In this document: one piece after another, positions 1 to 64,000 of the stretch | Layout of the letters: each line of letters opens with the position of its first letter | Position numbering within the stretch: the first letter of the stretch is position 1 | Assembly: GCA_963665095.1 (NCBI GenBank) | Contig: OY762069.1 | Location: forward strand, 4,640,001-4,704,000 | Origin: an uncultured Desulfobacter sp. | Lineage (GTDB): Bacteria; Desulfobacterota; Desulfobacteria; Desulfobacterales; Desulfobacteraceae | Length of the DNA: 64,000 bases | Reading direction: 5' to 3' | The notes under the pieces: generated by a model | Told to the model about the DNA's origin: nothing | The model's database searches: none | What the model saw: the letters and a program-made list of their open reading frames with translations, nothing else | Translations under genes and position numbers: made by a program

Positions 1-1233
1 CACATTCATCTCATACAGTTTTTTCCTGGCAATGAGATTGGCAATGAGCGGCACCTCATGCAAAGATTCGTAATAGGCCGATTCTTCAATGATGCCGGCT
101 GAAACCATGGTGTCGAATGCAAGCTCCACACCGGCTTTAACCATGGCAATCATGAGGATACCGTGGTCAAAATATTCCTGCTCGGCAATGTCGGCATCCT
201 GGGAGACAGATGTCTCAAAGGCCGTATCCTGGGTTGCGGCCCGCCACTTGAGAAGATTGGCGTCATTATTGGCCCAGTCCTCCATCATGGTTTTGGAGAA
301 AAAGCCCGTCATGATGTCGTCCATGTGTTTGTTAAACAGCGGCGTCCATATATTCTTAAGCTGTTCGCTCAATTCAAAAGCTCTGATTTTGGCGGGATTG
401 GAAAGCCGGTCCATCATGTTGGTAATACCGCCATGTTTCAGTGCTTCGGTGACGGTTTCCCACCCGTATTGAACCAGTTTGGAAGCATAACCTGCATCCA
501 TGCCCTTCTCAATCATCTTGTCATAACAGAGCAGGGCACCGGTCTGCAGAACGCCACACAAAATGGTCTGCTCACCCATGAGATCCGATTTTACCTCAGC
601 CACAAAAGAGGACTGCAGCACCCCGGCTTTGTGGCCACCGGTACCTGCTGCGTAGGCTTTGGCCAGCTCCAGACCCTCGCCTCTGGGGTCGTTTTCACGG
701 TGTACTGCGATCAGGGTAGGAACGCCAAAGCCCCTTTTGTACTCTTCCCTGACTTCAGTGCCGGGAGATTTGGGAGCCACCATGATGACTGTCAGATCGT
801 CTCTGATCTGCATGCCCTCTTCCACGATATTGAACCCGTGGGAATAGGAGAGGCAGGCATCTTTTTTAATCAGGGGCATGATGGACTCAATGACGTTGGA
901 GTGCTGTTTATCCGGGGTCAGGTTGATGACCAGATCAGCTGCGGGCAGCATCTCTTCATAGGTACCTACGGCAAATCCGTTTTCCGTGGCATTTTTCCAG
1001 GACTGCCGTTTTTCTGAGATGGCAGCCTCCCGAAGTGTATAGGAAACATCCAGCCCGCTGTCCCTTAAGTTCAGACCCTGATGCAGGCCCTGGGCCCCAC
1101 ACCCCACAATAACAATTTTTTTACCCTTAAGCGCCTCCACCCCGTTGAATTCCGACGGATCCATGAACCGGCACTGGGAAAGCTCCTCCAGCTGTAGCCT
1201 TAGGGGCAGAGAGTTAAAATAATTTGTGCCCAT
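1..1233 (-). CDS. ilvC: Ketol-acid reductoisomerase, long (class II) type; 3' end runs off the window
   Basis: Minus frame from ATG at 1233 (GGAGG RBS upstream) reads [18 protein letters not shown]...[21 protein letters not shown]...[10 protein letters not shown]...[15 protein letters not shown] and is open to the window edge; absent from the ORF track because it has no stop in the window. Confidence 0.95.
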
Positions 1234-1284
1234 GTTTTGCCTCCTTTATCTAAAATTTTTTGTAAATAAAATGACTTAAAAAAT

Positions 1285-1335
1285 GTGTTGCGTCAAATGA
1301 ATCATTTGCAATTTTACGTTGCATATTTTGAAATG
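1285..1335. promoter_or_regulatory. Putative IlvY operator pair in the divergent ilvC/ilvY intergenic region
   Basis: Two GTTGC-led imperfect dyads (GTGTTGCGTCAAATGAATCAT, ACGTTGCATATTTTGAAATG) resembling LysR/IlvY boxes. Confidence 0.45.
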
Positions 1336-1440
1336 ACTGATTAGAATGGCCCTGTGGCAAAGGACTTCCCCCTGAAAAAAAAGGCCAGGGGCAATACTCA
1401 ACAAAAAAACCGTATCTTCAATTCCCGGATCAGACATAAT

Positions 1441-2325
1441 ATGGATATCCGTACCCTGGAACTTTTCCGCCATCTCAGCAGAACCCTCCACTTCACCCGG
1501 ACCAGCAGGGAGTGCAACCTCTCGCCATCGGCGCTTACCCGGGCTGTACAGCGCCTGGAAACAGATGTGGGAAAACAGCTTTTCCTGCGCGGGAACCGGT
1601 CTGTGGAACTGACCTATGCCGGCCGTGCGTTTAAAACATACGCAGAGGACGTGCTGGACCGCTGGGATCGGTTGCAGGAGGAGTTGTCCCAGGAGGAGTT
1701 CCTCTCAGGCCAGCTCTCCCTGTACTGCTCTGTAACAGCGGCCTACTCCATTTTACCCGGTATCATTACCCGGTATCGGGCTGTGCATCCCGGAGTGCAG
1801 ATCCTTCTTGAAACCGGAGACCCGGCCGAGGCCCTGGACAGGCTGATGAACCTGGATGCCCATGCCGTGATCGCAGCCATGCCCGAAAAACCCGGTGCCC
1901 AGATCAGCTTTTTGAACATGGCCACAAGCCCGTTGGTGTTCATTGTGGCCCGCCCGTATACAGATATTGTGGTCCGGGACAGCACAGGACAACCTGACTG
2001 GGATAAAATTCCCATGATACTGGCAGACAAGGGACTAAGCCGGGAACGCATTGATCTCTGGTTTGAAGAAAACAATGTGGCACCACGTATCCACTCACGG
2101 GTCACGGGTCACGAAGCGATTATTGCGCTGGTGAATCTGGGGTTCGGCATGGGTCTTGTTCCCAGGCTGGTTTTGGAAAAAAGCCCCCTTTACCGAAATA
2201 TGGTGGTTCTTGACAACATGCCGGAACTACCTCCTTATGAAATTGCCCTTTGCACCCGGTGCAACAACCTGTCTAATCCCCGGGTCCGGGCCTTATGGGA
2301 CATCTCTGCCCAGCTTTGCCGGTGA
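1441..2325 (+). CDS. ilvY: LysR-family transcriptional activator IlvY
   Basis: MDIRTLELFRHLSRTLHFTRTSRECNLSPSALTRAVQRLE HTH, LSLYCSVTAAYS, divergent from ilvC; ATG 1441 preferred over the ORF-track start. Confidence 0.9.
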   Translation: MDIRTLELFRHLSRTLHFTRTSRECNLSPSALTRAVQRLETDVGKQLFLRGNRSVELTYAGRAFKTYAEDVLDRWDRLQEELSQEEFLSGQLSLYCSVTAAYSILPGIITRYRAVHPGVQILLETGDPAEALDRLMNLDAHAVIAAMPEKPGAQISFLNMATSPLVFIVARPYTDIVVRDSTGQPDWDKIPMILADKGLSRERIDLWFEENNVAPRIHSRVTGHEAIIALVNLGFGMGLVPRLVLEKSPLYRNMVVLDNMPELPPYEIALCTRCNNLSNPRVRALWDISAQLCR

Positions 2326-2536
2326 CTTAATTTTTTAAGGCGTTTCTGGGGGAGGGCAAAATAAGATTTCCTCTGTAATATGACACAGCTTTACGGCTTT
2401 TGCTGAACCAGACCTGTCTATATACCAACGTGATGCCGGGCGAAGCCGTAAATATTGACTTTGGCTTTAAATTCACCTAAAAATTGGCAGCGTGAAAATT
2501 GCTGTTTGCAGCATCCTTGAATAACAGGAAATAATA

Positions 2537-3955
2537 TTGGTTCATATAAAACATTATCCATCACAAACATATCCCGGCCGTAAATGGTTAAAGACCCTTT
2601 TTTCCATCGCGGTACTGTTTACGTTGCTGCAGCCAGGCACTATGGCCCGGGCGGAATCGCTTACCATTGCCTGCTATCAGGACTACCCGCCTTATTCCCA
2701 TGTGGGGGACAAGGGGGAGCCCCAGGGCCTGCTGGTGGATTTCTGGCAGCTCTGGGCAAAAAACAATCAGGTATCCGTAACCTTTGTACCCGGCCCTTTG
2801 AGCCAGTGCCTTGAGCAGGTGAAAAGCGGTAAAGCGGATTTTATGATCGGACTTTTTAAATCCGAAGACCGTGCGGCATTCCTGGATTTTTCCAAGCCCT
2901 TCATGACTGTCCACACCAATCTTTATGTTCAACAGGACATGGAAATTGATACCATTGAGCAGATGCCTGCCGACGTTGTGGTGGGTATGGTAAAAGAGGA
3001 CTTTTCCGTCTCCTTTTTTCATTCCCGGTACCCCAAAGTGAAAATAAAAGAGTTTTCCGGGGCCCAGGCTGTGCTTGAAAATGCCATGGCCGGAAAAATA
3101 AAGGCTTTTGCCCTTGATTTTCCCAATGCGGTGGTGCTCATGGCTGAACACAATTCCCTGGAAGAGTTCAAAAACCTGAAAACATTGTATACTGAACAAC
3201 TGCGGGCCGGGGTAGCCAAGGGCAATACGCGGCTTTTAGAAAAAATTGACAAAGGGCTTGCCATGGTGCCGGACAAAGAGATCAAGGCCCTTTACAGCAA
3301 ATGGGGGATTGCACCCAAACCGCTTCTTATTCAGTACCGGGGATGGGTAATCGCGCTTGTTGTACTTCTGCTTGCCGGATGTGTCGGCTTTGGTCTTTAT
3401 GTATTCCGGCTTAAAACCCGCATTCAAAACATGAAACAGGATGATGGATCCTCTGACGTAAATGCTTGGGAAAAAATTGTCTCTGGCGGTGAGAATGACG
3501 CGGTTGAATTCAAAACCTCCCTTCGCTGGAATGTCAAAGAGGAAAAAACAGATAAGCGCCTTGAAGCGGTGGTGGTTAAAACCCTGTCTGCATTCATGAA
3601 TGCCCGGGGCGGTTCACTGTTCATCGGTATTAATGACAATGGCGAACCAGTGGGCATCGAAGCTGACTACCGGACTTTTCAGAAAAAGCCTAACCAGGAC
3701 GGCTTTATGCTCAAACTCTCCGATCTGATTTCCAAAAACCTGGGCGCCCAGAGCCATAAATACATTGTTGCCGATATTCGGGTAATGGATGGTAAAGATG
3801 TGTGCCGGATTTCGGTCAAACCCTCTGACAAGCCTGTTTTCATCACCGATCAGGGTAAAGAGGCTTTTTATATCCGGGCAGGGGCCTCATCCATTCCCCT
3901 TGGTATGAGTCAGGCCCACGAATATATAACCTCCCACTGGCAACGGAGTGTTTGA
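2537..3955 (+). CDS. Signal peptide + family-3 solute-binding domain + TM helix + cytoplasmic Schlafen/AlbA_2 domain
   Basis: DYPPYS...GLLVDFW...GKAD...LDFSKPF binding-domain motifs; TM WVIALVVLLLAGCVGFGLYVF; GGENDAVEFKTSLRW and AFMNARGGSLFIGINDNG AlbA_2 motifs. Confidence 0.8.
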   Translation: MVHIKHYPSQTYPGRKWLKTLFSIAVLFTLLQPGTMARAESLTIACYQDYPPYSHVGDKGEPQGLLVDFWQLWAKNNQVSVTFVPGPLSQCLEQVKSGKADFMIGLFKSEDRAAFLDFSKPFMTVHTNLYVQQDMEIDTIEQMPADVVVGMVKEDFSVSFFHSRYPKVKIKEFSGAQAVLENAMAGKIKAFALDFPNAVVLMAEHNSLEEFKNLKTLYTEQLRAGVAKGNTRLLEKIDKGLAMVPDKEIKALYSKWGIAPKPLLIQYRGWVIALVVLLLAGCVGFGLYVFRLKTRIQNMKQDDGSSDVNAWEKIVSGGENDAVEFKTSLRWNVKEEKTDKRLEAVVVKTLSAFMNARGGSLFIGINDNGEPVGIEADYRTFQKKPNQDGFMLKLSDLISKNLGAQSHKYIVADIRVMDGKDVCRISVKPSDKPVFITDQGKEAFYIRAGASSIPLGMSQAHEYITSHWQRSV

Positions 3956-4029
3956 ACGGCTCGAAGAGGGGCATGCGCCCCTCTTCGAGCCGTTCAAACA
4001 CCAAACACGGGGTTTTCGTTCAGGCACTA
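3948..4029. repeat. Family A palindrome (perfect 25-bp stem, 4-nt loop) plus tail CAAACACGGGGTTTTCGTTCAGGCACTA
   Basis: GTGTTTGAACGGCTCGAAGAGGGGC-ATGC-GCCCCTCTTCGAGCCGTTCAAACAC at 3948-4001; related sequences at 36953, 48108 and 61115. Confidence 0.9.
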
Positions 4030-4067
4030 GAAGCCATCTCAAAATAAATATTTTGAGATGGCTTCTA
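4028..4067. repeat. Family B palindrome (19-bp arms)
   Basis: TAGAAGCCATCTCAAAATA-AA-TATTTTGAGATGGCTTCTA; second copy at 26687-26760. Confidence 0.85.
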
Positions 4068-4148
4068 ATTAATCCCGGTATCGGGGTCTCTCTTTAAAAT
4101 CCTTTTTTTGTTCTCCAGAACCTAACCATATAAAATTATCGTTCTTTA

Positions 4149-4172
4149 CGTTTTGCCAATATTGACATAGCG
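4149..4172. promoter_or_regulatory. ModE-like operator overlapping a TTGACA -35 upstream of FDH-1
   Basis: CGTTTTGCC-N6-GACATAGCG; near-identical site at 9684-9707; TTGACA at 4162-4167. Confidence 0.6.
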
Positions 4173-4239
4173 GATTGTGTATGGTACCCAGACCTAACTG
4201 AGTAGTTGCGGATAAATTTGAAACGACTGAGGAGAGTAC

Positions 4240-7017
4240 ATGCCAACCCTTCTGATCAACAATCAAAAAGTCGAGTTTCAGCCCAGGCAGACCATTTTAG
4301 ACCTGTGCAGTTCTCTATCAATTAATATTCCTACTCTTTGTTATCTCAAAGGAACTACCCCGGAAGGCGCCTGTGGTGTCTGCCTGGTAAAGGAAGCTGC
4401 CCGTGGCATGATACGGGCTTGCGATACTGAAGCTGCCCCGGGAATGGAGATACGCACTGACGGCCATGAAGTCCGGGCTGCCCGGAGGAAAGCCATTGCA
4501 AAGCTCGTCGCCGGGGGCAACCACAATTGCGGTGTGGCCGGGACCATGAAAGGCAGCTTTACCGATTTTCAGATGGATTCGGGCCAGGTGACCTCCGGTT
4601 TTGATCTGTGTCCGGCATGGGGAGACTGCCGGCTCCAGGATTTGGTTTATGAATATCAGGCCCATGCCGAAGCCTTCACAATGGAATGGAAAAACGAGGT
4701 GCCGGATGTGGCCAACCCCATGATTGTCAGGGATTACTCCAGGTGCATCGGCTGCGGCCGGTGCGTAAAAGCATGCAATGAGGTGCAGGCAAATATGGCT
4801 ATTAAAATGGATGATACAGGTAAACGGGATAAGGTGACCACCACCACGGGCTCAGACTCTTTGATGGATACCAGTTGCGTCTTCTGCGGAGAGTGTGTCC
4901 AGGCCTGTCCGGTGGGGGCTCTGGTTGAAAAAAAGGCTAAAGAAAACTGGCGGCCCTGGGATGTTGAAAAAATTCGAACGACCTGCCCCTATTGCGGTGT
5001 GGGCTGCCAGCAGCTTCTTCATGTCCAGGACGGAAAAATTGTCAAGGTAACCGGCGTGGAAGATGGTGCCCCCAACAAGGGTCGACTTTGTGTCAAAGGC
5101 CGGTTCGGGTATGACTTTATCTATTCGGATGAACGCATTAAAATGCCGGTGATCCGCCAGGAAAACGGAGAATTCAAGGAGGTCTCCTGGGATGAGGCCC
5201 TGGACTATACGGCGGACCGGCTGAAAGCCATTATCGCCGAATCCGGTCCCGATGCTGTGGCAGGCGTCTCCTGCGCCCGCTCAATCAACGAAGACTCCTA
5301 CCAGATGCAGAAACTTTTCAGGGCGGTGTTCAAGACAAACAACATCGACCATTGTGCCCGTACCTGACATGCGCCAACTGTCGCAGGTCTTGCGGCTTCA
5401 TTTGGTTCCGGCGCCATGACAAACTCCTTTGGGGAGTTTTCAAAAGCAAAAATGTTCTTCGTGATCGGGTCAAACATGACCGAGGCCCATCCAGTGGCTG
5501 CCACATTCTTGAAAAATGCAGTGCAGAACGGGGCCAAGCTCATTGTGGCGGATCCCAGGAAACACCGTCTGGCTGATTTTGCGGACATCCACCTGCCCTT
5601 GAAAGTGGGTTCGGATATCGCACTTCTCAACAGCCTGATGCATGTGCTGATCAAAGAAGATCTTTATGATAAAAACTTTGTAAACAACCATACAGAAGAT
5701 TTCGATAAGCTGAAAGCCACTGTGGACGCCTATCCGCCCGAGCGGGGGGAAGAGATTTCCGGAATTCCGGCCCATCAGATTGTTGAAACAGCAAGAATGC
5801 TGGCCTCTGTCAAGCCTTTGATGCTCTGTTATACCCTAGGCATCACCGAGCATACCTGCGGCCGTAACAATGTGGTCTCCACGGCCAATCTCCAGATGCT
5901 TTTAGGCAACCTTGGCGTGGAGTGCGGCGGCGTCAACCCCCTGCGTGGCCAGAACAATGTCCAGGGGGCATGCGACATGGGGGCACTGCCCAATGTCTAC
6001 CCCGGATACCAGGCTGTCACAGCGCCTGCGTCCAAAGAGAAGTTTGAAAAATTCTGGGGCGTGGAAGGGATGTCAGACAAACTCGGCCTGATGATCCCCC
6101 AGATGATGGACGGCCTGGTGGACAAAACAGTCCGGGCATTCTGGATATTTGGCGAGAACCTGGCCAATACCGAGCCGGACATCCGCAAGGTGGAACATGA
6201 ACTCGCCTCTGCGGAGTTCCTCATCTGTCAGGATATTTTCTTCAATGAGACCACGAAGTTTGCCGATGTGGTGTTCCCGGCCCAGGCCTGGAGTGAAAAT
6301 GACGGGACCTTTACCAATAGTGAACGAAGGGTCAACCGGGTCAGAGGCGTCAGCAAGGCGCCGGGTCAGGCCCAGCCCAACTGGTGGATCTTCCGTGAAA
6401 TCGCCAAACGGTTCGGCCAGGAGTGGGCATCCAACTCCGCACAGGAGATCTGGGATAATGAGTTGTCCGAACTGGGGCCTGCCTTTGGCGGCATAAAATA
6501 CCACCGCATTGAAAACGACGGACTCCAGTGGCCCTGCCCCACCCTTGAACATCCGGGTACGGGGTTTCTGCACAATCAGGGGGCGTTCACCCGTGGCAAG
6601 GGCGCGTTCCTGCCGGTGGAATGGACACCACCTGCCGAAGTACCGGACAAGGAGTATCCCTTTGTCTTAAGTACAGGCAGACGGCTGTATCATTACCATA
6701 CCAGGACCCAGACCGGGCGCTGCGCCGGACTCAATGATCTTTTGGGTGAGGAAACAGCCGATATTTCACTGAAAGAGGCCCAGCGCCTGGGTATTGAGCA
6801 TGGAGAGTACATCCATGTCAGTTCCCGGCGCGGGCAGGTCAGAGTCAGAGCCAATGTCACCGAAGAGATGCCGGACGGCATGGTGTGGATGGCTTTCCAC
6901 TTCAGGGAGGGCAATGCCAACTGGCTGGCCAATCCGGCCTTTGACCCCATCACCCTTACGGCTGAGTACAAGGCCTGTGCGGTTAACATTGCAAAAATAG
7001 AAAAACAGAAGGCGTAA
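4240..7017 (+). CDS. fdhF: Selenocysteine-containing Mo/W-bisPGD formate dehydrogenase alpha subunit (cytoplasmic, N-terminal 2Fe-2S/4Fe-4S domains); TGA 5365-5367 read as Sec
   Basis: ORFs 4240-5367 and 5416-7017 are in one frame joined by [42 protein letters not shown] and PLRGQNNVQGACDMG motifs; no Tat signal. Confidence 0.93.
5365..5400 (+). promoter_or_regulatory. Bacterial SECIS element of FDH-1
   Basis: TGA followed 12 nt later by stem GTCGCA/TGCGGC around loop GGTCT, like the fdhF SECIS. Confidence 0.8.
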
Positions 7018-7035
7018 AACAACGCACCTTTGCTT

Positions 7036-7078
7036 AACCGGGGGATGGTTTCTGTTTGAAACCATCCCCCGGTTTTTA
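7036..7078. terminator. Intrinsic (probably bidirectional) terminator between convergent genes
   Basis: AACCGGGGGATGGTTTC-TGTTT-GAAACCATCCCCCGGTT followed by a T run. Confidence 0.8.
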
Positions 7079-7372
7079 ATTGCTCTCAATCCAGAAGGTG
7101 GCCAGGGAAATCCTTTCCGACTTGCACACAGGACATTTCCCGGGCCGTTTGAAATCACTGCGCTTACTGAATTGAAACCCGCACTTCAGACAGTGGCCGG
7201 CAGATTTGCGCAGCTTTTTATTCTTATGCCGCAGACTTTTCTCAATGGATGCCAGGTGAAACCTTACATCCTTTTCCATGACCCCGGCATCCCGGGACAT
7301 GTCCTTCACCGTCATCTGCCCTTGTTCCAGCAGGTCGATAATTTTTTGTCGAATGGTTTTGGATTCATCCAT
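7076..7372 (-). CDS. Small HTH + Zn-ribbon transcriptional regulator (COG3357-like)
   Basis: TIRQKIIDLL HTH; CLKCGFQF...RPGKCPVCKSERI Zn ribbon. Confidence 0.8.
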   Translation of the reverse strand: MDESKTIRQKIIDLLEQGQMTVKDMSRDAGVMEKDVRFHLASIEKSLRHKNKKLRKSAGHCLKCGFQFSKRSDFKRPGKCPVCKSERISLATFWIESN

Positions 7373-7484
7373 ATTTCGTCCCAAACAAAGATAAATGGAT
7401 AATGGGCATGGATTCCGTGCATAACCGCTTTTTGCATCGTGTTCATGATATTAAGTCAGAACGCGCACAACCCCTGCAGCCGGC

Positions 7485-8786
7485 TTATCCATTGACCGAA
7501 AAAGTACTGTTGGGGTTGATCTCCCTCTTCCGTGAAAAGGCCCCTGCATTGATCTCAAGACCGGTGTACCGGCATTTAAAAATTATGGGGCAGGCATCAT
7601 GGTCTTCACCATGCTCACAGTACTCAATCAGATCAACCATCAGCTGCCCCACGGCCGGCCCGTTTTTATACTGGTTGCCGCTGGTCCCCACAGCCATGTA
7701 AAACCCCTTTAGACTGGACTTATCATAAATGGGGATCCAGTCATCGGACACATCGTAAAGATCGACCACGCCTTTTGGCTCATTTGGAACAGCCAGTCCC
7801 TTGACGCGTCTGGCCAGACGCATCGCTTGAGCATGCCACTGGGCTTGTGTCACAGAGCGGTTAAAGTCATCGGGATCATCCACCCACTCTTTGGGATCGC
7901 AGTCCGGGTCTTCACTGCCCACCAGGATCAAATTGCCTGACTCAGGCCGGTAATACGCCCCGGAGTCCCCGTCTCCAATATGCATGCCGAAGGCCTCAAA
8001 ATCAACCCCCTGGGGGGATGGTACATAATGAACTTCGTGGCGCAGGGGCCGGGTCCGGATATTCATGTCGTCGCACACACCGGCCATTTTATTGATTACA
8101 CCGGAGTGGGGGCCTGTGGCATTAACCACGATATCAGACAAAATTTTACGACCGTCTTCAAGAACAACACCGGTTACCCGGTCATCTTCTTTCAAAATAT
8201 CTACCACCCTTGCCTGAAACAGAAATTGAGCCCCCTTGGCTTCAGCCCCGCGCATGAGATTGTGGCAGGAGAGAACAGGATCATTAATATACCCTGTCTG
8301 CGGGGTATACATGCCCCCTTGGATATACGCATCCGGTTCCTGGAAAAAAAGATCATCCTCAGGTCTTCTGGGGGGATAGAACTTTTTCAGGTTGAAAAAC
8401 GGCACTTTTTGTTCCAGCTTTTCTTTGTCCCAGTATTCCCAGGTTATTCCGGCTCTGTCGTATCGGTCCTGGAGGGCCTGATGACTATAACTCGGGTAGG
8501 TCAGTTCAAGGGAGCCTTTATTGATGAATTTTATCAGACCTTTTTCATCTGCCGCACCAACATAATTTCCCCAATCCGCCCAGTATGCCCGTGATTCCCA
8601 GGAAAGAGCCACACCTTCATGGGTTGAATAGCTGAACCGGATGATGGCGCAGGAATTTGATGTGGACCCCGCCCCGGGTTCTCCTAAAGCATCCACTACC
8701 AGAACTGCGTATCCTTTTTTGGCAAACTCATATCCTATGGCGCATCCCATAATCCCTGCGCCAATAACAACGATATCTTTTTTCAT
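7485..8786 (-). CDS. FAD-dependent oxidoreductase (DAO / sarcosine oxidase beta-like family)
   Basis: DIVVIGAGIMG Rossmann motif, GSTSNSCAIIR, GTSGNQYKNGPAVG; GGAGG RBS before ATG 8786. Confidence 0.85.
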   Translation of the reverse strand: MKKDIVVIGAGIMGCAIGYEFAKKGYAVLVVDALGEPGAGSTSNSCAIIRFSYSTHEGVALSWESRAYWADWGNYVGAADEKGLIKFINKGSLELTYPSYSHQALQDRYDRAGITWEYWDKEKLEQKVPFFNLKKFYPPRRPEDDLFFQEPDAYIQGGMYTPQTGYINDPVLSCHNLMRGAEAKGAQFLFQARVVDILKEDDRVTGVVLEDGRKILSDIVVNATGPHSGVINKMAGVCDDMNIRTRPLRHEVHYVPSPQGVDFEAFGMHIGDGDSGAYYRPESGNLILVGSEDPDCDPKEWVDDPDDFNRSVTQAQWHAQAMRLARRVKGLAVPNEPKGVVDLYDVSDDWIPIYDKSSLKGFYMAVGTSGNQYKNGPAVGQLMVDLIEYCEHGEDHDACPIIFKCRYTGLEINAGAFSRKREINPNSTFSVNG

Positions 8787-8832
8787 TACACACAACCTCC
8801 ATACATCATCATTGCCTTGAAGCAGAATCCTA

Positions 8833-9465
8833 CTATTTCAAAGAAAAGGAAAGAAAAATAGCCATGGGATTCACCGTATCATAGTAGATCAGGGTGGAGC
8901 TATCCCGCTTGAGGGAGGTTTCAACTCGCACATCCTCTGCATTTTCAACCTGTACCGGGGCTTTATCAGGAAAATAAATGTCAGAATAGTATTCTGGATC
9001 ATAGGGGGAAAGGATAATCTGTTTTGGTGATTTTATGGCTGAGACATGGCAGGGAATAAAAAATTCATAACAAAGAACCCCATTGTCAATCCATGCGTTA
9101 AACTCTTTTATAAATTTAACGGCAAAGGGTTTTCCGTCAATTTTCACATGGATGTAGTAATTGTAGGGGGCGATGTACCCGAATGCTTTTTCCCTGATGA
9201 TTGCCACCTCTTTTGCATCCAGCACCTGATTGTGGTCTGAATCAAAATCCTCACAGATCATCACGGAAAACATTTCATCAAAGGACCAGGTTATCCGGAA
9301 ACCGGAAAGGCCCTTGTCATCGAACATAACGCCGGTTCGCTGGGAAATAAATACATGGGGATGGCTGCCTCCCGAACCAGGGGAAAGGAGCACAAACAAT
9401 ATTATAAAAACAGACAGTAGCCGGAAAAGATGATTCAATCGGGGCATAGGTTTAAACGCCGTCAT
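8833..9465 (-). CDS. DUF1007-family exported protein (putative metal-transport periplasmic component)
   Basis: Signal peptide followed by HPHVFI, W-x-FDEMFS and YDPEYY motifs. Confidence 0.75.
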   Translation of the reverse strand: MTAFKPMPRLNHLFRLLSVFIILFVLLSPGSGGSHPHVFISQRTGVMFDDKGLSGFRITWSFDEMFSVMICEDFDSDHNQVLDAKEVAIIREKAFGYIAPYNYYIHVKIDGKPFAVKFIKEFNAWIDNGVLCYEFFIPCHVSAIKSPKQIILSPYDPEYYSDIYFPDKAPVQVENAEDVRVETSLKRDSSTLIYYDTVNPMAIFLSFSLK

Positions 9466-9683
9466 CGGTTATCAAATTCATTGGTATTTTATATATGTAG
9501 CGGCCGTTGTTTTCAAGTAAGACAGGCCTGGACATAGTTGTCTTCCAGAGAATAACGGGTATAACTTCCAGCTGCCATTCTTTCTTATGGATCATGATTC
9601 CTAGTAATAATTCATTGCCTTTCCGGCAGATTATATTTATTGCATGGTCAAAATTCCCTTAAACAACTATTTAATATCACAGT

Positions 9684-9707
9684 CGTTCTGTCGAATGTGA
9701 CATAGCG
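9684..9707. promoter_or_regulatory. ModE-like operator upstream of the FDH-2 promoter
   Basis: CGTTCTGTC-N6-GACATAGCG imperfect palindrome; TTGACA at 9762-9767 lies about 55 bp downstream. Confidence 0.6.
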
Positions 9708-9855
9708 AAACTGCCTACAACGGACTTTTTTTATTTTACTTTCTATTTCTTAATTCCCGCATTGACACAATGCCCTATTTTTTTTATTAATGGATACTGA
9801 TAAATAGGTGTAACAACAACCAGCAAGTCTAAATAGTGATGGAATCAACTGCCTC

Positions 9856-12618
9856 ATGGAGAAGAACATTTTAACGCTTAATGAAAACCGATTGGAATTC
9901 ATTCCGGGCGAAACCATTCTGGATGTTGCCAATAGGAATAAAATAGATATTCCCACCCTGTGCCATCTTGCAAACACCACACCCACCAAAACCTGCGGTA
10001 TCTGTGTGGTTGAAATAGAAGGCCAGAAGGATCTGGTCGAGTCCTGCGCCACCCAGGCCCGGGACGGTATGGTCATTTTTTCAGAATCCTTAAAGGTTGT
10101 GGCCAGAAGAAAACAGATACTTTCAGACATGCTCGCAAAGGGCAATCACAACTGTGCCATCCGTGTCATGGAAGCGGATGAATGGACCGATTTCCAGATG
10201 GATGTCCATGCGGACGAGGGCAAGCAGGCCCTTTGCCCGGTATGGGGGGATTGTGAACTCCAGAATCTGGCCTACCGGTATCAGGTCCGGGTCAGCCATA
10301 TGCCCCAGCAGGCCTGTGTTCATGAGACAGAACGGGTCAATCCCTTTATTATCAGGGATTTTTCAAGATGTATCCTGTGCGGCCGGTGTGTCAAAGCCTG
10401 CCGGGAAATTCAGGTTAACAACGCCATCGAATTTGGCGGTCAAGGAGATGAAATGAAAGTCGTTGCCGGAAATGATGCGCATTTAAAAGACTCAGACTGC
10501 GTCTTTTGCGGAGAATGCATCCAGGCCTGCCCGGTTGGGGCGCTGGTTCCGGAACGTGAGTTCCGTGACGACCGGTTCAAACCCACCAACGTTACCCGCA
10601 CCACCTGCGCGTTCTGCGGGGTGGGCTGCCAGATGGATGTCTATACCCAGGACAATAAAATCGTTAAGATTGACGGTGCAGACCCGGATTTGGCGCCCAA
10701 CAACGCCCGTCTCTGCGTCAAGGGCCGTTTCGGATATGAATTTGTCGGTGCCCCGGATCGTTTAACCACACCGTTGATCAAGAAAAACGGCAAACAGGTC
10801 AAGGCGTCATGGGACGAAGCCCTGGACCTTGTGGCCTCAAAGTTTGCCGAAATCCGTGACAAGAGCGGATCAGACACCATGGGGGTCCTCACCTCAGCCC
10901 GTATGACCAACGAGGACAACTATGCGGCCATGAAATTCACCCGGGCCGTGTTAAAAACAAACAATATAGATCATTGTGCCCGACTGTGACATAGCTCCAC
11001 CGTAGCCGGTCTGGCTGCAGCATTTGGAAGCGGCGCAATGACAAACACCATCGCCGATATTGAAGAAGCAGACGTGATCCTGGTCACAGGATCCAATACA
11101 ACTGAAAACCATCCGGTCCTGTCCACCTTTATTAAACGGGCCGTACTCAAAGGCAAAAAGCTTTATGTGATTGACCCCCGTCGGGTCCGGCTTTCCGACC
11201 ACGCTGAAAAGTGGCTGCGCCCCAATCCGGGTACAGACATTGCCTGGATCAACGGCATGATGAACGTCATCCTGTCTGAAAACCTTCAGGCTCAGTCCTA
11301 TATCGACCAGCGGTGTGAAAACTTTGACGAGCTGAAAGCCATTGTTGAAAAATACACGCCTGAATATGTGGAAGGCTTGACCGGAATTGCCGCAGAAGAC
11401 CTGAAAACTGTAGCAAGAGATTTTGCCAAAGCCGGTGCCGCCTCCATCTGCTACTGTATGGGCATCACCCAGCACACCTGCGGTACGGACAACGTCAAGA
11501 GCCTGGCCAACCTCTCCATGCTCTGCGGTCATTTAGGCAAACCCGGCGGCGGTGTGAATCCGTTGCGCGGACAGAACAACGTCCAGGGCGCCTGTGACAT
11601 GGGGGGGCTTCCCAATGTCTTCACCGCCTATCAGCCTGTGGCCAATGAACAGGCCCGGGCGATCTATGAAGAGGCATGGAATGTCACCGGTCTTTCAGGC
11701 ACCGTAGGGTTTACAGCCACGGAGATGTTCAACAAAGCCCACGACGGCGAGCTGAAATCCCTGTTCATCATCGGGGAAAATCCCATGGTGTCGGACCCGG
11801 ATCTCAACCATGCCCAGAAAGCACTGGAACACCTTGAGTTTTTGGTGGTTCAGGATATTTTTGAGACTGAAACATCCGCTCTGGCCGATGTGGTATTGCC
11901 TGCCTTCTGTTTTGCAGAAAAGGATGGCACCTTTACCAACACAGAAAGACGTGTTCAGCGGGTCAGAAAAGCGGTAGATGCACCTGACGGCGCAAAACAG
12001 GACTGGGAGATCATCTGTGAGATCGCCACCCGCATGGGATACCCCATGTCCTGGGAGAACAGCGAAGCGGTCTTTACAGAGATTACGGCTTTGACGCCGT
12101 CCTACCGGGGCATTACCTGGGACCGCATTGATAAGGTTGGGCTTTTCTGGCCCTGCCCGGATGCCGAACATCCTGGCACCCCAATTCTGCACACCAAGGT
12201 GTTCACCAGGGGCAAAGGCATGTTCCACGCCATTGACCACAGGCCGCCTGCAGAAGAGCCGGATGAAAAGTATCCCTTTATCCTCACCACCGGCCGGGTG
12301 CTTTATCACTACCACACAGGTACCATGACCATGCGCACCGCAGGTCTGAACACCCTGTCTCCGGAGTGCTTTGTGGAGATTTCCGGAAGCGATGCCAAAA
12401 AGATCGGCGTGGAAAATGGAAAGATGGTCAATGTCTTCTCCCGCAGGGGTAAAATCAAAGCCCGGCTCCAGGTATCGGAAAAAGCTGTGGACGGCACCAT
12501 TTTCATCCCGTTCCACTTTGCCGGCGCCGCTGCCAACAGGCTGACCAATGCAGAACTTGATCCCACAGCCAAAATCCCGGAATTTAAGGTCTGTGCCATC
12601 AACATAGAAGCAGCATAA
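9856..12618 (+). CDS. fdhF: Second selenocysteine-containing formate dehydrogenase alpha subunit; TGA 10987-10989 read as Sec
   Basis: ORFs 9856-10989 and 11038-12618 in frame via [31 protein letters not shown]; same domain layout as FDH-1. Confidence 0.93.
10987..11022 (+). promoter_or_regulatory. Bacterial SECIS element of FDH-2
   Basis: Stem GTAGCC/GGCTGC around loop GGTCT, 12 nt after the TGA; stem covaries with the FDH-1 SECIS. Confidence 0.8.
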
Positions 12619-12641
12619 AAACCACCAGCTAATACTGATTT

Positions 12642-12671
12642 AAAGGGGGACACCATGTCCCCCTTTTTATT
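12642..12671 (+). terminator. Intrinsic terminator after FDH-2
   Basis: AAAGGGGGACA-CCA-TGTCCCCCTTT followed by a T run. Confidence 0.8.
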
Positions 12672-12807
12672 TGCCCCGCCATGGCCAGTCGGTAAAACAG
12701 CGTCATTTTTTTCACCACTCCCAAATAAATTCTATACATTATCATTCGCATGGTTCTTTTGGATTCGGACTAATCCGTAAAAAAGTTGATGAGACCTCCC
12801 AGTTTCC

Positions 12808-12866
12808 TTGACAAATTTTGTTTCTGCATATAGAAACAAATATCTTGTTTCTTTATAAAGAAACGA
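12808..12866 (+). promoter_or_regulatory. trpB2 promoter with two tandem palindromic operators
   Basis: TTGACA at 12808-12813; TTGTTTCT-N6-AGAAACAA (12818-12839) and TTGTTTCT-N6-AGAAACGA (12845-12866). Confidence 0.65.
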
Positions 12867-12919
12867 TTTATATATGGCAAACTGATATTCACATGCTTAA
12901 TCCAAAGGAGCCTTGCGAG

Positions 12920-14293
12920 ATGCACAGAAAAATTTTTCTAAGTGAAGATGAGATCCCCCGTCAATGGTATAACCTGGCAGCAGACCTGCCCGGAGCCATC
13001 AATCCGCCTTTAGGCCAGGACGGTAAACCCATCAGCCCGGACATGCTGGCCGCGGTGTTCCCCATGAACCTGATCGAACAGGAGATGTCCCAGGAACGGT
13101 GGATTGACATTCCCGAAGGTATCCTTGATCTGCTTTACAGATGGCGGCCCTCACCTTTGCACCGGGCGATCCATCTGGAAAAAGCCCTGGGAACCCCGGC
13201 CAAGATTTTTTATAAAAATGAAAGCGTCTCCCCTGCCGGCAGCCACAAACCCAATACGGCCGTGGCCCAGGCCTGGTACAATAAAGAGTTCGGTATCAAA
13301 CGGCTGACCACGGAAACCGGGGCCGGCCAGTGGGGATCTGCGCTCTCTTACTCCTGTGCCCTGCTCGGCATGGAGTGCAAGGTGTTCATGGTCCGGGTCA
13401 GTTTTGACCAGAAACCCTTTAGGAAAGTCCTCATGCAGACCTGGGGCGGAGAGTGCATTGCAAGCCCGTCAAACGAAACCCAGGTGGGCAGGGATATTCT
13501 GGGCCAGATGCCGGATACGCCGGGATCTTTGGGTATTGCCATCTCCGAGGCCATTGAAGCGGCGGTCAGCGATGAAACCGGGCAGACCCGCTACTCCCTG
13601 GGTTCCGTTCTTAACCATGTCATGCTGCACCAGACCATTATCGGGCTTGAAGCCAAAAAACAGCTGGAAAAAGCTGGCATTAAAAAGGTGGACACAGTCA
13701 TCGGGTGCGCCGGCGGCGGTTCCAACTTTGCCGGACTCTCCTTTCCCTTTGTCCTGGACAAAATAAACGGCGCAGACATTGAGATCATCCCGGTGGAGCC
13801 GGCCTCCTGTCCCACCCTGACCGCCACGCCCTTCTCCTACGACTTCGGAGATGTGGCCCAGATGACCCCCATGCTGCCCATGCACTCCCTGGGGCACAAA
13901 TTTATTCCGGCTCCCATCCACGCAGGCGGGTTAAGATACCACGGCATGGCCCCGCTGGTATCCCACGCCGTGGAAGCAGGTCTCATGTCCCCCATGGCCA
14001 TCAAACAGCTGGAGTGCTATGAAGCAGGGCTTTTATTTGCCCGCACTGAAGGGCTGCTTGTTGCCCCGGAAACCTGCCATGCCGTGGCCTGCGCCATCCG
14101 CTCCGCCAACCAGGCCAAAGAGGAGGGCAAAGAAAAAACCATCATCTTCAACCTCTCAGGCCATGGCCTCATGGACCTGGCCGGGTATGAAAAATTCATG
14201 GCAGGAGAACTTCAGGATATTGTCATGTCTGCCCAGGATGTGGAAGAATCCAGAAAATTAAGTCTTTCCGGATATCCTGTGCCCAAAATTTAA
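12920..14293 (+). CDS. trpB2: TrpB-like PLP enzyme (stand-alone tryptophan synthase beta type 2)
   Basis: [26 protein letters not shown] (PLP lysine), [33 protein letters not shown] before ATG 12920. Confidence 0.92.
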
Positions 14294-14333
14294 AAAGGAT
14301 ACACCAAAAAAATTATTAAGATTTTCAGCAATA

Positions 14334-14385
14334 CCACCCTGGTCGCCACAGGCTTTAGCATGTTGCGTCTTGTGGCGACCGGTGG
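14334..14385. repeat. REP-like hairpin after trpB2
   Basis: CCACC..GGTCGCCACA-N20-TGTGGCGACC-GGTGG inverted repeat without a T tail. Confidence 0.5.
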
Positions 14386-14732
14386 CTGTCACCACACCCC
14401 CACCAAACCAACCGTATAAAAAACGGCGGATGTATACAGCAGAGCCGTTCTGATTGCAGCTTTTTCGCCAGTCAAGCAAATTATAATACGGCGATCGTAA
14501 TGAAACATTTGCCTTCCTGCAAAATTTCTGTTTTTATAGTACTATACTCAGGGGCTGCCAGATAAGGTACAGCTGCCAGAAAAACAAATTAAAAATCCGG
14601 CCTATACGAAAAAACTGTAAGCAGCATTGATCCGCCATCGTCCGTTCCAGTCATAGATATGAACTAAAACTGTATTCCAGCTTCACCATTTTCGATAGGG
14701 CAAAAAAAACCTTTAACACTTGAGATGATGTC

Positions 14733-16037
14733 ATGCCATATACATTAATGGACAGGATGCTAGCATTAAGCGACTTGGTCGGACATGCTGATATTGCCTA
14801 CATTGAAGCCGATCGTAAACTCGAAGTTCTTTCGTGGAACAAGGGGGCTGTCAGGGTTTTTGGCTTCAGTGAGGATGATGCCATGAAACAGCATTTGTAT
14901 GAGCTGGTCCCTTTGAGCAAAAGAGAGTTGATAGCATGTGCCGAAACAACGGTTAAGACCTTCGTTCGTACGGACGTCAAAGGCTTCAAGATACCGTATA
15001 TTCTTTATTATTCCCCTATCATGCAGGTAAAAGGTGAAAAATACGGAGTTGCTGTACTGGCAAAGGAAGTCCAGGGAAATGAAAAGGAAAAGGCACAGGT
15101 TGAATGCCAGGATAAGCATTTGGAAGATATCTATGAATTCGCGCCCATGGGCATTTTTCATGTGAACAAACAGGGCAATGTTGTGTCAGCCAACTCCGAA
15201 TATGCCTGGATGCTGGGATATGAGTCTGCAGAAGTGGTTGCCGATCAAATTTCAAATTTTGCAGAACAAACCTTTTACGATCCTGACAAAGCTGAAGAAT
15301 TTATGTTCGGAGTATATGAGGCCGAAGAGGTGATTCGATTCAGGGCCCGTTTAAAGAAAAAGGATGATTCCTTTGTGTGGGCAATGTGTTATGCCAAGGC
15401 CACAAAAGATGAGGATGGCCGGCTAAATGGGTTTAACGGATTTTCCATTGACATCAGCGAGATGGTTCGCACAGAAGATCAGTTGAAAAAGGCCAACGAA
15501 AAATTACAAATGCTCTCCGTTCTGGACGGCCTGACCGGAATTCCCAACAGAAGACGGTTTGATGAATACCTTGAAGCAGAATGGAAGCGGCATTTCCGAG
15601 ATAAAAATCAACTTTCTATTATCATGTGTGATATTGATTTTTTCAAGCTGTATAATGATAATTACGGCCACCAGGCCGGTGACGACTGCCTGATCAAAGT
15701 AGCAGGGACCATTGCCGGCAGCGCCATCCGGGCCTCAGATCTTGCTGCCCGGTACGGCGGTGAGGAGTTTGTGCTTATTCTGCCCAATACCGATGCCGAA
15801 GGCGCCATGACCGTTGCAGAAGAAGTCCGGACCAATGTCCAGACGCTGCAGATTCCCCATGAGCTGTCAAAGGTCAGCAACTATGTCAGCCTGAGCCTTG
15901 GTGTCGCCACCATGGTCCCCGAAGAAGGAGGCTGTGCCGAAGATATCGTTGCCATGGCAGATAAAGCTTTATATAAGGCAAAAGAGAGTGGCAGAAATCG
16001 AAGTATCGGAAGCACCGGAAGACAGAACGATCAATAA
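14733..16037 (+). CDS. PAS-PAS-GGDEF diguanylate cyclase
   Basis: Two PAS-like repeats; LDGLTGIPNRR, DIDFFKLYND, RASD I-site, RYGGEEF. Confidence 0.9.
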   Translation: MPYTLMDRMLALSDLVGHADIAYIEADRKLEVLSWNKGAVRVFGFSEDDAMKQHLYELVPLSKRELIACAETTVKTFVRTDVKGFKIPYILYYSPIMQVKGEKYGVAVLAKEVQGNEKEKAQVECQDKHLEDIYEFAPMGIFHVNKQGNVVSANSEYAWMLGYESAEVVADQISNFAEQTFYDPDKAEEFMFGVYEAEEVIRFRARLKKKDDSFVWAMCYAKATKDEDGRLNGFNGFSIDISEMVRTEDQLKKANEKLQMLSVLDGLTGIPNRRRFDEYLEAEWKRHFRDKNQLSIIMCDIDFFKLYNDNYGHQAGDDCLIKVAGTIAGSAIRASDLAARYGGEEFVLILPNTDAEGAMTVAEEVRTNVQTLQIPHELSKVSNYVSLSLGVATMVPEEGGCAEDIVAMADKALYKAKESGRNRSIGSTGRQNDQ

Positions 16038-16170
16038 TTGTGAACTGAGGGGCAATCCCTAAAGACCTTATGAATAATGAGCTGTTCGGCCACGAAAAAG
16101 GGGCGTTTACCGGTGCCGTAACCCTGAGGGCCGTTTTGAACGGGCCGACAAGGGGACTCCTGTTTCTGGC
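16037..16170 (+). pseudogene. Relic of a sigma-54 enhancer-binding (NtrC-type AAA+) gene
   Basis: [26 protein letters not shown], then frameshifted GRFERADKGT and LFL; in-frame stop at 16046. Confidence 0.8.
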
Positions 16171-16187
16171 TATCTCAAGATATCGGA

Positions 16188-17573
16188 TTAATCCATTCTT
16201 CGAAAAAACAACTTTGAAAAAGCAGTGTTTATCAAAATTTCTTGTGGATACCCTTTTTCATCCTTCAATATTTTTCCGGTCATGTTCCCAAACACGGAAT
16301 TGTGCATCAGGAACTGATGCCTGTTCTCAAACAGTACAGACATCTCCATGCCATTCAGCCGTCCCTTAATGCAGTGGCCCTTTGCGACCAGGTCGAGTTG
16401 CAGATTTTCACACCGATAGGTTCCGTGGAGTGCGCTTAAGGTCCGCACGTCGGGATTGATGAATTTTTTTTCCTCCAGTTCAGGCAGAATGGCAGGAATG
16501 ATATAGTTTACGAGCATCCCTGAAAACTGAAACTCAAGGATGGAGTTGAAATTGCCTCCCGTAAACACGGCTACCAAATCTAACTCAGGGCTGACGAATA
16601 TAACCTGTCCACCGTTTCCCTGGGCCCAGAAAGCTTCTACCATTTTCCCTGTGACTGACTGCTTCCCTCTCCACCACAAATAGCCGTATTCCATGCCATA
16701 TTCAGAATGGGAATGGCACTGAGTCGCCTTTTTCAACCAGCTTTCCGAAACGATGCGTTGATCGTTCCAGACCCCTTTCATCAGGCACAGTTGACCAACC
16801 TTGGCCATGTCCCGGGGGCGCATGAAGGCATTGCCCGCAAGCCATGCAAGACCTTTTGGAGAATATCCCCATTTAAAAGAATCAATTCCCAAAGGGCCCA
16901 TCAGATTTTTATTCGCGAATTTTTGGACAGACAAACCTGAAGATTTAGACATCATGTAACTCAGAAGAATGAGGCTTGAAGAGTTGTATGCCCAGTGTGT
17001 TCCTGGTCGATGTAACATTGGCAGTGCAAGGGCGAACTCGACCCAGTCATCTGATTGATGCATTGCCTGTTCACATTTAAATTTCTGAGTTTTGTGATCG
17101 TCACATTCAAATCCCGAAGTCATTGTCAACAAAGACTCAATCGTCACGGCCATGGATAGCTCATTCCAGTTCGATGTCCGGTTTTCAAAATAGTTGAAAA
17201 TATGATCGTTAACCCCGGAAAAATATCCCTGGTCTATTGCAATACCGACTAAAACAGAGCCTATTGATTTCGTTGCTGACCTCAGCGGATGAAGTTTTTC
17301 CCTGTCATAGCCATTAAAGTATTCTTCAAGAACCAGCTTTTCATTTTTAATCAACAGGACAGAATGGATATTTGTGAAATACCCCTGCTGGATTGCCTCA
17401 ACCATATCAGCCACAGGGCCTGCCTTGATTCCCACTTGAGACAGAGAAGCAACTTTCCATCCATCTCCTGTTTTCTCTGGAATTTTTGTGGCAGCCCATC
17501 CTTCTGACATTAAATAAAGGAAGAGGATGCAGAATAATCTTATCAGGAAACTGAAAAAATATATTTGAGTCAT
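16188..17573 (-). CDS. Exported serine hydrolase, beta-lactamase/AmpC superfamily
   Basis: Signal peptide; LRSATKS (SxxK), LLTMTSG, WAYNS, RPRDMAKVG, YGYLWW, GNGGQ. Confidence 0.88.
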   Translation of the reverse strand: MTQIYFFSFLIRLFCILFLYLMSEGWAATKIPEKTGDGWKVASLSQVGIKAGPVADMVEAIQQGYFTNIHSVLLIKNEKLVLEEYFNGYDREKLHPLRSATKSIGSVLVGIAIDQGYFSGVNDHIFNYFENRTSNWNELSMAVTIESLLTMTSGFECDDHKTQKFKCEQAMHQSDDWVEFALALPMLHRPGTHWAYNSSSLILLSYMMSKSSGLSVQKFANKNLMGPLGIDSFKWGYSPKGLAWLAGNAFMRPRDMAKVGQLCLMKGVWNDQRIVSESWLKKATQCHSHSEYGMEYGYLWWRGKQSVTGKMVEAFWAQGNGGQVIFVSPELDLVAVFTGGNFNSILEFQFSGMLVNYIIPAILPELEEKKFINPDVRTLSALHGTYRCENLQLDLVAKGHCIKGRLNGMEMSVLFENRHQFLMHNSVFGNMTGKILKDEKGYPQEILINTAFSKLFFRRMD

Positions 17574-17960
17574 TTATTTCCCCGGTCAGGACATATCTTG
17601 AAATAAAATAACCCATTGATAAACAATTACAATAAATCATAGGCCAATCATATTTCGGAAACCTGCCGTTTTAATCTGATGGTGAAGAAGCCTGCGTATT
17701 CGCAATTGAAGCCAGACCTTTATGTTTTAATACCATATTTCGTATTTTTAACACGATATTTTGAATTCCAATATGGAGCTACACATAAATCGTTATAAAA
17801 ACAGATAGTTAAAAACTTCCACACATCTTGAGTTGTATAAATCAGATTACGAAGACCGAAACTTTGTCATAGGTTCGAAGGTTTTCCCGGACAAGAGAAA
17901 TAGTGCAGCAGGCGACTATTTGATTGCTGTTTGCAATAAATAAAAAACCAATGGAGCCGC

Positions 17961-18141
17961 ATGGAGGAGATACACTCCGGAAGTGAAGCATCAGAAAATA
18001 TACTGACCGGCAGGTACCTTATGCCCAGGTGAAGAAACTGCTGGCAGCGGCCATGCAGGCACCCAGAGCGGGAGATAAACGGCCATGGACCGGCTTGACC
18101 AGACAGAGATCCATCACAACGCATGGGAGCAACGAGTCTGA
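17961..18141 (+). pseudogene. Nitroreductase-family relic with a large internal deletion
   Basis: SIRKYTDRQVPYAQVKKLLAAAMQAPRAGDKRPW joined out of frame to a C-terminal-like DRLDQTEIHHNAW. Confidence 0.65.
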
Positions 18142-18184
18142 TATCCGGGTTTTTCCTTGACAATTTAGCCGCTCTCTTTGATAA

Positions 18185-18350
18185 AGAACAGGTCCGGGTG
18201 CCGTTTGTGCCGAACAGGGAACCCTGTGAAAATCAGGGGCGGACCCGCCGCTGTAACTGGGGACTAAGCCGCAAAGATCCACTGTGATGCAATATCATGG
18301 GAAGGGGCGGTCAGGTGTGATCCAGAAGTCAGAAGACCTGCCCGGATGAA
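18185..18350 (+). ncRNA. Cobalamin riboswitch
   Basis: AGGGAAcccTGTGAAAATC, CCCGCCGCTGTAA, CCACTG...GGGAAGG and B12 box AGTCAGAAGACCTGCC; P1 TCCGGG/CCCGGA; TTGACA at 18157; precedes btu genes. Confidence 0.95.
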
Positions 18351-18404
18351 GGAGTGCTTTCTGTGGAAAAGAAAGTACTTAAGGTATCCAGGAGAAAAAA
18401 GGGG

Positions 18405-18453
18405 ATCCCCGGGATCAAAACCGCTTAACACAGCATTGATCCCGGGGATTTTT
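18405..18453 (+). terminator. Probable riboswitch expression-platform terminator
   Basis: ATCCCCGGGATCAA-N17-TTGATCCCGGGGAT then TTTT, between the aptamer and the first start codon. Confidence 0.65.
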
Positions 18454-18496
18454 CGTCGGGTCAAGCCAAACAGTTTTCCAGTTGAAAGGAAAAAGG

Positions 18497-20554
18497 ATGC
18501 GCTTGGATTTACAGACGCTTCGCCGGCACGGCATACTTCTATCGTGCTATATTTTAAGTTTTTTATTAATCACTTTTTTTCCGGTTCTGGTTTATCCGGC
18601 TTTGGCCGCCAAGGTTCAGGTCACGGACAGTACCGGAACGGTTTTAACCTTTGACAAACCGCCGTCGCGCATTGTCAGCCTGGTGCCCACGGCCTCGGAA
18701 GTTCTTGTGGCCATTGGTGCCAAAAATCTTCTCAAAGGGGACACCTACCATGATGTGACCCTTGAAGGATCGGACAACCGCGAAGTGGTGGGCGGATTTT
18801 TCAATCCATCCACCGCCCATGTCCTTAAAGCCCATCCAGACCTGTTGATCGCATCGTCGCTTCACAGCCGCCTCCTTGACGATATTAAACAGTCGGGAAT
18901 TCCCGTTTTTATATACGGAACAGGACCTCTGGACCAGGCCTGGGAGATGATGCAGGTTTTAGGCAGGATTACAGGCCATGAGAAAGAGGCTGAAGACCTG
19001 GTGAAAAAAAACAGGGATGAACTGGCCCATGTCAAAGCAAAACTGGCCAAAGCAAACATAACACCCAAACGGGTGATCCGCCTCATGGGCCGGGATACCA
19101 TCAACACGCCGGGACCGGACTCATTCCAGGCAGACATGATCCGGGCGGCCGGAGGAACTCCGCCGGATTTCGGCAAAACCGGCAAGATCGTCCCTGTAAC
19201 CCTTGAAGAGTGGACCGCCTTTAACCCTGAAGTGATTTACGGATGCGGGGACGATAAAAAGGCGGCAGAGAAATTTTTCTCCATGCCGGGCTGGAAAGAT
19301 GTGGATGCGGTGAAAAACCACCAGATCTTTTATCTTCCCTGTAATCTGACCTGCAGGGCGTCTGTGCACACCGGCGCGTTTGCGGCCTATCTTTCTTCCC
19401 TGGTTTATACCGCAGAGTTTGCCAAAGCATCCAATGACGTTCATCCGGCAGGCATTATTGATGAAAAGCCGTTGTACCGGGATATCCGTGAAAACCTGCC
19501 CTATGTCAAAAAGGCCGCCATTATTAATGCTTACGTTTTTGACTATCCCAACAAGACACTTATGGTGGATCTGAAACACCCCATGACGGTTCTCTCCACC
19601 CTGGAAGGCTGGCGGGACAACATCACATCCGTGAGCAACCACTACACCCCGCCGCCCACCTGGATGCCGGGGCATATGCGGGGCATCAACGCCATTAATA
19701 AAAACATCCTCAATGCCCTGGGCAAAAAGAAAGAAACCACCTCTTTGCTTATGACAGGGGCGGACATGGGCAATCTCTCCATCCAGACCCAGACCTTTAA
19801 GGAGATGACCGTAACAGCCCTGGTAACAGCCGGCGTGATCTCCAATGCCGTGCGCATGAGTGAAGATGAGGGGATGTATTATGAACCCGGCACCATTAAC
19901 ATCATCATCCTGCCCAACATGCACCTGACCCACAGGGCCATGTCCCGGGCCATTATTTCCGTCACCGAAGCCAAAACAGCTGCACTGCAGGACCTGGACA
20001 TCCGGTCCGCCTATACCGGCGCAAAAAATCCTGCCACCGGCACCGGCACGGACAATGTCCTGGTGGTGGAAGGTGAAGGAACAGTCATTGACAATGCCGG
20101 CGGTCACAGCAAAATGGGGGAACTTATTGCACGGGCCGTCTATGCCGGGGTTAGAGATGCCGTTAAAAAGCAGAACGGTGTGCTGGGAGGCCGCCACGTA
20201 ATCCAGCGGCTCAAGGAGCGCAAAATAAACATTTACGGCCTTACCTCGGGTGCCCAGTGTGACTGCCAGGAGAAAAAAAGCGAGTTCTCGGCCATGGTGG
20301 AGTATCTGCTGCTCAATCCTGAAATCGACGGATTCATGGAAGCGGCCTTAAGCCTGAGCGATGCCTATGAAAGCGGCAAGCTGACAGATCTGAGTGCGTT
20401 TAACCTGTGGTGTGGACAGATGGTGGAAACTATTGCAGGCCAGCCCGCAGAACCCAGGGAAATGATCCAGGACGAAAAGATGCCTGTGGTCCTTAAAAAA
20501 GCGCTGAATGCCATTATGACCGGGGCAAAACTCAGAATCGCCGAGGAGAACTGA
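18497..20554 (+). CDS. cbiZ: BtuF-like periplasmic binding domain fused to adenosylcobinamide amidohydrolase (CbiZ) domain
   Basis: Signal peptide, PSRIVSLVPTASE (BtuF-like); C-half VTAGVISNA, GTINII, TEAKTAALQD, ATGTGTD, AGGHSKMGELI (CbiZ). Confidence 0.82.
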   Translation: MRLDLQTLRRHGILLSCYILSFLLITFFPVLVYPALAAKVQVTDSTGTVLTFDKPPSRIVSLVPTASEVLVAIGAKNLLKGDTYHDVTLEGSDNREVVGGFFNPSTAHVLKAHPDLLIASSLHSRLLDDIKQSGIPVFIYGTGPLDQAWEMMQVLGRITGHEKEAEDLVKKNRDELAHVKAKLAKANITPKRVIRLMGRDTINTPGPDSFQADMIRAAGGTPPDFGKTGKIVPVTLEEWTAFNPEVIYGCGDDKKAAEKFFSMPGWKDVDAVKNHQIFYLPCNLTCRASVHTGAFAAYLSSLVYTAEFAKASNDVHPAGIIDEKPLYRDIRENLPYVKKAAIINAYVFDYPNKTLMVDLKHPMTVLSTLEGWRDNITSVSNHYTPPPTWMPGHMRGINAINKNILNALGKKKETTSLLMTGADMGNLSIQTQTFKEMTVTALVTAGVISNAVRMSEDEGMYYEPGTINIIILPNMHLTHRAMSRAIISVTEAKTAALQDLDIRSAYTGAKNPATGTGTDNVLVVEGEGTVIDNAGGHSKMGELIARAVYAGVRDAVKKQNGVLGGRHVIQRLKERKINIYGLTSGAQCDCQEKKSEFSAMVEYLLLNPEIDGFMEAALSLSDAYESGKLTDLSAFNLWCGQMVETIAGQPAEPREMIQDEKMPVVLKKALNAIMTGAKLRIAEEN

Positions 20555-20559
20555 TCCTA

Positions 20560-21459
20560 GTGAGCATACATATAAAAAAAGACAGATCCCGGCTTATCCC
20601 TGCAGGTCTTACCTGTTTTCTGATCCTGTTTTTTGCCGTAACAGCCGCGGCATCTGCACAAGGCCCGGCAGTCCGGGTGATCTCCTTGTCCCCCATTATT
20701 ACGGAGACAATATTTCTCCTTGGCGCCGGAGATCAGCTGACCGGGGACACCACCTATTGCAACCAGCCCCCGGAAGCGGATAAAAAGGAGAAGATCGGAT
20801 CGGTCACCCAGGTGAATGTGGAAAAGATCATCAGCCTGCGGCCGGATCTGGTGATTACCTCGGCCCTTACCCGGGAAAAACAGATCAAAATTCTCAAAGC
20901 CCAGGGCATCCGGATCATGGAGATTGCCAACCCAAAGGTCTTTGATCAGATGTGCGCCCTAACGCGAAAAATCGGTGCCGCCCTGGGAAGAACCAAGGAA
21001 GCTGAAAACATCATTAAAACAGCCACGGCCGATGTAGACAGGGTCCGGGAGCAGGTAAAGGGGTTCAGTCCCCGGCGGGTGTTTATCCAGATCGGGCTCA
21101 AACCACTGCACACAGTGAACAAAGATATGTTCATCAACGAATTTATTGTGTTGTCCAATGCCGTGAACATTGCCCAAGACCAGCCGTCAGGGGTTTTTTC
21201 CCGGGAAAAGGTGATTGAGGAGAACCCGGATGTGATCCTTGTGGCCACCATGGGCAGCAGCAAAAAAGCGGCTGTCCTTGAAAAGGAGCGATGGATGGGA
21301 TTTCCCTCCCTGAAAGCCACCCAGACCCATGAAATTCACGTGCTGGACCCCGAAGCGATCTGCAGCCCGACACCGGTGAGCTTTGCCCAGGGGCTGGAGC
21401 AGGTGGCTGTTCTGATACATCCCCAGATCAACAACACTGCCAAAGGAGTCGCCCCATGA
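20560..21459 (+). CDS. btuF: Cobalamin ABC transporter substrate-binding protein
   Basis: RVISLSPIITETIFLLG, TTYCNQPPEA, VEKIISLRPDLV; B12 riboswitch context. Confidence 0.85.
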   Translation: MSIHIKKDRSRLIPAGLTCFLILFFAVTAAASAQGPAVRVISLSPIITETIFLLGAGDQLTGDTTYCNQPPEADKKEKIGSVTQVNVEKIISLRPDLVITSALTREKQIKILKAQGIRIMEIANPKVFDQMCALTRKIGAALGRTKEAENIIKTATADVDRVREQVKGFSPRRVFIQIGLKPLHTVNKDMFINEFIVLSNAVNIAQDQPSGVFSREKVIEENPDVILVATMGSSKKAAVLEKERWMGFPSLKATQTHEIHVLDPEAICSPTPVSFAQGLEQVAVLIHPQINNTAKGVAP

Positions 21460-22463
21460 CCCCTAGTGTTCGGTCCTGGGGCCTGCTCTCTTTGTTCCTT
21501 CTGGCCCTGCTGTTGTTGTCGGCCGGGCTTTCCATGTCCGTGGGCAGTGCGGACATCGGGGTGTTCGACATTCCGGGCATCCTGCTGGCAGGCCCCGGCT
21601 CTGCCGAATACGGGATCTTAACGGGCATCCGCCTGCCGCGCACCCTTTTAGGCCTTGCCATGGGCGGGGCTTTAAGCCTTGCCGGCACACTTCTCCAGGG
21701 CATGTTTAAAAACCCCCTGGTGGAGCCCTATACCCTGGGCATTTCCGGGGGCGCTTCTTTAGGGATCTGCGTTAATATTTTGTTCAAGCTCTATGCCCAT
21801 ATCGGTATCATTGCCTATCCCCTGTCAGGGTTCGTAGGTGCAAGTCTTGTGATTTTTCTGGTCTACGGCCTGAACCGGCAGACCCGGCACATCCGGTCCA
21901 ACCGCATGCTGCTCACCGGCGTCATGATATCTTATGTGGCCTCTTCCCTTGTAATGCTGCTCATGGCCCTGGTAAGCTCGGATGACCTCCAGTCCATTGT
22001 ACTCTGGATCATGGGCTCTTTAGACGAACCGGATATGAACCTGATCCAGCTTGCCCTGATAGGTTCCGTACTCGGGCTGTTTTTCTCCTACTTCTTCTGC
22101 CTGGATCTCAACGGCCTGGCCCTGGGCGAGGAGGAAGCCGCAGGCCTTGGGATCAACACATCCAGGGCCAAAAAAGGCATTTTCTTTATTGCCTCGTTTT
22201 TAACAGGTCTTTCCGTATCCGTTGCCGGGGTCATCATGTTTGTGGGGCTGATTGTTCCCCATTTCATGCGCATGGTCACAGGACCGGATCATCGCATTCT
22301 GCTGCTCTCCTCCTATCTGGCCGGAGCCGTGTTTCTGATTCTATGTGATGTACTTGCCCGTACGGTGATTGCCCCTTTAGAGCTGCCCGTGGGCGTTATC
22401 ACCGGCATCATCGGCGGCGTGGTCTTTATCTGGGCGCTTTCCAGGAAAAAGGGGGAAATATGA
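21456..22463 (+). CDS. btuC: Cobalamin ABC transporter permease (FecCD family)
   Basis: IRLPR, LQGMFKNPLVEPYTLGISGGA, GEEEAAGLG, FVGLIVPH, ELPVG. Confidence 0.88.
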   Translation: MTPSVRSWGLLSLFLLALLLLSAGLSMSVGSADIGVFDIPGILLAGPGSAEYGILTGIRLPRTLLGLAMGGALSLAGTLLQGMFKNPLVEPYTLGISGGASLGICVNILFKLYAHIGIIAYPLSGFVGASLVIFLVYGLNRQTRHIRSNRMLLTGVMISYVASSLVMLLMALVSSDDLQSIVLWIMGSLDEPDMNLIQLALIGSVLGLFFSYFFCLDLNGLALGEEEAAGLGINTSRAKKGIFFIASFLTGLSVSVAGVIMFVGLIVPHFMRMVTGPDHRILLLSSYLAGAVFLILCDVLARTVIAPLELPVGVITGIIGGVVFIWALSRKKGEI

Positions 22464-23296
22464 CAGATACGCCTCTGCTGGAGGTCCGGGATGTCAGCCT
22501 GGCCTTTGGAGACCACAATATTCTTACCCACATCAGCTTTAACGTGCTGCCGGGCCAGATTGTTTCCGTTATCGGCCCCAACGGCACCGGCAAAACCAGT
22601 ATGGTCCGGGCCGTAAACGGCAACCTGGCCCTGGCCCAGGGAAAAATCCTGCTGGCAGGAGAGGACATAAAAACCATGTCCGGCAGCACCATGGCCCGGC
22701 AGATGGCCGTGGTCCGCCAGAATCTGGACACCCTGCCCATGCAGGTCCAGGCCTATGTCATGCTGGGACGCCTTCCCTTTTTTAAACCCATGCAATTTTT
22801 TGAAACCCGGGAGGATAAGGCCCTGGCAGAAAACTACATGGAGGTGACCGCCATTCAGCACCTGGCAGAAAAGGCCATGGACCAGATCTCCGGCGGAGAA
22901 CGACAGCTGGCGGCCCTTGCCAGGGCGCTGACCCAACAGCCAAAATTCCTGGTACTGGACGAACCCACAGCCCATCTGGACATCACCCACCAGGCCAAAA
23001 TTCTGAACCTTATTTCCAGCCTGCGAAATCAGCTGAATCTCACAGTTCTCATGGTCATCCATGACCTGAACCTGGCTTCTGAGTATTCTGACCAGCTGGT
23101 ACTCTTAAACAAGGACAACGGCAGTATCCACGCCATGGGCACCCCGGACCAGGTACTGACCCGGGAAAATATTGAGGCCGTATACCACACCCGGGTCCGG
23201 GTGGAAAAAAATCCTGAATCGGGGAAACCCTGCGTGTTTCTCAACAAAGCCGGAAATGGCAGTGTGGCTGAATCTTCTCTACAATGTCAAAAATAA
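22460..23296 (+). CDS. btuD: Cobalamin ABC transporter ATPase
   Basis: GPNGTGKT, ISGGERQ, LDEPTAHLD, HDLNLA. Confidence 0.88.
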   Translation: MTDTPLLEVRDVSLAFGDHNILTHISFNVLPGQIVSVIGPNGTGKTSMVRAVNGNLALAQGKILLAGEDIKTMSGSTMARQMAVVRQNLDTLPMQVQAYVMLGRLPFFKPMQFFETREDKALAENYMEVTAIQHLAEKAMDQISGGERQLAALARALTQQPKFLVLDEPTAHLDITHQAKILNLISSLRNQLNLTVLMVIHDLNLASEYSDQLVLLNKDNGSIHAMGTPDQVLTRENIEAVYHTRVRVEKNPESGKPCVFLNKAGNGSVAESSLQCQK

Positions 23297-23434
23297 ATAA
23301 TAATCATTTGGGCTCCTGTTCGTTTTAAAAAAATGTTAAGTATAAGAGGTCTAAGCTGTCGCTTGTCCTGTGCATGTCTTTAAAAATCGTATAGTATATC
23401 CATGATAATCCACGAAAACATGGAGGGCCTGACC

Positions 23435-25084
23435 GTGATACATGACCTTGCTGGAAAGCCTGCACATGACAACGTGCTGGCCAATATTCCGAGACTGGTG
23501 TCCGCTTATTACACCATTATTCCTGACGCTGCAGATCCCTGTCAGCAAATAGCCTTCGGCACTTCCGGGCACCGGGGTTCCTCCCTGAAGGCGAGCTTCA
23601 ACGAAAACCATATTCTGTCCGTCACCCAGGCGGTATGCGACTATCGGAAGGGCCAGAAAATTACGGGGCCGGTTTTCATGGGAATGGACACCCACGCGCT
23701 CTCCGAACCGGCTTTTGCAAGTGCCCTTGAGGTGCTGGCCGCCAATGGGGTGACGGTGATGGTCCAGGAGGGGCTCGGGTATACACCGACTCCGGTGATC
23801 TCCCATGCGATCCTTTCCCATAACCGGGGCCGGACCCAGGGACTTGCCGACGGCATCGTGATCACCCCCTCCCATAATCCTCCCGAAGACGGCGGTTTTA
23901 AGTACAATCCACCCCATGGGGGACCTGCGGATCAGAAAACCACCCAAGCCATCGAGGTCCGGGCCAACGAGATATTGGAAAACGATCTAAAGGACGTCCG
24001 GCGGCTCTCATATTCAAAAGCCCTGAAAGCCCCCGGCACCTGCTATCATGATTACATCGGGCCTTATGTGGCGGATCTTGGAAATATTCTTGATATGGAG
24101 GCCATCAGGACGTCGGGGCTCAGGATCGGCGTGGATCCACTGGGTGGAGCGGCTGTGGCGTTCTGGGATCCCATCGCCGATACCTACGGGATCTCCTTGG
24201 ATGTGGTGAGCCACCGGGTGGACCCCGCATTCTCCTTTATGACCCTGGACAAGGATGGCAAAATTCGGATGGACTGCTCCTCGCCCTGGGCCATGGCCCG
24301 GCTTATCGAGATGAAAAACCGTTTTGATGTGGCCTTCGGCAACGATACAGACACGGATCGCCACGGCATCGTAACCCCCAGCGCGGGGCTTCTCAATCCC
24401 AACCATTTCCTGGCAGCAGCCATCTGGTATCTCTTCCGGAACCGGCCGGGCTGGCGGAAAGATGCGGCGGTGGGAAAAACCCTGGTCTCCAGCGCCATGA
24501 TTGATCGAGTAGCTTGTGCCCTGGGACGTAATCTTTGCGAAGTCCCGGTGGGATTCAAATGGTTCGTGGACGGGCTTATTTCGGGCGACTACGGATTCGG
24601 GGGCGAGGAGAGTGCCGGCGCCAGTTTTCTTAGAAGTGACGGCAGTGTATGGTGCACCGACAAGGACGGTATTATAATGGGGTTTCTGGCCTGCGAGATG
24701 ACGGCCCGGACAGGGAATGATCCCGCTCAGATTTACCAGGAACTTACCGACAGGTTCGGTGCGCCGGTGTACGAACGGATGGATGCGCCGGCCAGCCGGG
24801 AGCAGAAAGCGGTGCTCAAGGCCCTTTCGCCCCAGTCTGTTACGGCCGAAGTCCTGGGTGGGGAACCCATCCTGGCCAAATTGACCCATGCCCCGGGAAA
24901 CGGTGCGCCCATCGGCGGACTGAAGGTGGTGACGAAAAACGGCTGGTTTGCAGCCAGGCCGTCGGGAACTGAAGATATTTATAAAATTTATGCCGAAAGC
25001 TTTCTGGGAAAGGACCATCTTAATCAGATCCAGGACGAAGCCCAGGGGATCGTGGGGACGGCGTTTTCTGCGGCGATGGGTTAA
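23435..25084 (+). CDS. pgm: Phosphoglucomutase
   Basis: [55 protein letters not shown] start after GGAGG. Confidence 0.95.
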
Positions 25085-25187
25085 AATCTGACCACAGAGT
25101 AAGGAATCGGTCGTTGACATGTTTTTTGGATTTTGTATAACTTTAATTGTTAATTGCAGTGACAATCGCAAACCATCAGGCAGACAC

Positions 25188-25589
25188 TTCGCCCAGCAGA
25201 CGGCAGAAGCCACCGAGCAGATCAGTCACAAGCTTACCGGTGTGACCTCAAATACCGCCGATGCGGTCAAGGCTATAGAAGGAATCGTGGGCGTTATCAA
25301 TGACATCCACGAAATGACGGAAGCCGTGGCATCATCCATTGAAGAGCAGTCCGAGACAACCCGGGATGTGTCCCGCAACATCAACCAGGTCGCAGAAGCC
25401 TCTACAGAAATAAAAAACGATATTATCCAGGTGGCCGGCGCCATGGAAGAAGTGCTTGGCAATTCCGAGCGGGTGCGTGTTGATTCCGGCCAGACAATGG
25501 ACGGCAGCCGCAAACTCAGGACAAAGGCCCAGGAACTGTCCGGCCTGGCGGATTATTTAAAAATGATGGTGTCAGAATTTAAAATTTAA
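25188..25589 (+). pseudogene. C-terminal fragment of a methyl-accepting chemotaxis protein
   Basis: AQQTAEATEQI...VASSIEEQSETTRDVSRNI...MVSEFKI; the EAARAG hairpin tip and sensor region are absent. Confidence 0.75.
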
Positions 25590-26593
25590 AGACCAGCATC
25601 GTCAAAGCCTCTGCCAATTGGGTGGCATGGATCTATTGGTTCAACCTTGTAAATAGGGGCAAAGGCCTTTTCTGAGGTAATAAAAATATTTCCTGTACCA
25701 TGGTCAATCCCCAGGGCCTCGCGCTGGATCATGATCAGGGAGGGGTCCGGCAAAGAGATCTGCTGCGGCGGGGTTAAAAACGCAGCATCCCAGGTTTGGT
25801 CTTTCTTCCGGGTGTATAGATAGGCATGCTTGTAGGTCAGAATAAACAATTTTTTTCCGTCGTCGCTTATGTCCATGGCCGTGGGTTGTGACCGGTATCG
25901 TCCAAACCTTTCCCTGCGGTCTTCAGGTGTGGGCGCAGGGATGTTTTTCACCTTTGCCACAGCCCGGGCCGTATACATTTTCGTTCCTGAAGGCGTTTCC
26001 AGAGGCAGTTCATAGAGTACTGGCACGGCTTTACGTTTGCTTAAAAGAAGAATGCGCCTGTTTGCCGTGTCAACGCATACTGCCTCACAGTCCAGAGCCC
26101 CGTCCTCGTATCTAAATCGCATTTCCCATTCCAGGGCCAACCTGCCCTGATTCTGATTTGGGGTCTGATTCAAATCCGGGTCCAGGTCCGGCTCCTTTAC
26201 ACAGTAGAGTGTGCAAAAAGACCTTTGGGACCAGTTGTCCCCCACATCGGCAATGAGCAGGTAATCCTGCTTTCCCAAACGAAATCCGGAAAGGTCCTCC
26301 CAGTCGGTATTTTCCGCCCCGTCCACCATGAACTCGTTAATAATGGCACCTTTGGGAGAAATGCAAAAAACCGATGCCTGGTTGCCGCTGTCGTTGAGCA
26401 CCCACAGAACCTCTGAATTTTTCCGGGATACGGATAAGCCCGACACCTCCCTTAACCGCGGAGAGGAGATAACACCACTGCGCACCCCCTCTTTATATGG
26501 GGCCGGTTCAATAACACTTTTATACTGGGCCGGACAGATCCCGGGTGCAAACAAAATACTGAACAGTACCAGTAAAATTCTTATGTTTTTCAT
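25586..26593 (-). CDS. Exported hypothetical protein, probable beta-propeller
   Basis: Signal peptide; EVSGL, WVLNDSGN, DWEDL, IADVGDN, DCEA, QREA repeats. Confidence 0.7.
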   Translation of the reverse strand: MKNIRILLVLFSILFAPGICPAQYKSVIEPAPYKEGVRSGVISSPRLREVSGLSVSRKNSEVLWVLNDSGNQASVFCISPKGAIINEFMVDGAENTDWEDLSGFRLGKQDYLLIADVGDNWSQRSFCTLYCVKEPDLDPDLNQTPNQNQGRLALEWEMRFRYEDGALDCEAVCVDTANRRILLLSKRKAVPVLYELPLETPSGTKMYTARAVAKVKNIPAPTPEDRRERFGRYRSQPTAMDISDDGKKLFILTYKHAYLYTRKKDQTWDAAFLTPPQQISLPDPSLIMIQREALGIDHGTGNIFITSEKAFAPIYKVEPIDPCHPIGRGFDDAGL

Positions 26594-26686
26594 ACCGCTG
26601 TCTTTAATCTGCATGTTGCATAAAATAATTCGGCTCTAAAATATCCGGTTCAGGCGGGCAGTTCAAGCGTATTCCCCAGAATATTA

Positions 26687-26760
26687 TAAACGCTATCTCA
26701 AAATAAAGGTTTTGATCCAATCCGGAAGCTGGGCTAAAAATTATTTTGAGATGGCTTCTA
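26687..26760. repeat. Family B element with a longer spacer
   Basis: GCTATCTCAAAATAA...TTATTTTGAGATGGCTTCTA; right arm identical to 4049-4067. Confidence 0.8.
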
Positions 26761-26790
26761 TTTATTGATTCCATTTAATTGAATAATTCG

Positions 26791-29700
26791 TCAGCTTTTT
26801 TCCTTGAAAGCGGAGGAACGCTCTTTCAGGGAGATATCTTTTACCCGGTGCAGGCGTTTTAAGTAATACCGGTAGGAACTCAGATAAAAAGAGAGCGGTC
26901 TGGAAAAATTTCTGCCGAGGACACCGTCCACAAAGAGCCGGCTGATATGGTGCTCATGACGCAGCATATCCTGGGACTGGAAAAAGATCTCCTGTTCTTC
27001 CGGGGTCATCTCCGAAACCATATCAATGATAACGGACTGGGCACGGGGCAGGTACATCCAGAAGTAAAACAGGTCAAGGGAATTGATAATGATCAATGTG
27101 GCAAGATCCCGGACTTCGGAATTCTTATTGTCCAGCAACGTGCCTGATTTTTCAAGTATATGGAGCTCTTCAGCTTCAGGGAACAGCATTACAAGCCGTG
27201 AGTAAATCTGGAAAAGATCCTTTATTTTCCTGTGGATATTCTGTTTTCTCAATCTGGTATAGGTGGCCCGGTCCGCTGCCCCCTCAATAAAGCCGGCCAC
27301 AATGTCGGACGCCCCTTTTGAAATAATGGCGGCCCACTTCTGCAGTACCCCATTGACATCAGGAACATGGGAAACCCCTAAAATACCGCCGATGGCGCTG
27401 CTTAAGACCACGGCAACCGGTATGGATAAGATACTTCTGAAAAAATTACCGGTGACAGCGCCCCTGGGAAGCCCGCGCAGAAAATTATGGGTGGAGAGAT
27501 ATATACCGTTGGCAAGGCCCATGACAGCATAAAGGGCCACGGGATTGTTGGACATGGTGATACCCAGGCTCTCTTTTAACAGCAGCACTTTGACCAGATA
27601 ATCCAGAAGTGGCACTGAAAACCCGGTAAACAGAAGGGAATCCGCCAGCCGGTCCCAGCTGACATAGTCGTTCCATTTCAACAAAGAGGCCCGTTTGATG
27701 CCGCCGCCCCCAAGGACAGACTGCAGCACATTCCTGATGCCGGTGATACTGAACCAGATGGTTGCACCCAGCCAGGCCAGAAGCCACCAGTCTTTGGTCA
27801 TCATAAAACAAAGCTGGGCCGGAATAAATCCGAGCAGAATCTTGAGGGTATTCTTCAGCCATGTATTCAGGTATCGCCCGGGTCGCTTTTTTTCAGGCAA
27901 ATCTGATCCGACAAAGCCGTTCCGGATCTCCGAAGAGGATTTCCCCAGGGTTGCCAGATTTCCGCTGCCTGCCTTATCCAGCAGATACGGTCCGACCTTC
28001 CATTGCCGTTTTTTATCGGCCAGCAGCAATTTAATACCCGGAATCCAGGCCAGAGACCGCGGTAAATGATCCGGCAAAAACATGGTTACATTCAGATGGG
28101 TCACGATATTAACCGGCAAAATCAGTCTCTCCCGGTTGCGCCGCCGGAACCCTGACCGGACCCTGGCAGGCAGTGTATCAATCACCGCAAAGCCCATGCC
28201 GTATACCTGATGGGGCTTGCCTGTTGAGTCAGACCCGATTCTGAGCTTGATGGGGCGCAGGTCAAACATGTGTTTGAACTCGTCAATGTCGTTGAGAAGG
28301 GATGACAGGTCTTTCAAACGATCTTCCCGACCCTTTTTTTCAGCCCCGGCGATGATCTTTGATATGATCCGCTTCAGCTTCAGAATACTGCCCTGGTTAA
28401 TGGCGCGTTGAAGTTCATTGACGCAAATAATCAGGTGCGTATCCCCGGAATTGAACTTTTTGAGGTTTATCAGTTCAATCCTGGAAACCCTGCCGCAGCT
28501 TTCATACAAAAGTTCAAGAACGTCTTCAGGGTCAAGCCGGTCAAGATTCAGCGTGATGCGGTAGTCGTGGTGAAGTGTGTCAATGCGGTCAAGAAACCTA
28601 TTAAAGGGAATGGTGAGCCTGTCAGGAACCGACACACTGTTTTGTTCAGCATATTCCCGAAGGCCGCTGAAAAAGTGGTCTGCATCAAGATACTGTTTTA
28701 AAAGATCGCTCACCGTAAAACAATCGAGCTTTTCCATGACCATGAATACGTCATTGTCTGTATTGCCGGTGCGGTTTTTTTTCAGGCGGTTGATATGGAC
28801 GTTCATGGCACGGACGACTTTCGCGTGGATAAACTCACCAAGAGACTCAAGGGTGGGCTGTCCCGGTGAAACAAACGCTAAAAACTCATCCGCACGAACC
28901 TCATTCATGAAAATTTCCAGGTCCTGGTTCATGGCTTTGCGCCCGGATTGATTAAACCTTTCCAGAAGATTAAGAACAAAGTTATTCTGGAATTCCTGAA
29001 CCGCCTTTCCCTGGTCCATGAAAGCCACGATATGAGGTTCCGCCAGAAAGCACAGAAAAGACTCAAGGCTTGGCAGGCTCCTTGAGACCCAGATAAAAGA
29101 GATGTATTTATCCCTGTGAAGTGCCCAGAATTCAATCCCGATCCTCAGGTCGATTTCCATGATCTTCGCCGCTTCAATCAGTTCAAGTGCGCATCTGGGC
29201 TCAATATAATGGTAATAAATAACCCGCAGCCTGCGGATGCCCTTGATCCAGGCATCCATAATCAGGTGGGTGGGACTTTTCCTGCCCGAGGTGTTGGCAT
29301 CATGGACATGATCGTCAAATGTGATCTGGTTCCACTCCTCGGGCATTTCAAGAAGGTGATACTGATTGAGCAGATTCCGGATGTTCCTGGGCTTTCCAAA
29401 CGCGGCGATCCGGAAGTCATGGGCAAGCCGCAGCTGGCGTACCGGATCTCCTTTAGCCCGAACCAGATCCTTCATAATCTGCAACAACACCCTTGCCGTA
29501 TTTTTTGGCATGGGCCCGCCCACCGTATCCACGATATCATCCTTAAGTCCGGCCAGGGCCTTAAGCCGGCTGGCAATGCCGCCGTGCTCAATGGACTCCA
29601 TCAGATTAACAATAGAATAGGCCGTACGAAGGCCCCTGGATTCGGCAAGTTCCTTTATTCCCAGGGGATGAAAAAAAGGGTAAAGCAGCTTTCCGGTATA

Positions 29701-29796
29701 TTCCAGTGAATTAGGCTCATTGTAAACGGACGTGACGATCTCGATCAACTTATAATCGCGTTTATCAAAAAAAACCGAATCCATCGCCCGTGCCAT
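26791..29796 (-). CDS. Large hypothetical membrane protein with a PHP-like N-terminal domain
   Basis: About 1000-codon ORF; FDDHVHD, GIEF and IGSDSTG PHP-like motifs; several hydrophobic helices in the C-terminal third. Confidence 0.7.
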   Translation of the reverse strand: MARAMDSVFFDKRDYKLIEIVTSVYNEPNSLEYTGKLLYPFFHPLGIKELAESRGLRTAYSIVNLMESIEHGGIASRLKALAGLKDDIVDTVGGPMPKNTARVLLQIMKDLVRAKGDPVRQLRLAHDFRIAAFGKPRNIRNLLNQYHLLEMPEEWNQITFDDHVHDANTSGRKSPTHLIMDAWIKGIRRLRVIYYHYIEPRCALELIEAAKIMEIDLRIGIEFWALHRDKYISFIWVSRSLPSLESFLCFLAEPHIVAFMDQGKAVQEFQNNFVLNLLERFNQSGRKAMNQDLEIFMNEVRADEFLAFVSPGQPTLESLGEFIHAKVVRAMNVHINRLKKNRTGNTDNDVFMVMEKLDCFTVSDLLKQYLDADHFFSGLREYAEQNSVSVPDRLTIPFNRFLDRIDTLHHDYRITLNLDRLDPEDVLELLYESCGRVSRIELINLKKFNSGDTHLIICVNELQRAINQGSILKLKRIISKIIAGAEKKGREDRLKDLSSLLNDIDEFKHMFDLRPIKLRIGSDSTGKPHQVYGMGFAVIDTLPARVRSGFRRRNRERLILPVNIVTHLNVTMFLPDHLPRSLAWIPGIKLLLADKKRQWKVGPYLLDKAGSGNLATLGKSSSEIRNGFVGSDLPEKKRPGRYLNTWLKNTLKILLGFIPAQLCFMMTKDWWLLAWLGATIWFSITGIRNVLQSVLGGGGIKRASLLKWNDYVSWDRLADSLLFTGFSVPLLDYLVKVLLLKESLGITMSNNPVALYAVMGLANGIYLSTHNFLRGLPRGAVTGNFFRSILSIPVAVVLSSAIGGILGVSHVPDVNGVLQKWAAIISKGASDIVAGFIEGAADRATYTRLRKQNIHRKIKDLFQIYSRLVMLFPEAEELHILEKSGTLLDNKNSEVRDLATLIIINSLDLFYFWMYLPRAQSVIIDMVSEMTPEEQEIFFQSQDMLRHEHHISRLFVDGVLGRNFSRPLSFYLSSYRYYLKRLHRVKDISLKERSSAFKEKS

Positions 29797-30152
29797 GAAC
29801 CTGCCCGCCTCCTTCAATTATGAGAGAACCAACCGCAAATTAAAGAAAAAGCAATAACCGCACCACCAGGGGGTATATTTTCCTGAAACCCCTGTGGCCA
29901 GGGATTATAGATCTGTTTTGAGTTATACAGTACCTGGATGAAGTGACAAATTATTTTACCAGGTGTAAAAATTTCAGAACAGGCCGGGGATTATTCCCCA
30001 TGCTCTTTTCCAAAAAATTCTAAGTTTCACCTCCCGATCCCCCCTCAGTAATTAGGAGCACTTCCAGGCATGAGAAGATTATGCTATACGCTATATGACC
30101 CTATTGAAATTCCCTTAGACGGTAAAATATATAGTCAGCAGAAGGAGTATCC

Positions 30153-32582
30153 ATGATCAAAGCGATAAAAAAATCGGCCATGGGGCTCGTGGCAGGGGGG
30201 GTGAACAAAGTTGATTTTACCCGGCTTCTGTACCGCATCGCCCAGAGCCCTTCCGGCCGCCCCCACCTTGACGCCTACCAGGACCTTCCCGGGGACTGGG
30301 ACAATGCAGACGGGATAAGCGATCTGGCTGTATCCCTTACCCTGGAACAGCTGCGGCAAGAAAATGAAGCTGTTGACGGTAATGAGATCACAGGGCTTAT
30401 AGACGAAATTAAAATCAGGTATGACAGAGATCTGCATATTCATGGGGCGGCTGCCCTGCGGGTGATATTTGACCATCTGTTTGACCATGACAACCCGGAT
30501 CTTCCCTTTACTTCGCCGGACGGCCGGGATCTGAAATATATTAACCGGTTAAGACAGTACAGGAAAGAGGGCTTAGGGGTTCTCTACCTGATCAATCACA
30601 ACTCTCATCTGGACGAATTTATATTTGACAGTCTCATGCAGAATCTGGGGATGGGCCTGCCGGTATTTGCCGCCGGTCAGAATATGATGGTCATAGACAG
30701 TATTGCAAAGGTTCTCATGACAGGCTCCTATGTGGTCCTGCGCAAGGGGGCCTCCCGCCACCAGATGGCGGCCCTGTACAACTACTGCTCCGCCTTGAGC
30801 CGGGGCGGGGCCCAGCAGGGCATTTTCCTGGAAGCCTGGCGGGGCGGGGCAAGAACCCGGGATGGGAGTCTGCGCTATCCCAAGCGGCTGGTGGCTGTGC
30901 GCGGGGCCATAGACCTGGATGAGGGACAGGATATGATTATCCAGCCTGTTGCCCTGTCCTACTCCGTTGTACCTGAAGATCTGATGATGTGTTCAGGGAA
31001 AAGTGCAAAAACCTGGATCAACGGCCTGCGCTGGTTCAAGGCCCTGATGAATTTCCCTGTTCACCCCACCACCTTCTGGTGGCAGGCCATGGAGAATATT
31101 TACTCCCGGTGCTATGTATCTTTTCCCGAACCCAAACCCCTGAGCCACCTGAAGGCAGAATGGCGGCAAGACAAGCGCGGCACAGAGTTTGATGAATTTG
31201 TGGCCCTGGATGCCATCAGCCAGATTGCCCGGACCAAAAAAATCATGGCCGGCCAGCTCACGGCCAGGGCCATAACCCAGGCCCGTAAAAAAGGATCAAA
31301 AGAGCTGGAAAAATCGGTCCGTGACGAAGTGAAAACCATTAAAAGCTACCATGAACAGACCTTTGGGCAAGGGCCGGACTTTGAAGACTTTATTGGAAAA
31401 AATGACGAAGCCGCTGTAATGACCGACGGGATAAAGACCCTTCGCAACCGGGGGGTATTAAGCCGCTGGACAAAGGACAGCCTGGAACTGCCCACCGTTC
31501 TCAATGAAATAGGCTTAAGCTACTACGCCACCCATGGAGACAGGCGTCTTTATTCTCCAACGGCGGACCAGAACATTGTTGTGGTGGGTGCGGGCAGCTG
31601 GGGATTTGTACTGGCCAGCCTGGTGGCTGGCCGGCTCCTGGAGGACAAGGCTTATACCAACGCCAGTATCACCATTTATGACCCAAGAAAAAAACTGGTC
31701 AGACATATGGGTAAGGAGCGCCTGGGACCGGGACGATTTAAGGATAAACCCCTGAAGAAAAATATATTTGTTACCTGGGATCTTGCTTCTGCGTTCAGAA
31801 AGGCCAGTGAAGTCATTATTGCCGTAAAGCCCGAATTATTTGAAGCACAGATGAGGGAAATTATTTCTGTTTCCGAACAGCATCTCAAGATCATCATCGC
31901 CACCCGGGGCTTTATGCCCGGCACCACCCTGTTACCCTTTCATATGGTGCAGAACCTTCTGGTGGAATACCAGCGTACTGATATGGATGTCCTGGCCCTG
32001 ACAAGCCCCCTTGACACCGAGGATCTCATCGACGCCCAGACCCTCATCGGCACCATTGCCGGACCCGGGTCACGGCCTGAAGAGATGGCGCATCTTATTT
32101 TCGGCCCGGGCCAGACGCCTGAACTATCTTCTGATCCCATTGTCGTGGAAACCGCAGACACACTGGCCCGTGTCTATGCTTTGGGTGTTAATATCATGCT
32201 GGCCTGCACCCAGGGTAAAAAAGGACTTGTCACAGGTGATCTTTTTGCCAGGGCCTCCCGGGAAGCAAGGGAACTGGCGCTGGCCATGGGAGCCTCTCCA
32301 GATACATTTACTGCAGGATACATTCCCTGGACCCTCACCTTTACGACCCTTGCAACGGAGGGTCCCATAAAAGAACTTGGTGAAAAACTTGGAGCTGCCG
32401 TTAAAAAAGGAAAAAACCCGGCCAGAATTCTTGATAAACTTTCGGACTCGTGGCGTCAGTCAGGTAAAACTATTCAAATCATAAATGATCTTGAATCAGC
32501 CCTTGCCTGTGGAAGACAGAGGGAAGTTGAACTGTCCCTGCTCCGGGAGGTCAGGGAACTAATCCTTCCCGAAAACCCCTGA
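30153..32582 (+). CDS. Glycerol-3-phosphate acyltransferase (PlsB/PlsC-like) fused to a GpsA-like dehydrogenase domain
   Basis: NHNSHLD (HX4D), FAAGQN, IFLEAWRGGARTRDG; then IVVVGAGSWG Rossmann fold; AAGGAG RBS. Confidence 0.82.
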   Translation: MIKAIKKSAMGLVAGGVNKVDFTRLLYRIAQSPSGRPHLDAYQDLPGDWDNADGISDLAVSLTLEQLRQENEAVDGNEITGLIDEIKIRYDRDLHIHGAAALRVIFDHLFDHDNPDLPFTSPDGRDLKYINRLRQYRKEGLGVLYLINHNSHLDEFIFDSLMQNLGMGLPVFAAGQNMMVIDSIAKVLMTGSYVVLRKGASRHQMAALYNYCSALSRGGAQQGIFLEAWRGGARTRDGSLRYPKRLVAVRGAIDLDEGQDMIIQPVALSYSVVPEDLMMCSGKSAKTWINGLRWFKALMNFPVHPTTFWWQAMENIYSRCYVSFPEPKPLSHLKAEWRQDKRGTEFDEFVALDAISQIARTKKIMAGQLTARAITQARKKGSKELEKSVRDEVKTIKSYHEQTFGQGPDFEDFIGKNDEAAVMTDGIKTLRNRGVLSRWTKDSLELPTVLNEIGLSYYATHGDRRLYSPTADQNIVVVGAGSWGFVLASLVAGRLLEDKAYTNASITIYDPRKKLVRHMGKERLGPGRFKDKPLKKNIFVTWDLASAFRKASEVIIAVKPELFEAQMREIISVSEQHLKIIIATRGFMPGTTLLPFHMVQNLLVEYQRTDMDVLALTSPLDTEDLIDAQTLIGTIAGPGSRPEEMAHLIFGPGQTPELSSDPIVVETADTLARVYALGVNIMLACTQGKKGLVTGDLFARASREARELALAMGASPDTFTAGYIPWTLTFTTLATEGPIKELGEKLGAAVKKGKNPARILDKLSDSWRQSGKTIQIINDLESALACGRQREVELSLLREVRELILPENP

Positions 32583-32897
32583 ACCTCCTGCAGTGCTTTT
32601 TTTTATTCTTCCTGCTTTATTCACTTCATCACTAAACTATTCCCACCACAATCACACTCATGATTCCGCAGAAGCATTTTTAAGCTATCCGGAAAAACAG
32701 ATTTTCAAGTGAACCCGCCACACTTCTGCTGATATCAGCCACGTTTTCCTATTTGTGAATGGACACGGTTAGCAATATTTATTATATGCTTCCAGGTTTA
32801 GTATTGGAGAGTTAAACTTTTAAAGGCGCTGAAACCCGGCGCCTCTCTGCAGTGGCAGTTTAAAACGCCATCCAGTGGATCAGGGTAAGGATATTGA

Positions 32898-33431
32898 ATG
32901 CACACTGTCTATATTGACGCCTCTTCTGCCATTCTGCTGTATAAGGCAGGACTTTTTATTTCCTGCACCCGGTGTTTTTCCATGGTTATGGAAAATGAGG
33001 TTTACAAAGAGGTCCGGGTACCGGATCACCCGGGTGCTGATTTTTTTTTATCCATGGTTCAAAAAAAAAGTGTAAAGGTATGCCAATTAGATCCTGGCCA
33101 CCGGGACCAAATCACCCTGCCCGAAAACCTGGATCCCGGGGAACGAAAAACCCTGGTGCTTTATTTCCAGAATGTCCGCCCCAATAACCCCTCGTTTATT
33201 ATTGTGGACGATGCCAAATGTGCAAAGTTCTGTATGAGCCGGAAAGTACCATTTATCAATGCCCTGCTGGTTCCCAAAATTTTATGGTTTGCCGGACGTC
33301 TGGATAAAACCGTCTATCTTGAAAAAACAGACTCTATTATTCAAACAGGACGGTATTCAAAGACTGTTATCGAAAAAGCCAAAGGACTGTCCCGCACTGA
33401 TCTGGACATGTTTATACCCTATGAAAAATGA
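32898..33431 (+). CDS. PIN-domain-like protein (DUF3368/COG2405 type)
   Basis: VYIDASSAI, EVYKE, LDPGE, IIVDD acidic pattern. Confidence 0.65.
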   Translation: MHTVYIDASSAILLYKAGLFISCTRCFSMVMENEVYKEVRVPDHPGADFFLSMVQKKSVKVCQLDPGHRDQITLPENLDPGERKTLVLYFQNVRPNNPSFIIVDDAKCAKFCMSRKVPFINALLVPKILWFAGRLDKTVYLEKTDSIIQTGRYSKTVIEKAKGLSRTDLDMFIPYEK

Positions 33432-33921
33432 ATTGAATTGTAACATATCCTGCAAGGATCCAGCGGCCTGGAAAATAAAGGCCACGGCGTTTGCCATCAG
33501 AACCCATAACCATTTGTGGGGAAAAAATAATGAAGATCCCCTGGTATTTTTATATCGCCAGGGAATCTCCCATGAGTTCTCAAGGCAGATGTACCTTGGA
33601 TGGAATAAGTATGGTCAACACCGGCCCTGTCAGGCATGGGGGTTGTCAGGCAAGGAGTCATTTTCACTTCCCCCCGGGATTGTGTTTCCATATATTATCG
33701 AAAAAAACATCCTTGGGATTTACATCATCTCCATGGAAAATCCTGAAACAGTTCATACAATTCCCGGCAGTTTTAAAGATCCCCTTGTTTTGGGAGAACC
33801 TGATAAAGAGGCCAGATATACTGACAGTATTATGGAAGGTTTGAATATCTTCCAGGATCATTCAGACAAATTATGCGTGCATATTACGCTTCCGTCACAG
33901 TACGCCGGCCACCGGGGTTGA
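33421..33921 (+). CDS. Hypothetical protein, weakly primase-like
   Basis: Overlaps the previous gene; FLYRQGIS...YLGWN...AWGL...PPGIVFPY recalls primase N-terminal subdomains. Confidence 0.55.
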   Translation: MKNELNCNISCKDPAAWKIKATAFAIRTHNHLWGKNNEDPLVFLYRQGISHEFSRQMYLGWNKYGQHRPCQAWGLSGKESFSLPPGIVFPYIIEKNILGIYIISMENPETVHTIPGSFKDPLVLGEPDKEARYTDSIMEGLNIFQDHSDKLCVHITLPSQYAGHRG

Positions 33922-33944
33922 CCTTATTTTTTAAAAGCGTATAC

Positions 33945-35063
33945 ATGAATCTTATGAAAAATGATTTAAATACAGACCCTTTTCCCATAGTATCGGGCGC
34001 GGTTCAAGTACAGCCCGTGCATACTTCTCCGGTATCTGAATTCGGAACATATTTTCAGCTTTTTTTTCTGGCAGCCGCCGGATGGATGGCTGTTGTTTAT
34101 GGTAAAACAGAAGCCTTTACAACGTTCAGCATTATCTTTTCCTCCATTATTCTGGAGGCGTTTCCATTTATGCTTTTAGGCGCTTTGCTCGGCGGATGTG
34201 TGGAAGTCTTTTTATCAAGGGAGCAGCTGGTCCGAATCCTGCCTGAAAGCCCTGTACTTTCCATTGTCATGGCCGCATTCATGGGTATCTGTTTTCCTGT
34301 GTGTGAATGTGCCATTGTCCCGGTTGTTAGAAAATTTCTTCAAAAAGGGATGCCGTTAGGTGCGGCTGTGGCCTTTCTTTTAGGCGGTCCCATTGTCAAT
34401 CCTCTGGTTTTTTCGTCTACGCTTGTGGCCTATTCACTGTCCTGGGATGTGCCGTTTTTGCGTACATTTATCGGTGCTTTTATTGCCATTGGTATTGGCA
34501 TGTTTGTTCACATGTCAGTTCCTGAAAATCAGGGTGTTGTGCCAGGCAGCGCAGATCACCACGGATGCAGCCATGGCGGCTCCTGCAGCTGCGTACACAG
34601 TCATGAAAATTATTCCGGCCAGCCGTTTTTTAAAAAAATAACCGCAGCCCTGTCCCATGCAGCCCTTGATTTTTATGATATTGGTAAATTTCTTGTTATA
34701 GGTGCATTTATTGCGGCATTTTTACAGACCATTATTTCCCGGCAGGCCTTTTTTTCCATGGCTTCAGGCGCTGTTACGTCCATTGGGCTGATGATGATTC
34801 TGGCGGTGGTGTTAAACCTGTGCAGTGAGGCTGATGCGTTTATTGCCGCCTCGTTAGCACCCATTGGTGTCCCCTTTTCCGCCCAGATGGCATTCATGGT
34901 TTTAGGTCCCATGCTGGATATCAAACTGATTATCATGTATCTGGGCGTATTCACCAAAAAAATGATCATCATCCTTATCGCTTCGACCCTTATTTTTGTA
35001 TTTTTTGCCATGCTATTCATGCATTTTGCCTTAAGCACATATTCACAGGGGGCCGTTCTATGA
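33945..35063 (+). CDS. Permease, DUF318/ArsP (YcgR-like) family with a His/Cys-rich loop
   Basis: ILEAFPFMLLG, FPVCECAIVP, GPIVNP, LCSEADAFIA, GPMLDIK; loop HHGCSHGGSCSCVHSH. Confidence 0.85.
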   Translation: MNLMKNDLNTDPFPIVSGAVQVQPVHTSPVSEFGTYFQLFFLAAAGWMAVVYGKTEAFTTFSIIFSSIILEAFPFMLLGALLGGCVEVFLSREQLVRILPESPVLSIVMAAFMGICFPVCECAIVPVVRKFLQKGMPLGAAVAFLLGGPIVNPLVFSSTLVAYSLSWDVPFLRTFIGAFIAIGIGMFVHMSVPENQGVVPGSADHHGCSHGGSCSCVHSHENYSGQPFFKKITAALSHAALDFYDIGKFLVIGAFIAAFLQTIISRQAFFSMASGAVTSIGLMMILAVVLNLCSEADAFIAASLAPIGVPFSAQMAFMVLGPMLDIKLIIMYLGVFTKKMIIILIASTLIFVFFAMLFMHFALSTYSQGAVL

Positions 35064-35815
35064 AAAAATACCTGCCCCTGTTTGTATTTTTTGTCTGGAT
35101 GGCTGCACTGGTCTTGCTGCTTCTGGATAATAATTTCCAGCTTTTTCTGAAACCCTCGTTTAAAGGTCTGGTGGCAGCCAGCCTGGTGATCAGTTTTCTA
35201 TTATTTGTCGGGCTGGCCTGCCATATTATTCAATCCAATAATGCTACAGATCATAAATATTCATGGCTTAATGGTATTATTCTCCTTATTCCTGTTCTGT
35301 TCATGTTTTTTGGCGGGCAGAATACCCTGGGTGAGTATGCCATGCAAAAACGCTCTTTAGCCGCTTCTGTGGTCCGGGAAAAGAGTCCGGCAGCGGAAAA
35401 ATCGCCTGTGAAAAAAGAAATATCTTTAAAAATTGTAACGCCGGAAAGAGAGGAAAAAAATAAAAACGCTGACTCAAATAAAGATATTTCCATCTCTACT
35501 CTGGTCCGGGAATTTGACCGGTTTGACGGAAGACAGGTCAGTATCCAGGGGCTTTATGCCACAACCGTTTCAGGTCACGATGAGTTGTCAGCCGTATTCA
35601 GGTACCTGGTCACCTGCTGCGTGGCTGATGCCCAGCCGGTTGGTGTTTTTGTCAGCAGTGATATTGGTTCACATATAAAAAACAATCAATGGGTCAGGGC
35701 TGCAGGCCAGGTGGAATTAAGGAACATGGATGGATTTGATGTTATTTTTATGGATGCCAAGATCCTTCAACCAATTGAACAGCCGGATAAAAAAGCGGTT
35801 TATCTGTACTATTAA
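35060..35815 (+). CDS. TIGR03943/DUF1980 (YcgQ-like) membrane protein
   Basis: Three N-terminal TM helices; FRYLVTCCVADAQPVG; ATGA overlap with the permease gene. Confidence 0.82.
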   Translation: MKKYLPLFVFFVWMAALVLLLLDNNFQLFLKPSFKGLVAASLVISFLLFVGLACHIIQSNNATDHKYSWLNGIILLIPVLFMFFGGQNTLGEYAMQKRSLAASVVREKSPAAEKSPVKKEISLKIVTPEREEKNKNADSNKDISISTLVREFDRFDGRQVSIQGLYATTVSGHDELSAVFRYLVTCCVADAQPVGVFVSSDIGSHIKNNQWVRAAGQVELRNMDGFDVIFMDAKILQPIEQPDKKAVYLYY

Positions 35816-35832
35816 AAGTGATCTGACGCCAT

Positions 35833-36912
35833 TTAGTCGTCTTTAAACAGCGTGGTTTGGTTTCGTCCGTTATTTTTTGACTGATATAAGGCATCATCAG
35901 CCCTGGCAATCCAGTCCGTTATACTTCCGGTGATATCCTCTCCTGATATTTGCACCATACCAAAAGATATGGTGATGTTAAGTTTTTTTCTCGGAATAAG
36001 GTTCCCCTCCCTGTTAACAACCGGAAAGTTATGTCCCTGGATTGTCTTTCTGATACGTTCAACAGCCTCCATTCCCTCTTCGGCATCTGTATCATCAAAT
36101 ATCATTAAGAATTCTTCGCCACCATACCGTCCGGCCAGGTCAAATCCCTGTCTCATGGAATGGGATATGATATTGCCCACTTCCTTTAAAACAAGATCCC
36201 CCTGAATATGGCCGTAATCGTCATTCACAGATTTAAAAAAATCAATATCTCCCATGGCAAGCACAGCTGACCTGTGGGGTTTTCGTTTTAATCGCAAAAG
36301 TATTCTTTCAAGCTCTTCTTTTATCTTGCCTGAATTATACAATCCGGTCAGGTCGTCATATTCAGCTTTGCGTTCAAACCGGGTTTTCATGATGATCGTG
36401 GATAACAGGTTACACATAATTTCCATGGCTGAAATTTCATAGTCTTTGATACCACTTTCTTTTCCTAAAAAATCACCACCCACCAGGTAAGTTCCCCCAA
36501 AATCCTCGGAAAAATTCACATACCCCATAATATCGCACCCCATACCTTTTACATTTATCTGGGATGTTTTTTTATTCATGAATGCATGAACTTCATTGAC
36601 ATACCGTTTATCCCTGGCATCCGTAAAAACCCGGATTTTTCGGCCTTCCTGCAGATCCATTCTCATTGAAGCCGGATCCATCACCTTGACCACTTCAAGG
36701 ATCAGGCGGTCATTGATCACATTAGATACCCTGTAGAGAACACTGATATTGAATAATAATGTTTCTGATATAATCTCAAGGGGATAATCAAAACAGATAT
36801 CTTTATCTGAATACCTTTTTTGGGAGAGGTCATGATCCATGGCATTTAAATATGCGGTTAATTTTCCAAGGGCGTTTAATATCTGCCCTGCATCGGACGC
36901 CTGTTTTTTCAT
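35833..36912 (-). CDS. GGDEF diguanylate cyclase with an unrecognised N-terminal domain
   Basis: YDDLTGLYN, DIDFFKSVND, RYGGEEF, ADDALYQSKNNGRN. Confidence 0.88.
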   Translation of the reverse strand: MKKQASDAGQILNALGKLTAYLNAMDHDLSQKRYSDKDICFDYPLEIISETLLFNISVLYRVSNVINDRLILEVVKVMDPASMRMDLQEGRKIRVFTDARDKRYVNEVHAFMNKKTSQINVKGMGCDIMGYVNFSEDFGGTYLVGGDFLGKESGIKDYEISAMEIMCNLLSTIIMKTRFERKAEYDDLTGLYNSGKIKEELERILLRLKRKPHRSAVLAMGDIDFFKSVNDDYGHIQGDLVLKEVGNIISHSMRQGFDLAGRYGGEEFLMIFDDTDAEEGMEAVERIRKTIQGHNFPVVNREGNLIPRKKLNITISFGMVQISGEDITGSITDWIARADDALYQSKNNGRNQTTLFKDD

Positions 36913-36952
36913 GATATCCCCCTTTGCCAGAGTCTGCCGCATTTTATATAAT

Positions 36953-37121
36953 TAGTGTTTGAACGCAAAGTCACCCACCTAAGGCGTTACTGCACAAAGC
37001 TGCCAAATCATATAATCGGGCCTCACCTACTGGAGTATGCTCCGGTTGAAGCTTTGCTTGCGCCTTGCATATAGGTAAATTTGCGTCCAAACACCAAACA
37101 CGGGGGTTTAGTTTAGGCACT
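36953..37121 (+). mobile_element. Family A MITE-like element (about 170 bp)
   Basis: TAGTGTTTGAACGCAAAGTCACCCACC...TTGCGTCCAAACACCAAACACGGGG...AGGCACT; aligns along its length with the reverse complement of 61095-61291. Confidence 0.8.
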
Positions 37122-37382
37122 GATTAATAATGTTCCCCGTGAAACATTTTATATACAGATGAAGAACTTCATTTAGTTAAGTACCATTTTTCTTTCACAG
37201 CTTGCAATCTCAGCTGGTAAAATTTTAATAAAAAATAGAGGCCCAACAATGGAAATATCTCTGCTTAAGGTGTTTTAATCGTTAAGCAGATTAAATTTTT
37301 CTAAATATTTACTTTTATCACTTCTGTAAAATCTGATATTCTGGTATTTTCATTTTAACCAACCATCATTAGGAGTTTTGGC

Positions 37383-38582
37383 GTGGAACAAGACAATATT
37401 ATCCGGTTTGCATCCCGGATGGAGCAATTGCCCCCTTATCTTTTCGGTATGATCAACAAAATGAAAATGGAAAAGCGTCGCAACGGAGATGATGTGATTG
37501 ACCTTGGCATGGGAAATCCCATGGATCCGACACCTGACGCAGTTATTGAAAAACTGGTGGAAGTTGCTAAAGATCCAAAGTCACACAGATATCCGGAAAG
37601 TTCAGGGCTTCCCCATCTGAAAAAAGAAATTGCCAAATATTACGACCGCCATTACAACATCCATCTGGATGCGGAAAAAGAGACCTATTTCACCATTGGG
37701 TCCAAAGAGGGGATTTCCCACCTCTGCCTGGCTATCATGGGTTCCGGGGACTCTGTTCTGGTGCCGGCTCCGGCATTTCCCATTCATATTTATGCAGCGG
37801 TAATTGCAGGTGCCAATGTCATGCGGATTCCCATAGAGCCTGAAACAGGATTTCTGGACCGTATCATTAATATATGTGAATCCTGTTATCCCAGTCCCAG
37901 AGTTTTGATGCTCAACTATCCGCATAATCCCACAGGGGTTGTTACGGATAAAAATTTTTTTAAAGAGATCGTCAAGCTGGCAAAACGGTTTAAATTCATG
38001 GTTATTAATGATTTTGCCTATGGCAAAATCACCTATGACGGATATGTGGCCCCAAGTTTTCTGGAAGTGGAGGGGGCAAAGGATGTGGGGGTTGAGTTCG
38101 GCTCCTTTTCCAAATCCTATAACATGGCGGGCTGGCGCATCGGGTATTGTGTAGGAAATGAAAAAATTGTCAGCGCCCTTGGTAAAATCAAAGGCTATTT
38201 TGATTATGGTATTTTCTCAGCCATTCAGGTGGCTGGAATTATTGCCCTGCGGGATTGTGATGAGACCATTCCTGATTTGGCAAAAATTTATGAAAACCGG
38301 AGGGATGTCCTCTGTTCAGGCCTTGAACGTATTGGCTGGAACATAGATAAACCCAAAGCCGGCATGTTTGTCTGGGCCAAAATTCCAGAACCCTTTAATA
38401 AAATGGGGTCCATGGAATTTGCCATCCAGCTGATGAACAAAGGAAATGTGGCTGTGGCACCGGGTACCGGATTTTCTGAGGAAGGGGAAGGTTTCCTACG
38501 GCTGGCCCTGGTTGAAAACGAAGAGCGCCTGCGCCAGGCTGTCCGGCAAATGAAAAAAGCCATGGATCAGATGGAGGTTTAG
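37383..38582 (+). CDS. Class I/II PLP aminotransferase (AlaC-like; LL-DAP aminotransferase not excluded)
   Basis: LPPYLF, DLGMGNP, GSKEG, NYPHNPTG, DFAY, SFSKSYNMAGWRIG. Confidence 0.88.
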   Translation: MEQDNIIRFASRMEQLPPYLFGMINKMKMEKRRNGDDVIDLGMGNPMDPTPDAVIEKLVEVAKDPKSHRYPESSGLPHLKKEIAKYYDRHYNIHLDAEKETYFTIGSKEGISHLCLAIMGSGDSVLVPAPAFPIHIYAAVIAGANVMRIPIEPETGFLDRIINICESCYPSPRVLMLNYPHNPTGVVTDKNFFKEIVKLAKRFKFMVINDFAYGKITYDGYVAPSFLEVEGAKDVGVEFGSFSKSYNMAGWRIGYCVGNEKIVSALGKIKGYFDYGIFSAIQVAGIIALRDCDETIPDLAKIYENRRDVLCSGLERIGWNIDKPKAGMFVWAKIPEPFNKMGSMEFAIQLMNKGNVAVAPGTGFSEEGEGFLRLALVENEERLRQAVRQMKKAMDQMEV

Positions 38583-39640
38583 CCCTTTTTAAAAAATGAT
38601 ATCACCCAGTTGATAAAGCCGTTTTTTTTATCTTTATCCGGGTGGGTAATGACAGAATTTTTTATCTGTATTTTCTTTTGACCGGCCGGTTCTTTTTCAG
38701 ACCGGCCGGTATTATTCTGGTCTGTCCCGGTATTGGGAAATATGGACCCGGCTTTTGCTTTCAGGACACTTGATATTTCTTCAAGTAACGCTTCCTGTAC
38801 GCCAGGTTCAGATAATTTTGACTCGCCATTTTTTCCAAAATATGTGTCTGAAAATTCAGGAATAGTACCATCCCCACTGGCCCCAATTCCGCATTTACCG
38901 GCAATGGCATAGGCGAACTGAACCTGAGCGGCGCAGGATCTATATTCAGGCTCTGCCAGATGGGGTATGTGACAGAAAGCCACAGCCTGGATAACTTTAT
39001 CCGGCAGATTCCATGTTTCCAGAACCCTGGCCCCCACAAGACTGGCTGTGGTGCCAAATTTATCTTTTTCAATTTCAGCAGTGGCACAATTCATTTGCCT
39101 GGCTTTTGATACGCATTTTCTGAATTCATCGGGGAAATGGATGGCAAACAACAATTTTCCCAGCCCTTGAAGCATCCCTGCCATATACAGATCTCCCGGT
39201 ACGGTGTCAAACCCCAAAGCTGGGTGCCCCAGTCGCTTTACTGCCGCAGCACAGGCCCAGGAAAAAGCCCAGAAATCATTATAACTGCAACCTTCCATGC
39301 CTGGAAACGTTGGCAGGCTTTTCTGAAAGAACTCCAGACAGACTGCGTTCACTGTCTCTTTCAGTCCGATACGCATGATTGCAGATCTTAAAGAGACGAT
39401 TTTTTCCACGCCGCAGTAATAGGGAGAATTAGCCAGCTGCAGAATCCTGGTAAACATACCTGGATCAGCTTCCACCAGATGGGCGAATTCTGGAATATCA
39501 ATTTTTTTTTCCGGCAGACGGACCATTTTTAAAATATGACGGACATTTTCAGGGATTGCGGGAATATCTGATCTTGATGTCAGTATATCCTGAGCAATAC
39601 TCATGGCAACGGTTTTTTCGCCGACCAAAGGATCATTCAT
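38579..39640 (-). CDS. HDOD-domain signalling protein
   Basis: IPAIP, DPGMFTRILQLANSPYY, AIMRIG, AGMLQGLGKL, WNLP. Confidence 0.85.
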   Translation of the reverse strand: MNDPLVGEKTVAMSIAQDILTSRSDIPAIPENVRHILKMVRLPEKKIDIPEFAHLVEADPGMFTRILQLANSPYYCGVEKIVSLRSAIMRIGLKETVNAVCLEFFQKSLPTFPGMEGCSYNDFWAFSWACAAAVKRLGHPALGFDTVPGDLYMAGMLQGLGKLLFAIHFPDEFRKCVSKARQMNCATAEIEKDKFGTTASLVGARVLETWNLPDKVIQAVAFCHIPHLAEPEYRSCAAQVQFAYAIAGKCGIGASGDGTIPEFSDTYFGKNGESKLSEPGVQEALLEEISSVLKAKAGSIFPNTGTDQNNTGRSEKEPAGQKKIQIKNSVITHPDKDKKNGFINWVISFFKKG

Positions 39641-39840
39641 GACAATGCCTTTAACGATGAATATGACATTATTTTATCTGAATAATCTTTATTTTGTATA
39701 TCTCACAGGTGATTTCGTCAAATGATAATTTTTCACGCGCGTATGATATAATCTTATTAAAAATACCTTTACAGCCTTGAAATAAAATAATTTTTCAATT
39801 AGATAGGTATTCTTCAATTTTTTTAAAAAAGGATTCTTCC

Positions 39841-40995
39841 ATGAGTTTATCACAGAAGCCTGAAACCTCATTTTTCAGGCGCGGGCTGACATTTACTCTA
39901 AAAAAACTGCCTTTTGCGGTTTTCATTTTACTTATTGCAGTGATTCTTTCCTTTATGATGGAAAAAATATCCCTTCATAAGGCTGAATTAAAAAAAGCTC
40001 AGGCAGAACAGATCAAAGAACCACCGGCCCTTGCCAATGTTATTACCATGGCAGTTTTTCCCGGACGGGTGGCTGAAGAGATAAGTCTGCCGGGTGTGGC
40101 AAAACCATGGATTTCGCTGACGGTTTCTGCAGAAGTCGGGGGCAAGGTGGTAAAAAAACTTGTGAGTGAAGGCCAGTACGTCAATAAAGGAGATGTGATT
40201 GCATTTATTGACAGCCGGGATTACGAATACAATTATTCGTCTGCACTTGCCTCCTATGAAACCGCAAAAACAGATGCAGACAGGTTTAAGGCGCTGTCAA
40301 AAAAACAATTCATCACCCAGGCCCAGCTTGATGATGCCCAGACCCGGGTTAAAACGACCCTTTCCGCCATGGAACAGGCTAAACTGAACTTGGAGCGCTG
40401 TACCATCCGGTGTCCCATGAAAGGAATTGCTGACCGGGTACATATAGAGGTAGGCAACTTTCTGGGCAAAGGCGATCCCGTGGCTGATATTCTGGAACTG
40501 GACCGGTTGAAAATTGAGGTGGGCATCCCTGAATCAGATGTATCTGCCGTGCGAAAGCTGAAAACCTTTGATTTAAGTTTTGATGCCCTGAACGGGAAAA
40601 CCGTCACAGGCACCTACCACTATCTATATAAAACAACATCTTCCATGGCGCGATTATACAATCTTGAAATCGCAGTGGATAATCCGGGTCTCCAGATTCT
40701 TCCGGATATGTTTGCCCGCGTGTCCATTATAAAAAATCAGACGGATAACGGCCTGGCCGTTCCTATCTATTCCCTTATTACCAAAAATAAAAAAACAGGA
40801 ATTTATATTGAAAACAACGGCCAGGTGTCATTCAGGTATGTGACAACGGGATTTCAGGATGGATGGAGTATCCTGGTTACCCAGGGGCTTGAACCCAGAG
40901 AAAACGTGGTGGTGGTCGGTCACCGGATGGTGGAGGATAAGGATAAGGTTAATGTGATTCGGACCGTAAAAACCATAGAGGAACTGTCCAGATGA
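39841..40995 (+). CDS. RND efflux periplasmic adaptor (membrane fusion protein)
   Basis: N-terminal TM, VSAEVGGKV...VSEGQYVNKGD, TIRCPMKG, ILPDMFARV. Confidence 0.88.
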   Translation: MSLSQKPETSFFRRGLTFTLKKLPFAVFILLIAVILSFMMEKISLHKAELKKAQAEQIKEPPALANVITMAVFPGRVAEEISLPGVAKPWISLTVSAEVGGKVVKKLVSEGQYVNKGDVIAFIDSRDYEYNYSSALASYETAKTDADRFKALSKKQFITQAQLDDAQTRVKTTLSAMEQAKLNLERCTIRCPMKGIADRVHIEVGNFLGKGDPVADILELDRLKIEVGIPESDVSAVRKLKTFDLSFDALNGKTVTGTYHYLYKTTSSMARLYNLEIAVDNPGLQILPDMFARVSIIKNQTDNGLAVPIYSLITKNKKTGIYIENNGQVSFRYVTTGFQDGWSILVTQGLEPRENVVVVGHRMVEDKDKVNVIRTVKTIEELSR

Positions 40996-43900
40996 TCGTC
41001 TCTGATACTGCTGTCAAAAACAGAATCTCTGTGATGGTTCTGATCCTTATTATCATTGTTACAGGGCTTTACACCTATATATCCCTGCCCAGGGAAAGCT
41101 CTCCGGATATCACCATCCCCTATGTGTTTGTTCAGACCAATTACAGAGGTGTGTCTGCCGCTGATATTGAAACCGCTATTACCATAAAAATAGAAAAAAA
41201 ACTCAAAGGCCTTGATAAGGTAAAAAATATATCTTCCGTCTCGTCCCAGGGCTTATCCCAGATCAATATTGAATTTCTGCCCGGTACAGATATTGATGAG
41301 GTATTAACCAGGGTTAAAGACAAGGTGGATGAAGCTAAAAATGATCTGCCCACAGACCTTGAAAACGATCCGTCTGTATTTGAGGTGAACTTTTCAGATA
41401 TGCCCATTGTGGTCTATTCCCTGGCGGGTGAGGCAGGTCCCAGACTGCTGAAAAAAATAGCTGATGACCTTAAGGATGACATTGAGGCAATTCCCGGGGT
41501 TCTTGAGGTGGATGTCACTGGTGGCCAGGAGCGTGAAATCCGTATAGAAGTGGATACGGATAAACTGGCGTATTACAGGATACCCATTACCAGTCTTCAA
41601 AGTGCGGTGGTTACGGAAAATCAGAATACATCCGGGGGCGCTATCACGCTTGGAGACGGCAGATACCAGCTTAAAGTGCCTGGTGAGTTTGATACCCCGG
41701 AGGAAATTCTTTCCCTGGTGGTGGCCACACACAACGGCCGACCCATTTATCTCAAAGATGTGGCAAAAGTGCTGGACGGGGTTAAGGATGAGATATCAAA
41801 ATCCCGTCTGGACGGGATAAACGCCATCAATCTTTCAGTGAAAAAACGGGCGGGTGAGAATGTTATTAAAATATCAGACAGAATAGATGATGTTGTCAGC
41901 AAAGCCAGTGCCACCTTTCCCAAAGGCACCACCATCACCAAGCTCATGAACAATTCAAAGGAGATCCGGGCCATGGTGGCGGACCTGGAAAACAATATCA
42001 TCTCTGGACTGATCCTTGTTGTTGTTGTGCTGTTTGCCGCCCTGGGAATCAGAAATGCATTTCTTGTGGGCCTTGCCATCCCATTTTCCATGTTTCTCTC
42101 ATTCACTGTGCTTTATGCCCTGGATATCACCTTGAATATGGTGGTGCTTTTTTCCCTGACTCTGGCCCTTGGCATGCTGGTGGACAACGCCATTGTCATC
42201 ATTGAAAATGTTTACAGATTCATGCAGCAGGGGATGCCAAGAATTGATGCGGCCATGAAAGCAACATCGGAAGTGGCATGGCCCGTGATCGGGTCAACTC
42301 TGACCACCCTTGCCGCCTTTTTCCCCATGATTTTCTGGCCCGGTATCATGGGTGAATTCATGAGTTTTCTGCCCATCACCCTGATCGTGACCTTAAGTTC
42401 CTCTCTGTTTGTGGCTCTGGTGATTAATCCTGCCATGTGCGCCTTTTTCATGCGGGTCAAAGCAGACAACAAAATTACGGCGTCAGGTCAGGGCCAGGAT
42501 ATTGAATCATCATGTGAAAAGCCCATAGAGATTAAAGGCATAATACTTAAAACCTATGAAAAAATTTTAACCGGTTCACTGAACCATAAGGTCTTTGTAC
42601 TTATTACCTCCTTTGGACTACTTATATTCCTGTGGCAGATCTGGATGCTGCGCATCGGCATAGAAAAGCCGTTGGAATTTTTCCCGGCCATTGACCCAAG
42701 ATCTGCCTATGTAAATATTGATACGCCAGAAGGAGCTGATCTGGATTATATCGACCATGTTGTCATGGAGGTGGAAAAAGCTGTTGCAGGGCGATCTGAT
42801 GCCCCTTACCAAAAGGCATTAGCCCTGCAGGATCATGAACGTGCCGACGGAACAAAATTTTTAGCACCTTCTGATATCAATAACATTGAACACATCTATA
42901 CCCGGGCGGTTCAAAACGCAGGAGCATCCATTTTTGATTCCAACCTGCCCAATCACATCGGGATTCAGTTTATTGATTTTGAAGACAGGAAAAGTACGGT
43001 TAAGGCGGATCTGGAAAAAATCCGGCAGCGGGTGGCACATATCCCGGGCGTTAAAATAACTGTGGATGAATTAAAAGAAGGTCCACCCACAGGACCGCCC
43101 ATTAATATTGAAATTTCAGGCGACAGTTTTTCCGTATTAAGCCGGATTTCAGAACAGATTAAAAAAATTGTGGAACAGGTGCCCCATGTCAAGGATATCC
43201 GGGATAATTACCAGGGAGGTCTTCCCAGTATTCAGGTGATCATAGACCGGCAGCGGGCAGCGCTTTTCGGGCTGACCACCTCCGCAATCGGAACAGCCCT
43301 TAAAATCGCTTATAACGGCCTGGATGTCTCCACCTATTATGAGGGAGATGAAGATTATGATATCACAGTGACCCTGGCAGAATCTGACCGCAGGGTCACA
43401 GATATTCTGCATAAGCTGATGATTCCGTCTCCCATGGGACAGATGGTGCCTTTAACCACCCTTGCACGAATCGAATATAAAGGGACCCTCGGGGATATTG
43501 TCCGAAAAAACCACGAGCGGGTGGTAACGGTACAGGCCAATGTGGATGAAACCAGAATAACCGGCAGTGTGGCCCGGATGCAGGTCATGGAGCTGATGAA
43601 AAACATGAACCTTCCGGCAGGGTACAGTTATAAGTTCACCGGGGAAGATGAAGAACAGCAGCAGGCCCAGCAATTTTTATCCAAAGCCTTTATAATTGCC
43701 CTGTTTTTGATTTTCTTAATTCTTGTCACCATGTTTAATTCCGTAATTCAGCCGGTAATTATTCTGACATCCGTAATATTATCTCTTGGCGGTGCCTTCT
43801 GGGGACTTTTTGTAATCAAGTCTCCTTTTGGTGTGATTATGACAGGGGTAGGCATTATTTCCCTGGCCGGGGTGGTGGTCAACAATGCCATTGTACTGAT

Positions 43901-44270
43901 TGACTACACAAATAAACTGCGCAGGGCAGGTTTTGAATTGAGACAGGCAGTGATTGCTGCCGGGGCCACCCGTCTTCGTCCTGTCATTTTAACGGCTTTT
44001 ACAACGATATTAGGACTTTTACCCATGGTGACAGGGGTATCCTATGATTTCCATGTCATGGCTGTTTCCTGGACATCAGAATCCAGTCAATACTGGCGAT
44101 CCATGGCCATTGTTGTGATTTTTGGACTGATGATTGCCACAGTCCTGACCTTAGTAGTGGTACCAAGCCTTTTTACATTGATTGAAGAGACAAAGAAAAA
44201 ATTTATTTTTTATATTTCTTTTTTACATGAAAAAAATCCCATACGGCCCAGGGGATTAGAACAGCGCTGA
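40992..44270 (+). CDS. RND efflux permease (AcrB/MdtB-like)
   Basis: GMLVDNAIVIIEN, AGVVVNNAIVLID, RLRPVILTAFTT. Confidence 0.92.
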   Translation: MIVSDTAVKNRISVMVLILIIIVTGLYTYISLPRESSPDITIPYVFVQTNYRGVSAADIETAITIKIEKKLKGLDKVKNISSVSSQGLSQINIEFLPGTDIDEVLTRVKDKVDEAKNDLPTDLENDPSVFEVNFSDMPIVVYSLAGEAGPRLLKKIADDLKDDIEAIPGVLEVDVTGGQEREIRIEVDTDKLAYYRIPITSLQSAVVTENQNTSGGAITLGDGRYQLKVPGEFDTPEEILSLVVATHNGRPIYLKDVAKVLDGVKDEISKSRLDGINAINLSVKKRAGENVIKISDRIDDVVSKASATFPKGTTITKLMNNSKEIRAMVADLENNIISGLILVVVVLFAALGIRNAFLVGLAIPFSMFLSFTVLYALDITLNMVVLFSLTLALGMLVDNAIVIIENVYRFMQQGMPRIDAAMKATSEVAWPVIGSTLTTLAAFFPMIFWPGIMGEFMSFLPITLIVTLSSSLFVALVINPAMCAFFMRVKADNKITASGQGQDIESSCEKPIEIKGIILKTYEKILTGSLNHKVFVLITSFGLLIFLWQIWMLRIGIEKPLEFFPAIDPRSAYVNIDTPEGADLDYIDHVVMEVEKAVAGRSDAPYQKALALQDHERADGTKFLAPSDINNIEHIYTRAVQNAGASIFDSNLPNHIGIQFIDFEDRKSTVKADLEKIRQRVAHIPGVKITVDELKEGPPTGPPINIEISGDSFSVLSRISEQIKKIVEQVPHVKDIRDNYQGGLPSIQVIIDRQRAALFGLTTSAIGTALKIAYNGLDVSTYYEGDEDYDITVTLAESDRRVTDILHKLMIPSPMGQMVPLTTLARIEYKGTLGDIVRKNHERVVTVQANVDETRITGSVARMQVMELMKNMNLPAGYSYKFTGEDEEQQQAQQFLSKAFIIALFLIFLILVTMFNSVIQPVIILTSVILSLGGAFWGLFVIKSPFGVIMTGVGIISLAGVVVNNAIVLIDYTNKLRRAGFELRQAVIAAGATRLRPVILTAFTTILGLLPMVTGVSYDFHVMAVSWTSESSQYWRSMAIVVIFGLMIATVLTLVVVPSLFTLIEETKKKFIFYISFLHEKNPIRPRGLEQR

Positions 44271-44427
44271 GAACCTGATTGAACAGCGCATGTTCAGCCA
44301 TATCAGGATCTGAAGTCAACCATCCGTCCCAAAAGCACCAGAGACCAAAAAATAAAAGCAGAAACGTAAATACATAAGGGCTCATTTTAGGAGGTTTTGG
44401 TGTTTTACCCGTATCATTATCTGCCAT
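44203..44427 (-). CDS. Small hypothetical membrane protein (two TM helices)
   Basis: AAAGGAG RBS; FTFLLLFFGLWCFWDGW; 3' overlap with the RND gene. Confidence 0.6.
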   Translation of the reverse strand: MADNDTGKTPKPPKMSPYVFTFLLLFFGLWCFWDGWLTSDPDMAEHALFNQVLSAVLIPWAVWDFFHVKKKYKK

Positions 44428-44627
44428 CTGTTTCGTTTCTCCTTTTTTTGAAATCAAATTATCATCAACGGTGAAAGTATTATTAAATATATATAAAAAA
44501 ATAATAACAATAATAATGACAGTCTAAATGTTTATAACATAGATAACCAAATGATTTTTAATAATAAAATATACCTTTTTGTGCTGAAAAATCCTCTTAA
44601 AAAATATTAATAAAACGTCTATTTTAG

Positions 44628-44664
44628 CCAGATCTGTTTTCAGGTTAAAAACAGATCTGGTTTT
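44628..44664. terminator. Hairpin terminator after the RdgC-like pair
   Basis: CCAGATCTGTTTT / AAAACAGATCTGG inverted repeat. Confidence 0.6.
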
Positions 44665-44677
44665 CAACATATTCTGA

Positions 44678-45208
44678 TCATGCATGTATCCAGGTCTTAA
44701 TATCCTGAAAATCTGAAGTATTCCAATTATCTGCAATTCTTTTTTCTATATATTTTAAAAACAGGGTGTCAATAACTTTCATAACTTTCATGATTAAAAA
44801 GGTTTTTTCCAGTATCAGACCCTCTATTTCATCCTCTGATGATGAAGTATCTATGGTCGGGGTTTTTAAACCGGTGATATTAAAACTCTCCCCTTTGATG
44901 GAGAACTTGTACTCTTCCTCTCCAATTTTACACAAAAGGTTCATATCTGTGACCCAGGCGCCTTTTTTAAGGGCTGTGGTGCCTTCCTCCAGGCCTGCCT
45001 GATCCCCTTTTATGGTGATCTTTTCCTTTGATTTATCACCCAGATTGTTTTCCAGGCTGATGGAATTTCCAATTTCCAGATTCACCACATCCTTTGATCC
45101 TGAAAGGGCGGTAATATCCTGTCCGGTTGCAATGAGATACCAGATCCATGTGAGAAACTCATTACCAAGAAACCCGTATTTATTATAAGCGGTGGCAATA
45201 TCCAGCAT
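44678..45208 (-). CDS. Hypothetical protein resembling the RdgC C-terminal half
   Basis: FLGNEFLTWIWY...EEGTTALKKGAWVT; 2 nt downstream of the RdgC-like gene. Confidence 0.65.
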   Translation of the reverse strand: MLDIATAYNKYGFLGNEFLTWIWYLIATGQDITALSGSKDVVNLEIGNSISLENNLGDKSKEKITIKGDQAGLEEGTTALKKGAWVTDMNLLCKIGEEEYKFSIKGESFNITGLKTPTIDTSSSEDEIEGLILEKTFLIMKVMKVIDTLFLKYIEKRIADNWNTSDFQDIKTWIHA

Positions 45209-45210
45209 GA

Positions 45211-45828
45211 TTAATTTCCTTTTATCTTCAAGGGCGCCAGGGCAAGTACCCGGTCCTTTTTGTTGTCTGTAAAACTGCCAAGCTTTTCCACTAAGGTATA
45301 GGGAAATATCCTGATGGGCCTGTGGTTAAAAGATTTGTAAAAAAGCGTTTCAAACAGCTCATTGGCCGCTTTCTGGGTGGAGAATAAAATAAGATGTTTA
45401 TCTTCATAATCCCATAACACGTCATAAATATTGGGAATAAACGGCGTTTTATGCAGCAGTATATCTACGACCATCTCTTTGATTTCCGCTTTTTCGTTTT
45501 TAGAAATAAAGCTGCGGCCGCTCTCTTTTTTCTTTTTCTCCGTTTCAATGGCCATATGTTTTTGAATAAGTTTGGCCGGAATGGATTTTTTATCAATGCG
45601 CAGGGAAAAGGCAAAATAGGTGCCGAATGTAAATGACGCAGAATCGAAATCCGGGGTATACGGGGTTTCAAGCGGGGTCCATCCAACAGATATTTCTTCA
45701 TATTCACTTTCAATTTCAGGGATGGCGTTTTCCTTAAGGCCCTGCAGAACACCTTCAGCAGTACCTTCCTGAAATTCGCCGTCAATGTAATACCGGCTGA
45801 TGGAATGGGTGGAGGATATCAATCCCAT
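45211..45828 (-). CDS. rdgC: RdgC-like recombination-associated protein (N-terminal half)
   Basis: SVGW, FSLRIDKKSIPA, ISKNEKAEIKEMV, YDVLWD, ELFETLFYKSF pattern; GGAG RBS. Confidence 0.65.
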   Translation of the reverse strand: MGLISSTHSISRYYIDGEFQEGTAEGVLQGLKENAIPEIESEYEEISVGWTPLETPYTPDFDSASFTFGTYFAFSLRIDKKSIPAKLIQKHMAIETEKKKKESGRSFISKNEKAEIKEMVVDILLHKTPFIPNIYDVLWDYEDKHLILFSTQKAANELFETLFYKSFNHRPIRIFPYTLVEKLGSFTDNKKDRVLALAPLKIKGN

Positions 45829-45965
45829 AAAAATACTCCTTAATTTCATGTTAAACGGCTGTATGAGCCTTAGATTGGGTTCAAACAGCCGTTCTCAGTG
45901 TTAATTTTCTTTGAACATCAGGTAATGATGACCAAGAAAAACTAATGTAATAAATAAATCAAATA

Positions 45966-48077
45966 TTAATCAAGAAAATTCATCTTATATTTTTTCCAGA
46001 TATCAAGGGCAATGCATAATGGTTTTATCATGGGAACTGTATAAGTATGCAGTTTTCTGTCTGCCATAAACGTTCTGCACCGGTCCACATATTCTGAAAA
46101 ACCCCTGGGGGAAATAATCAGCGGTTTGGTCAGTTCCTGTTTAAGTTCCACCAGGCGTTCAGGCAGGTATTCGCTTAACAGGGGCACCTGCAGATAGATA
46201 GCTGCCATGATTACATCTGTGTTGGGATCTTTGTCCACAATGCGTATGGCTTCTAACAGCCGGTCATCCCGGCAGTTTCCAAAAAGATCAATGGGGTTGC
46301 TGCCCACGTTGCTTAATATATTATTTTTGACTGCCAGCTGGCCCTGGGTCAGATCTTTTTCAATAAGGGCCTGTATTCCAGCTTTGGTTTCAGGAGAAAA
46401 TTCAGCCAGGGTCATACCCTCTTCAGTCACCTGATCAGCCAGAAGAATACCGGCACCGCCGCCTACACTGACCACCGCAATCCGGTTCCCATGGGTCTGG
46501 GGCTGGCTGGTGAGAATGGATAATACATTGACTATAATTTTAGGATCTTCGGTGAGTTCTTCCACCAGATAAAACCCTGCCTGGTCACAGCAGGCCTTGA
46601 ATGCATCATGGGAACCGGCAAGAGACGCTGTGTGGGACAGTGCTGCCTGGGCCCCGCCCCCCATACCTCCTTTTATAATCATTACCGGTTTCTTTTTGGC
46701 TACCTCTTTTCCCACCTGAAGCAGTTTCAGGCCGTCAGCCACACCCTCCAGATAGATGGCAATGATTTTAATTCTATCGTCATCGCCCATATGGGAGAGG
46801 ATTTCAGGCACACCGCAGGTGGCGGCATTGCCGATGGAGACCCATTTTCCCAGGAACTGCCGGTCTGCTCCCAGCATTTCCAGCAGTTCAAGCCCAATGC
46901 CGCCGCTCTGGGAGATAACCCCCACACAATTGGAAGGGGTGACGGGAACCGACCGCTGTACCGGGATATAATTGGTGTTCAACCCTGAAAAATTATCAAT
47001 CACGCCCATACAGTTGGGCCCGATAAAGGCTACCTGGTAGGTTTCACTGATATGGATAAGCCGTTCTTCCAGATCTTTACGACCCATTTCAGCAAATCCG
47101 TCACTGAATATAATGGCGCCTTTGCCGCCTAATTTGCAGAACTGTTCAAATATATCCACTGTCTTTTCAGAACTTACGGCAAATACACAGACATCCGGCA
47201 CTTCAGGCAGCTCATCAAGGCTCTGGTAACAGGTGAGCCCGTGGATACTTTTCAATTTAGGGTGGACCGGATAGAGTTTTTTGATATTCATGCAGTTTTT
47301 AAGAATAACCCCGCCCTGGGTTCCGGGCCTGGATGCCCCGATAACTGCTACGGATTCGGCATTGAAAATAGCATCTACGCTTTTGCGTTTCCAGGGGCTG
47401 ATCTCTTTAAAGCTGGGGGATGTAAACTGCGGATCCTTGATAAGACGGGTATCCACAACTGCATATCCTTTGTCATAGACAATGACCGGATTCAGATCCA
47501 GTTCGCATATTTCCGGGTTTTCCGCCATTAGTTTTGACACTTGAATGGTCAAAGCGATAATGGCCTCCCGGTCATAGGACTGCCCCCGGAAACCATCAAG
47601 AACGACACCTGCCCGGGTATGTTCCAGCATCCGTTCCACATCCTTTCGTGTGAGTATGCCGATCCCGGGAGCGGCATCGGAAAACAGCTCCACAAAAATA
47701 CCGCCGATACCCACCATGGTGATAGGCCCGAATCCGGGATCCTGCCTGGCACCCACAAGAAGCTCAAAGCCTTTTTCCGCCATTTTCTGGACCAGAAGGC
47801 CCTCTTTCTCTTCCTTTGAAAAGCCACCCATTATTTTTTTGATGGATTGTACGGCAGATGCGACCTGATCCTTGTTTTTCAGGTTTAAGAGTACGGCGCC
47901 CTGATCGGATTTATGGATGATTTTATTTGATACGGCTTTGACAACCACTGGATATCCCATATCATCAGCGGTATTCAGGGCATCTTCCAGCGTATAGACC
48001 ACTCGTCCCTGGACCTGGATATTATATTGAGATAGGATGTTTGCGCTCTGTTCGAAGTCCAACTGATATTTATCCAC
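45966..48077 (-). CDS. ADP-forming acyl-CoA ligase family, ATP-grasp (beta) fused N-terminal to the CoA-binding (alpha) domain
   Basis: YPVVVK, HKSDQG, DPGFGP, ELDLNP; SVAVIGAS, GPNCMG, SQSGG, SHTASLAG; GTG start after GGAGG. Confidence 0.88.
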   Translation of the reverse strand: MDKYQLDFEQSANILSQYNIQVQGRVVYTLEDALNTADDMGYPVVVKAVSNKIIHKSDQGAVLLNLKNKDQVASAVQSIKKIMGGFSKEEKEGLLVQKMAEKGFELLVGARQDPGFGPITMVGIGGIFVELFSDAAPGIGILTRKDVERMLEHTRAGVVLDGFRGQSYDREAIIALTIQVSKLMAENPEICELDLNPVIVYDKGYAVVDTRLIKDPQFTSPSFKEISPWKRKSVDAIFNAESVAVIGASRPGTQGGVILKNCMNIKKLYPVHPKLKSIHGLTCYQSLDELPEVPDVCVFAVSSEKTVDIFEQFCKLGGKGAIIFSDGFAEMGRKDLEERLIHISETYQVAFIGPNCMGVIDNFSGLNTNYIPVQRSVPVTPSNCVGVISQSGGIGLELLEMLGADRQFLGKWVSIGNAATCGVPEILSHMGDDDRIKIIAIYLEGVADGLKLLQVGKEVAKKKPVMIIKGGMGGGAQAALSHTASLAGSHDAFKACCDQAGFYLVEELTEDPKIIVNVLSILTSQPQTHGNRIAVVSVGGGAGILLADQVTEEGMTLAEFSPETKAGIQALIEKDLTQGQLAVKNNILSNVGSNPIDLFGNCRDDRLLEAIRIVDKDPNTDVIMAAIYLQVPLLSEYLPERLVELKQELTKPLIISPRGFSEYVDRCRTFMADRKLHTYTVPMIKPLCIALDIWKKYKMNFLD

Positions 48078-48107
48078 AGCAGTGTATCCTCCTTGTCAGG
48101 TTAACTT

Positions 48108-48160
48108 GTGTTTGAACGGCTCGAAGAGGAGCGCATGCTCCTCTTCGAGCCGTCCAAACC
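48108..48160. repeat. Family A palindrome, second copy
   Basis: GTGTTTGAACGGCTCGAAGAGGAGC-GCAT-GCTCCTCTTCGAGCCGTCCAAAC. Confidence 0.88.
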
Positions 48161-48197
48161 CCGAGGGGTAGTCCGAACATAGGGTTCAGTTTTATAG

Positions 48198-49199
48198 TTA
48201 ATTTTCTTGATACAGCTCTTCTTTAAGCATACAACAGGCAATTTTATAATGGGGAAATCCCTTTTCATCATAGGAAAGATTCCCCGGCTGAATCAGTTTA
48301 TTCATTATACAACCTTCGGGAATCTGCAAAGAGAAAAAATCAGTTTCGTTGATTTTAGGCCTGGGTACCAGGGTGTTGTCGATTATTTCATAGGAATGAA
48401 AGGGAAAGTCCTCACACAGGGGACACTGATATACCCGGCCGTTGGGGAAAATAAAGTAATTATCCGCGACATTGGCGGCACACTCGAAGGTGTCATCATG
48501 GGTGAGAAACACTTTGGGATAGGTAACAATAATGCCCTGCTGCGCAATTTTTTCAGCGGTGTCAGGAATTGTCCGGGTCCAGACCGATTTTGATACCTGA
48601 TGCCGGGCATTGGTATCTTCTGATTCCCCCCTGACGCCGACAACCTGAATAAAAAACCGGGAGATGCCAAGATGCTCCACCAGATCGGGCAGCATCTGCA
48701 CTTCGTGGATATTTTTTTCAGATACTGTATAGATCATGGAGCAGGAAAAACCTTTTTCAACTGCCCGTCTGATCCCGGACTGCACCGCATCAAAACAACC
48801 CTCTCCCCGGATGGCGTCATTTGTTTCACGGGTGGCGCCATCCAGTGAAAAGGATATAAAATCTACCTGATCCGGAGTGATCTTATCCAGTATATTGTGA
48901 AAAAGAAAACCGTTTGTATCAATGGTAATGGATTTAAACCCCATTGATTTGGCCATTGCAACGGCTTTATCCAGATCCGGGTGTAGGGTGGGTTCTCCCC
49001 CAAGAAAGATCAGATTTGTGGTTTCTGCTTTGTCTGAAAATATATTTAGCCAGTCCTGGATCGTATCTAAAGACAAGGTATTACTGCCGTGCTGTTCCCT
49101 GTTGATATAACAGTGGGCACAGTGAAGATTGCAGCGGGTCAATATATGAAAAAATAAATTGGCACTCTGCCTGGAAAATGCAACGGTCTGTTTTTTCAT
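48198..49199 (-). CDS. Radical SAM protein of unknown function
   Basis: CNLHCAHC, FLGGEPTLHP, IDTNG, FSLDG; Cys-rich C-terminus; ATG 1 nt after the purF stop. Confidence 0.85.
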   Translation of the reverse strand: MKKQTVAFSRQSANLFFHILTRCNLHCAHCYINREQHGSNTLSLDTIQDWLNIFSDKAETTNLIFLGGEPTLHPDLDKAVAMAKSMGFKSITIDTNGFLFHNILDKITPDQVDFISFSLDGATRETNDAIRGEGCFDAVQSGIRRAVEKGFSCSMIYTVSEKNIHEVQMLPDLVEHLGISRFFIQVVGVRGESEDTNARHQVSKSVWTRTIPDTAEKIAQQGIIVTYPKVFLTHDDTFECAANVADNYFIFPNGRVYQCPLCEDFPFHSYEIIDNTLVPRPKINETDFFSLQIPEGCIMNKLIQPGNLSYDEKGFPHYKIACCMLKEELYQEN

Positions 49200-49200
49200 T

Positions 49201-50652
49201 TTATCCCATGCACTGCTTGGTGAAATTGGGATCAAAGGGGACCGGATAGGTGCCGTCAAAACAGGCCTTGCAGAAGTTTGCTTCAGGATCTTTTACGCCA
49301 GACGCCTCAAGCATCCCCTCAATGGAGAGATAGTGCAGGGAATCCAGCTCCAGAAATTCCGTGAGTTCATCAATGGGTTTCTGGGCGGCTATCAACTCCC
49401 CTTTGGATGAAAAATCAATGCCGTAGTAACACGGGAATTTATGGGGGGGGCAGGAGATACGCATATGTATTTTTTTGGCGCCAAGTTCCCGCAACGCCTT
49501 GACACGGGTTTTTGCGGTGGTGCCCCGGATGATGGAATCTTCAATGATAATGATATCTTTGCCTTTGATCAGTTCGCGTACGGGATTCAGTTTTACCCTT
49601 ACAGCAAAATCTCGCATGGACTGGGTGGGCTGGATAAAACTTCTACCCACATAATGGTTGCGTATCATACCCATTTCAAAGGGGATACCTGATTCAGCCG
49701 CGTAACCGATGGCGGCATAATTGCCTGAGTCGGGAAACGGCATGACCAGGTCTGCATCCACGTGGGATTCCTGGGCCAGGCGTTTTCCATGGGCTTTTCT
49801 CATTTCATAGACGTTTTTACCATCTATGGTGGAGTCAGGTCTGGCAAAATAGATATATTCAAAAATGCACAACGATTTACGGGTGGTTGCTTTGGGGTGT
49901 TTAATACTCTTGATACCGTCCTCATTGATGATGACAATTTCACCGGGATCCAGCTCCCGGATAAATTCCGCCTGGATCAGGTCAAAGGCACAGGTTTCCG
50001 ATGCCAGCACATAATGACCGTTGAGTTTTCCAAGGGCCAGGGGTCTGAACCCGTTGGGGTCTTTCATGCCGATGATTTCACCTTTACAGGTGAGCAGAAT
50101 CATGGAATAGGCCCCTTCCACCCTGGATGCGGCTTTGATAACAGCGGATTCATAGTCGCCTTTTACCAGGTTCTTGATAAACAGGTGCAGGAATACTTCG
50201 GAGTCCATGGTGGTCTGGAAGATGGAACCCTGCTCTTCAAGTTCCTCTCTGATAATATGGGCGTTCACCAGGTTGCCGTTATGTGCCAGGGCATAGGATC
50301 TGTGTCGGTGGTTGACCACAAAGGGCTGGGCATTGGCAAGAACCGAATCTCCGGTGGTGGAGTAGCGAACGTGACCGATGGCAGACCCGCCTTCAATACG
50401 TTCAAGATCATCCATATTAAAAATTTCAGGAACAAGACCCATGCCTTTATGGGAAAAGATATTGTTGTTATCTCCGCGGTTCACGGAGATGCCGGCACTT
50501 TCCTGACCTCTGTGCTGCAGGGCATAAAGACCAAAATAGGTGATTTTAGCCGCTTCCGGATGTTTATAAAGACCAAAGACACCACATTCATCTTTGGGGC
50601 GTTCACTTGGTGTAAAAATGGGGCATGTACAATCTGGGTGGATGGTATCCAT
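49201..50652 (-). CDS. purF: Amidophosphoribosyltransferase
   Basis: DECGVFG, LQHRGQESAG, GHVRYST, HNGNL, CIFEYIYFARPDS, EDSIIRGTT. Confidence 0.96.
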   Translation of the reverse strand: MDTIHPDCTCPIFTPSERPKDECGVFGLYKHPEAAKITYFGLYALQHRGQESAGISVNRGDNNNIFSHKGMGLVPEIFNMDDLERIEGGSAIGHVRYSTTGDSVLANAQPFVVNHRHRSYALAHNGNLVNAHIIREELEEQGSIFQTTMDSEVFLHLFIKNLVKGDYESAVIKAASRVEGAYSMILLTCKGEIIGMKDPNGFRPLALGKLNGHYVLASETCAFDLIQAEFIRELDPGEIVIINEDGIKSIKHPKATTRKSLCIFEYIYFARPDSTIDGKNVYEMRKAHGKRLAQESHVDADLVMPFPDSGNYAAIGYAAESGIPFEMGMIRNHYVGRSFIQPTQSMRDFAVRVKLNPVRELIKGKDIIIIEDSIIRGTTAKTRVKALRELGAKKIHMRISCPPHKFPCYYGIDFSSKGELIAAQKPIDELTEFLELDSLHYLSIEGMLEASGVKDPEANFCKACFDGTYPVPFDPNFTKQCMG

Positions 50653-50670
50653 GTTTGGTTCTTCCAATCT

Positions 50671-53600
50671 TTAATTCTCTTGATGATAATGCTGCAATGG
50701 TTTCACCGTCAGATTTTTCTTTTTCATGGCCTGAATAGCCAGGCTGATGGCCCTTGCCCCGTCTGTGGTGGTGGCATAGGGTATTTTATATTTAATGGCC
50801 GCCCTGCGGATTTCATACCCGTCTCTCTGGGTCTGGCTGGAGGCACCGGTGTTTAGAATGAGTTGAATTTCGCCGTTTTTCACCGCATCTACCACATGGG
50901 GGCGGCCGGCAGAGACCTTTTTTACAAACTTAGATGGAATCCCGTGTTCTCCCAGGAACTGAACGGTTCCCCGGGTGGCCATGATGGTAAATCCCATGTC
51001 ATGGAATCTCTGGGCCACGGGCAGACCTGCTTTTTTATCCTTATCCTGAACCGAGATAAAAACGGTTCCCTCTTTGGGAAGCTTCTGGCCGGCACCAAAC
51101 TGGGACTTGGCCACAGCTGCACCTAAATCCTCGTCAATCCCCATGACCTCCCCTGTGGATTTCATTTCAGGACCCAAAACCGGATCCACCTTGGCAAACC
51201 GGTCAAAGGGCATCACCGCTTCCTTAACACAGTAATAGGAGGGAATTACCTCTTTGGTCACGCCCAGTTCCTTTAAGGTTTTACCCAGCATTACCTTGGT
51301 GGCAAGCTTGGCCAGCGGCACACCGATTGCCTTGGATACAAAGGGTATGGTTCTGGATGCCCGGGGATTAACCTCAATGATGTATACCGTGTCATTCATG
51401 ATGCCGAACTGGATGTTCATCAGGCCCTTGACATTAAGTTCCTTGGCAATGGCTTTGGCTGCATCCGCCATCTCTTTAATATGGTGTTCGTCAATGGAAT
51501 AGGGTGGCAGCACACAGGCAGAATCACCGGAATGGATGCCAGCCTCCTCAATATGCTCCATCATGCCGCCGATAATGGTGTCCTCACCGTCGGAAATGGC
51601 ATCCACATCCAGCTCAAAGGCTTCCTCCAGGAACTTGTCAATGAGTACCGGTTTGTCCGGAGAGGCCTGTACAGCCAGTTCAAAAAAGGATTCAAGATCT
51701 TTTTCATCATAAACAATTTTCATGGCCCGGCCGCCCAATACAAAGGAGGGGCGAACCATGACAGGATATCCAATATCCCTGGCAACAGTCACTGCTTCTT
51801 CATAGGAATGGGCAATACCGTTGTCGGGCTGGCGCAGGCCCAGTTTTTTAAGCATTTCAGCAAACAGATCCCGGTCCTCGGCCCGGTCAATGCTTTCAGG
51901 GCTGGTACCGATGATGGGAACCCCTGCCTTTTGAAGATCTGTGGCAAGGTTTAAAGGCGTCTGACCCCCGAACTGGACAATCACACCAAAGGGTTTTTCC
52001 TTTTCAACGATGTGCAGTACATCTTCCCGGGTCAGCGGTTCAAAATAGAGCTTGTCCGAGGTGTCATAGTCTGTGGAGACCGTTTCCGGGTTGGAGTTGA
52101 CCATGATGGATTCCACCCCCTCTTCCCTTAGGGCAAAGGAGGCATGGACACAGCAGTAGTCAAACTCAATGCCCTGGCCGATGCGGTTGGGACCGCCGCC
52201 CAGGATGATCACTTTTTTCCTGTCTGAGACCCTGGCTTCACACTCTGTTTCGTAAGTGGAGTAATAATAAGGGGTTTTGGCTCTGAATTCTGCCGCACAG
52301 GTGTCCACCAGTTTGTAAACAGGCACAATACCTAAGTCTTTTCGTTTCTGTTCAATCTGCTTGTCTGTATACCCTCCGGACAGATAGGCCAGCTGTTTGT
52401 CCGAGAACCCGTATTTTTTGGCCTTTTCAAACAGATCCCTTGGCAGGTTCATGCCGGCCAGCTTCAACTGTTTTTCCAGATCCACAATCTGTTTCATCTG
52501 GTACAGAAACCAGGGATCAATGTCTGTCAATTCATGGATCATGGTGATGGGCATACCGTGTTCAATGGCATACTTCAGGTAAAAAATGCGCTGGGAGTTA
52601 GGCGTGGACAGCTTGTATTCCAGGTCGTTTCCCGCCACAGAGCCTGGTTCCGGGTCTTTGCCATCCCCGCCAAAACCTGCCCGGCCGATCTCCAGGGAGC
52701 GCAAGCCCTTTTGCAAGGCCTCTTTAAAGGTTCTGCCGATGGACATGGTCTCCCCAACAGATTTCATGGCCGTGGTGAGAATATCGTCGGTCTCAGGGAA
52801 TTTTTCAAAGGTCCAGCGCGGAATTTTGATCACGCAGTAATCAATGGAGGGTTCAAAACAGGCCATGGTTTCGCCGGTGATATCGTTGGGGATCTCATCC
52901 AGGGTGTAGCCCACGGCCAGTTTGGCTGCAATTTTGGCAATGGGAAACCCTGTGGCTTTTGAGGCCAGGGCCGAAGATCTGGAGACCCTTGGGTTCATCT
53001 CCACCACTATAATATCCCCGTTATCCGGATTTACGGCAAACTGGACATTGGAACCGCCGGTGTCCACGCCGATCTCTCTCATGATGGCAATGGATGCATC
53101 CCGAAGATTCTGGTACTCTTTGTCGGACAGGGTCTGGGCCGGGGCCACGGTGATGGAGTCGCCCGTATGAACACCCATGGCGTCAATATTTTCAATGGAG
53201 CAGATGATCACCACGTTGTCGGCATGATCCCGCATCACCTCAAGCTCATACTCTTTCCAGCCAAGAACGGATTCTTCCAGCATCACCTGGGTGATCAGGG
53301 AGGCATCAAGACCTGCCTTGGCAAGGTTGTTCAGCTCTTCCATATTATAGGCCACACCGCCGCCGGTACCGCCCAAGGTAAAGCTTGGCCGCACAATAAT
53401 GGGAAATCCGATGCGCTGGGCCACCTCTTCCACTTCAATCATATTGGTGGCAAAACCGGATTTGGGAATCCGCAGGCCGATTTTGTTCATGGCATCCCGG
53501 AACAGTTCCCGGTCTTCGGCCTTGTTGATGGCATCAATGGAGGCCCCGATGAGCTCAATGTTGTACTTTTCAAAAATTCCTGTTTTGGCGGCATCAATGG

Positions 53601-53895
53601 TGGTGTTCAACGCGGTCTGGCCGCCAAGTGTGGGCAGCACTGCATCAGGCCGTTCAATTTCAATAACCTTGCACAGGGTTTCAGCACTCACCGGCTCAAT
53701 ATACACGCGGTCGGCTGTTTCAGGGTCTGTCATGATGGTGGCAGGGTTGGAGTTGATTAAAACAACTTCAAACCCCTCTTCCTTCAGGGCTTTACAGGCC
53801 TGGGTCCCGGAGTAGTCAAATTCGCAGGCCTGGCTGATGATGATGGGCCCTGCCCCGATAATAAGAATTTTATGGATGTCGTTACGCTTTGGCAT
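50671..53895 (-). CDS. carB: Carbamoyl-phosphate synthase large subunit
   Basis: [55 protein letters not shown]. Confidence 0.98.
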
Positions 53896-55024
53896 TTTCC
53901 ATCACTTTTGCAAACTGGTTAAAAAGATAGGCCGCATCATGGGGACCCGGGGAGGCTTCAGGGTGGTACTGGACGGCAAAGGCCCGGATAGAGTCATTCT
54001 TCAATCCTTCCAGGGAGTCTTCATTCAGGTTGATGTGGGTCAGATGGCAGTTTTCTTTGCTCAAGGTGTTCAGATCCACGGCAAACCCATGGTTCTGGGA
54101 GGTAATTTCAACCTTTCCGGTATCTAAGTTTTTAACCGGCTGGTTCCCGCCCCGGTGGCCGAATTTAATTTTCATGGTCTTTCCGCCCATGGCCAGACCT
54201 AAAAGCTGCATGCCAAGGCAGATGCCGAAAATGGGAAATTGTCCGAGAAGCTTGCGGATGGTTTCCACGGCGTAACTTAAGGGCTCGGGATCACCAGGAC
54301 CGTTTGACAGAAATACCCCGTCCGGATTTAACTTTTTGATGACTTCGGCATCTGTGTTAGCCGGCACCACCAGCACCTCACAGCCGTTTTTTTCAAGATT
54401 GCGGATAATATTGTATTTAATGCCGAAATCAAGGGCCACCACAGAGTGTTTTTTACCTTTGTGTCGCCAGATAAACGGTTTTTCAAGGCTTTCTATATTC
54501 ACATAATCCGGCTGGTTATATTTCCAGAAATAGGGTTTTTTAGTGGAGACATAGCCCACCAAATCGGAACCTTCCATGGAAGGAAGCTGTCTGGCCCTTT
54601 GCACAAGCGAAGCAGGATCCAGATCCGAGGTGGAGATCATGGCCCGCATGGCGCCATTGTTGCGGATGTGCCGTGTCAACGCCCGGGTGTCCAGGTCTTC
54701 AATACCCAGGACGTGGGATTTTATCAGATAATCGGCAAGGGTGCCTTTGGACCGGAAATTACTCGGAAATTCCTGGTATTCTTTGACAATAAAGGCTGCC
54801 ACATGAACCCGGTCAGATTCAACATCTTCAGGGCAGACCCCGTAATTGCCGATGAGCGGATAGGTCATGGTGACCATCTGGCCGTAATAGGACGGGTCCG
54901 TCAGGATCTCCTGGTATCCGGTCATACTGGTGTTGAACACCACTTCCCCCTGGGCTTCGCCCGGCCCTGTAAAGCTTGTGCAGGGAAATGTCCTGCCGTC
55001 TTCCAGGGCTAGTAATGCTTTCAT
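53882..55024 (-). CDS. carA: Carbamoyl-phosphate synthase small subunit
   Basis: [45 protein letters not shown]. Confidence 0.98.
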
Positions 55025-55309
55025 ATGGATTAATACCTGTCCCTTAAATTTTTATGGTAAAAAAGCGTTGTGCCAAATATTTGGAACCTGTTTAAATATC
55101 ATGAAAATGCCTGGATTATCAAGCCCGCATTACAGGGGAAACAGGGTCTTGGCACGCAAAGATTCTTAACAGTCTTTAAATTCCGCTTTGCTGAAGAAAA
55201 AGAAACAGGGTTGAAAAGCGCGCATCGTTCTTATATGTCTATATATTATTTCATAAAAGTCATGTAGTTCAACCCATAACCGTTCAATTTTCGATATGGA
55301 TTGTCATCA

Positions 55310-57712
55310 ATGAAATCAGCAGCAAAGGTTCTTGTTCAGATTTGTATAGTACTCCTGCTAGGAATCACGCCTGGATATGCCTCCCAGGATAAGGCCCGCG
55401 CCCTCAAGGTTATTTCCGAATTCAGTCATGCCGGGGGCCGCATCGGCACCTATCACGCCCTGCTTGTGGGGATCAATGACTACAAAGACCCGGAAATCCC
55501 TGATCTTGAGACCCCTGTGAGCGACGTCAATGAGATGGCATCCCTGCTGGAGAAAAAGTACGGGTTCCAGGTGAGCCGGCTCATCAACAGCAAGGCCTCA
55601 AAAGATGGTATTTATAATGCTTTAAGACACCTTGTGGGCACGGCAAAAAAAGAAGATTCCGTGCTGATTTATTATGCCGGGCACGGAGGGCACGACAAGC
55701 TTGTCGGCGGGGGATACTGGGTACCCTGGGATGCCAGGCATAGTAATACGGGATCCTATTTTGATAATGTACTGACCCAAAAACTGATTGCCGGCATGAA
55801 GGCCCGGCACGTACTTCTTATTTCCGACTCCTGTTATTCCGGCACCCTGTTCGGCAAGGCAAGGGCCCTTCCCCCGGACATCACGGACAAATACTACCTG
55901 TCGCTTTTCAACGAAAAAAGCCGGTGGGGCATGACCTCGGGCAATTTCACCCCGGTGGCGGACGGCGGTACCGACGGCCACAGCGTATTTGCCTACCAGC
56001 TGATCAAGGCGTTAAGGAAAAACAGCAGCCCCTACCTGTCTACCCAGCAATTGTACACAGGATTTGCCCATATTGTGGCCAACAACTCGGAACAGAGCCC
56101 CATGTGCCGCCCCATAAAAAACACCGGGGACCAGGGCGGTGAATTTATTTTTATCATGGCCGGGGGGCCTGGTCCTGACCCGGCTGCCCCGGCACCCCCG
56201 GCCGGACAGAAACAGGCCTGGCTGTCAGTGGAGGCCAACGTGGCCAATGCCGATGTCCTGGTGGACGGGCAGTCTGTGGGCAAAACACCCTTAAGGGATT
56301 ACGAGCTTGTCCCGGGTGATCACAGGATTACAGTGGTAAGCCGGGGCTACGACAATTATGAAAGAAACTATACCTTTCGTTCCAGCCGGTCCAGGGACGT
56401 CAACGTGGTGCTGGTCAAAGCCTTGCCGGTTAAAGGCAGTCTCGCTGTTGATACCGTGCCCGAGGATGCGGTCGTTAAAATCATGAACATCCGGGAAAAA
56501 TACCAGAGGGGAATAGAACTTGCTCCGGGCAAATACCATGTGCAGGTTCTTGCGCCTGGCTATGATACCCGAGACCTGTGGGCAGAAGTGGGCCGGGGCG
56601 AGGATAAAATCATCACCGTGCATCTGGAAAAGGCGGAAGAAAAACAGCCTGTTCCCCAAAAGCCCACAGCGTCATCCGGCAGTACCGCACCTGCCCAAAA
56701 GCCGGAAACGTCATCCGGCAGTGCCGCACCGTCTTCCGGGTCATTCAGCAGCCAGCTGGACGACCTTGCGGCCAGAAAAGCCAAATGGGAAGCCTGGCAG
56801 TCCCACATGGAAGCGGATTATAATAAACTCAAAGCCCTGGAAAACGACAACACCATCCCGGTAAAGCAGCGCAAACAGTTTTTTAAGGCCTTTTTGTCCA
56901 CCTATGGGGCGGATAATGTTTACAGCAGCCGGGATGAGGCCCTTCGCAAGGCCGCAACCTCGGCTATGGAACTGATGGACATATTGGGCAAGCCGTTTGT
57001 GGAGCCGGTAACCGGCATGGAATTCGTGTGGGTGCCGGGCGGCTGCTATCAGATGGGCGATACCTTCGGGGATGGGGAAGACAATGAAAAGCCGGTGCAT
57101 GAGGTGTGCATAGACGGCTTCTGGATGGGCAAATACGAGGTAACCCAGGCTCAGTACCGGACAGTGACGGGTCAGAACCCGTCCGAATTCAAAGGGGATC
57201 GAAATCCTGTGGAGCAGGTCAGCTGGGATGATGCTAAATCCTTTATATCCAAACTGAACCGTCAGACAGGTAAAACTTTTGCATTACCCACGGAAGCCCA
57301 GTGGGAATATGCCGCCAGAAGCGGAGGAAAGAAAGAGAAATATGCCGGGGGCGGCAATGTGGACCAGGTGGCCTGGTATAAAGGCAACAGTGGAGGGAAA
57401 ACCCATCAGGTCGGCACAAAAATTCCCAATGGCCTGGGCATATATGACATGAGCGGTAATGTCTATGAGTGGTGCGAAGATGTGTATGACCAAGGCGGAT
57501 ATAATAAACATTCAAAGAATAATCCTTTAATTACGTCCGGTTCATCCTACCGCGTGATCCGTGGTGGCAGTTGGGGCAATTACCCTAGGAACGTGCGGGC
57601 GGCCGGCCGGAGCAGGTATTCGGCTGATTTCCGCCTCAGCTTCATGGGGTTCCGCGGCAGCTACGTAGGGTTCCGCCTCTGCCTTGTCCCTGAGTCCGGC
57701 AGGAAACAGTAA
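55310..57712 (+). CDS. Exported caspase-like (peptidase C14) + PEGA + FGE-sulfatase/C-type-lectin-fold protein; probable DGR target
   Basis: Signal peptide; ALLVGINDY, YYAGHG, ISDSCYSG; PEGA-like LSVEANVANADVLVDG..VGKTP; YEVTQAQY, PVEQVSW, LPTEAQWEYAAR, YDMSGNVYEW, RGGSW...GFR. Confidence 0.9.
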   Translation: MKSAAKVLVQICIVLLLGITPGYASQDKARALKVISEFSHAGGRIGTYHALLVGINDYKDPEIPDLETPVSDVNEMASLLEKKYGFQVSRLINSKASKDGIYNALRHLVGTAKKEDSVLIYYAGHGGHDKLVGGGYWVPWDARHSNTGSYFDNVLTQKLIAGMKARHVLLISDSCYSGTLFGKARALPPDITDKYYLSLFNEKSRWGMTSGNFTPVADGGTDGHSVFAYQLIKALRKNSSPYLSTQQLYTGFAHIVANNSEQSPMCRPIKNTGDQGGEFIFIMAGGPGPDPAAPAPPAGQKQAWLSVEANVANADVLVDGQSVGKTPLRDYELVPGDHRITVVSRGYDNYERNYTFRSSRSRDVNVVLVKALPVKGSLAVDTVPEDAVVKIMNIREKYQRGIELAPGKYHVQVLAPGYDTRDLWAEVGRGEDKIITVHLEKAEEKQPVPQKPTASSGSTAPAQKPETSSGSAAPSSGSFSSQLDDLAARKAKWEAWQSHMEADYNKLKALENDNTIPVKQRKQFFKAFLSTYGADNVYSSRDEALRKAATSAMELMDILGKPFVEPVTGMEFVWVPGGCYQMGDTFGDGEDNEKPVHEVCIDGFWMGKYEVTQAQYRTVTGQNPSEFKGDRNPVEQVSWDDAKSFISKLNRQTGKTFALPTEAQWEYAARSGGKKEKYAGGGNVDQVAWYKGNSGGKTHQVGTKIPNGLGIYDMSGNVYEWCEDVYDQGGYNKHSKNNPLITSGSSYRVIRGGSWGNYPRNVRAAGRSRYSADFRLSFMGFRGSYVGFRLCLVPESGRKQ
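57545..57690 (+). other. Putative DGR variable region (VR)
   Basis: N-N-pyrimidine codons at the positions where DGR templates carry AAY (RGGSW-NNN...RNNNIGFR); internal 21-nt duplication. Confidence 0.7.
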
Positions 57713-57726
57713 CAGCCGCGAAGCGA

Positions 57727-57807
57727 CAGGGGCCTATGATCCGGCAGGGGCGCATGGCCACGAAGGCGGCAGCCGTGGCCATGCCGCCTGCCGGATCATA
57801 GGCCCTG
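57727..57807. repeat. Long GC-rich inverted repeat immediately after the VR gene
   Basis: GGGCCTATGATCCGGCAGG/CCTGCCGGATCATAGGCCC (19 bp) plus GCATGGCCACG/CGTGGCCATGC (11 bp), 11-nt loop, no T tail. Confidence 0.85.
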
Positions 57808-57816
57808 GGAGGGTGG

Positions 57817-57897
57817 TGGGGTCACATCTTGATCAGTGATTTAATAACTCTGTTTCATACTCAACCCCGACTAATCACTAATCAAGATGTGACCCCA
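57817..57897. repeat. REP/MITE-like inverted repeat (25-bp arms, one mismatch)
   Basis: TGGGGTCACATCTTGATCAGTGATT ... AATCACTAATCAAGATGTGACCCCA. Confidence 0.8.
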
Positions 57898-58079
57898 GAT
57901 TCCTCGAATGCCTTTTTTCCTTTGATCCTGTATATAGAAAAATCACGGTCAATAGTCGCGACTTCATTTATCCCCATTTTTTCAGCGAGCAGGATAAGGC
58001 ATGAATCTGCAAAATCCATTGGTAGATCTCGATACTTTTTAGTCAACCAATCGGAGGGCAAAATTACGTGTATCCATTG
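57898..58079 (-). pseudogene. C-terminal relic of a VapC/PIN toxin gene
   Basis: Minus frame LTKKYRDLPMDFADSCLILLAEKMGINEVATIDRDFSIYRIKGKKAF; upstream in-frame stop, N-terminal half missing. Confidence 0.75.
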
Positions 58080-58169
58080 GGTTCCCGATTCCTATCAATT
58101 CAAAATTTGATTTTGCCTGCCGGTTCAGGGTAATATTCCGGAGCAAAAAATAATTCGAAAGGCCAAGAC

Positions 58170-61067
58170 ATGACCCAAGACCCTTTAGACCTGTCAATTG
58201 ACCGCTCTTTTACTGACTTAAGCCAGTCACTCAGGCAGACGTTATCCTGTCGTGTTGAAGATTTTTTAAACGCCGCAGGTATAGAAGGCCTCAGCGGACT
58301 GCCGGTAAATTCTGAAGAATTTTTAAAGGTGATGCTGTTCAGCCCTTTTGTTGCCGAGCACATCACTGCCTCCCCGTCAATCGTTGACCGCCTTGGAAAC
58401 AGCGGTGATCTCGAAAAGAGGTACAATCCGGCCACCTTGAAGGATAAACTGGATCTCTTTGCAAAGGAAATCAGGGATATTGCCGGGGTAAAATCGTGTA
58501 TGCTTGAATTCAAAATTTATGAAGTCATACGCATTGCCTGGCGGGATCTCACCGGTGCGGCACCCTTGGCAGAAACCATGGCGGATCTGTCCAATCTGGC
58601 CTGTGCCTGCATAAGCTTTGGATTTCAACGGTTATACCCGGTTCTGACGGAAAAATGGGGAACGCCTTGTGACCATCTGGGAAACGCCCAGAATATTGTG
58701 GTGCTGGGCATGGGAAAACTCGGCGCAGGCGAGCTCAATTTTTCTTCGGACATTGACCTTATTTTTGTTTATCCAAAGGAAGGTCACACCACCGGCGACA
58801 GATCCATATCCAATGATGAGTTCTTCACAAAATTGTGCCGGGAATTTATCAAGCTGTTTTCAACGAGCAACGGGGCCCATTTTTACCGTGTGGATACCCG
58901 CCTGCGACCCTTTGGGGAGAGTGGGCCCCTGGTCATGGATGCGTCGGCCTTTGAGCACTATTACCAGTCCCAGGGCCGGGAGTGGGAGCGATATGCCATG
59001 ATCAAGGCGGCGCCGGTGGCAGGTGACCTGCCCGCCGGCCGGGATATTCTTGACTCCCTGCACCCCTTTGTTTTCCGCAGATATCTGGATTACGGGTCCT
59101 TTGATTCATTCAGGGATATGAAACAGCGTATTGCCCTTCAGGTGAAAAGCGCAAAGCTGAAAAATAATATTAAAATAGGTGCCGGCGGCATCCGGGAGAT
59201 TGAGTTTTTCGGCCAGCTGTTCCAGCTCATCCGGGGCGGGGTGGAACCGGCCCTGCGGGCCAGGCCCGTTCTGACAGTTCTGGATCTGCTGGTGGAAAAG
59301 GGGTGTATCGACGCAAAGGTATGCGAAGAACTTAAACAGGCATATTATTTCCTGCGCCGTGTGGAAAACCGCCTTCAGGAATACCAGGACCGCCAGACCC
59401 ATGACATCCCTGAAGATCCGGTGCAAAGGAAGATCCTTGCTCTGTCCATGGGATATACCAACGAACCGGCATTTTATGCTGAACTTTCCAGGGTTCAGGG
59501 CATTGTACATAAACATTTTTCAAGGCTTCTGGTGGCTCAGGATGAGGAGGAGACGGATAAAAGCGGCCAGGATCTGAAACAAATCTGGACCAGCATTACG
59601 GATCCCCAGTTTCATATTCAGGATATGTCCATTTCCGGGTTTAATGATCCGGACCAGGTGGTGCGCATCCTTAAGACACTTGCCACCCATCCGCACACAC
59701 GCCAGCTCTCCCAGGCCGGCCGCAATAAACTGGCCCGCCTGGTACCCCTTCTGATTAAAAAGGCAGGCCAGCACCCGGATGCCGATGCCGTCATCGCGCG
59801 TCTGTCTGATCTGGTGGCCACCATTGAGCGTCGCACCTGTTATCTTTCTTTACTCATTGAAAACAAAGGGGCGTTGGATACCCTGATTATTCTGGCCCGT
59901 AAAAGTCCCTGGATTATTACCTTTTTAAGTCAGCATCCTGTGCTTTTAGATGAACTTATGCACCCTGCAACACTCTATTCACCTCCCAAGCGGGAGATGC
60001 TTGAAAAGGAGATGGAGACAAGGATGGCCCGGGTATCTGGTGAAGACCTGGAATATCTGCTGGAAGAGCTTAACATCTTCCGTCAGATCAATACCCTTCG
60101 GGTGGCGGCGGCCGATGTATCAGGCAACTATCCGCTGATGAAGGTGAGCGATCATCTCACCTGGATCGCTGAAACAGTTATGGGCCAGATCCTCTCTTCA
60201 TCCTGGCAGATCGTGACCGAAAAATACGGCAGACCCCCGGGTATTGCCGAATCAGGCTTTAAGGGGTGCGGTTTTGCCGCCATCGCCTATGGCAAGGTCG
60301 GGGGCCTGGAGATGGGGTATAAGTCGGATCTCGACCTGGTGTTTCTTTTTGATGCAGAATCCGGGTACACCACCGGGACGGACCGGTCCATTGATACGGC
60401 CAGATTTTATTCCAACCTTGGCCAGCGCATCATCCATGCCCTGACCATGCATACCGCAGCCGGTACACTTTATGGTGCGGACATGCGGCTTCGACCCGGA
60501 GGGGAGTCCGGCACCATTGTGTCCCATATTGAATCCTATGAAGAGTATCTTAAAAACAATGCATGGACCTTTGAGCACCAGGCCCTGATCCGGGCCCGGC
60601 CTGTGGCCGGAGATCCCTTACTGTTCAGGCGGTTTGACACCATCCGTAAAAAAATTCTGACCCTTAAAAGGGATGCGCAGACCTTAAAAACCGAAGTGGG
60701 GGAAATGCGGGAGAAAATGCGGGCTCAGCGGTTAAAGTACGAACCCGGACTATTTAATCTGAAGCAGGGCCGGGGAGGCATTGTGGATATTGAATTTTTT
60801 GTTCAGTATATGGTGCTGCGCCATGCTGCCGACCATCCCGATGTTGTGGAATGGACGGATAATATCCGGCTGCTGGAGGCCTTAAGCGTGGACTCCCTGA
60901 TATCCGGCGAAGACAGCGGTGCACTTCAGAGCGCCTATGTGACCATGAGAAAGGCCATACACCGCCTGACCCTTCAGGAGCTTCCCGCCATTGTGACAGA
61001 AGACCAGTTTCGCGATGCAGCCGCCGATGTGGCCCGGATTTACGATGGGGCATTGGGTTCTGATTAA
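58170..61067 (+). CDS. glnE: Bifunctional glutamine synthetase adenylyltransferase / adenylyl-removing enzyme
   Basis: GMGKLGAGELNFSSDIDL, RVDTRLRPFG, GREWERYAMIK, YGKVGGLEMGYKSDLDL, KQGRGGIVDIEF. Confidence 0.96.
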   Translation: MTQDPLDLSIDRSFTDLSQSLRQTLSCRVEDFLNAAGIEGLSGLPVNSEEFLKVMLFSPFVAEHITASPSIVDRLGNSGDLEKRYNPATLKDKLDLFAKEIRDIAGVKSCMLEFKIYEVIRIAWRDLTGAAPLAETMADLSNLACACISFGFQRLYPVLTEKWGTPCDHLGNAQNIVVLGMGKLGAGELNFSSDIDLIFVYPKEGHTTGDRSISNDEFFTKLCREFIKLFSTSNGAHFYRVDTRLRPFGESGPLVMDASAFEHYYQSQGREWERYAMIKAAPVAGDLPAGRDILDSLHPFVFRRYLDYGSFDSFRDMKQRIALQVKSAKLKNNIKIGAGGIREIEFFGQLFQLIRGGVEPALRARPVLTVLDLLVEKGCIDAKVCEELKQAYYFLRRVENRLQEYQDRQTHDIPEDPVQRKILALSMGYTNEPAFYAELSRVQGIVHKHFSRLLVAQDEEETDKSGQDLKQIWTSITDPQFHIQDMSISGFNDPDQVVRILKTLATHPHTRQLSQAGRNKLARLVPLLIKKAGQHPDADAVIARLSDLVATIERRTCYLSLLIENKGALDTLIILARKSPWIITFLSQHPVLLDELMHPATLYSPPKREMLEKEMETRMARVSGEDLEYLLEELNIFRQINTLRVAAADVSGNYPLMKVSDHLTWIAETVMGQILSSSWQIVTEKYGRPPGIAESGFKGCGFAAIAYGKVGGLEMGYKSDLDLVFLFDAESGYTTGTDRSIDTARFYSNLGQRIIHALTMHTAAGTLYGADMRLRPGGESGTIVSHIESYEEYLKNNAWTFEHQALIRARPVAGDPLLFRRFDTIRKKILTLKRDAQTLKTEVGEMREKMRAQRLKYEPGLFNLKQGRGGIVDIEFFVQYMVLRHAADHPDVVEWTDNIRLLEALSVDSLISGEDSGALQSAYVTMRKAIHRLTLQELPAIVTEDQFRDAAADVARIYDGALGSD

Positions 61068-61094
61068 CTCGGTTCTGGTCAGGCAGCCGGGTAA

Positions 61095-61291
61095 TGTGCC
61101 GGAAGAAACACCACGTGTTTGGTGTTTGAACGAAAACCCAGTGTTTGGGTGTTTGAACGCAAAGTTGCCCAGATGCAAGGCGCAAGCAAAGCTGCAACCT
61201 CAAGCGTACTTCAGTACGTGAGACCCGATTATATGTTTTGGCAGCTTTGTGCAGCAACGCCGCAGGTGGGTGACTTTTCGTTCAAACACTA
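61095..61291 (-). mobile_element. Family A MITE-like element, inverted, with a duplicated terminal unit
   Basis: Reverse complement matches 36953-37121; GTGTTTG(G)GTGTTTGAACG occurs twice (61115 and 61141). Confidence 0.8.
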
Positions 61292-61315
61292 TTTACGCTT
61301 AACCGGGGAGGAGAG

Positions 61316-62008
61316 ATGGAAGTAAAGACAGTTCTACAGGAAGCTGTAAGCAGACGCCAGAAAGCGTTATCTGAATTTGATGGGAAAAAGATACTGGCAG
61401 CGTATGGTATTCCCGTGTCACGGGAATACCTTGTTTCAACAGCAGATGAAGCGGTTCAAATGGCTGTAAAAATTGGTTTTCCCGTGGTTTTGAAAGCCTG
61501 TTCCCACCAGATTGCCCATAAAACCGAAGGGGGGCTGGTGGAAGTGTCTCTGGGCAGTGAAAGGGAGGTCATAGAAGCTTTTCAACGGATTATAAAGAAA
61601 ACGGATATTCCCATGGACGGTATTCTGGTCCAGGAGATGGTGTCAGGACAGCGTGAACTCATGATCGGCCTGATCCGTGATCCCCAGTTCGGCCCCTGTG
61701 TCATGGCGGGTTTTGGCGGGATCATGACGGAAATCATTCAGGACACCTGTTTCAGAATGGCCCCTGTGGACGATTTGGAAACTGCCGATATGCTGTCTGA
61801 ACTTAAGTTCAAAGATATTCTGGGGCCTTTCCGGGGGCAGGCGCCTGCAGATGTACAGGCCATAGGCCGGGCCATTACAGCGGTGGGCAACATCGGCCTG
61901 GAGAACGAGGCCATTGACGAAATTGACATCAACCCCCTGATCATCCGCCCGGATGGAAGCTTTGCTGCTGTGGATGCACTGATTGTTGTAAAAGGAGATG
62001 CCCAATGA
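61316..62008 (+). CDS. ADP-forming acyl-CoA ligase beta (ATP-grasp) subunit
   Basis: FPVVLK, HKTEGG, RDPQFGP, EIDINP. Confidence 0.88.
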   Translation: MEVKTVLQEAVSRRQKALSEFDGKKILAAYGIPVSREYLVSTADEAVQMAVKIGFPVVLKACSHQIAHKTEGGLVEVSLGSEREVIEAFQRIIKKTDIPMDGILVQEMVSGQRELMIGLIRDPQFGPCVMAGFGGIMTEIIQDTCFRMAPVDDLETADMLSELKFKDILGPFRGQAPADVQAIGRAITAVGNIGLENEAIDEIDINPLIIRPDGSFAAVDALIVVKGDAQ

Positions 62009-63465
62009 TTACTGATATCCGTGAAAGCCCTTTATATGGAATTGCCAATCCTGAAAGTATCGCGTTTTTCGGCGCATCCAATAATTTTTCGTCCATGGGA
62101 ACCAAAATTTTCCGTTCTATACGGAGGCTTGGCTTTACAGGGAACCTTTTTCCGGTTCATCCCACCGAAGCGGTTGTCCAGGGGATTAAGGCATATAAAG
62201 ATGTGATGGGTCTGCCGGCAATACCGGATCTTGCCGTATTTGTGCTGCCCACCCGGCTGATCTGTGATGTGATGGAGGCCTGCGGAAAAATGGGTATCCG
62301 TCATGCGGTTGTGGTGACAGCCGGGTTTCGGGAGGTGGGCGGCCAGGGGCCTGAACTTGAAGAAAAGCTCAAGAAAATTGCCCGGACATACGGCATCCGG
62401 TTTCTGGGCCCCAACTGCCTGGGGGTGGTTAATACGCATCAAAAACTGAATACCACGGTTTTTCAGGTGGAAGGCAGTCCCGGCTCTATGGGACTGGCCT
62501 CCCAGAGCGGCAGCCTGGTTACCCAGATGTTTAGTTTTCTGGCGGAACTTAAAATGGGTTTTTCCACGGCGTTTTCCATTGGAAACGGGGCTGACGTCGA
62601 CCTGGTGGACTGCCTGGAATATTTGGGTGCATGCCCTGATACCAAGGTGATTGCCATGTATGTGGAAGGCATTGACCAGGGAAGGCGGTTTGTTGAGGCG
62701 GCCCGTGCGATTTCCCTTAAAAAACCCATTGTGGCGCTCTATGTGGGCGGCAGCGAAGCGGGCAGAAAAGCGACCTTTTCACACACCGGCACCCTGGCCG
62801 GGCCGGACAGACTGTATGACGGCATTTTCCGCCAGAGTGGCGTGATTCGGGCCCGCTCCATAACCGAGCTGTTTGATTTCTGCCGTATCCTGGCTGTTAT
62901 GCCCCTTCCCAAAGGCCGGCGCATGGCCATCCAGACCCATTCGGGCGGTCCCGGGGCTGCGGCCGCAGACGCCTGCAGCAGGCAAGGCCTTGATCTGCCG
63001 CCGTTTCCGCCGGAAACCAAGTCGGCGCTGGCCGAATATGTACCCCATACCGCCAGCATCAATAATCCGGTGGACATGACCTATTTTAAAAACCGGACCG
63101 ATTTTTTTATCTCCATCCCGGAAATACTGCTTAAAAGCGAAGTTGTGGATATGCTTATGGTGTATTACCTGGTACCGGATGAGTTGCTGGAAGAGTCAAT
63201 GGGAGATATCGGCACCTCAAAACAGGATGCGGGGGATGAAAATGCCCTGGATGATTATGTGGGCATGATGGCAGATATGCTCCGTCAACACAAAAAACCC
63301 TTTGCAGGTTTTACCTTTCGGAATCTGAGGGAAAAATTTCCCCAGACCCTCATGGCCCACGGAATCCCTGTCTTTGCAGGCCCGGAAAACGCGGTGCGGG
63401 CCATGAAGGCCATGGTCACATACGCAGAGCTGAAAGAGAAAATTTCCCGGCAGGAAGAACTATAA
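62005..63465 (+). CDS. ADP-forming acyl-CoA ligase alpha (CoA-binding) subunit
   Basis: PESIAFFGAS, GPNCLG, SQSGS, SHTGTLAG, NNPVD; ATGA overlap with the beta gene. Confidence 0.88.
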   Translation: MITDIRESPLYGIANPESIAFFGASNNFSSMGTKIFRSIRRLGFTGNLFPVHPTEAVVQGIKAYKDVMGLPAIPDLAVFVLPTRLICDVMEACGKMGIRHAVVVTAGFREVGGQGPELEEKLKKIARTYGIRFLGPNCLGVVNTHQKLNTTVFQVEGSPGSMGLASQSGSLVTQMFSFLAELKMGFSTAFSIGNGADVDLVDCLEYLGACPDTKVIAMYVEGIDQGRRFVEAARAISLKKPIVALYVGGSEAGRKATFSHTGTLAGPDRLYDGIFRQSGVIRARSITELFDFCRILAVMPLPKGRRMAIQTHSGGPGAAAADACSRQGLDLPPFPPETKSALAEYVPHTASINNPVDMTYFKNRTDFFISIPEILLKSEVVDMLMVYYLVPDELLEESMGDIGTSKQDAGDENALDDYVGMMADMLRQHKKPFAGFTFRNLREKFPQTLMAHGIPVFAGPENAVRAMKAMVTYAELKEKISRQEEL

Positions 63466-63483
63466 TTTCAGGTAAAATGGTCT

Positions 63484-63590
63484 TCAGGAAATCAGAAACA
63501 GGCCGAGCTGCGGCCTTTCGGTGATGATAAAGACACAAAGCAGCAGCACCCGCATGAATGTGATGGTGGTCCGGAAAATTTCACCTGAAA
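63484..63590 (-). pseudogene. Possible 3' relic of a TRAP transporter large permease (DctM)
   Basis: GEIFRTTITFMRVLLLCVFIITERPQLGLFL resembles the DctM C-terminal helix. Confidence 0.45.
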
Positions 63591-63593
63591 AAT

Positions 63594-64000
63594 ACGGTTG
63601 ATCACCCTTTAGCCCTGAAGCTTTTGTCAGATGCCGGGGCCCGGGTTGACGGCAACCGGGTGACGGTTCCCCGCCATGTGATCCAGAATGCCCTTGCCTT
63701 AGCACCCAAGGGCTTTGTGATGTATAACCGGGACGGGCAACCTGCAATGGACCTGACAGGAAATAACAGCTATTTCGGGACCTCCACCGCCAGCCCCAAC
63801 CAGCGTCATGCCTGGAACATAAGCGAAAACCCACCCGTCTGGAAGATATTGAATGGGGAGCCAGGGTAGCAGATGCCCTGCATAATATAGATTTTCTAAT
63901 GCCCCTGGGCAGTGCCCAGGATGTACCGGCAGCCTCGGGGGATCTGTTTGAGTTTGAAACGGTTGTCCGGAATACAGTGAAACCGATTTTTTTCTGCGGT
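63594..64000 (+). pseudogene. Trimethylamine/glycine-betaine methyltransferase (MttB superfamily), 5'-truncated and frameshifted; runs off the window
   Basis: VDHPLALKLLSDAGARVDGNRVTVPRHVIQNALALAPK...YFGT, frameshift near 63812, then KPTRLEDIEWGARVADALHNIDF...NTVKPI. Confidence 0.75.

Follow-up and report, generated by a model that had tools for sequence, protein, structure and literature searches.

Bacterial Schlafen proteins have just been established as phage-triggered tRNases with cytoplasmic sensors. Among them, RorSlfn5 (Slfn with an Ig-like domain) and EcoSlfn7 (DUF262 with Slfn) are reported to defend against phages (PMC13056530), while CbCash (Slfn with Csx15) is reported to cut tRNA T-loops in the presence of Mg using the catalytic triad E17, D22, and K24 (PMC13462974). 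In addition, the Schlafen domain of RzAgo (Slfn with GHKL and pAgo) is described as cutting tRNA, with dimerization rebuilding a two-lobed site (bioRxiv 10.64898/2026.05.29.728809). A further class, Cache.pSlfn (pSlfn12; Perez Taboada et al., Nat Microbiol 2026, PMC13056530), places an extracytoplasmic small-molecule sensor in front of a C-terminal Schlafen domain; its 25 members are unstudied (Supplementary Table 2 of that paper). Outside the Schlafen field, the combination of an SBP_bac_3 domain, a membrane helix, and a cytoplasmic effector is familiar from the kinases BvgS and EvgS, the c-di-GMP enzyme RmcA, and the GSU histidine-kinase sensor 3h7m.

Our analysis of a 64,000-nucleotide stretch of an uncultured Desulfobacter genome, hereafter the window, points to a gene that would bring these two traditions together. 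Its features, all on the plus strand, are as follows.

2526..2529, plus strand: Shine-Dalgarno-like AGGA, read directly from the sequence, 7 nt upstream of the TTG start
2537..3955, plus strand: whole gene for a predicted SBP_bac_3-TM-Schlafen/AlbA_2 receptor (472 aa plus stop; ORF list and translation)
2537..2653, plus strand: signal peptide or signal anchor, residues 1-39, with the h-region at 22-32 and A-R-A at 37-39
2660..3307, plus strand: predicted periplasmic Venus-flytrap solute-binding domain, SBP_bac_3, residues 42-257 (Pfam E 6.7e-26)
2861..2872, plus strand: S109-E-D-R112, aligned by HMMER with the T/S-x-x-R segment of AncCDT-1 and AncQR
3116..3118, plus strand: D194, aligned by HMMER with the Asp position of amino-acid-binding proteins
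3344..3406, plus strand: transmembrane helix, about W270-F290 (Kyte-Doolittle peak of 2.68 at 271-289; continuous AF2 helix at 268-302)
3407..3490, plus strand: short juxtamembrane linker, residues 291-318, with W311 and G318 invariant in alignment A1
3491..3952, plus strand: predicted cytoplasmic Schlafen/AlbA_2 nuclease-type domain, residues 319-472
3491..3514, plus strand: E319-NDAV-E324-F-K326, an E-x4-(E/D)-x-K nuclease motif that aligns with the E-x4-E-F-K of SLFN11 and SLFN14
3587..3637, plus strand: Schlafen box, S351-A-F-M-N355 plus G358-G-S-L-F-I-G-I-N-D367, which aligns with SAFAN-x-x-GG-x-L-F-I-G-V-D-D of SLFN11/12/13/14

Like RorSlfn5, EcoSlfn7, CbCash, and RzAgo, the encoded protein carries a single-lobe Schlafen domain and a sensor in one polypeptide, and it shares with sensor-fused pSlfns the E-x4-(E/D)-x-K motif and a pattern of highly conserved nuclease and variable sensor. 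Yet the sensors of those four proteins are cytoplasmic and respond to phage proteins, cA4, or guide-target duplexes, whereas a periplasmic solute-binding domain is predicted here. Furthermore, the Schlafen domain is C-terminal rather than N-terminal as in Cash, RzAgo, and most members of pSlfn1/2/5, and the gene lies outside the defense islands in which sensor-fused pSlfn genes are mostly found. The closest parallel in layout is Cache.pSlfn, from which the protein differs in having a sensor of the periplasmic-binding-protein fold; a Pfam search of the protein returned no match to a Cache family. With respect to the Venus-flytrap sensors, the predicted topology is the same, but the output is a Schlafen nuclease-type domain instead of a kinase, cyclase, or phosphodiesterase, and a linker of only 28 residues is present, with no HAMP, PAS, or DHp relay. 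Many other SBP_bac_3 domains in the same genome occur in proteins of 1200-1800 aa. The original prediction spoke of a one-component receptor, an imprecise term for a sensor and an effector fused across the membrane.

We found no description of the SBP-Schlafen architecture in the literature. A catalog of 55 prokaryotic Schlafen architectures includes the Cache-Schlafen form and lacks a solute-binding fusion (PMC13056530), and the terms sbp, pbp, periplasmic, and solute do not occur in its Supplementary Table 2. Similarly, six supplementary files of PMC13462974 contain no SBP or PBP term. The main text of the SLFN-pAgo preprint has no mention of SBP, solute-binding, transmembrane, or periplasmic; architectures may be listed in its supplements.

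The open reading frame that had been predicted was recovered in full, with 472 codons and a TTG start at 2537. In the public databases, the identical protein (gene call P0002) is 437 aa long, starts at M36, and leaves out the N-terminal hydrophobic segment. We favor the longer start because homologs are 455-488 aa. A promoter and terminator scan of positions 2250-4300 was uninformative, since it yielded four promoter-like and four terminator-like sites where chance alone would give 2.8. The sequencing datasets listed for this stretch were six of DNA type, from three studies, with no RNA dataset among them. The N-terminal segment has a basic n-region (R15, K16, K19) followed by the h-region LFSIAVLFTLL, the position of which is conserved in alignment A1 (25 sequences). 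Moreover, AF2 models a helix at residues 14-30, and of 40 family members examined in a Kyte-Doolittle scan, 33 had a hydrophobic segment at the N-terminus. The AxA site is missing from some homologs, so that an uncleaved signal anchor is equally possible.

The proposed single membrane helix corresponds to one strong hydrophobic segment that AF2 renders as part of an unbroken helix. The basic stretch R291-x-K293-x-R295 directly after it is consistent with a cytoplasmic location of the C-terminal side, and the topology that we infer has the sensor outside and the nuclease inside. In the full-length AF2 model (pLDDT 75), a pTM of 0.43 means that the geometry between the domains cannot be read from the model.

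Evidence for the identity of the sensor comes from both profiles and structure. The family-3 binding domain that had been noted scores 91.1 bits against SBP_bac_3 (PF00497) over residues 42-257, where the curated cut-off is 26.4. Foldseek placed the domain in the PBP type II fold, with target TM-scores of 0.77-0.84 to amino-acid-binding proteins and sensor PBP domains; the top matches were the PBP domain of RmcA (7ejg, 2e-16), AncCDT-1, AncQR, and the histidine-kinase sensor 3h7m. Against the PDB, phmmer retrieved AncCDT-1 (1.8e-13) and BvgS (2.8e-13). The closest structural relatives thus include BvgS, EvgS, RmcA, and a histidine-kinase sensor, all with kinase or c-di-GMP outputs, in agreement with the earlier remark that sensors of this type normally feed kinases or cyclases.

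Within the pocket, S109, R112, and D194 are each at least 90% conserved in alignment A1. We take the T/S-x-x-R at S109-R112 to be the position that holds the ligand α-carboxylate in LAO/HisJ-type amino-acid-binding proteins, and the Asp at the D194 position presumably holds the α-amino group. The position equivalent to D11 is a Tyr. Judging from the three aligned positions that are retained, the ligand may be amino-acid-like. Flytraps of the BvgS type with similar features answer to other molecules. The triad S/T109-R112-D194 is kept in 8 of 9 clade-A proteins, 7 of 20 clade-B proteins, and none of the 4 forms with an unannotated sensor. The NCBIfam families matched, all of them weakly, were binding proteins for Lys/Arg/Orn, cystine, and glutamine; the best score was 64 bits against a cut-off of 256, and with scores so far below the cut-offs no ligand can be named.

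Those weak matches, along with the source names "ABC-type amino acid transport substrate-binding protein" and "transporter substrate-binding domain-containing protein" used in public annotation, would suit a membrane-anchored substrate-binding protein of an amino-acid ABC transporter, on which the C-terminal domain is incidental. We regard this as highly improbable. Besides the shortfall in NCBIfam score, ABC permease and ATPase genes adjoin the gene neither in the window nor in any of eight related loci, and the domain that would have to be incidental is the best-conserved part of the protein.

That C-terminal domain matches SLFN_AlbA_2 (PF04326) at residues 319-454 with 69.0 bits against a cut-off of 25.3, covering profile positions 1-116 of 118, as expected from the original assignment to AlbA_2. 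Its structure model (pLDDT 95.1) adopts the Schlafen C-lobe/AlbA_2 fold, and all listed Foldseek matches with E <= 1e-3 were Schlafen, SAMD9, or bacterial AlbA_2 proteins; a domain with some other fold would have contradicted the assignment, and none was seen. The domain profile also reaches CbCash (9ylu, E 0.002). With the N-terminal RNase domains of mammalian SLFN11/12/13/14 and the tRNase/DNA-binding domain of SAMD9, it has in common the catalytic C-lobe fold, E-x4-E-x-K, a SAFxN box, and GG-x-LFIG-x-D-D, but mammalian Schlafens have two lobes per chain plus linker and helicase domains, as opposed to the one lobe here.

The motifs themselves are well preserved. ENDAVEFK occurs exactly where it had been noted, at residues 319-326, and the downstream AFMN-x-x-GG-x-LFIG-x-x-D is present at residues 352-367 as AFMN-AR-GG-S-LFIG-IN-D. 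The SAFAN box, described in bioRxiv 10.64898/2026.05.29.728809, reads SAFMN here, a single substitution of A to M. D367 is the third acidic residue and lines up with the D-D of SLFN11/13/14. HMMER alignment with the catalytic residues of SLFN11/12/13/14 bore out the claimed pairing of a Schlafen motif with a downstream Asp. The residues E319, E324, K326, N355, G358, G359, D367, D377, and R447 show no substitution in any of 70 diverse relatives or in any of 33 SBP-type relatives, and G364 is invariant in the same 70. The three residues of the E-x4-(E/D)-x-K motif make up the same triad as in CbCash. In a search of 1.84 billion representatives, all 150 best hits contained an E-x4-[ED]-x-K match, which marks the start of the domain in those hits that were checked against Pfam coordinates. 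As judged by these alignments, every known catalytic residue of a Schlafen-type domain is retained in the predicted nuclease.

An argument can be made that the domain binds nucleic acid without cutting it. The protein would then be a membrane-tethered DNA- or RNA-binding regulator, with a logic like that of ToxR or CadC, in which ligand binding causes a target to be held or released. With a pI of 8.66 and about ten Lys/Arg positions conserved in alignment A1, the domain is basic; structure entries for SLFN5 are titled DNA/RNA-binding, and public names of relatives include "RNA-binding domain-containing protein" and "AlbA family DNA-binding domain-containing protein". These names are automatic labels, however, and a Pfam search of the protein found no HTH or other DNA-reading domain. 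The same SAMD9 domain, moreover, has been deposited as a tRNase (9o0d), and if the domain only bound nucleic acid, it would be difficult to account for the invariance of the complete acidic/lysine catalytic set and of the Schlafen box. We consider this alternative quite improbable. Some eukaryotic relatives of the fold do bind nucleic acid without a proven RNase role, including SLFN5, and the SAMD9 domain has been solved with DNA.

The architecture is not confined to one genome. About 40 full-length homolog clusters carry both Pfam domains (SBP_bac_3 and SLFN_AlbA_2), and the SBP-TM-Schlafen clade extends over two groups, Desulfobacteraceae with about 40 clusters and marine Bacteroidota with at least 120, in a family of roughly 500 members. 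Cultured carriers include Labilibacter marinus and L. sediminis, which by name have clade-B proteins, and a Desulfobacter-group isolate with the ortholog. In a tree of Schlafen domains, those of 29 SBP-fused proteins and 5 short forms made up one group relative to 48 chosen others, none of them Cache-fused (UFBoot 99, SH-aLRT 97.6, and 99.5 in another run). FastTree placed domains fused to BrxL and DUF4420, both defense-type partners, as the nearest outgroup with a support of only 84. DUF262-fused domains are also among the nearest non-SBP relatives, at 36-44% identity to the C-terminal domain described here. The same domain subfamily includes signaling fusions to ACT, to prephenate dehydratase, to bPH_2 together with two TM helices, and to a receiver domain (P0110, P0132, P0163), receiver-fused Schlafens being the class pSlfn18. 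Across the SBP-fused family, the nuclease residues are fixed and the sensor pocket is variable, a pattern that suggests receptor-like evolution.

With the molecular mechanism unchanged, the protein could instead be an abortive-infection sensor-effector that differs in trigger and purpose alone: a phage-derived or envelope-damage cue in the periplasm would lead the Schlafen domain to destroy tRNA and stop phage production. There is much in the wider family to recommend such a role. All tested bacterial Schlafens are reported as defensive, namely RorSlfn5 and EcoSlfn7 (PMC13056530), Cash (PMC13462974), and RzAgo (bioRxiv 10.64898/2026.05.29.728809), and 69.6% of cataloged pSlfn genes are given as lying within 10 kb of a defense gene (PMC13056530). 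The domain subfamily is also fused to BrxL, GmrSD_N/DUF262, AbiTii, nSTAND, TIR, and DUF4420. Furthermore, a variable sensor with a fixed nuclease is taken as a sign of coevolution with phages by the authors of PMC13056530. The ortholog is patchy as well: within the genus it was found in 10 of 25 genomes, and within the family in 19 of 151, a distribution that suits an accessory or defense gene as well as an optional sensor.

The surroundings of the gene argue against a defensive purpose. PADLOC, which was applied to the 11 neighbors in the window, found no defense family among them apart from one weak FAD-motif match. Judged by Pfam names, the six ORFs upstream and six downstream (about 12 kb on each side) are housekeeping genes without a defense gene among them, and the same holds, on the same basis, for 24 neighbors of eight related loci. 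Four of 10 related loci share an upstream LysR/ilvC pair, a sign that this housekeeping region has been inherited vertically; we regard the two genes as an ilvC-ilvY-like pair retained through common ancestry rather than as a functional partner. A conserved partner gene was sought across eight loci and not found, as the neighbors differ. In addition, the sensor is a flytrap of the usual small-molecule kind, with the amino-acid backbone triad retained by nearly all clade-A proteins, and the analogous Cache-pSlfn class has a low defense score of 0.36, where the main classes reach about 0.7 (PMC13056530, Supplementary Table 2). On balance, we think an anti-phage purpose unlikely. The only PADLOC match of the protein itself, to pAgo, is weak (E 0.0025); it reflects the Schlafen domain that some pAgos carry and gives no sign of a pAgo system.

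Our results do establish two domains with a hydrophobic helix between them, a Schlafen fold in the model, and an invariant catalytic motif. From these, and by analogy with characterized relatives, we give roughly an even chance to a single-pass receptor that would respond to an amino-acid-like solute outside the cell by activating its inner Schlafen-type nuclease, with RNA, and most probably tRNA, as the substrate. Binding of the solute to the outer Venus-flytrap domain would cause closure, and this movement could reach the nuclease by way of the single helix and the linker of 28 residues. The signal would then change how the single-lobe Schlafen domains of neighboring protomers pack. By analogy with RzAgo as described in its preprint, two protomers would have to come together to complete the RNA-binding cleft, and oligomers are reported for the characterized bacterial Schlafens Cash, SLFN-pAgo, and RorSlfn5, either as the working form or on purification. 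The outcome would be Mg-dependent cutting in tRNA loops, which may slow translation.

As for the purpose of such a ligand-gated nuclease, we think it more likely that an external chemical cue is used to regulate translation or to halt growth than that phages are sensed inside the cell in the classical way, because the gene sits among housekeeping genes and its sensor is predicted to face the periplasm. A nonimmune role is nonetheless an extrapolation, since every characterized bacterial Schlafen covered by PMC13056530 and PMC13462974 is reported as an anti-phage effector.

The SBP-Schlafen family presents an apparently intact nuclease behind a membrane, under a standard small-molecule binding domain, and in a housekeeping neighborhood. 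Public labels such as amino-acid transporter subunit or RNA-binding protein convey nothing of this architecture. If our inference holds, the family would provide direct signaling from a chemical to RNA cleavage without a second messenger or kinase, as well as a tractable system for the activation of single-lobe Schlafens in which the ligand is a small molecule and not a phage protein. It would also suggest a possible nonimmune role for a domain that is now seen as an immune effector from bacteria to humans. More generally, and more tentatively, the hundreds of relatives in sediment Desulfobacteraceae and marine Bacteroidota might be nonimmune "receptor RNases", each with a Schlafen tRNase under the direct control of a small molecule outside the cell. 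If this is true, RNA cleavage would take its place beside phosphorylation, cyclic nucleotides, and DNA binding as a primary nonimmune transmembrane output, and receptor RNases would tune translation or the entry into dormancy in answer to amino-acid-like cues.

The gene encodes a predicted receptor in which a periplasmic-type solute-binding domain is joined to a Schlafen/AlbA_2 domain through one membrane helix.

Features of the gene and its product (plus strand throughout)
2537..3955: open reading frame, 472 codons, start TTG
7 nt before the TTG start: AGGA, read from the sequence
residues 42-257: SBP_bac_3 (Pfam E 6.7e-26; 91.1 bits vs a cut-off of 26.4)
residues 319-454: SLFN_AlbA_2 (Pfam E 6.6e-19; 69.0 bits vs a cut-off of 25.3)
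residues 319-326, nt 3491-3514: ENDAVEFK, from the translation
residues 352-367: AFMN-AR-GG-S-LFIG-IN-D, from the translation

The reading frame and motifs named in the original prediction are real: both Pfam domains lie far over their curated cut-offs, and the coordinates match. The one transmembrane helix it described is the sole strongly hydrophobic stretch between the domains (271-289, Kyte-Doolittle 2.68), which AlphaFold places inside a long helix (268-302) and which is followed by R-x-K-x-R. The proposed signal peptide held up in part. The N-terminus has a basic n-region, an h-region (LFSIAVLFTLL) and A-R-A at 37-39, and the position of its hydrophobic stretch is conserved in an alignment of 25 homologues. 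However, the AxA site is not conserved among homologues, so an uncleaved anchor is equally compatible. The public gene call for the identical protein (P0002) begins at M36 and omits the hydrophobic part; we favor the longer start (TTG 2537) because homologues measure 455-488 aa.

The C-terminal domain was modeled from an alignment of 70 sequences (residues 301-472; pLDDT 95.1, pTM 0.90). Foldseek returned 34 PDB matches at E <= 1e-3, and those shown were all SLFN5/11/12/13/14, SAMD9 or bacterial AlbA_2 proteins (DIP2311, 3lmm; RecG-related, 2kyy). With these matches, the Schlafen fold on which the original prediction depended is present in the model. In HMMER alignments, E319-x4-E324-F-K326 falls on the E-x4-E-F-K of SLFN11 and SLFN14, and SAFMN-x-x-GG-S-LFIG-IN-D367 on SAFAN-x-x-GG-x-LFIG-VDD of SLFN11/12/13/14; the domain profile also reaches the bacterial Schlafen protein CbCash (9ylu, E 0.002). 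The predicted catalytic motif and its downstream Asp are borne out by these alignments and by invariance in 70 of 70 diverse relatives, where E319, E324, K326, N355, G358, G359, G364, D367, G373, D377, P433 and R447 never vary. By every sequence and model-fold criterion tested, the protein belongs to the Schlafen/AlbA_2 domain family.

Recent work provides a frame for this assignment. Perez Taboada et al. describe 5,930 prokaryotic Schlafen proteins with 55 domain compositions, all carrying E-x4-(E/D)-x-K, and report phage protection through tRNA cleavage for RorSlfn5 (Ig-like sensor) and EcoSlfn7 (DUF262 fusion) (PMC13056530). According to Weickert et al., CbCash is one Schlafen domain fused to Csx15, which cuts tRNA T-loops with E17/D22/K24 and Mg after cA4-driven filament formation (PMC13462974). 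A SLFN-pAgo preprint adds to the same motif a SAFAN "Schlafen box" and describes a dimerized single-lobe bacterial domain that restores the two-lobed mammalian arrangement (10.64898/2026.05.29.728809). Judged on its translation, our protein has all the sequence features described for these bacterial Schlafens.

The sensor resembles amino-acid-binding domains. Its best structure matches, with TM-scores of 0.77-0.84 on the target, are the RmcA PBP domain (7ejg, 2e-16), AncCDT-1, AncQR, HisJ/LAO and the histidine-kinase sensor 3h7m; by sequence it matches AncCDT-1 (1.8e-13), BvgS (2.8e-13), RmcA and EvgS (the last also in NCBIfam). AncCDT-1 and AncQR are ancestral amino-acid binders. Sequence alignments set S109-E-D-R112 on the T/S-x-x-R segment of amino-acid binders and D194 on their conserved Asp, positions that in LAO/HisJ-type proteins hold the ligand's alpha-carboxylate and alpha-amino group. 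Because conservation of S109, R112 and D194 within the Desulfobacteraceae family is 90% or more at each position, we infer an amino-acid-like ligand, no finer than that. Elsewhere in this genome, SBP_bac_3 domains serve widely as sensor modules, within proteins 1200-1800 aa long. Tandem copies occur in open frames of that size (e.g., C1:686463-689417, 40200-41573, 2858179-2860467 and 2972413-2974560), presumably BvgS/EvgS-like multi-flytrap sensor kinases, and the organism relies heavily on this fold for sensing. At C1:2979036-2980451, TGA and TAA stops break an SBP_bac_3-like stretch, perhaps a pseudogene or a binding-protein gene that carries a frameshift.

The fusion extends well past this genome. 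A word-indexed homologue search gave 50 proteins, 40 with both Pfam domains (437-488 aa plus one 303-aa piece; 49-100% identity); named members were Desulfobacter, Desulfobacteraceae or Desulfobacterales MAGs, and genome contigs added Desulfospira. An exhaustive HMMER search with the C-terminal domain alone found 6,558 representative clusters, 186 of them at E <= 1e-30, almost always with AlbA_2 at the extreme C-terminus. Among the best 150 of the 6,558, all matched E-x4-[ED]-x-K, which marks the domain start where compared with Pfam coordinates, and 21 contained SBP_bac_3. The remainder included defense-type fusions (BrxL Lon protease, GmrSD_N/DUF262, AbiTii, nSTAND, TIR, DUF4420, SNF2 and UvrD helicases, T4SS coupling protein), signaling-type fusions (receiver, ACT, prephenate dehydratase, NUDIX, bPH_2) and proteins with 60-170 residues lacking any Pfam match. 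In a crude scan, about 33 of the 129 non-SBP matches had one or two hydrophobic helices ahead of the domain, so membrane tethering of AlbA_2 is common. Given the invariant catalytic residues, we consider a non-catalytic, membrane-tethered nucleic-acid binder improbable.

Within the same C-terminal Schlafen subfamily, we observed fusions to receiver domains (P0110, P0132, P0163), ACT (P0123), prephenate dehydratase (P0094, P0176) and bPH_2 (P0125/P0129/P0152/P0158/P0199, several with two TM helices). From its domains, a receiver-Schlafen protein would act as a response regulator whose output is an RNase; its counterpart in the published catalogue is CheY.pSlfn (pSlfn18, 14 members; PMC13056530). 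In P0056, a protein of 2337 aa, partial AlbA_2 matches to profile positions 1-68 recur 19 times in tandem, together with 18 E-x4-[ED]-x-K copies spaced by about 90 residues; by these matches, the N-terminal half of the Schlafen domain is repeated here as an array.

With P0066 as query, a second SBP-TM-Schlafen group emerged (456 clusters at E <= 1e-20), in which the best 120 of 456 all had both domains. Its named members, Draconibacterium, Labilibacter marinus, L. sediminis and a Marinilabiliaceae isolate, are all Bacteroidota. Trees were built from the Schlafen domain only, with no Cache-fused sequences. In FastTree (163 rows), 29 SBP-fused rows and 5 with short or undetected sensors formed one group (support 94). 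IQ-TREE with 82 chosen rows, those 34 and 48 of the 129 others, recovered it with SH-aLRT 99.5 in a quick run and UFBoot 99/SH-aLRT 97.6 in a careful run whose bootstrap had not fully settled. Because the SBP-fused rows group in both analyses, the fusion looks like one family over two phyla of sediment anaerobes.

The genome, a single 6.9-Mb contig, carries this gene once, along with four other AlbA_2 genes.

Flanking genes in the window
1-2325 region, minus strand: ilvC, runs off the window start, paired with the LysR regulator
1354/1441..2325, plus strand: LysR-family regulator, divergent from ilvC
4240-7017 and 9856-12618, plus strand: a pair of formate-dehydrogenase-type molybdopterin oxidoreductase paralogues; an in-frame TGA divides each into two ORFs

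If TGA 5365-5367 encodes selenocysteine, the first oxidoreductase reads IDHCARTUHAPTVAGL; the second, read from Pfam alone, has the same split (2Fe-2S, 4Fe-4S, Molybdop_Fe4S4, then Molybdopterin, Molydop_binding). Beyond ilvC and LysR, upstream genes encode MobB, a TPR protein, HrpB helicase, a CitMHS transporter, an IF-2B-family protein and a hybrid kinase; downstream of the two selenocysteine formate dehydrogenase genes are a PF0610-like protein, DAO oxidoreductase, DUF1007, a PLP enzyme and a PAS-GGDEF protein. By annotation these neighbors are housekeeping genes. PADLOC found no defense families among 11 window neighbors save a weak FAD-motif match. The upstream 12 kb and related loci were assessed by Pfam names rather than a defense-specific library, and by those names 24 neighbors in 8 related loci were housekeeping and differed between loci (methyltransferase, phospholipase A1, CitMHS transporter, FapA-like proteins, NUDIX, glutaminase, EamA, OMP, PLP decarboxylase, M20 peptidase, META-domain protein, Na/H antiporter).

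In these scans the gene showed no defense island around it. Island location is the one contextual mark of the prokaryotic Schlafen defense class, and 69.6% of catalogued members lie near defense genes (PMC13056530). That the same machine serves phage defense with a periplasmic trigger therefore seems unlikely to us, despite the defense-type fusions of related domains. Among the neighbors at its own and the related loci, we found neither an ABC transporter nor a partner gene that recurs; an anchored transporter subunit we regard as very improbable.

The ilvC-LysR pair, an ilvC-ilvY-like arrangement, lay upstream in 4 of 10 loci (2 were too short to tell), with 67-69% identity for LysR and about 90% for IlvC. 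An orthologue at L018:7001-7635, on a Desulfobacteraceae MAG contig, keeps this context and apparently lacks the solute-binding domain, matching only query residues 37-65 and 267-468 in 635 nt; the absence could come from a natural deletion of the sensor or from an assembly artefact. P0040 (303 aa), P0052, P0057 and P0086 are possibly similar short forms or fragments. Orthologues (at least 59% identity over the C-terminal domain, frame of about 470-530 aa) were patchy, present in 19 of the 151 family genomes searched and 10 of 25 of the genus, and were not found in several complete genomes.

We give about an even chance to a ligand-gated membrane Schlafen RNase that cuts tRNA or another structured RNA; probability beyond the readings considered goes to something unforeseen. 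Domain order, model fold, the intact and invariant catalytic signature, family structure and the non-defense neighborhood are what the analysis shows. The signal-type N-terminus, single helix and basic residues after it suggest that the sensor would lie outside and the nuclease inside. An amino-acid-like molecule would close the flytrap, and closure, passed via helix and short linker, would alter the packing of single-lobe Schlafen domains of neighboring protomers. By analogy with the bacterial Schlafen proteins RzAgo or Cash, this would complete an RNA-binding cleft, and the completed enzyme would cut tRNA (or another structured RNA) and slow translation. By predicted design, it would work in the same way as other sensor-fused prokaryotic Schlafen nucleases.

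Across the SBP-type or related proteins compared, the nine nuclease or core residues checked never differed (33 of 33), and the pocket triad S/T109-R112-D194 was kept in 8 of 9 members of clade A, 7 of 20 of clade B (the two SBP-type groups) and 0 of 4 unannotated-sensor forms. Receptors with a common output and different ligands would be expected to combine a fixed output with a varied pocket in this way; Perez Taboada et al. read a fixed nuclease with a variable sensor as an arms race (PMC13056530). The nearest catalogued class, Cache.pSlfn (25 members, defense score 0.36, in Supplementary Table 2), has a Cache sensor, whereas ours is SBP_bac_3. The terms sbp, pbp, periplasmic and solute were absent from that table of 55 architectures (PMC13056530) and from the available supplementary files of the Cash paper (PMC13462974), and a full-text literature search found no paper joining Schlafen/AlbA_2 to solute-binding domains. 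It was not until 2026 that bacterial Schlafen domains were shown to act as nucleases, and the SBP-TM-Schlafen fusion is a sizeable, previously unlisted receptor architecture.

Follow-up and report, generated by a model that had tools for sequence, protein, structure and literature searches.

A 21-nt unit doubled in tandem, its two copies mutated separately, within the variable repeat of an apparently orphaned DGR target gene of Desulfobacter

One question that is raised by the window analyzed here, a 64,000-nucleotide stretch of the genome of an uncultured Desulfobacter sp., is how the variable repeat of a diversity-generating retroelement (DGR) target gene came to hold the same 21-nt unit twice in tandem, with different mutations in each copy. 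The gene (55310..57712, + strand) is an open reading frame of 800 amino acids, or 803 from an alternative TTG start at 55301. Pfam predicts a caspase domain (PF00656) followed by a PEGA domain (PF08308) and a C-terminal FGE-sulfatase domain with a C-type lectin fold (PF03781, residues 574-785), and the best solved relative is the Treponema denticola variable protein TvpA (2y3c, E 3e-29). The downstream neighbor is glnE, which starts at 58170 according to Pfam, and the other neighbor is presumably carA. The variable repeat with its invariant 3' tail (57553..57700, + strand, approximate ends) lies at the 3' end of the C-type-lectin-fold domain and aligns to the templates of two relatives, one from the same genus (G070) and one from the same family (G154). 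Within it, copy 1 of the unit (57629..57649, + strand) reads TTC CGC CTC AGC TTC ATG GGG and copy 2 (57650..57670, + strand), which adjoins the tail, reads TTC CGC GGC AGC TAC GTA GGG. TTCCGC then appears once more at 57671-57676, right after copy 2, as the start of the invariant tail FRLC (57671..57682, + strand), which the window repeat has in common with the relatives' templates. The preliminary description of this DNA had reported two units plus TTCCGC at these positions, encoding FRLSFMG-FRGSYVG-FR, and both the sequence and the reading frame bear this out, with FRLSFMG-FRGSYVG-FRL in frame at the doubled end. The copies differ at five of 21 positions (unit positions 7, 8, 14, 16 and 18), four of these being codon positions 1-2.

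The 21-nt in-frame duplication is real and is not an assembly merge. Four runs from four studies, out of 16 runs listed (none of them an RNA dataset), were compared as contigs and not as raw reads. In run X1, possibly the source sample, one contig crosses 56500-57846 with no differences at a depth of 11, and in run X5, from another study, one contig crosses 57287-57702, also with no differences, at a depth of 112; neither run has variants listed in the repeat, in contigs that drop rare variants. The other two runs lack the extra unit: X9 (56500-57846) shows 26 differences plus a 21-nt gap and X13 (57422-57725), at a depth of 2, shows 28 differences plus a 21-nt gap. Of the four proteins in the 90% cluster, two have 800 aa and end in the same doubled segment, and the other two have 793 aa. 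P0002, which comes from a second assembly, has the same doubled end and three residue changes elsewhere, so that the repeat is common to P0001 and P0002 and unchanged, while the 793-aa proteins P0003 and P0004 are without the 21 nt and have single-unit ends that differ from each other. The changes listed for X9 translate to P0003; the two are thus one allele and are counted once. Because the X1 and X5 contigs and P0002 carry the duplication and X9, X13, P0003 and P0004 do not, it is inherited in at least two strains and missing from close sisters. A merge of two alleles by the assembler, the objection that the preliminary description raised against its own observation, is contradicted by the unbroken X1 and X5 contigs and by P0002. 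When the last 56 residues served as query in a protein search, the protein's own cluster was the only one to come up among 59 candidates of 440-1400 aa, and neither an intermediate with two identical copies nor a single-unit TTC CGC CTC allele was seen in the four runs (as contigs) and the four cluster members. P0004 also shows a cluster of changes at residues 629-733, possibly due to recombination.

If the doubling is real, the next question is what mutated the copies. A DNA search matched nine of 161 genomes of the family, the window's own included, and two of the relatives, G070 and G154, possess intact target-hairpin-HRDC-RT-template cassettes with single-unit templates. The G154 template reads AAC CGA AAC AGT AAC ATA GGG TTC CGC CTC, and the last codon of the G070 unit is ATG, where the sister alleles P0003 and P0004 have Ile. 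The adenine test rests on these relatives' templates because the cognate template is gone from this genome, and the homologous templates have some non-A differences. The claim that all differences between the copies fall on template adenines holds in full against G154 (five of five) but for only four of five against G070, owing to its ATG codon. The chance that five of five differences would fall on 9 adenines in 21 positions is 0.006. The comparison of X9 with the window gives a similar picture, since at 57581-57641 all 14 listed differences fall on adenines of both homologous, not cognate, templates (p <1e-7; 21 of the 26 differences are listed), and the preceding ~1050 coding nt contain six listed differences. 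As a separate matter, all six of the listed upstream coding differences (56675-57404) alter a residue, too few for significance.

From these alignments we read the segment as a DGR variable repeat that was written from a template with one unit and varied at its adenines, and since the five differences between the copies sit on template adenines, both copies almost certainly derive from one template unit through adenine-specific mutagenesis, that is, mutagenic retrohoming. The suggestion that the segment is a footprint of retrohoming is thus upheld by the homologous templates and the X9 differences. The template that had been proposed, AAC CGC AAC AAC AAC ATA, was right in being a single unit, as it is in G070 and G154, but at its fourth codon both homologous templates have AGT and all four sister units encode Ser, and the cognate template with which it was to be compared is missing from the genome. 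An ordinary duplication followed by drift, which together with an assembly merge we regard as scarcely credible, would fit a genome that has no DGR machinery and a comparison that was made by contigs rather than raw reads. Yet it would have to place five changes in 21 nt, against six listed in ~1050 coding nt to the sister strain, and all five on adenine sites; the early judgement that drift is improbable stands, and the unbroken contigs in two studies and the second assembly speak against a merge as noted above.

Another question regards the machinery itself. No cognate template was found by blastn, by an adenine-tolerant scan or with the relatives' cassettes and template motifs in this genome, which is 97% complete and in one contig, plasmids being possible. 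Likewise, no DGR-type RT was detected: the 13 RVT_1 matches are group II intron-like in sequence, five of the six scanned RVT_1 proteins pass TIGR04416 and the sixth is a partial match to it, and DGR RT queries reach at most 30% identity over long matches to the own genome. It also has no bAvd, and the Avd-type DGRs of the genus (bAvd match in 5 of 25 genomes) offer, among the matches listed, no template for the window repeat. Motif scans of contig collections gave three unrelated matches in genome_contigs, none in viral_contigs and three in metagenome_contigs, two of the latter being related single-unit targets with no RT on the contig. On this evidence the gene appears to be an orphan, behaving as a DGR target but lying outside any complete DGR in this genome. 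Behind its stop codon lies a long GC-rich hairpin (57730..57805, + strand), the homologue of one that in G070 separates the target from the HRDC gene; its energy is -43 kcal/mol in both, and in the two-sequence alignment 7 of 31 pairs are changed on both sides. A separate inverted repeat (57817..57897, no strand assigned) occupies the place where the G070 cassette runs into the HRDC gene, and no DGR gene follows it. Several intergenic palindromic repeats recur across the window (3948-4067, 36949-37124, 48108-48162, 57817-57897 and 61096-61295) and are, we assume from their look, REP-like.

Two HRDC genes exist in the genome, both cut at about residue 82-93. One of them, at C1:5024797, encodes a protein that is 80% identical to the product of the G070 gene. 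It belongs to what looks like a collapsed DGR locus (L188:966-1590; G000 C1:5024466-5025090), in which ~190 nt of the start of a paralogous target, 86% identical to the start of the window gene, are joined to the end of a hairpin arm and are followed by the truncated HRDC gene and then by a gene pair that we take to be toxin-antitoxin-like. The other, at C1:3224689, lies behind a paralogous target of another repeat family (L189; G000 C1:3224429-3226922, minus strand). This is a full paralogue of the window gene, with ~80% DNA identity over the 5' 1.4 kb, and it ends in the different repeat family, followed by a hairpin and the second truncated HRDC gene. A short gene with the same repeat type is found at C1:6448812-6449597, and together with the paralogue it appears to form a second orphaned DGR family. 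The same 97-aa HRDC truncation is also present on a contig that is apparently that of P0003, and because the truncation is thus apparently common to the P0003 strain, the collapse of the HRDC locus is probably older than the split of these strains. The cassette behind the different alleles of the sister strains may then have been another copy, or these alleles may predate the collapse.

How, then, did the unit double? The start of copy 1 (57629..57640, + strand) reads TTCCGCCTCAGC and the invariant tail reads TTCCGCCTCTGC; the two match at 11 of 12 bases, nine of them exact, a likeness that the preliminary description had missed. In the single-unit repeats of relatives the longest in-register match to the tail is at most 6 in 46 of 46 and exceeds 6 in none (0/46), although these comparison repeats are mutually related and several have a common template. 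Because copy 1 matches the tail over nine exact bases and the relatives over six at most, the option that we favor, for which the chances seem to us about even, is a slippage duplication followed by a second, partial retrohoming that rewrote only the 3' copy of a target now orphaned. In the first step retrohoming would have changed both AAC codons with which the unit starts, one to TTC and the other to CTC, creating TTCCGCCTCAGC as an 11/12 copy of TTCCGCCTCTGC, the tail 21 nt downstream. Replication slippage between this tail-like start and the tail would then have doubled the 21 nt. A later cDNA, anchored at the 3' tail, would have rewritten the tail-side copy alone (CTC to GGC, TTC to TAC and ATG to GTA) and lost register at the boundary between the copies, leaving copy 1 behind as an older, frozen fossil beside a rewritten copy 2. 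With template and RT now missing, the allele would have been passed on unchanged.

The order of these steps follows from the sequence of copy 2. A single misaligned crossover on the nine-base match would put CTC in copy 2, where GGC is found. Provided that the match is causal, the unit would thus have been duplicated first, on the same molecule, and the tail-side copy would have been rewritten later. It has been proposed that the cDNA pairs with a single-stranded target at the fork (PMC12875486, accessible text). That repeats of this DGR class can slip is shown by the Prosthecochloris aestuarii template, with its microhomology-bounded loss of 24 nt. Against slippage first, it needs two rare events where its rival needs one, a full-length cDNA would have erased the duplication, and the CTC match may be a 1-in-20 coincidence. 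In the template-repeat pairs of relatives (50 pairs, of which 5 with more than 6 non-adenine mismatches were dropped and the 39 without indels were used), AAY became TT in 38 of 399 codons and CT in 20 of 399, a joint frequency of 0.005, and at the two unit-start positions of the relatives' repeats TT occurs in 5 of 46 and CT in 2 of 46.

A possible, though in our view somewhat unlikely, alternative is a single step close to the one first suggested for this locus, in which an old allele already began with TTC CGC and the incoming cDNA, poorly paired across five mismatches, re-annealed by its mutated 3' end 21 nt off, at the TTCCGC of the tail, so that extension recopied the old unit and both variants were kept. 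Such an event would account at once for the adenine-only differences and for the TTC of copy 1, and its predicted product is exactly the sequence observed. In BPP-1, cDNA has been found to integrate at cryptic 5' sites when the variable repeat was truncated (Guo et al., 2011, PMC3240598, in its accessible part). However, homology at the junction extends over no more than 6 bp, short of the 8 bp given there as sufficient for 5' cDNA integration, a figure that the accessible text takes from a 2008 paper. The mis-registered integration on TTCCGC thus explains only six of the nine exact bases and leaves the CTC of copy 1 as a coincidence (20/399 codons; 2/46 at the site). Moreover, alleles that start with TT (5 of 46 relatives' repeats) and five normal-length ends with a double GFR exist, none of them duplicated. 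We therefore rank slippage first above the single mis-registered integration, by judgements that concern one event.

The BPP-1 case resembles ours in that cDNA joins the target at non-standard sites on short identity, and differs in that the target was engineered and truncated, at least 8 bp were sufficient and, in the accessible part of that paper, no tandem duplication is described. Closer in kind are the length changes surveyed by Wu et al. (2018, PMC5758913), who, according to the accessible text, found indels in 25 of 372 DGRs, 14 of them in frame and 74% next to AAC, and proposed RT slippage. Our case is like these as an in-frame length change within the AAC-rich part of a variable repeat and unlike them in that a whole unit of 21 nt is repeated in tandem and each copy has its own mutations. 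The accessible part of their supplement, the alignment file and Figure 4D lying outside the search, has no mention of 9, 12, 15, 18 or 21 bp.

Following that proposal, the RT may have moved back by 21 nt along the template RNA and transcribed the unit in two passes, each with its own mutations, with the long cDNA integrated whole. We consider this improbable. It has the merit of being a published route to indels at AAC runs (PMC5758913; PMC12875486; both in accessible part), it requires one event in which the separate mutation of the copies is automatic, and the indel adjoins AAC and is a multiple of 3, its 21 nt spanning three AAY codons of the homologous templates. But cDNA synthesis proceeds from the tail, and a match to the tail would therefore be expected in copy 2, next to it, where GGC stands instead; that copy 1 has both TTC and CTC would then be a coincidence (0.005), and the in-frame indels of relatives are only 3 or 6 nt. 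Among 45 template-repeat pairs, six have indels (-6, +6, +3, +1, +1 and -1), none of them a whole unit. Beside an intact cassette in G070 there is also a target with a 1-nt insertion that shifts the frame within the variable repeat (L096:10050-10160), which may be a slip of the DGR or an assembly error. In G002, the RT genes of two DGR cassettes (L103:2573-3064; L101:7147 and 8042-8764) are shortened internally, one of these genes being fused to the HRDC start; one variable repeat there is without 6 nt.

A fourth reading, which appears very improbable, is that the lost template itself had two units, or that two alleles of sister strains underwent out-of-register recombination. The genome is without the cognate template, templates can change length, and residue sharing in P0001-P0004 suggests recombination among strains. 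Yet the sister alleles (P0003/X9, P0004 and X13) are single-unit, the listed templates of relatives read as single units, and both versions need a junction of 4-6 bases that leaves the nine-base match unexplained. A change of template length was seen in Prosthecochloris aestuarii pPAES01, a DGR that is likewise composed of HRDC and FGE-sulfatase genes and whose variable repeats exceed the template in length by whole codons, with differences of 24 and 30 bp (Wu et al., 2018, Supplementary Table 1, row 95, accessible part). There both targets have an extra TCG CCC GGC segment that is missing from the template, a pattern of deletion in the template rather than of duplication in the target. The template apparently lost 24 nt between short repeats (L187; NC_011061.1:45590-45740), which would place the published length difference in the template, and this system was rejected as a precedent for the duplication.

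The preliminary description had also pointed to two GFR motifs where the fold normally has one, but such a pair does not in itself indicate a duplication. The double-GFR pattern, which skips tails without Leu or Phe after GFR, has 23 matches in 400 other genomes of the class, and five of these are FGE-sulfatase ends, all of normal length, with two GFR seven residues apart and the extra one made by substitution; the motif was therefore rejected as a duplication marker. One further match is a chance one, to a non-coding tandem array of a 21-nt unit (L190; G428 C30). Shorter doublings were observed elsewhere: in G140 an invariant tail has 6 nt repeated in tandem without any difference (GFRLRLL; L162:9001), and at the protein level, among 242 domain ends, there are two apparent doublings, GWIDG SWIDG in P0015 (~539-553, five residues) and GSWHNW GSWHPK in P0110 (~283-300, six residues), both with diverged copies. 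The two protein doublings lie at the start of the GGSW motif and are candidates for the same kind of event.

The effect on the protein can be suggested from the domain alignment. In 55 aligned domains (among the alignment rows listed) the strand that follows GFR has a Leu with a conservation of at least 90%, and because in the window protein a Leu follows only the second GFR, the GFR-L strand is most likely kept as the last strand and the seven extra residues would lengthen the variable loop.

In the literature, the system closest to the window gene is that of the HRDC-containing DGRs with CLec1/FGE-sulfatase targets (Architecture C; TvpA), which, in the accessible part of Wu et al. (2018, PMC5758913), share the C-terminal FGE-sulfatase variable domain and adenine-specific variation. 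The hairpin behind the stop and, in relatives, the HRDC-RT-template cassette are also alike, whereas the window genome is without template, RT and intact accessory gene, the target being an apparent orphan. DGR loci that are incomplete have been described, as have remote targets and caspase-type domains in their vicinity (PMC10907252, accessible text). A whole-unit tandem duplication with separately mutated copies was described nowhere in the open-access literature searched, the phrase 'tandem duplication' occurs in no DGR paper among the matches listed, and no such duplication is found in the accessible parts of 10.1101/2025.03.24.644984, 10.1101/2024.11.15.621889, PMC10907252 and 10.64898/2026.07.21.739853. 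The view that the locus reveals a route to length variation in variable repeats stands in that seven residues were gained, but length variation as such was already published (PMC5758913, in its accessible part). Length change in variable repeats is thus known, and the doubling of a whole unit with separate mutation of its copies is apparently new, a one-off in a dead system.

The joining of mutated cDNA to its target is still poorly understood and has been called 'mysterious' (PMC12875486, accessible text). The window allele pins one junction to about six bases, and leaves three models with different predictions that can be tested in reconstituted E. coli systems. A more general proposal, which we hold to be doubtful, is that DGR mutagenesis sometimes writes a copy of the tail into its own repeat and that the repeat can, through this microhomology, recurrently gain entire template units. 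If it were true, the tail-side copy would stay rewritable and the other would be frozen, which would give a recurrent route to longer binding loops. Such alleles would also be a natural marker of the junction between the cDNA 3' end and the chromosome, with P0015 and P0110 as further cases. For the Desulfobacter strains themselves, this was one event, in a genome from which the machinery has since been lost, and by it the variable repeat gained seven residues in frame that persist in at least two strains.

Follow-up and report, generated by a model that had tools for sequence, protein, structure and literature searches.

The window (the whole 64,000-nucleotide stretch of DNA that was analysed) contains, alone between carA and glnE, a gene whose product joins a caspase-like domain to a C-terminal lectin domain, with several short elements on either side (Table 1). 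The protein is composed, in order, of a likely signal peptide (called by eye on the N-terminus), a caspase-like C14 domain, a PEGA region, a Pro/Ala/Ser linker, an unassigned 80-aa segment, and a C-terminal C-type-lectin domain of FGE type. Pfam matches, all over cut-off, place Peptidase_C14 at residues 52-269 (PF00656, 71 bits), PEGA at residues 308-373, and FGE-sulfatase at residues 574-785 (PF03781, 159 bits). A dyad of His125 and Cys175 lies within the caspase motifs and is unchanged in all four members of the 90% protein cluster of the target (the window protein, P0002, P0003, and P0004, treated here as alleles), which identifies the domain as caspase-like C14; the domain is near-invariant, with a single change in one of the three other alleles. 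The nearest solved structure for the C-terminal domain is the Treponema variable protein TvpA (PDB 2y3c, E 3e-29), which together with the Pfam match identifies an FGE-type C-type-lectin fold of the kind that carries the variable region (VR) in target genes of diversity-generating retroelements (DGRs). Catalytic FGEs have two active-site cysteines just past an RGGS motif. The window protein has no cysteine within 30 residues after its RGGS, a stretch that is instead the VR, and the domain does not qualify as a catalytic FGE. An AlphaFold model built from a 22-row alignment had a mean pLDDT of 61, with pLDDT below 50 for 167-228 of 243, and was uninformative about the VR, while an ESM Atlas search with residues 478-562 gave no usable match. 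OmpA or peptidoglycan-binding domains occur at related loci. Judged by its sequence, the protein is likely to be exported and to work near the cell wall.

The region between carA and glnE is a hot spot whose content varies: it ranges from about 0.5 to 23 kb across the genus and holds the target gene in none of the four relatives compared. Longer copies of the MITE-like repeat found upstream of the gene lie at genome positions 6447720, 3071965, 374642, and 3224298, and the upstream region that follows it, which is common to target genes of this genome, is likely to be a promoter region.

Table 1 Features of the target locus, in positions of the window.
Feature	Position	Strand	Evidence or detail
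53-bp piece of dispersed MITE-like repeat, directly 5' of the upstream region common to target genes	55152..55204		98% identity to repeat
Upstream region and gene start common to three other target genes or pieces of the genome (putative promoter region)	55197..55330	+	77-87% identity to genome 5024466, 3227030, 1142563
Target gene, 800 aa	55310..57712	+	ATG 55310, stop 57712
DGR variable region (VR)	57551..57667	+	Adenine-biased differences from related templates; allele differences at template-adenine codons
Tandem duplication, 21 nt, adding 7 residues in frame	57635..57676	+	Copies 57635-57655 and 57656-57676
GC-rich segment common to related VRs and templates, likely IMH (initiation of mutagenic homing)	57668..57703	+	Alignment with G038, G054, and G140 copies
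GC-rich inverted repeat (hairpin/cruciform), 76 nt, 3' of stop codon	57730..57805		Folding and comparison with G038
Inverted-repeat element, 81 bp, at the position of the HRDC-RT-TR cassette in G038	57817..57897		96% identical copy at genome 1677096-1677176

In a DGR, the reverse transcriptase (RT) misreads adenines of a template repeat (TR) and the cDNA replaces the VR, a scheme that is established for DGRs and that we infer to have operated here. A first-pass annotation, made from the letters alone, had interpreted the 3' codons of the gene as the VR of a DGR target. The codons that it quoted are present at 57548-57655, in frame at the 3' end of the ORF (55301/55310-57712), and comparison with related elements bears out the interpretation. 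Searching 161 genomes of the family with the DNA matched 17, the genome's own included. Among them, G038, a member of the same genus, has a PEGA-FGE target, the same hairpin, an HRDC gene, a 332-aa RT, and a template in a row, and G054 has the same HRDC-RT-TR cassette with three targets, which differ from their own template at 11-18 adenines and at one IMH position. The HRDC-RT-TR order is common to the complete relatives G038, G054, and G024. Relative to the G054 template, 17 of 31 adenines and 9 of 83 other positions are changed in the VR of the window gene, the nine all being third codon positions; relative to the G038 template, the changes affect 15 of 29 adenines and 11 of 85 other positions. 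Both templates are cousins and not the cognate template, the two closest differing at 9-12 non-adenine positions. The template peptide that the annotation had reconstructed from the VR was nearly right, with 33 of its 36 residues agreeing with the G054 TR and 31 of 36 with the G038 TR.

The VR is followed by a putative IMH and by a GC-rich hairpin, an arrangement that, from the sequence, would be that of a DGR target gene. The residues of the putative IMH are invariant in all four alleles. The hairpin folds at -43.4 kcal/mol (z -9.8; none of 200 shuffles was as good), and although 6 of the 19 pairs of its outer stem differ from those in G038, all six differences are compensated. We rejected the possibility that this hairpin belongs to an integron cassette, as no attC core pattern was seen by eye and the hairpin is conserved before HRDC in a complete DGR. 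A hairpin 3' of the VR is a known target-recognition element, with a stem of 7-10 bp in phage DGRs (Guo 2011), and the stem here is far longer.

Variation among the alleles falls where the related templates have adenines, as expected by the first-pass annotation, which had proposed that orthologues be aligned for this purpose. P0002 differs from the window protein by three changes, none of them in the VR. In P0003 (97% identical), 14 of 38 VR codons differ, compared with 10 of 747 residues elsewhere (Fisher p 4e-14), and in P0004 (96% identical), 13 of 38 VR codons differ, compared with 17 of 747 residues elsewhere (Fisher p 6e-11). The VR changes lie at codons with a template adenine in 14 of 14 cases for P0003 (p 7e-8) and in 11 of 13 cases for P0004 (p 5e-4), the two exceptions in P0004 being W>C and A>V changes at codons without a template adenine. 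Because P0003 and P0004 are known only as proteins, this specificity is one of codons and not of bases. One V>I change per allele was scored as unreachable because the strict mask omitted its adenine, which is present in one of the two templates. A 3' VR that varies at template adenines, for the alleles at codon level and relative to related templates, is the mark of a DGR target gene.

Outside the VR the two divergent alleles behave differently. Of the 17 changes in P0004, 14 lie between residues 596 and 733, in the lectin domain, and residues 728-730 resemble the G038 protein; this clustering points to recombination at the locus. P0003 is identical to the window protein through residues 700-749, right up to the VR, and again in the IMH. 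The VR alleles could in principle have been made in other lineages, with a core beside or near the gene, and later spread as recombined patches, with no rewriting in trans at all. The clustered changes of P0004 and the variable content of the carA-glnE interval fit such an origin, but the identity of P0003 to the window on both sides of the VR does not, as a donor would need to have had the same flanks and the same template, and no donor with matching flanks and template was found in the collections scanned. We consider spread by recombined patches quite unlikely.

The VR of the window gene also contains a 21-nt tandem duplication that is missing from P0003 and P0004, both of which are 7 residues shorter. 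The same is true of the contig of one sequencing run, X9, where the alignment has 22 gap positions and the depth in the VR bin equals the loss of 21 nt. The two copies differ at five positions, all five of which are adenines in the G054 template and four of which are adenines in the G038 template; with 7 adenines in 21 positions, the chance of five out of five is ~0.001. The duplication arose while the element was last active or before, since a slip after its death would leave identical copies. It is likely to be a by-product of the retrohoming reaction, in one of two ways: the RT could have slid back from one CCGC word to another 21 nt away, so that the stretch was copied a second time, or integration of the cDNA could have been out of register at the repeated CCGC word. 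Either course would yield two separately mutated copies. In-frame VR indels have been found in 14 of 372 DGRs and ascribed to template slippage (Wu 2018, PMC5758913), and a duplication with separately mutated copies provides a natural record of how such indels originate during retrohoming. The codons quoted in the first-pass annotation end at the first repeat copy; it missed the duplication and the 76-nt hairpin.

The annotation had seen no RT, Avd, or TR within the 64 kb, and this observation holds not only for the window but for the whole assembly. A blastn search of the assembly with the VR at word size 7, the short-word search that the annotation had proposed, found no template copy anywhere, and an adenine-tolerant scan of the assembly reached a top score of 11, compared with 45 for self in 9 windows. 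Neither a motif scan of the assembly nor adenine-tolerant scans of it with the ends of three paralogues revealed a template. Of the 13 RVT_1 loci in the genome, none is DGR-like: 12 have a GTPQG motif, as is typical for the RTs of group II introns, and the remaining one is an N-terminal piece. A profile of 60 DGR RTs gave at most 126 bits in this genome, compared with 272-505 bits in five control genomes of the family, and bAvd was not found in the genome. The assembly thus contains no set of RT, adenine-only template, and accessory gene (Avd or HRDC) that would make a functional DGR. As there is no TR in the assembly, the gene also falls outside the definition of remote targets, which requires a TR at another site of the genome that the VR matches by A-to-N changes (Wu 2018, PMC5758913). 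The feature is a DGR target gene and neither a functional DGR nor a present-day remote target. The assembly is a single contig, 97.4% complete, and plasmids may therefore be missing from it.

Remnants of an HRDC-type element are found elsewhere in the genome. At 5.02 Mb, a sister target survives as a 5' piece joined directly to the 3' arm of the same hairpin and followed by an HRDC remnant (genome 5024797) that comprises the first 93 codons, is 80% identical to the G038 HRDC, and is followed by a toxin-antitoxin pair; its 97-aa product has no Pfam HRDC match. At 3.22 Mb, there is an intact caspase-PEGA-FGE paralogue with a VR-like end that belongs to a different template type; a hairpin and a second cut-short HRDC gene (genome 3224689) come after it. 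With further broken caspase/FGE genes at 1.14, 3.45, and 6.45 Mb, the genome has five caspase/FGE genes or pieces besides the window target, and pieces of the dispersed repeat adjoin four of the six loci. These findings bear on whether the window protein could simply have an ordinary FGE-family binding domain, with a C-terminal loop that varies by point mutation and selection and has no DGR history. The lack of an RT and TR in the genome would suit that explanation, as would FGE domains in the same genome that have no VR-like end, but it is largely refuted by the near match of the VR to real templates, the specificity of allele changes for adenine codons, and a hairpin shared with a complete DGR and compensated at six of six changes; the HRDC remnants behind sister genes speak against it as well. 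We regard an ordinary FGE loop as very improbable.

Related RTs are patchy, occurring in 18 of the 161 family genomes and in 4 of the 24 of the genus. VR-like ends were seen in this genome, in G037, and in G022, in none of which a related RT was found. DGR targets can therefore be recognised by the VR alone, and surveys anchored on RTs miss such targets.

To see whether the VR is still changing, we compared sequencing runs. Four of the 20 runs listed (X3, X5, X6, and X9) were mapped as assembled contigs, and six runs with small shares (0.08 or less) lay outside the contig comparison. No RNA run was among those listed as containing the sequence, which carries no information about expression. 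In X3, X5, and X6, the main contigs all have the VR of the window. The strain in X6 has 11 substitutions (10 and 1) over 55471-57702, the single one within 56605-57702 being at 56792, and none in the VR; two of the 11 match P0002. Since the VR has stayed the same in a strain that diverges at 11 other sites of the gene, and in P0002 as well, it is likely to be frozen. However, assembled contigs drop rare variants, and because of this the contig comparison is no proof of freezing. Depth is flat over the VR in X3 and the VR-end bin of X9 is accounted for by a single contig, so neither run shows a contig resembling a template at 80% likeness. In X5 and X6 a contig breaks off at 57702, which might have pointed to a hidden template; we rejected this, as the branch point of a template would be expected before that, at the last variable codon. 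The proposal of the first-pass annotation that the gene is diversified in trans is not supported for the present: the assembly has no cognate TR or DGR RT, X3 and X9 have no TR-like contig, and the VR is unchanged despite the 11 substitutions. For the past, rewriting in trans is likely, given a strain in X9 with another VR allele and the same RT-less layout.

The contig of X9 extends without interruption from 55020 past the hairpin and into the inverted-repeat element, to 57846, and two more contigs extend toward glnE, the locus consisting of three contigs at ~6x with small gaps. Among the differences listed, it shares the P0003-type state (A217S and V334A, not R345Q). A 97-aa truncated HRDC protein with the same read-through tail, 97% identical, was found that we infer to belong to the P0003-type strain. 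In a search with the RT protein, none of the best 120 of 883 matches could be assigned to the P0003 assembly, which does not show absence, as a different contig of that assembly could carry the RT. From the X9 contig, a strain whose VR differs has the same RT-less layout. The orphan layout and the broken core at 5.02 Mb would both predate the split of the strains, and the VR would have been rewritten after it; rewriting later than the layout speaks for a past event in trans, driven by a core that was not found.

From this evidence we judge it reasonably likely that the gene is an orphan, a target of an HRDC-RT-TR type element that is now frozen and whose last rewriting probably took place in trans, before the core was lost. 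In this process, the RT would have copied template RNA, misreading adenines, and the cDNA would have replaced the VR starting at the IMH next to the hairpin. The rewriting would have come from another locus, whose core was later lost. If the 5.02-Mb core was broken before the strains split, it cannot have been the last rewriter, and no scar of another core was found. That the cognate template has never been seen counts against this explanation.

A different source of rewriting would be a visiting HRDC-RT-TR cassette on a mobile element passing through the population, which would re-diversify a still competent target episodically. The intact IMH and hairpin fit a visiting core, as do VRs that differ among strains with one RT-less layout and apparently one broken HRDC gene in common, six scattered target genes or pieces (four of them beside pieces of one repeat), and the patchy occurrence of related RTs. 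However, no mobile core was recovered: the G038 cassette had no match among plasmids, the VR none among phages, and the G038 RT none among viral contigs of IMG/VR. A strict cognate motif gave no match in species genomes, JGI metagenomes, or IMG/VR, and a relaxed motif matched only relatives of the G054 element, in collections from which the nearest records may be omitted. In addition, the VR-end depth in X3 and X9 is accounted for by one contig each, and the VR is the same across the three samples X3, X5, and X6. We consider a visiting core unlikely. If one exists, chromosomal targets would keep the IMH and hairpin for long periods without a resident core and be rewritten in bursts, and the species would carry a permanent repertoire of exported caspase-lectin sensors that acquire a new specificity with each episode. 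Sister strains that differ in their VRs but appear to have one broken core in common allow a test of whether orphan targets are dead or awaiting a visiting core, a question that bears on the fixation of hypermutated binding proteins after selection.

The first-pass annotation had suggested that the locus represents an undescribed system, a suggestion that the literature does not support: caspase-FGE targets, HRDC-type Desulfobacter DGRs, remote targets, and leftover targets are all already published. HRDC architecture C includes a TG-HRDC-RT-TR-TG element of Desulfobacter postgatei with FGE-sulfatase targets, and remote targets are described in the same survey (Wu 2018, PMC5758913). The locus resembles the D. 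postgatei element in its FGE-type C-terminal VR, in the gene order of G038, G054, and G024, and in the genus name, which is also that on the record of the G038 RT, but here the RT and TR are absent and the HRDC is truncated and far from the target. In that survey, the targets are entered as FGE alone or as FGE with an unassigned extension, and no GC-rich stem-loop is scored (PMC5758913). Targets that combine Peptidase_C14 and FGE-sulfatase form category b4, in Acaryochloris and Pseudanabaena (Wu 2018, PMC5758913), and orthocaspase variable proteins have been described together with remnant VRs, for which it was suggested that the machinery may be removed once a variant has been selected (Vallota-Eastman 2020, PMC7517822). 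Like these, the window protein has a caspase-like domain N-terminal to a variable C-type lectin; unlike it, the published examples are cyanobacterial and mostly predicted to be cytosolic (PMC5758913, PMC7517822), whereas the window protein has a PEGA region and a likely signal peptide and comes from the Desulfobacteraceae. PEGA appears as a separate entry among DGR target domains (Roux preprint, 10.1101/2020.04.01.020958).

Leftover targets are known from Treponema, where isolates without RT and TR retain VR-bearing targets that were interpreted as leftovers (Nimkulrat 2016, PMC4891356). The TvpA system of Treponema denticola resembles the locus in its FGE-type variable protein, HRDC accessory, and several dispersed targets, but its targets are mostly lipoproteins and the accessible part of the report mentions no caspase domain (PMC4891356), which the window target has. 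In contrast to the Treponema leftovers as described there, sister strains with different VRs appear here to share the same broken core. In the literature searched, which excludes most subscription journals, we found no report of caspase-PEGA-FGE targets in the Desulfobacteraceae, nor of sister strains with a common broken core and different VRs.

Variable C-type lectins have been proposed as sensors coupled to peptidase effectors (Dore 2024, PMC10907252; Kaur 2020, PMC7159879). By analogy with these proposed DGR antigen sensors, the window protein might act as a sensor-protease, its variable lectin tip binding a ligand (a phage, predator, or host surface) and so clustering or aiming the caspase near the cell wall, a role that we put forward tentatively. 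Unlike those conflict systems, the window gene has no STAND NTPase, MoxR, or vWA gene beside it. It shares with them the combination of a variable C-type lectin and a peptidase, as well as MITE-like elements of the kind that erode DGR loci (PMC10907252; PMC7159879).

The G054-type element, whose cassette comes with three targets in that family genome, has a caspase-PEGA-FGE target that carries three different variable regions (VRs) in three assemblies (L065, L069 and L074), and the template is identical among those of these assemblies whose sequence covers it. This element is apparently an active caspase-lectin diversity-generating retroelement (DGR). In the complete DGR of the same-genus genome G038, the target VR has a 1-nt insertion, either a real event or an assembly error, and the resulting frameshift truncates the protein; 3' of the template lie a second upstream region of the target type and a YefM-YoeB pair. 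A further caspase/FGE DGR locus with multiple targets was observed in G024 (L046, contig C210), where two codons are missing from one of the VRs and the RT reading frame spans only 240 aa.

Beyond the window, the genome itself holds a second, decayed copy of the window DGR at 5.02 Mb, in which the 5' piece of the target is fused to the 3' arm of the hairpin across a short word common to both. An intact caspase-PEGA-FGE paralogue of 693 aa was also observed (L055). Its VR-like end is of a template type different from that of the window, and a search of its own genome for the corresponding template found none; the paralogue and a broken gene at 6.45 Mb end in the same bases. Four of the six target loci in this genome are flanked by pieces of a single dispersed MITE-like repeat, which may have carried or eroded the DGR cassettes.

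Locations of DGR-related features and reverse transcriptase loci
Feature	Location	Content, in order where known
carA-glnE interval	window 55127-58250	
Decayed second DGR copy	G000:C1:5024466-5025700 (L054 5470-6700)	shared upstream region; 5' piece of target; hairpin 3' arm; truncated HRDC; Phd/YefM-ParE toxin-antitoxin pair
Paralogue locus	G000:C1:3224100-3227030 (L055)	paralogue gene; also own hairpin, truncated HRDC, repeat element (order not implied)
MITE-like repeat pieces	window 55152-55204; G000:C1 6447381-6447720, 3224018-3224298, 5024288-5024360	
G038 target VR	L045:9060-9185	
Group-II-intron-type RT loci (examples)	G000:C1 0.92-0.94 Mb and 3.90-3.92 Mb	

The carA-glnE interval is a hot spot for insertions across the genus: in G031 it measures ~0.5 kb, G036 and G037 have intervals of up to ~23 kb, and in G041 and G045 it is occupied by unrelated genes.

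Outside the VR, amino-acid changes in two alleles of the window protein, P0003 and P0004, are concentrated in the lectin domain at residues 596-733 (4 of 10 and 14 of 17, respectively), with residue 691 in three states among alleles. This cluster could reflect recombination or selection close to the binding site. Contigs from two sequencing runs, X5 and X6, share an end point at window position 57702; sequencing errors at high depth may have created a branch there.

Elsewhere in the family, further VR-like ends match the templates of other genomes: L116 (G037), L137 (G022), and L118 and L141 (G140, an assembly only 85% complete). Searches of G037 and G022 for a related RT at E<=1e-30 found none, and the VR-like copy in G022 contains a stop codon. 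The window's own genome contig carries 13 RT loci of the group-II-intron type, several of them truncated and clustered.
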